The notes: generated by a model not told the origin, from the sequence alone. Numbered from the stretch's first letter, positions 1 through 13,484 are shown. The stretch: 13,484 nt of DNA from Deinococcales bacterium (GCA_031414595.1 JANNVX010000069.1:1-13484), one strand, 5' to 3'. A program made the numbers and translations.

Positions 1-73
1 GACAGACACAGGGGTCTGTCCCTACAAAATCCATAAAAATACGTCAGGTAGGGGCGGACCCCCGTGTCCGCCC
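1..73. repeat. GTAG-family REP doublet (REPIN-like)
   Basis: Minus strand 25->1 reads GTAGGGACAGACCCCTGTGTCTGTC. Plus strand 48-73 reads GTAGGGGCGGACCCCCGTGTCCGCCC (GGGCGGAC/GTCCGCCC stem). Both are GTAG + GC hairpin, in inverted orientation, with a 22-bp spacer. Confidence 0.8.
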
Positions 74-79
74 TGTGAC
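1..79. repeat. 79-bp terminal direct repeat (identical to 13406..13484)
   Basis: gacagacaca...ccgccctgtgac at 1-79 matches the last 79 bases exactly. Confidence 0.97.
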
Positions 80-115
80 CAATTGTCTGTTTTTGGTCTA
101 TTTGAAATCAGGAAG

Positions 116-757
116 TTATTCTTGGACAGTTCCTAAGTAAAAATTGCTTAGAAGCGGCGATATAGAACTGCCTTGGGCAATCCCACGTTCTGGAATATGC
201 AGCGCTAAACCGTCTTTGACTGGGGTTTGCAAGACCACCTCGAGTAAATCCAGCACCTTTGCATCCACAAATGGTTCAAGCCGCTCAAGCAGTAAGGAAT
301 GCGAAATCGTATCAAAAAAATCTTTAATGTCAGAGCGAATCACCCACAACCGACCAGCTTTTCGATGCTCGAGTAAGCGGTGGGCAGCCCGAACCGCCCC
401 GTAGCCCTCGCGGTAAGCAAAACTGGCATTGGAATTGGTCGGTGCAAGTTGTCGCGCCAAGGCTTTGCGAATCGCACTCAGGGCTACGCGGTCACGCACA
501 CAAAAAATCGTGATGCCACGTTCGCCGCCATTGTCCTTAACTTGCCAGACTCGTTGGGCAGGACGTGGTGTGTATCTACCATGTTGTAAATCCTGCTCGA
601 GCCGCAAAAGGTTTGTGTCCAAGTCGGCTTCAAAATCCTCAAAGCTCTGACCATCCGAACCTTTGGCTTTGCCTTTACTTTTGGTTTGTTGCCACGCCTC
701 GAGTAAATTCTGAGTAATCTCAGAAAGGGTAATTTTGGCTTGCTCGAGGGTCTGCAT
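116..757 (-). pseudogene. Group II intron-like, CRISPR-associated reverse transcriptase, truncated (213 aa; possibly the N-terminus of an RT-Cas1 fusion)
   Basis: RT motifs present: GSDGQSFEDF (RT0), YTPRPAQRV..KDNGGERGITI..VRDRV, SFAYREG, DIKDFFDTISH, GIAQGSSISPLLSNFYL. The frame ends in element-derived GTVQE* before YADD. True start is likely ATG 757 (AAGGA RBS), not 874. Confidence 0.85.
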
Positions 758-766
758 GGTTTCCTT

Positions 767-841
767 TAGGGCGTTGCACCAATTCTTAGGGCAATTCGAG
801 TTGCACCAATTCCTAGGGCAATTCGAGTTGCACCAATTCCT
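767..841. repeat. 27-bp tandem repeat (2 perfect copies + 1 copy with an internal 7-bp deletion)
   Basis: TAGGGCAATTCGAGTTGCACCAATTCC at 787-813 and 814-840; TAGGGC-GTTGCACCAATTCT at 767-786. Confidence 0.93.
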
Positions 842-1349
842 CAAAGCCTGGCACTGGACGGCGGGCATCGGCATCCCACTTTGGGTTATCTACATAAAAA
901 AGTTGCACATCACAACCCTCGAACTTGAGTTTTAATGCCATCATCGCTAACGCCGCGACCATGGCTTTTGTACCACTGGTGATTTCAAATACAAGGTTCG
1001 CATACGGCAGGGCAATTTGGCGCACAGCTTGGTAAATGGTGTTTGTACCAGCCCGTTCTATCTCGAGGGCATGAATGGTTTGGTTCGGGCAGTACAATCG
1101 TATTTTCTCGAGCAGCGGCAGGGTTTCTTTAGTGCCAAGCAGATAGACATTCTTAGCCCCAATTTTTCTAGCCGCGATAATCACAGGTTCGATGCTTGTG
1201 CCAAGGGTGTGAATGCTTAGGTTTGGAGTCGGGAAAACACTTGGCGTTAGGCTCGAGAAGAGCAAGGGGTGAATCTGCTGCTCGAGGTAGGCTTGGCGGT
1301 CTGGGGCAGGAAGGGTTTTGTAGTGCTGCCAGAGGGTAGGGAGGGTCAT
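813..1349 (-). CDS. CARF-domain-only protein resembling the N-terminal CARF of Thermus-type Csm6 (candidate ring nuclease, or truncated Csm6)
   Basis: Motifs SIHTLGTS, VYLLGT, EITSGTKAM and YVDNPKWDADARRPVPG. Start at ATG 1349 overlaps the upstream stop (ATGA). 178 aa, no HEPN. Confidence 0.8.
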   Translation of the reverse strand: MTLPTLWQHYKTLPAPDRQAYLEQQIHPLLFSSLTPSVFPTPNLSIHTLGTSIEPVIIAARKIGAKNVYLLGTKETLPLLEKIRLYCPNQTIHALEIERAGTNTIYQAVRQIALPYANLVFEITSGTKAMVAALAMMALKLKFEGCDVQLFYVDNPKWDADARRPVPGFEELVQLELP

Positions 1350-1915
1350 TTGGTCAACACCCCCCAATACTCGTAAATGCGTGGCGTTACTGGCATGGAT
1401 TTATGAAAGAGCTTCACAGCTTTCCAATTGTCAAAAACAGCACCAATCTGCACCGCCATCATTGCTGGTCCTTGATAGAAAATAAGTAATTCAGAACAAC
1501 CTAATTCTGAAAGCTCGTTGCGTAACTGTCGAAGCTGTTCAATAAATTTTTGAGTATCTTCTAACGGTTGTATAATCCCCTGTAAGTTAATCGTTTTGAT
1601 GCCATGAACTCTTGTGTTACTTATATCCAAAAAAGTTTTTACATCGTTTTCGATGCTGCTTTGTCCAGGTGATAAGGAAATGGCGAGCGCATAGGGATTT
1701 TGAGTTTGAATCGTTTCCCAAGTATTAAACACTTCTTCATAATTACCAAGGGGTCGCACTTCTCGAGCCGCACGACGTAATCTCAGAGCTTGCTGACGTA
1801 CCATCCACCATGTAGAAACAGCAATTAGGATAGAAACAATGCCAAGGTATACTCCAACAGAATCTAGGAATTTCGTTAAACCTTGCTCTGCTAACCATAA
1901 AGTCCAGTCTTTCAT
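1346..1915 (-). CDS. Transmembrane + SAVED/CARF-like cyclic-oligonucleotide sensor (Cam1-like architecture)
   Basis: N-terminal hydrophobic helix VGVYLGIVSILIAVSTWWMV. C-terminal SAVED-like motifs ALAISLS, LLIFYQGPAMMAVQIG, VKLFH and YEYWGVL. RBS GAGG. Confidence 0.7.
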   Translation of the reverse strand: MKDWTLWLAEQGLTKFLDSVGVYLGIVSILIAVSTWWMVRQQALRLRRAAREVRPLGNYEEVFNTWETIQTQNPYALAISLSPGQSSIENDVKTFLDISNTRVHGIKTINLQGIIQPLEDTQKFIEQLRQLRNELSELGCSELLIFYQGPAMMAVQIGAVFDNWKAVKLFHKSMPVTPRIYEYWGVLTK

Positions 1916-1924
1916 GCTTACCTC

Positions 1925-3076
1925 TTATGTTTTCTGAATTGCAATTTCTAAAACTCCACAAACTTTGCTTACCTTTTCCCAAACAGAATTTCTGATCTGA
2001 TGAACTGCTTGTGGCTTCTTTCCTGCACTTACATGACCAATTTTATTGCGAAGAGGTCGTACTTCTGACCATAAAGCAGCCAATTCTCTTTCCGAATCAT
2101 TCTCTGATAGTTGCCAAGTATCAAAACTTGTTTCTGCTTGTTTTCGAGTTGCATAATCCGAATCTGGCTGAACTCCCAATCGAACGCAAGCAATAGAAAC
2201 CAATGCTTCTCGAGCCGCTAAAATAGCTTGGGTTGGTTGTTGAGTTTCTTGGTAGAAACGCAGCATTGCAAGGGCTTTGGCTAGAAAAGATGCTGGATTA
2301 AATGTTTGCACTCTTCGGTCAATTGAATCAAGTAATAAGCCTAATGGTTGTTGAATTGTTTGAAACGAGGAATCTCGAGGTAAATCCTGTAAATTTTGAC
2401 TTAGTTTTGTTGCTGCTTCAGCAGTTTCATTAGGACGTAATAATTCGAGGGCAGATGTAAAATTATTAAGGTTATTACCAAAATCTATAAGGGTTTTGCT
2501 ACCAATTCTTTTGTTTTCATCAATCAGTAAATTTCTTAGTTCCGCACCGTCTCCATAACTTAAGAAACTATTTCCAGCACTTGCCCAACGCAAAAGCGTT
2601 AGGGTTGGAAGTAAGTCAAATACAGGACGTGGTAATGGTGAAGATTTATCTACAACATCAAAAGCCCCATAATAAACTCCTTTAATGCTTACTTTACGTA
2701 CTACTTGCAAATAACTAGCAGCCACAAACGCGAACAAAGGTTGTGAGCGAAATCCATGTGTAATGTCCAGAATCAATTCAGCTTGCTCTGGAACAGCATC
2801 TATAAGCGCAGAGAATGCAGCCCATAACTCTTGTTCATTTGCACCTGAAGGAATATCAAGAATACATTGTTCTATATTACTAATCTGTTGTTTTAACTCT
2901 CCTTCATGTGTTGCTCGAGCTTCTTTTGTTAAAGCCAGTTTAAGTTCATAGTCAGGAAACCAATTTTGAAGTGCAAGAGGAAAAAATTTAGTTCTAAACG
3001 GAGTAAATGAGCCTAATTCCCATGTGACTTCATCAAGTTTATTTTTCCCAAGGAATGCAAGAATTATTTTTTTCAT
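1925..3076 (-). CDS. csx1: Csx1 family (TM1812-like) CARF-HEPN ribonuclease
   Basis: N-terminal ILAFLG, LDITHGFRSQP and VYYGAFD; C-terminal HEPN RNKIGH (R-X4-H). Lies directly downstream of cmr6. Confidence 0.88.
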   Translation of the reverse strand: MKKIILAFLGKNKLDEVTWELGSFTPFRTKFFPLALQNWFPDYELKLALTKEARATHEGELKQQISNIEQCILDIPSGANEQELWAAFSALIDAVPEQAELILDITHGFRSQPLFAFVAASYLQVVRKVSIKGVYYGAFDVVDKSSPLPRPVFDLLPTLTLLRWASAGNSFLSYGDGAELRNLLIDENKRIGSKTLIDFGNNLNNFTSALELLRPNETAEAATKLSQNLQDLPRDSSFQTIQQPLGLLLDSIDRRVQTFNPASFLAKALAMLRFYQETQQPTQAILAAREALVSIACVRLGVQPDSDYATRKQAETSFDTWQLSENDSERELAALWSEVRPLRNKIGHVSAGKKPQAVHQIRNSVWEKVSKVCGVLEIAIQKT

Positions 3077-3123
3077 GTTACTTCCTTAAGGGCTTTTGCC
3101 GATGCTGATGACAAGGACGGTGT

Positions 3124-4356
3124 TCATGTTGTACCTTCAAGGAGTTCTAAAAACTTTGTATACCAAGACTTTTCTTGTCCGTCACGAATTCCAGATTTTT
3201 TAAGTTCTTCTTCACTAACTAGGCTTATAGCTTTTCGGGCAGTCTCGAGTTTTAGTTGTTTCTCGCACTGTAAATCATTGATTCGTCCAATCAGGTTTGA
3301 TGGTTGTTGCCTAAACATCCGTATTTTTTGTTCATTGTCTAATTCTTCAAGAATAGCTTGAGCTTTCTTATTCTCACGTTCAAGAAGCGCTCGAGCTTGC
3401 TGCTCTGCATCTATTGATGGCTTATCCGACTTAATTTGAATTCGTTCGGATTCTCCAGAGTTGTTTTTGGGAGCTTCTTGTTGAAGGGAAATCAAACGTC
3501 CGTAACCACTCGAGGTTTTTGCGCCTATACCTTCTTTTTCTAATGCCGCAATTAGAATAGTTTGAGTGATTTGTATTTTTTGCGTAGCTTGTATTTTTGC
3601 TTGCTCGAGTTCTTCGGGTTTTGCATTTAGAGTTGTTATCATCAAAGCATTTAAGTATATTACGAATTCGCCCTGAGCGCTTAAAAAAGAGATTGGAACA
3701 GGTTTATCCCAGTCGGCTGGTGGAAAAATTGAATCGTTTTGATTGTTGGTTTTTCCGCCATAGTAATCACTATGATGCGGGGTCATAACATCCTCAAGCA
3801 AATATGACGTGTTTGGTTTGGGTAAAGCATCGTAAAATGTCATTGCTCCACGTTGTGTAGTATCTCCAAAAAATTCTTTATGCAAAGCCTTATCTCTGCA
3901 CCATTCACCTTGCAGGTATTTGTGGGCGTAACTTGCTACCAAACCTTTTATAGCGCTTCCGGGAATGTAGGGTATTCCCCAAGTTCGATGTAATGCTATG
4001 TTGGTCTCGAGAACACCATCAATGCCTAGCCCAACTGCTAAACGACTGGTGTCTGGAGTTCTAGCCTGTGTTTCTTGTGCGCCTAGTTGCTGGAGTGTTT
4101 TGCACCAAATATCAAAAAAAGTTTCGTAGCCTTCTGGTTCAAGATTTTTTTCATCGGCTAATTCTCTAACAAGGGCGGTTTTTTCTTTGACTTCTTTGGT
4201 TCGGTCGGCATCTTTGAGGGTACTACGCATGTACTTGTCAAGCCATAAACCAGCATGACTATCGGTATCAAAAGTCTTTTCAATGGCAATAAGATCATGT
4301 CGCCGCGTTGGTTTAATTTTCAACTGATCTCTTTGAGAACGCTGATATTGTGTCAT
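3124..4356 (-). CDS. cmr6: Type III-B RAMP Cmr6 with a C-terminal extension
   Basis: HAGLWLDKY, RLAVGLG, LHRTWGIPYIPGSAIKG, DVMTPHHSDYY, PADWDKPVPISFL, GIGAKTSSGYG. Confidence 0.95.
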   Translation of the reverse strand: MTQYQRSQRDQLKIKPTRRHDLIAIEKTFDTDSHAGLWLDKYMRSTLKDADRTKEVKEKTALVRELADEKNLEPEGYETFFDIWCKTLQQLGAQETQARTPDTSRLAVGLGIDGVLETNIALHRTWGIPYIPGSAIKGLVASYAHKYLQGEWCRDKALHKEFFGDTTQRGAMTFYDALPKPNTSYLLEDVMTPHHSDYYGGKTNNQNDSIFPPADWDKPVPISFLSAQGEFVIYLNALMITTLNAKPEELEQAKIQATQKIQITQTILIAALEKEGIGAKTSSGYGRLISLQQEAPKNNSGESERIQIKSDKPSIDAEQQARALLERENKKAQAILEELDNEQKIRMFRQQPSNLIGRINDLQCEKQLKLETARKAISLVSEEELKKSGIRDGQEKSWYTKFLELLEGTT

Positions 4357-4730
4357 TCTCTATCCTCCGTATCTGCTTTAACACCCAGTTTGCTTTCTGC
4401 GAATCGTTTGAACCAGACGCAAACCTCGAGACTACGGCGTGTGAGGCGCATATATTCCTGAAGGGGTGCATTGCGTACATCAGTTCCGAATAGCTCAGTG
4501 GTTGTTTGAGGATTTTCAGAAACGACTACACAAAAGTCCTTTAACATTTTTTTCTCTGCTTCTTTAGCTGCTTTAGAATCTGCGAAGGCTAAGGCATGAG
4601 CTAAGCCAGCACTTCGAATCAATACAGGCAATTTATGCGCCCATTTACCGTAGACATCTGCATCAGATGCGCTTTTTTCCGGAACTTTTTCCCAAACGGC
4701 TTTGGCAAGGCGTTGTTTACGACTTTGCAT
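4353..4730 (-). CDS. cmr5: Type III-B small subunit Cmr5
   Basis: KLPVLIRSAGLAHALAF and YMRLTRRSLEVCVWFKRFAE. Start at ATG 4730 (MQSRKQ, AGGTGG RBS), 125 aa. Confidence 0.92.
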   Translation of the reverse strand: MQSRKQRLAKAVWEKVPEKSASDADVYGKWAHKLPVLIRSAGLAHALAFADSKAAKEAEKKMLKDFCVVVSENPQTTTELFGTDVRNAPLQEYMRLTRRSLEVCVWFKRFAESKLGVKADTEDRE

Positions 4731-5610
4731 GGTTGCCACCTGCCTTTGGGGGAAATCGTAATTGACACACACCACGACCTACGCTGGATTTACCTCCAAG
4801 CTGTACAGGAGTTTTCGCTAAGTCCTTAATTTTTTCGAGGATTTCTTGACTGCTTAACAGAGCTTTGGCATTTTCGCCGTTTCTTGAGCGTCGTTCAGAT
4901 ACTGTTTGCACCAAGCCAACCAAAACACTTTCTGTGGGTAGGCTTTCTTCATACCACAATGCCCCTTTTGCCACTGTTTTAGTATCTTCCTCGAGCCTAA
5001 TTCGAGCAGTTACTTCAGTGGCAGTTTCTAGTAAAAACGTCATTGCATCGTCATGAACAACACAAAAACGCTGCTTAAAAAATTCTTTCCAGTCTTCTCC
5101 AAACGCGAGTTTACTCAAATAGTCTGCCCATTCTTCAGCTTGTGCATTTGGTATTAAATCAAGTTCCTCGAGATACACCTTTTTTCCTAATGCTGTTTTC
5201 GTTGCGGTGGCGCAGTCTACTTCATTATTGATAAGCACAGTATTTACTTGTGGTATGTCTTTTTCTCCCACAACTTCGAGATCGCGTACAAATCGCTTTA
5301 ATAAGTAAGGGCTAGTCACATACGCAAATGTTCCTGCAAGGCTTCGCACAGGTAAGCACAACAACCGAGCATCAGTAAATACGGCTGCGCCTGCATTCTC
5401 GAGTTCAAGAGAACCAAAAATAGAGTATTCCTCAAGCATTTTTTGATTCCGAGCTTGTTCACGAAGTACGCCCTTAATACTTGAACCGGGTAAAAATGGA
5501 ATACCTGTAGATTTTTCTTTTGCAATCGGTAGGTCTATCACGTCCACGCCTTGCCCTGTGCCAGCGTGAAGTGGTGAAAGTGCATGAATAAAAACTATTG
5601 TATTGTTCAT
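4717..5610 (-). CDS. cmr4: Type III-B RAMP Cmr4 (target RNA cleavage subunit)
   Basis: HALSPLHAGTG..IDLPI (catalytic Asp present), PGSSIKGVLR, DARLLCLPVRS, GALWYEESLP, QLGGKSSVGRG. Confidence 0.97.
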   Translation of the reverse strand: MNNTIVFIHALSPLHAGTGQGVDVIDLPIAKEKSTGIPFLPGSSIKGVLREQARNQKMLEEYSIFGSLELENAGAAVFTDARLLCLPVRSLAGTFAYVTSPYLLKRFVRDLEVVGEKDIPQVNTVLINNEVDCATATKTALGKKVYLEELDLIPNAQAEEWADYLSKLAFGEDWKEFFKQRFCVVHDDAMTFLLETATEVTARIRLEEDTKTVAKGALWYEESLPTESVLVGLVQTVSERRSRNGENAKALLSSQEILEKIKDLAKTPVQLGGKSSVGRGVCQLRFPPKAGGNHAKS

Positions 5611-7067
5611 TTTAACTCCTTGAGTAAAGCCTGAATGACATCAATCTCGCCATTTAATGGAACGGTTGCTTCCTGCCCAGAGTGAATTTCATAGGCTACA
5701 TGTTGGGTCGGTATTTCCTTTAGTTTAAGTCCATTAGGAGGTATCAGTGGCGTACTTAATGCAATAACCACTACTCCTTGAAAATCTCCATAATGAAAAG
5801 GACGTATGATAATCGGACTGGCTAAACGCTCGTGTTGTCTACCTTCTAGTGTAATGGTGGGAGTTGGTGCGCCAATAAATTGAAAAATAATCGGTAGTCC
5901 TAGCACAGCCCTTGGGAAAACTTCTATGGCTTTTCCATTAGCATCTTTATGCTCATCTAAAGGGTCTCGGTGTCGAAAATGAGAACTGCCCGTAATTTGC
6001 CGAATGGCATCTGCCTCTGTCCATTTACTTCTACCTGGTCGTTGCCCGTTCCCTCTCCCGCGTTGCTGGCGAAATTGTTGATACTTGTTAATCGCATATT
6101 CCCAGTTAGACTTTGGGAAAACGATCTGCGATTTATCAGGAATTCTTGGTATTTCGTTTACGCTTAATCCAATTTTAACATGGGTGTTAAATGCTTGTTC
6201 AAACCAGTCTGAAAATTTTGTCGTAGGTTTTCTAGTGTCAGAAATTGCCCCAAAACCACGTCGAGTTCTCGCGCCAATACCACCAAAAACTTCCCATGCC
6301 CATAATGCCGCTTCTACTTCTTCTTGAATAGATTCACTTTTTAGGAAATAAATCTTGATCTGAAACTCAACACCACTCCAAACACTCCCATGAGGAATTT
6401 CTCCCCATTTATCTCCGTCGTTTCCGTCATGCTCGGGTTTTGTTGTTTCATCTTCTTCGGGGCGCATTGGAAAATACAAATAACTTGGTTCGATTAGGCA
6501 TTTGGTTTTCCATAGCCATTTACTTTTCTTGGGGTCGTCGTCGAATTTATATTCCCAAAATCCCTTAAAAACTTTCAATCGGTTTGCGTTCTCTGTACTT
6601 ATGTCAGTGACTTCTACCTGCACACGACTTTGTGCCAAACGCTTCGTGGCTATTTCAGATTTGGATAAATTATTTATGGTTTCGAGCTTAGACAACTCCT
6701 CTTGCTCTTCGGCAGCCGCTCCCCAAATCCAACCTTCTACAAGCCGTAATTTCTCGATGTCGGTAAACTCACGTTCAATTTTTCCGTTTTTATCACGCTT
6801 ATACTGCAAATCTTGTAATCTAAAATCTGCGATTAGTTTTTTGATGTGTTCATTACTTGCTCGAGCCGCCCGCCACCAAAAACGCAAGTGTCCGCGTATG
6901 CTGGTTGGGCGAATCAGTAGGTTTAGATCATTTTCTCCCGCACGCACACCCCCGCCATACAATGGTGTGAGTAACTTGTAGTGCCGTTGTATGGGGGTGT
7001 TTAGGGCTTGCCTCAGTTGTGTTTTTACTGCTTCTAAGGTCGGAAGTTCTACTGTTGCTCTTGGCAT
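5607..7067 (-). CDS. cmr1: Type III-B RAMP Cmr1
   Basis: LLTPLYGGG, IRPTSIRGHLRFWWRA, FGGIGARTRRGFG, FPRAVLGLPIIFQF, RLASPIIIRP. Confidence 0.95.
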   Translation of the reverse strand: MPRATVELPTLEAVKTQLRQALNTPIQRHYKLLTPLYGGGVRAGENDLNLLIRPTSIRGHLRFWWRAARASNEHIKKLIADFRLQDLQYKRDKNGKIEREFTDIEKLRLVEGWIWGAAAEEQEELSKLETINNLSKSEIATKRLAQSRVQVEVTDISTENANRLKVFKGFWEYKFDDDPKKSKWLWKTKCLIEPSYLYFPMRPEEDETTKPEHDGNDGDKWGEIPHGSVWSGVEFQIKIYFLKSESIQEEVEAALWAWEVFGGIGARTRRGFGAISDTRKPTTKFSDWFEQAFNTHVKIGLSVNEIPRIPDKSQIVFPKSNWEYAINKYQQFRQQRGRGNGQRPGRSKWTEADAIRQITGSSHFRHRDPLDEHKDANGKAIEVFPRAVLGLPIIFQFIGAPTPTITLEGRQHERLASPIIIRPFHYGDFQGVVVIALSTPLIPPNGLKLKEIPTQHVAYEIHSGQEATVPLNGEIDVIQALLKELK

Positions 7068-8233
7068 GGCATATCACCTGCTTTGCTAAGGTCTGGGGTT
7101 GTTAATTTGCCGTTCCATACGCCAAAAACCGCCAGCCCAAAGCCGTCTTTACAAGATTGCTCGTTATCACTGATGGTTTGAAACCAAACCCTTTCTAACC
7201 ATGTTCTGATTTCTTCTTCTTTTCCCTCGAGTTTTATAAAGTACACGCTGCCTGCTGGGGCGAGTCGGCGTGTGGCTTTAGGTTTTCCTGTTGCATAATC
7301 CCAACCACTGACAACTTGTGGTCTGCCTACGGATGCACTTATTAGTGTGTGGGTCTTCTCGAGTAAAAAAGTGGGTTTCCAACCTTTTGTAAAGTAAGCT
7401 GGGGTGAGCAGAATAACCCTACAGTGTTGATGCCCAACAATACTGTTGACCATCGCTTGTACTTGTTCACTACTAAATGCTAGAAACGTTGTGGTGGCTG
7501 TACTCCATGCCGATAAGCGCCGTTCTCCGCCGATACTCCAAAGGTTAGCATTGTGTTGAGGTTCTGGGGCAGTAGTTTGCAAGTGCAGTGCAAGACGTTT
7601 AGCGGTGGATAATTGCTTGTATTTTTCGTCTGGTTTTGGTTTGGGGACATAACGAAACTCAAGGGCGCTGGTGCTGAACAACTGGCTATCTTCGGCGGTT
7701 TGAGAATTCGGTTCAATTTTAACGTGGGTGCGGGTCTCGAGCGTGGGTCCAGCAATACCAAGGTTTTCTGGTTGGATACATTGCTCTGTTGGATTCTCGA
7801 GCCACTTAAAAAAATTGTTCCAATACCAGTATTTGGGCATTCCTTTGGGTTTGCCTTCAAGGTGTTTACTTGTCCCAACGGGTTTGTACTCAAGATTGCA
7901 AATTGTGCTGAGGGCATCGGTGTTGATTGGCAAAAGTGGAAATAGGTTTTTTTCATCAAGCATCAGCGCATCCAGTGGGGCTGGTACAAAAAATGTTTGT
8001 TCGTCAGGGCTGTATAACAATGCCCCAGATACGTCCCATGTTAGTACGTCTGTTGGTTTACTGCTAAATTGCCCAGTTGTATCTGAACCGGCTCGGGTGC
8101 GGATTGCACCTGTCACAGTGCTTGGCAATAGAAAATCCAGTGTTTTGGCACGTTGTCCAGCCTTGAATGGACGACCGTCCCGAGCCAGTAGCGGGTCTCG
8201 AGGTTCGATCAACAATTGATATTTTTGGGTCAT
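7049..8233 (-). CDS. cmr3: Type III-B Cmr3 (Cas5-like)
   Basis: IEPRDPLLARDGRPF, PSTVTGAIRT, IGGERR, LLTPAYF, VSGWD, PAGSVYF, DGFGLAVFG. Confidence 0.95.
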   Translation of the reverse strand: MTQKYQLLIEPRDPLLARDGRPFKAGQRAKTLDFLLPSTVTGAIRTRAGSDTTGQFSSKPTDVLTWDVSGALLYSPDEQTFFVPAPLDALMLDEKNLFPLLPINTDALSTICNLEYKPVGTSKHLEGKPKGMPKYWYWNNFFKWLENPTEQCIQPENLGIAGPTLETRTHVKIEPNSQTAEDSQLFSTSALEFRYVPKPKPDEKYKQLSTAKRLALHLQTTAPEPQHNANLWSIGGERRLSAWSTATTTFLAFSSEQVQAMVNSIVGHQHCRVILLTPAYFTKGWKPTFLLEKTHTLISASVGRPQVVSGWDYATGKPKATRRLAPAGSVYFIKLEGKEEEIRTWLERVWFQTISDNEQSCKDGFGLAVFGVWNGKLTTPDLSKAGDMPCQEQQ

Positions 8234-10047
8234 ACAGGCTCCTTTATAATTTTGCCGTATTCATTGCGTTTTTCGTCTTTTGCAACAATGTTTCGCAGTT
8301 TTGCTGCATCGGCAAATAGTCGGGCTACCAGAAGCTCATTGACAATCTCAAGCCATTCTGCATGTTTTTTATCTTGGGGCTTTTTGCCTACCCGTACTTG
8401 TAGTTTTTTTATGAAAATATCTATGGCAAACTTTTGTGCATTTTTGCGGTTTAAGATTCGTTCAGCTTCCACGATTTGTGCTTCTGGTATTCCCTCGAGT
8501 TCTCGAATCATGTCGCGCAGTTCAAAAGCCACACCATCGGGTAATGCGTCTGCTACCCAAGTGGCTCTGACTTCCTGAAGGCTTGTGGTAAGTTCTTGAT
8601 ATTTTCCTTTGACTCCAATATCTGCCCCACTGCGCTTGGCAACTGTGATACACAAAGCGTTTTTACCCTCTATTTCTTTGGCTTTTTTCTCGGCGGCTCG
8701 AGCGGCTTCTAAGGCTTCTTGCAATGGCTCGAGGTGATGCCAGACAACCATGCCTGCCGAGAAGCTGGGTTTTACTGTTTGATTTTTACCTTTCGTGTCC
8801 TTATATGTTTGCTCATATTGACCTACTGCCTGATCAAAGGCTTGGTTTAGTCCCCAAGAGCATTCGAGCGCTGTATGCAGTGGTAAAAGTGCTAAAACAT
8901 CATCGCCACCAGCATAAATCAAGCAGCCTTGTGCGTCTTCTACAATTTCGCGGGCTTTTGTTGCAAAACCTGCAAGGTCACTCGAGAAGTCCTGATGTTT
9001 TTTTATGCCTTGTGTGGTCAGTAAATCTATGGTTTTACCCATATTGTCCCCATCACCTAGAAATAAGGCATAGTACGGAAGTGGTTCTTTGCCTTTTGAA
9101 ATATCTTTGAATAGGCTTTTTAATTTTTCTTGTGCAATTTTGATGCGTTCGTTCAATGTTTTTTTCTCAGGCTCGTCGTAATCCAGAAATTCTTGTAAAC
9201 GACTCTGAAATAATGCCGCCCCTGTTAAGTCAAATAGCGAATCATCGTTGCCGCCAGCAATTTTATTAACCGCCTCAAAGTATTCTGTAATTTGTGCCAT
9301 GTTTTCTTGGGTAACAATGGTGCTGGCAGCAACACTCGAGGTACTGGCAAATTTTTCATGGCTTGTAGGGTCTATTCCACGCATTCCAAGGCGTTTTACC
9401 AAACCAACACCGCACAATCGTTCGCCCTTTTTAAGTCCTAGCCTACGGAGGTTATGGTCTTTATCGTCGTCTGGTGTAACAATTTCTCGAGCGCCATCTA
9501 GACTTGATTTTGGAATACTATCCATTGCCCAAGTGGGAGCTTGGAAAGTACGAGTTGCTTTTCGGGCATCTAATGTGTGACTGACACGCCTTCGCACTTC
9601 AGTGTAGCTTTCTTTTTCTTGCCATTGGGTGATTGCCCAGTACGACTCGAGTAAATCATCAATTTGTTTTTCAACAATTTTTAGTTGGTAAGGACTTAAA
9701 ACTGCTTTGTTTTTGTTTTTGGTCAAGGCATCATCACGAATCTCGTTTAGTCGGGATTTACCAGCTTGTATTGCCGCTTCAGCAATGGCTTTAGCCTCTG
9801 TTTCATCTGTAGCCAAAATTTTGCATAAGATAATATTGGCTACGTTCAAGCCTCGTGGTTGCTTAGGCTCAAGGTCTTTTTCTTGGGGATTCGGAAAAAT
9901 CAATTCTTGGTTTTGTAAGTATTTCGCAACAGCTTTACTGCATTCACTCAGTAAGTAGCTCCCAAACCAGAGGTCTCGTGTTTTTCGTGCAGTAGCAATA
10001 AAGTCTTGCACGGGTCCTAGGGCTATCAGTAGTAGATAATCAGGCAT
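8230..10047 (-). CDS. cas10: Cas10/Cmr2 large subunit (HD-less, Palm cyclase intact)
   Basis: N-terminal GPVQDFIATARKTRDLWFGSYLLS; YYALFLGDGDNMG; IYAGGDDVLAL; SAGMVVWH. AAGGAG RBS. Confidence 0.97.
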   Translation of the reverse strand: MPDYLLLIALGPVQDFIATARKTRDLWFGSYLLSECSKAVAKYLQNQELIFPNPQEKDLEPKQPRGLNVANIILCKILATDETEAKAIAEAAIQAGKSRLNEIRDDALTKNKNKAVLSPYQLKIVEKQIDDLLESYWAITQWQEKESYTEVRRRVSHTLDARKATRTFQAPTWAMDSIPKSSLDGAREIVTPDDDKDHNLRRLGLKKGERLCGVGLVKRLGMRGIDPTSHEKFASTSSVAASTIVTQENMAQITEYFEAVNKIAGGNDDSLFDLTGAALFQSRLQEFLDYDEPEKKTLNERIKIAQEKLKSLFKDISKGKEPLPYYALFLGDGDNMGKTIDLLTTQGIKKHQDFSSDLAGFATKAREIVEDAQGCLIYAGGDDVLALLPLHTALECSWGLNQAFDQAVGQYEQTYKDTKGKNQTVKPSFSAGMVVWHHLEPLQEALEAARAAEKKAKEIEGKNALCITVAKRSGADIGVKGKYQELTTSLQEVRATWVADALPDGVAFELRDMIRELEGIPEAQIVEAERILNRKNAQKFAIDIFIKKLQVRVGKKPQDKKHAEWLEIVNELLVARLFADAAKLRNIVAKDEKRNEYGKIIKEPV

Positions 10048-10076
10048 GACACTCCTTGTTGAATTGTTTGTTGCTC

Positions 10077-10112
10077 AGTGTACAGATTTATTTAGAGCAT
10101 TGCTAGAGCATT
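10077..10112 (-). promoter_or_regulatory. Putative cmr operon promoter (-35 TAGCAA, 17 bp, -10 TACACT) overlapped by 9-bp direct repeats with an 11-bp period
   Basis: Plus-strand TAGAGCATT at 10093-10101 and 10104-10112. -10 at 10077-10082 and -35 at 10100-10105 on the minus strand. Confidence 0.5.
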
Positions 10113-10155
10113 ATGTTAAACTATAAATTACATAAATTATCTGAGCCTAGTACAC

Positions 10156-11853
10156 TCAATTAAGGTATTGCTCTCGAGTTTTTACTGGCTCGAGTGCCGC
10201 TAATTCTTGTGCCACTTCCAAAACCCAATTGCTGCGGATGCCTTCTAGGTAAGCACTGGCTTTGCGCTTGTTGCGAATGTCGGTCGCGTCGTAAATCCAA
10301 TTGGTTTGCGGGTCTAGTTGGATCGTGTTGCCTCGTACCAAAATACTTTCTTGCCAACCAAGGGCGTTTCGTAAGCGTTTTACCAAGTCCCAAACTGCGC
10401 CGTATTTCTTTTTGGCGATGTCTTCTTTTGGGTAAAGGTATTCGATGATCGTTTCGACGTGGGCGCGTCCTTGAAGCTCGAGCAGTAAAGCCAAGAATTC
10501 GCCAATCCGTCCGGTTGGGCTGATGCGAATTGGTATTTGATTAACGCTGACTTGTAGTACGCCGCAAGCCTTGACTTGGATGGTGTTTGGGGTGTGGGCT
10601 TCTTGACCCCAAAAATGCACCTGTCGGGCTTGGGTCGCTTGGGGTGGCTCGAGTCCTGCCAGTTGGTTGAGGTCTTTCCAAAATGAAATTTCTTCTTTTA
10701 GATTGGCGCTGTTAAAACTGATTGGCTCGAGTAAGGCTAGGGCTTGTGTGCCTTTTTTTTCTTGGCGTAGGATTTCGGCGCTCAGGATTGTGGCAATGCT
10801 TTGATAGTTTGGGTTGAGTTCAAGTTTGGTGTTTTCCAAGATGTGCTTGGCAAGGTCGAGGCGTTTTAAGCTAATCCAGCAGGCGGCACATTCAATTTCG
10901 ATGGCGGCAGTATTTTTTGGGTTGATTTGCTTGGCAGCTTCGAGCATTTCTAGGGCTTGGTTGGCTTGGTTATTCAGGCGTAAAGTGCGTCCTAGACTCC
11001 AATGTGCGGCGCATTGATCGTCGGTTTCTTGGGCGTAAGCAATGGCTTTTTGATAAGCAGCAATGGCTCGGGTATAGTCTTGGTTGTACCTGCGCCATTT
11101 GGCGATGCCTTGTAAGGCTCGAGACCGAAAGTGTTGTGCCTCTTGGTGACGGCATAGGCTCTCGGCTGCCAAGTAGTGGCGTTCGGCATCTGGGTTCATG
11201 GTTTGTAGGGCGAGTTCGCCAAGGTTGTACCTTGCCCATGCTAGGTGATAGTGGTCGCTGCGTAATTTGGGTAGGGCATTGGTTAAAAGGTCTCGAGCCA
11301 AATCGGTTTGGTTACTTTGTGTGCAGCACCAAGCGTGGTCAATCAGGGCTAAGCCAAGTAAGCGTCCGTTGAGGTGTTCTTGGGCTTGGTTAAAATCGGT
11401 TTGCCAGTCTGATTGTAAGTAAAATTGGGCAAGTCCACGGCGTTTATGGGCTGTGCCTAGGCTGGTTTTACTCAAGAATGGCATGATTTGGTCGAGTAAG
11501 TCATAAGCCGCTTGGGGTTGATTTTGTTGCAGCAATGCCCAAGCTCGCTCGAGCAGGATGGGTGCGTGGTCTGCTTGTATTGGGTAGGCATTGGTAAAGC
11601 TGATCAGGGTTTGGTCGTCTCGAGTTCCCATCAGGGCTTGGCTGTACAGGCTTGCCCATTGGGTGTTTTGTTCAAATTTTGTGGCTAAGAAGACTCGGAT
11701 TTGTTGCCATTGGCTTTGGCTTTGAACGTTACCAATCGCATTTTGGATGATTTCAAGGGCGACAGATTGGCGGTTATTGTTTAGCAGACTTTGAGCGCTT
11801 GTTAAGCTGTCCAGAAGCAGCACTCGAGGTCTTTTCATGAATGAGTTTAGCAT
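10156..11853 (-). CDS. TPR-repeat transcriptional regulator with a C-terminal SARP/OmpR-type winged helix and a BTAD remnant
   Basis: Multiple TPR-like helices (AWARYNLGELAL, YTRAIAAYQKAI, AHWSLGRTLRL). C-terminal VKACGVLQVSVN..EFLALLL..IIEYLYP..VWDLVKRLRNALG..YLEGIRSNWV. Start could be 11853 or 11838. Confidence 0.78.
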   Translation of the reverse strand: MLNSFMKRPRVLLLDSLTSAQSLLNNNRQSVALEIIQNAIGNVQSQSQWQQIRVFLATKFEQNTQWASLYSQALMGTRDDQTLISFTNAYPIQADHAPILLERAWALLQQNQPQAAYDLLDQIMPFLSKTSLGTAHKRRGLAQFYLQSDWQTDFNQAQEHLNGRLLGLALIDHAWCCTQSNQTDLARDLLTNALPKLRSDHYHLAWARYNLGELALQTMNPDAERHYLAAESLCRHQEAQHFRSRALQGIAKWRRYNQDYTRAIAAYQKAIAYAQETDDQCAAHWSLGRTLRLNNQANQALEMLEAAKQINPKNTAAIEIECAACWISLKRLDLAKHILENTKLELNPNYQSIATILSAEILRQEKKGTQALALLEPISFNSANLKEEISFWKDLNQLAGLEPPQATQARQVHFWGQEAHTPNTIQVKACGVLQVSVNQIPIRISPTGRIGEFLALLLELQGRAHVETIIEYLYPKEDIAKKKYGAVWDLVKRLRNALGWQESILVRGNTIQLDPQTNWIYDATDIRNKRKASAYLEGIRSNWVLEVAQELAALEPVKTREQYLN

Positions 11854-11877
11854 GAGGGGCGGTGTGTCCGCCCCCTC
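11854..11877 (-). promoter_or_regulatory. GC-rich hairpin between the peptide gene and the TPR regulator (attenuator or RBS-occluding stem)
   Basis: GGGGCGG-TGTGT-CCGCCCC (11856-11874), extendable with a bulge to 11854-11877. It abuts ATG 11853 and has no U-tract. Confidence 0.6.
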
Positions 11878-11885
11878 GGGTGGGT

Positions 11886-12017
11886 TTACCCGCCAGTATT
11901 GACTTTTCCTCCATCTTCAGCGTGGGCAACACTGCTTGGTAGGGCTGCAAAACCAAGCGTAAACAAGGCGAGAATAATGGCGATGGCACGGCGGGCGGTT
12001 TTTGCGATAATATCCAT
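11886..12017 (-). CDS. 43-aa secreted propeptide (Sec signal peptide + predicted 10-aa mature peptide EDGGKVNTGG); absent from the ORF track
   Basis: Translated by hand: MDIIAKTARRAIAIILALFTLGFAALPSSVAHAEDGGKVNTGG*. Perfect AGGAGG RBS (12023-12028) 5 nt before the ATG. Basic n-region, hydrophobic h-region and an A-H-A cleavage motif. Confidence 0.85.
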   Translation of the reverse strand: MDIIAKTARRAIAIILALFTLGFAALPSSVAHAEDGGKVNTGG

Positions 12018-12047
12018 GATGTCCTCCTAGACAGGCGGATAAGAACG

Positions 12048-12080
12048 GGCGCGGTGGAATCTTGGCGGATGAACCGCGCC
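12048..12080 (-). promoter_or_regulatory. Stem-loop in the 5' leader of the peptide gene
   Basis: GGCGCGGT (12048-12055) pairs with ACCGCGCC (12073-12080). GGCGGAT is repeated at 12034-12040 and 12064-12070. Confidence 0.5.
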
Positions 12081-12124
12081 TAGCGAATTGTAAAACTTAC
12101 GTCTGACCTCCTTTGCAAAAACTT

Positions 12125-12172
12125 TTGCCAATTGGCAATATTTACATTAGCAAATTAAATCTAATTTGTCTA
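12125..12172 (-). promoter_or_regulatory. Putative promoter of the peptide-TPR unit with two palindromic operator candidates
   Basis: -35 TAGACA (12167-12172), 17 bp, -10 TAATGT (12144-12149). CAAATTA-N4-TAATTTG at 12151-12168. Perfect TTGCCAATTGGCAA at 12125-12138. Confidence 0.55.
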
Positions 12173-12291
12173 TGACGATATTTTTATAAAATTAGTTTTT
12201 GCAAGAAAATTTTCAAAACACTAAGTATGGCGGCATCTATCGCTTTATAGACATAAAAATAAACCCTGTGTCGAAAATTCAATCTGCAAAC

Positions 12292-12708
12292 TCAATCGGG
12301 AATTGAAAGCATATGGATTCGAGGTGGAATCACATTGTCAATCCATGAAACAATCACATCTTCTAAAACTTTGCTGGCTTCCCAAGCACCAATACTCATC
12401 GGCACAGTACCACTGGTTAAATCCAGATATACGGCAAAATCATGAAGTTTTAGCTCGAGAAACAAAGGCAAAATATCTTGGTAAATCTGCTGAGTGTGGT
12501 CGTGAACAGTCACCGTTTGACCACGCTGAAACAAACGAGGCGCAACCCGACCAGTATGCTCGAGTTCCTGCTGAACCCGAGCGATATTTTCGCTAGATTG
12601 AGGAGTGCAAATAAACCAAACAAACTCGGGGTCTTTATCTAAAATAGCTGTAACGGCGGCTTTATAAGAACCCCCTAAAGTAACAATCAGCAGCAAATTC
12701 TTTTGCAT
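12292..12708 (-). CDS. Stand-alone CARF domain protein (138 aa)
   Basis: LLIVTLGGS, PEFVWFICTPQS, VYLDLTSGTVPMSIGA, VSWID. Start overlaps the upstream stop (TAATG). Confidence 0.8.
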   Translation of the reverse strand: MQKNLLLIVTLGGSYKAAVTAILDKDPEFVWFICTPQSSENIARVQQELEHTGRVAPRLFQRGQTVTVHDHTQQIYQDILPLFLELKLHDFAVYLDLTSGTVPMSIGAWEASKVLEDVIVSWIDNVIPPRIHMLSIPD

Positions 12709-13163
12709 TATTCACCCCTTAAATGAACTGTCCGAATTGAAGCTCGAGCTTGACTAAGTACCGAAAACATAGATATGAGAATTTCACAATCAGATGCGTC
12801 AAGTTCTTCGACTTGAGAAATAAAATTTCTGAACAACACAAAATTAGAACTCGGTTGATATGTAGTTGAATCAGCATCTTCAGGATAAATCACCACATCT
12901 GAGCCGTGAATATACACCAAAATCCGAACTGCCATATCATAACTTGGCATCAATTTCTTGTTCTCTAACCTAGAAATGAGCGATGGACTAACACGCCATT
13001 TTGCTTGATTAAAGTATTTGGAAGCTGCTTCAAGCGTATGGTTTTTAGCTTTTCGAGTCACAAAAAGCAAACGTCCAAGGTCGGCAAATGTGACAATTCT
13101 ATCCAGTCCATCTCTTGTAAAGCGAATCATCTGATTTGGTAACGCATTTTTTGGTCGTGCCAT
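12708..13163 (-). CDS. XRE/Cro-C1-type helix-turn-helix transcriptional regulator
   Basis: LGRLLFVTRKAKNHTLEAAS...VSPSLISRLENKKLMPSYDMAVRIL. Confidence 0.78.
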   Translation of the reverse strand: MARPKNALPNQMIRFTRDGLDRIVTFADLGRLLFVTRKAKNHTLEAASKYFNQAKWRVSPSLISRLENKKLMPSYDMAVRILVYIHGSDVVIYPEDADSTTYQPSSNFVLFRNFISQVEELDASDCEILISMFSVLSQARASIRTVHLRGE

Positions 13164-13347
13164 CTGGAGATTCTATGCACACCAAGGATGAAGCACAAGT
13201 ATCTAACTTTGTGCATTAACGCTTAGCGCTACAAAATAAAGTGCTAGACAACAAAATCATCCCGATTTCTGATTTTAAGTTATAAGAATCTAAGAATTTC
13301 TGCAAAAACTTATTTCTGGTCAAATTGAAGTTGTTACCAAGTCCTAA

Positions 13348-13484
13348 GGATTTGTCCGTAAATAACTTCCCTATTTGGAAATGATGAAACATTGTTTCCT
13401 AGCAGGACAGACACAGGGGTCTGTCCCTACAAAATCCATAAAAATACGTCAGGTAGGGGCGGACCCCCGTGTCCGCCCTGTGAC
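13348..13484. mobile_element. Left part of MITE-like element (TIR 13348-13370, preceded by TAA 13345-13347), containing the REP doublet 13405-13478
   Basis: The TIR matches the reverse complement of 111-133. Joining the ends through the 79-bp overlap gives a 191-bp non-coding element. Confidence 0.7.
13406..13484. repeat. 79-bp terminal direct repeat (identical to 1..79)
   Basis: Exact match to the window start. Confidence 0.97.

Follow-up and report, generated by a model that had tools for sequence, protein, structure and literature searches.

A propeptide and TPR–winged-helix receptor gene pair that looks like a cell-to-cell signalling switch for antiviral defence in Deinococcus-group bacteria

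Signalling by peptides that bind cytoplasmic TPR receptors counts as a trait of the Bacillota and their phages. We use the term RRNPP as it is defined in the excerpts of PMC10075063 and PMC11343458; in the excerpts of PMC10075063 and PMC9765709 the terms Deinococc*, CRISPR and winged are not mentioned. The members of the family (Rap/Phr, NprR/NprX, PlcR/PapR, Rgg/SHP, ComR/XIP, PrgX and AimR/AimP, from Bacillota and their phages) pair a small exported propeptide, the C-terminal part of which is the signal, with a TPR-type receptor whose output is either an XRE-type helix-turn-helix at the N-terminus or a phosphatase surface, and several pairs with distinct peptides occur per genome. The SARP regulators (AfsR, EmbR, ActII-ORF4, DnrI) place the winged helix first and a full BTAD after it; they classically control secondary-metabolite genes and act at direct repeats of 11-bp period by the -10 box.

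The timing of costly CRISPR-Cas expression is largely open. Cell-to-cell signals tune cas expression via acyl-homoserine-lactone or Agr circuits in Serratia, Pseudomonas and Staphylococcus (excerpts of PMC5179492, PMC9563714 and 10.1101/2023.01.17.524377), and in these known cases the quorum-sensing input comes from a global regulator whose gene lies elsewhere in the genome. A survey of type III accessory genes lists a III-B-associated cluster 198 of three members as 'C3a198, TPR protein' (Mrub_1490, Meiothermus; table entry in PMC6546367). The entry, a possible member of the receptor family described below, carries no domain analysis, propeptide or function, and besides it the excerpts of the literature searched hold no description of a propeptide paired with a TPR–winged-helix protein.

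The window (the whole stretch of DNA analysed, 13,484 nt) comes from the genome of an uncultured Deinococcales bacterium. A sequence-only reading of it had proposed a quorum-sensing pair, made up of a 43-aa propeptide and a TPR receptor, immediately upstream of cas10 in a type III-B operon, and had judged the host to be probably a member of the Deinococcota. Both the position and the host hold: cas10/cmr2 starts 108 nt 3' of the receptor stop codon and is followed by cmr3, cmr1, cmr4, cmr5 and cmr6, so that the Cmr gene set is complete by NCBIfam and Pfam matches (Table 1), and the nearest rpoB matches (81–99 % identity, titled 'Deinococcales bacterium') assign the host to that phylum. On the 5' side of the cassette the stop codon of an XRE-type gene overlaps the start of the next gene, which encodes a stand-alone CARF-like protein. 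The same XRE-type gene also precedes a second III-B locus of the same genome on contig C82 (HTH_31 E 1e-6), and the CARF-like gene is kept both there and in a further related locus, L007. A circular contig was rejected, as the identical 79-nt ends recur at 33 genome sites, mostly contig ends.

Table 1. Features of the window, with the basis of their assignment
Feature	Coordinates	Strand	Basis
XRE-type helix-turn-helix protein, 151 aa, 5' of cassette	12708..13163	minus	Pfam HTH_3 E 4e-4
Stand-alone CARF-like protein, 138 aa	12292..12708	minus	NCBIfam TIGR02710, N-terminal 100 positions, E 3.7e-9, below curated cut-off
Conserved leader element of small ORF, 36 nt, can form 8-bp G+C-rich stem	12045..12080	minus	Locus comparison
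Ribosome-binding site GGAGG, 5 nt 5' of propeptide ATG	12023..12027	minus	Direct reading
Propeptide gene, 43 aa, MDIIAKTARRAIAIILALFTLGFAALPSSVAHAEDGGKVNTGG	12017..11886	minus	Sequence reading, family conservation
Signal sequence, Sec-type, codons 1–33, ends A-H-A		minus	By inspection
Tail EDGGKVNTGG, presumed mature signal, codons 34–43	11889-11918	minus	
G+C-rich hairpin directly 3' of propeptide stop, terminator-like, without T run	11854..11877	minus	
Candidate -10 box TAAACT, 5 nt 5' of second receptor ATG	11844..11849	minus	Sequence reading
Receptor, 560 aa from second ATG (565 aa from 11853)	10156..11838	minus	Pfam TPR, structure model
Receptor TPR superhelix, residues 8–394	about 10657-11838	minus	
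Receptor linker, residues 395–418		minus	
Receptor SARP/OmpR-type winged helix and two further helices, residues 419–560	10159-10584	minus	
Conserved block TTGAGTGT-N6-CTCAGATAAT across receptor stop codon	10136..10160	minus	Invariant in three III-B-linked loci
Direct repeat AATGCTC-TAGC-AATGCTC, 11-bp period, candidate winged-helix operator in cas10 promoter	10095..10112	minus	
Candidate -10 box TACACT of cmr operon, 12 nt 3' of second repeat	10077..10082	minus	
cas10/cmr2, 605 aa, GGDD motif	8230..10047	minus	Pfam Cas10-Cmr2_palm2 E 4e-34, Cmr2_N; NCBIfam TIGR02577 E 8e-60
cmr3	7049-8233	minus	Pfam, NCBIfam
cmr1	5607-7067	minus	Pfam, NCBIfam
cmr4	4717-5610	minus	Pfam, NCBIfam
cmr5	4353-4775	minus	Pfam, NCBIfam
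cmr6	3124-4356	minus	Pfam, NCBIfam
TM1812/DxTHG-family protein, accessory	1925-3076	minus	NCBIfam TIGR02221 E 1.7e-27
SAVED-like 189-aa ORF, accessory	1346-1915	minus	SAVED E 1.8e-6, below cut-off
184-aa ORF, accessory	813-1367	minus	

The small ORF was found as it had been described, with a well-placed ribosome-binding site, a signal peptide ending in A-H-A and the tail EDGGKVNTGG. The GGAGG sequence also precedes the propeptide ATG in the C82 copy (L002) and in L007. By inspection all the features of a Sec (type I) signal sequence are present, namely a basic n-region (K6, R9 and R10), a 16-residue hydrophobic core (mean Kyte-Doolittle value 2.18 over 19 residues) and small residues at -3 and -1, after which only the 10-aa tail remains. 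The tail is identical in the C82 paralogue and differs by a single V-to-I change in L007. It is evidently under purifying selection, because the differences between the two III-B-linked copies of the genome in codons 26–43 are nearly all synonymous (10 synonymous, 1 non-synonymous); in codons 1–25 there are 3 synonymous and 9 non-synonymous differences.

Two candidate RNA elements flank the ORF. The 36-nt leader element (predicted fold -22.5 kcal/mol, z -1.7) is near-invariant across the three III-B-linked loci despite diverged flanks and is found, genome-wide, at the two III-B cassettes only. It has no match in Rfam, and a search of positions 9900–12400 gave one chance-level match only (E 0.6). 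The hairpin between the propeptide and receptor genes, with a predicted fold of -17.9 kcal/mol (z -1.9), has a stem preserved by compensatory changes in L007 (GGGGGTGGC/GCCACCCCC compared with GGGGCGG/CCGCCCC), and other receptor clades also show hairpins at this position. Sequencing runs containing 9900–12400 comprised eight DNA metagenome runs and no RNA runs.

The receptor frame of 565 aa starts 32 nt 3' of the propeptide stop codon, exactly as the sequence-only reading had it, but its first ATG is probably not the one used. A second ATG at 11838 (MKRPR..., 560 aa), 47 nt 3' of the propeptide stop codon, is more likely to be the true start because all close homologues start there and because in the C82 paralogue the two ATGs are separated by a stop codon. 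The candidate -10 box TAAACT just before the second ATG suggests that the receptor has a separate, near-leaderless transcript, and TAnnnT hexamers lie about 5–10 nt 5' of the receptor start in many homologues. These features bear on whether the small ORF acts only in cis, its translation controlling transcription or translation of the receptor gene while the peptide itself is without function. Such an upstream ORF would fit the hairpin between the two genes and the short distance between ORF and receptor (6–211 nt, median 62, across the family). We nevertheless regard it as very improbable: selection acts on the amino acids of the tail, a signal-like segment is maintained across the whole phylum, and a -10 box on the 3' side of the hairpin appears to belong to the receptor gene itself.

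The receptor itself was modelled with high confidence over its full length (pLDDT 92.1, pTM 0.89). It has no transmembrane-like segment (maximum Kyte-Doolittle value 1.04) and is, by prediction, a soluble protein. Pfam TPR families match all 39 receptor members tested, including that of the window, and the N-terminal 394 residues consist of TPR helices, beginning at residue 8. The TPR fold superposes on RapI, RapF–PhrF and NprR at Z 22–23 and on NprR–NprX at Z 20.3, with MalT within Z 20–23, but generic TPR proteins, LGN and OGT among them, resemble it just as well as Rap and NprR do. In a Foldseek search with the whole model the top rows listed only generic TPR proteins, and Rap and NprR surfaced only after re-ranking. 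At the sequence level no RRNPP family was matched significantly: ComR_TPR reached 19 bits (E 0.0011) in two of the 39 members, short of its cut-off of 26.5, and no other RRNPP family is listed.

The C-terminal domain is the sole DNA-binding domain of the protein and was assigned in two ways. In a profile search of solved structures the only four matches were CadC, EmbR, CarR and AfsR (E 0.013–0.28). The model of the domain (pLDDT 92.9) matched best to AfsR (8hvr, in a transcription activation complex; E 5.6e-5, TM 0.70, 156 columns), then to EmbR and to PhoB bound to DNA. The winged helix that had been noticed from the sequence is thus confirmed by fold and profile and can be defined further as SARP/OmpR-type, and the order TPR–winged helix, the reverse of that usual in RRNPP receptors, is upheld by the model and the fold matches; the winged helix is C-terminal in all full-length receptor relatives. 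This order also differs from that of the SARP regulators, in which the DNA-binding domain comes first. In further contrast with them, the receptor lacks an ATPase domain and is paired with a propeptide gene, and a Pfam scan of the receptor and its relatives gave no BTAD match; two helices follow the wing, and likeness to BTAD is limited to the first helices beyond the winged helix. Nor did the scan find a receiver (REC) family, so the protein differs from the OmpR/PhoB response regulators in having no N-terminal receiver domain. As a lead only, BTAD/TPR regulators are among the nearest clusters to the receptor in the ESM Atlas (0.93–0.95).

The pairing of the two genes is a property of a family. 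There are six receptor paralogues in the host genome; all have a propeptide gene of their own on the 5' side, and the tails are distinct, save that the window copy and the second III-B copy on C82 share an identical one. Among 41 genomes searched as close relatives, 22 had a match, giving 63 distinct receptor genes, of which 55 could be assessed. A propeptide gene lies 5' of the receptor in 49 of the 55, and the remainder comprise three partial cases, one unrelated tail and two with none. In other families of the phylum 15/20 receptor loci have a propeptide gene and five have no recognisable one. Homologous receptors without adjacent propeptides, which would have told against the pair, are therefore in the minority. 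The arrangement exceeds chance: among 1889 ORFs of at least 300 aa in the genome, a hydrophobic small ORF of any kind lies upstream of 160, and one with the family tail, a pattern derived from the receptor family itself, lies upstream of four, all of them receptor paralogues. Eight metagenomic homologues of the III-B receptor clade (P0002–P0010) were found as proteins only. Queries of genome and metagenome contigs with single receptor proteins gave no further relatives, and an alignment query (A5) gave one weak metagenome match and one MAG contig, probably the same locus as L007.

The tails comprise the 7–12 C-terminal residues, with an acidic start and either glycines or two cysteines at the end (28 glycine-ended, 20 two-cysteine and one variant among the 49), a composition that sets them apart from the known RRNPP pheromones. 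Where an acidic pair is present (n=46), the tail, counted from the first acidic residue to the C-terminus, is 9–10 residues long in 36/46 and is preceded by A, G or V in 42/46. The tail types follow the receptor clades, as the proposal of covarying tails had anticipated.

The cysteine class would suit a different role for the small protein, in which it is not cleaved but remains anchored in the membrane by one pass as a co-sensor, with its N-terminus inside and its tail outside. The tail would respond to conditions in the envelope or the surroundings, such as a metal, the redox state or a protease, and the short conserved cytoplasmic N-terminus would hold or release the TPR regulator with no diffusible signal. 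In this class the tail lies 20–30 residues beyond the hydrophobic segment and is often preceded by V, which makes a poor signal-peptidase site, and the C-x-x-C tails are like metal or redox sites; in addition, an N-terminal motif M-x-R/K-T/I-A-K recurs in distant clades. The peptide of the window, however, has a textbook A-x-A site directly before the tail, and constraint is strongest in the last 10 residues and around the cleavage site, whereas 9 of 12 codon differences at the N-terminus are non-synonymous. TPR domains typically bind extended peptide termini, and the distinct tail types within one genome are pheromone-like. We consider membrane anchoring unlikely on balance.

Receptor genes lie directly 5' of cas genes in at least 23 of the 63 cases from close relatives and in 15/20 from other families of the phylum. 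The cas genes that follow are those of III-B systems or a WYL-regulator gene and cas3; in Allomeiothermus silvanus the genes 3' of the receptor are annotated as type I-C cas3-cas5c-cas8c. The idea of a cassette dedicated to a cas operon stands in so far as the CRISPR link recurs well beyond the window, but not for the wider family, which also adjoins genes for an S8 peptidase, MazF-type and LuxR-type proteins and others. That distribution, and the classical role of SARP-type regulators, would fit a small gene that encodes a regulated end product (an exported antimicrobial, adhesive or metal-binding peptide) and a TPR–winged-helix protein that is the transcription factor for it and its neighbours and senses something else. 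No conserved modification or dedicated export genes were seen beside the pair in the neighbourhoods of relatives examined, however, and peptides of 7–12 residues in which G, D, P and K predominate would make unlikely effectors. The cas promoter with its repeats adjoins the receptor gene and not the peptide gene, and a ligand would agree better with the strictly one-to-one pairing and with the way in which tail types track the receptor clades. This explanation seems to us slightly less probable again than membrane anchoring.

The candidate operator lies in the cas10 promoter. The position of the direct repeat is preserved in L002 (AACGCTC..AATGCTT) and L007 (AATACTC..TATGCTT), and 11-bp-period repeats with a -10 box are present in all three III-B loci. 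In an alignment of the three, the -10 hexamers (TACACT, TAGAAT and TATGCT) are equally spaced and have T, A and T invariant at positions 1, 2 and 6. As in SARP operators, the putative sites are direct repeats of 11-bp period just 5' of the -10 box. The geometry of the repeats suggests that the receptor, if it acts on cmr transcription, may be an activator. At WYL-linked loci a site of the form [GT][CT]GACN-N5-[GT][CT]GACN, followed after exactly 9 nt by TAnnnT, occurs in 19/32 against a background of 0.002 per window of equal size; these repeats could equally be the binding site of the WYL regulator instead of the receptor. A repeat of the cas10-promoter type is absent 5' of the propeptide gene in the window and in L007, and an 11-bp-spaced repeat occurs there only in the C82 copy, so that no self-induction loop, a common part of such systems, is visible at the window's propeptide gene. 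A wider regulon was considered and rejected, since a degenerate form of the III-B repeat is not enriched genome-wide (four matches besides the two cas10 promoters, about 2.3 expected).

Taken together, the data favour a peptide-pheromone and cytoplasmic-receptor circuit that would be RRNPP-like in its working, would lie outside the RRNPP family and would control the adjacent cas operon, a reading that we place a little above even odds (roughly 0.55). The propeptide gene would have a short transcript of its own that stops at the hairpin. Sec would export the propeptide, and cleavage after A-H-A would free a peptide of about 10 residues with the acidic motif first; other family members would depend on a second protease for this step. 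The peptide would build up outside the cell and return to the cytoplasm, perhaps through a transporter of the Opp type (the host genome has 15 matches to Opp/Dpp-type binding proteins), and would bind in the TPR superhelix of the receptor, itself made from the near-leaderless promoter. Binding would alter occupancy by the winged helix of the two direct repeats, which stand at the -35 position of the cas10 promoter, and so switch cmr transcription. Because the same tail is found at both III-B loci of the genome, one signal would govern both, and because the host phylum has an outer membrane, export and re-import of the peptide would each need an extra step.

Compared with the RRNPP systems, the pair appears to share the two-gene layout of a small exported propeptide and a cytoplasmic TPR-type receptor, the occurrence of several pairs with distinct peptides per genome and the probable use of the C-terminal part of the propeptide as the signal. 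It departs from them in its C-terminal SARP/OmpR output, in its host, a diderm phylum, and in the many copies at cas operons. Unlike the acyl-homoserine-lactone and Agr circuits, its signal and receptor genes lie within the cas locus, and with two CRISPR types. More tentatively, and at somewhat less than even odds, the Deinococcota may have their own family of peptide-pheromone circuits (Sec-exported propeptide, TPR receptor and SARP-type output) that is convergent with RRNPP and has many signals per genome, with a large branch built into III-B and type I CRISPR-cas loci as an immunity-licensing switch and, here, one shared peptide co-ordinating two III-B systems.

In many Deinococcus-group bacteria, then, the pair has the appearance, to judge from gene arrangement and conservation, of a cell-to-cell switch for antiviral defence that has not been described before. 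If this is true, CRISPR-Cas would have its first locus-encoded cell-to-cell signal, and RRNPP-like systems their first case outside the Bacillota and their mobile elements; such a structurally different counterpart in a diderm phylum would broaden the Bacillota-centred picture. With signal and receptor genes at the head of the cas operon, and in two CRISPR types, the question of when cas genes are expressed becomes directly testable. The predicted ligands are short, synthesisable peptides, and cultured carriers of the pair exist, namely A. silvanus DSM 9946 (on plasmid pMESIL01) and several Deinococcus strains. In the former the receptor is MESIL_RS17030, with the propeptide ORF 146 nt 5' of it; the latter include Deinococcus sp. 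KNUC1210 (MF271_RS02160/02155). Small genes of the propeptide type are often absent from annotation; in A. silvanus DSM 9946 the propeptide ORF, of 57 aa and ending in DGDDPKIGTGG, is unannotated.

The 43-aa ORF immediately upstream of the TPR gene was read from the sequence alone as a candidate exported propeptide whose C-terminal tail, EDGGKVNTGG, would signal to the TPR protein as its receptor and so control the type III-B CRISPR operon. The description of the ORF and of its ribosome-binding site is correct. The TPR gene is present too, but its start is most likely the second ATG (MKRPR..., 560 aa) and not the proposed 565-aa one: every close homologue starts there, and a stop codon separates the two ATGs in the paralogue on contig C82 of the same genome. 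The window makes up one entire contig of 13,484 bp. The host genome (4.49 Mb, 47% G+C, 120 contigs) belongs in Deinococcota, as borne out by rpoB (81-99% identity to Deinococcales bacterium records, 72-75% to Trueperaceae) and by one receptor homologue that stems from a Deinococcales MAG (NCBI name).

Features of the window in the order of transcription (all genes lie on the minus strand)
Feature	Coordinates	Strand	Remarks
XRE-type helix-turn-helix gene	13163..12708	-	
Small CARF-like gene	12708..12292	-	
A+T-rich spacer			274 nt, between CARF-like gene and 43-aa ORF
GGAGG			5 nt 5' of the ATG of the 43-aa ORF
43-aa ORF (propeptide)	12017..11886	-	reads MDIIAKTARRAIAIILALFTLGFAALPSSVAHAEDGGKVNTGG
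G+C-rich hairpin			between 43-aa ORF and TPR gene
TPR gene (receptor)	11853 or 11838..10156	-	
Spacer			108 nt, TPR gene to cas10/cmr2
cas10/cmr2, then cmr3, cmr1, cmr4, cmr5, cmr6		-	
TM1812/DxTHG-family gene, SAVED-like ORF, 184-aa ORF		-	3' of cmr6
Truncated group II intron reverse transcriptase	ORF at 116-874	-	contig end

The host genome carries six receptor paralogues (26-58% identity), and in 6/6 a small ORF precedes the receptor gene in the same orientation; it encodes a hydrophobic N-terminal segment and a short tail reaching the stop codon. The tails are EDGGKVNTGG (twice, both before cas10), EDEPKIGTGG, GDDPGGGTGG, ENGPHCC and GDCPGGMVC. A search of 41 genomes of relatives found the receptor in 22, often in several copies, and in 17 of 18 genomes of the same family, the host genome not counted. 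All 63 distinct receptor genes were retrieved; eight could not be assessed for a propeptide (N-terminus missing in six, upstream DNA missing in two). A convincing propeptide gene precedes 49/55 assessable receptors (28 glycine-ended, 20 two-cysteine, one variant), with 6-211 nt (median 62) between its stop codon and the receptor start. Three more are partial: one tail lies at a contig edge, another lacks the signal segment, and the third copy is disrupted at its 5' end. One receptor has an unrelated tail, and in two none was found upstream. At phylum scale, the receptor family was detected with a C-terminal-domain profile in 173 of 364 genomes: 18/18 in family f1, 82/125 in f3, 30/68 in f5, 0/23 in f4 and 42/128 in f2, where all matches are weak (about 1e-9 to 1e-14) and may represent another family. 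A propeptide was present at 15/20 of the best loci of f3 and f5, with tails such as AGDEPKIGTGG, AGDGPKCCAGG and ADDGAKPNAGGG. On these counts the gene pair is a family and not a coincidence. A search of 1.84 billion library representatives found the domain in 175 proteins at E <=1e-10 and 87 at 1e-30, and in full-length proteins (500-630 aa) it is always C-terminal; the receptor family is small and uniform in architecture.

A second complete arrangement of HTH, CARF, propeptide, receptor and cas10 genes lies in the host genome at C82:55149-59792 (locus L002). Its receptor is 58% identical to that of the window and the 10-residue tails are identical, so one signal could address both III-B systems.

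Comparison of these two copies shows 13 synonymous and 10 non-synonymous differences over 43 codons. Codons 26-43, which cover the cleavage region and tail, have 10 synonymous and one non-synonymous, against three and nine in codons 1-25. The same pattern was seen in comparison with L007, the III-B-linked locus of a relative, and in other clades. In the genome-wide control, any hydrophobic small ORF lay upstream of 160 of 1889 ORFs of >=300 aa; a family-type tail lay upstream of only 4/1889, all receptor paralogues, a measure of specificity rather than discovery, since the family itself supplied the tail pattern. Both the codon pattern and this control point to a translated small ORF with a tail that matters. 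Set beside this selection on the tail, a small gene acting only in cis, as an upstream ORF, is very improbable; an exported end product that the receptor merely regulates is unlikely, though less remote.

The tails also look like they share a conserved processing site. Of the 46 tails that have an acidic pair, 36 run for 9 or 10 residues, counted from the first acidic residue to the C-terminus; relative to that acidic residue, position -1 is A, G or V in 42/46 and position -3 is I, L or V in 34/46. In the window a classical A-x-A signal-peptidase site falls at the putative processing site. Tails of the cysteine class have the putative site 20-30 residues past the hydrophobic segment, and for this reason a second protease would be needed there. 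In this class the linkers are long, the cleavage sites poor and the tails of C-x-x-C type, which favours a small protein that stays uncleaved in the membrane as an anchored co-sensor; we consider this unlikely, if the least so of the alternatives. At four loci (L003, L008, L010 and L063) an S8 subtilase gene lies directly upstream on the same strand; the tails of this receptor clade are EDEPKIGTGG and ADDSTKGGTGG, and the subtilase is a candidate processing protease for the clade.

An AlphaFold model of the receptor, built from 39 family members (pLDDT 92.1, pTM 0.89), has helices at 8-394, a low-confidence linker at 395-418 and then a mixed beta/alpha domain. No segment of the receptor is hydrophobic enough for a membrane span. 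Foldseek with the whole model returned generic TPR superhelices. Re-aligned candidates included RapI (Z 23.3), a Rap-pheromone complex (22.4), phage phi3T Rap with pheromone (22.3), RapF-PhrF (22.2), NprR (22.4) and MalT domain III (21.9), with the generic TPR proteins LGN (24.5) and OGT (23.9) level with Rap and NprR. The predicted fold would allow for a Rap/NprR-like peptide pocket and does not single such a pocket out. For the C-terminal domain, Pfam gave Trans_reg_C in 2/39 members (E 0.019), and the family profile matched only four solved proteins, all OmpR/SARP-type DNA-binding domains. The best match of a separate model of this domain (pLDDT 92.9) was AfsR in its transcription activation complex (E 5.6e-5, TM 0.70, 156 columns), followed by EmbR, PhoB on DNA and many response-regulator effector domains. 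The DNA-binding domain is SARP-like, but the receptor differs from SARPs in its reversed domain order and in having no full BTAD domain. Its proposed way of working would resemble that of RRNPP systems, from which it differs in its output domain and in showing no significant sequence relationship.

The neighbourhood links the family to CRISPR-Cas genes. Directly 3' of the 63 receptors are cas10/cmr2 in three cases, cas6 plus cas3 in one and, in 19, a WYL/WCX regulator that mostly has cas3 behind it, giving at least 23/63, a lower bound with 9/63 loci cut at the 3' end by a contig end. Other receptor neighbourhoods include MazF-type and LuxR-type genes. In the other families, WYL and/or cas3/cas6 genes lie downstream at 15/20 loci. 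A tree of 51 full-length receptors (FastTree, midpoint-rooted, without the 12 partial genes) places the WYL/cas3-linked receptors in one large clade; the III-B trio (window, C82 and L007) forms a separate clade that adjoins the S8-linked and cysteine-class clades, and tails track receptor clades. This separation indicates that the family has been recruited to two CRISPR types. On plasmid pMESIL01 of the type strain Allomeiothermus silvanus DSM 9946 (NC_014213.1), the receptor, annotated 'tetratricopeptide repeat protein', precedes cas3, cas5c and cas8c (type I-C). An unannotated 57-aa propeptide ORF ending DGDDPKIGTGG (L154 4176-4349) lies between parA and the receptor gene, 146 nt upstream of the latter. 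Deinococcus sp. KNUC1210 has its propeptide annotated, as a hypothetical protein of 57 aa, and the gene after the receptor encodes a WYL regulator. Cultured carrier strains exist and direct tests are possible.

Although the receptors of the III-B trio are just 49-58% identical, the loci have several non-coding blocks in common. A 36-nt G+C-rich element in the propeptide-gene leader (12045-12080) is almost invariant; it matched no Rfam family and was not found in the host genome beyond its two III-B cassettes. Because it is more conserved than the adjoining coding sequence, which is about half diverged, it probably acts as an RNA or as a protein-binding site. The hairpin directly 3' of the propeptide stop codon is preserved by compensatory changes in the trio and is followed by a TAnnnT hexamer a few bases 5' of the receptor start. 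This arrangement, also found in other clades, implies that propeptide and receptor would be separate transcription units. A further block, 10136-10160 (TTGAGTGT-N6-CTCAGATAAT), spans the receptor stop codon, is invariant in the trio and holds a short inverted repeat and a GATAAT hexamer.

The cas10 spacer of the trio contains two copies of A-A/T-T/C-G/A-C-T-C/T, 11 bp apart, and 12 nt after them a hexamer that is invariant at positions 1 (T), 2 (A) and 6 (T). At the corresponding place WYL-linked loci have a different repeat, [GT][CT]GACN-N5-[GT][CT]GACN, followed by exactly 9 nt and TAnnnT, in 19/32 loci compared with 4/38 others; the background, from 8.98 million positions with 80 matches, is 0.002 per stretch of equal size. 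GCGACA-like hexamers 11 bp apart were seen in the receptor-WYL spacer of L004, L015, L022, L025, L032, L038, L044, L054, L055 and others. Direct repeats with a period of one helical turn, standing in place of the -35 box, are a signature of SARP/OmpR-type activators. At the WYL-linked loci the WYL protein itself could be the binder, as an alternative to the receptor.

The data show a conserved gene pair, selection on the tail, the folds and conserved sites. The most economical reading, with a probability of roughly 0.55, is a pheromone-receptor circuit controlling the cmr operon. Sec export and cleavage would release a peptide of about 10 residues, which would re-enter the cell; Opp/Dpp-type binding proteins are plentiful in the host genome (15 matches). 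The peptide would bind inside the TPR superhelix, and binding would alter winged-helix occupancy of the direct repeats and with it cmr transcription. We infer every biochemical step, as well as the sign of regulation. Against this circuit stand the outer membrane of the host cell, the minority of receptors without a propeptide, and the failure to find either a self-induction operator upstream of the window's propeptide gene or a wider regulon for the III-B repeat. To the limit of comparative genomics, the interpretation given in the sequence-only reading is supported.

In the RRNPP surveys PMC10075063 and PMC9765709, term searches turned up neither Deinococc* nor CRISPR nor winged, and a literature search on Deinococcus/Deinococcota peptide quorum sensing, TPR, WYL, cas3 and CRISPR found nothing relevant. 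The only earlier trace found is one row of a table in PMC6546367, which surveys the accessory genes of type III systems (cluster 198, Mrub_1490, 'TPR protein', subtype B, three members); this protein is a possible relative. The parts consulted of a survey of CRISPR-linked genes (10.1101/270033) mention TPR only in STAND NTPases, and quorum-sensing control of CRISPR-Cas, in the excerpts consulted, acts through global regulators (PMC5179492 and others).

The XRE-type HTH gene and the 138-aa CARF-like gene (window 12292-13163) share one base and stand upstream of the cassette; the same two genes also lie upstream of the III-B locus on C82. Together they resemble a split Csa3-like regulator (CARF plus HTH) that could respond to cyclic oligoadenylate. 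At 813-1915, next to the truncated intron reverse transcriptase, the SAVED-like ORF (189 aa) and the 184-aa ORF, which matches CARF weakly, fall short of the usual length of their families; a split or disrupted accessory effector gene may lie here. A 27-nt tandem duplication (773-826, 96% identical) falls within the region of the reverse transcriptase ORF. The contig ends, 1-79 and 13406-13484, are an identical 79-nt sequence. A circular molecule was rejected, as this 79-mer has 33 occurrences in the genome, most of them at contig ends, and is therefore the edge of a multi-copy element that breaks the assembly, perhaps the group II intron with its reverse transcriptase ORF.
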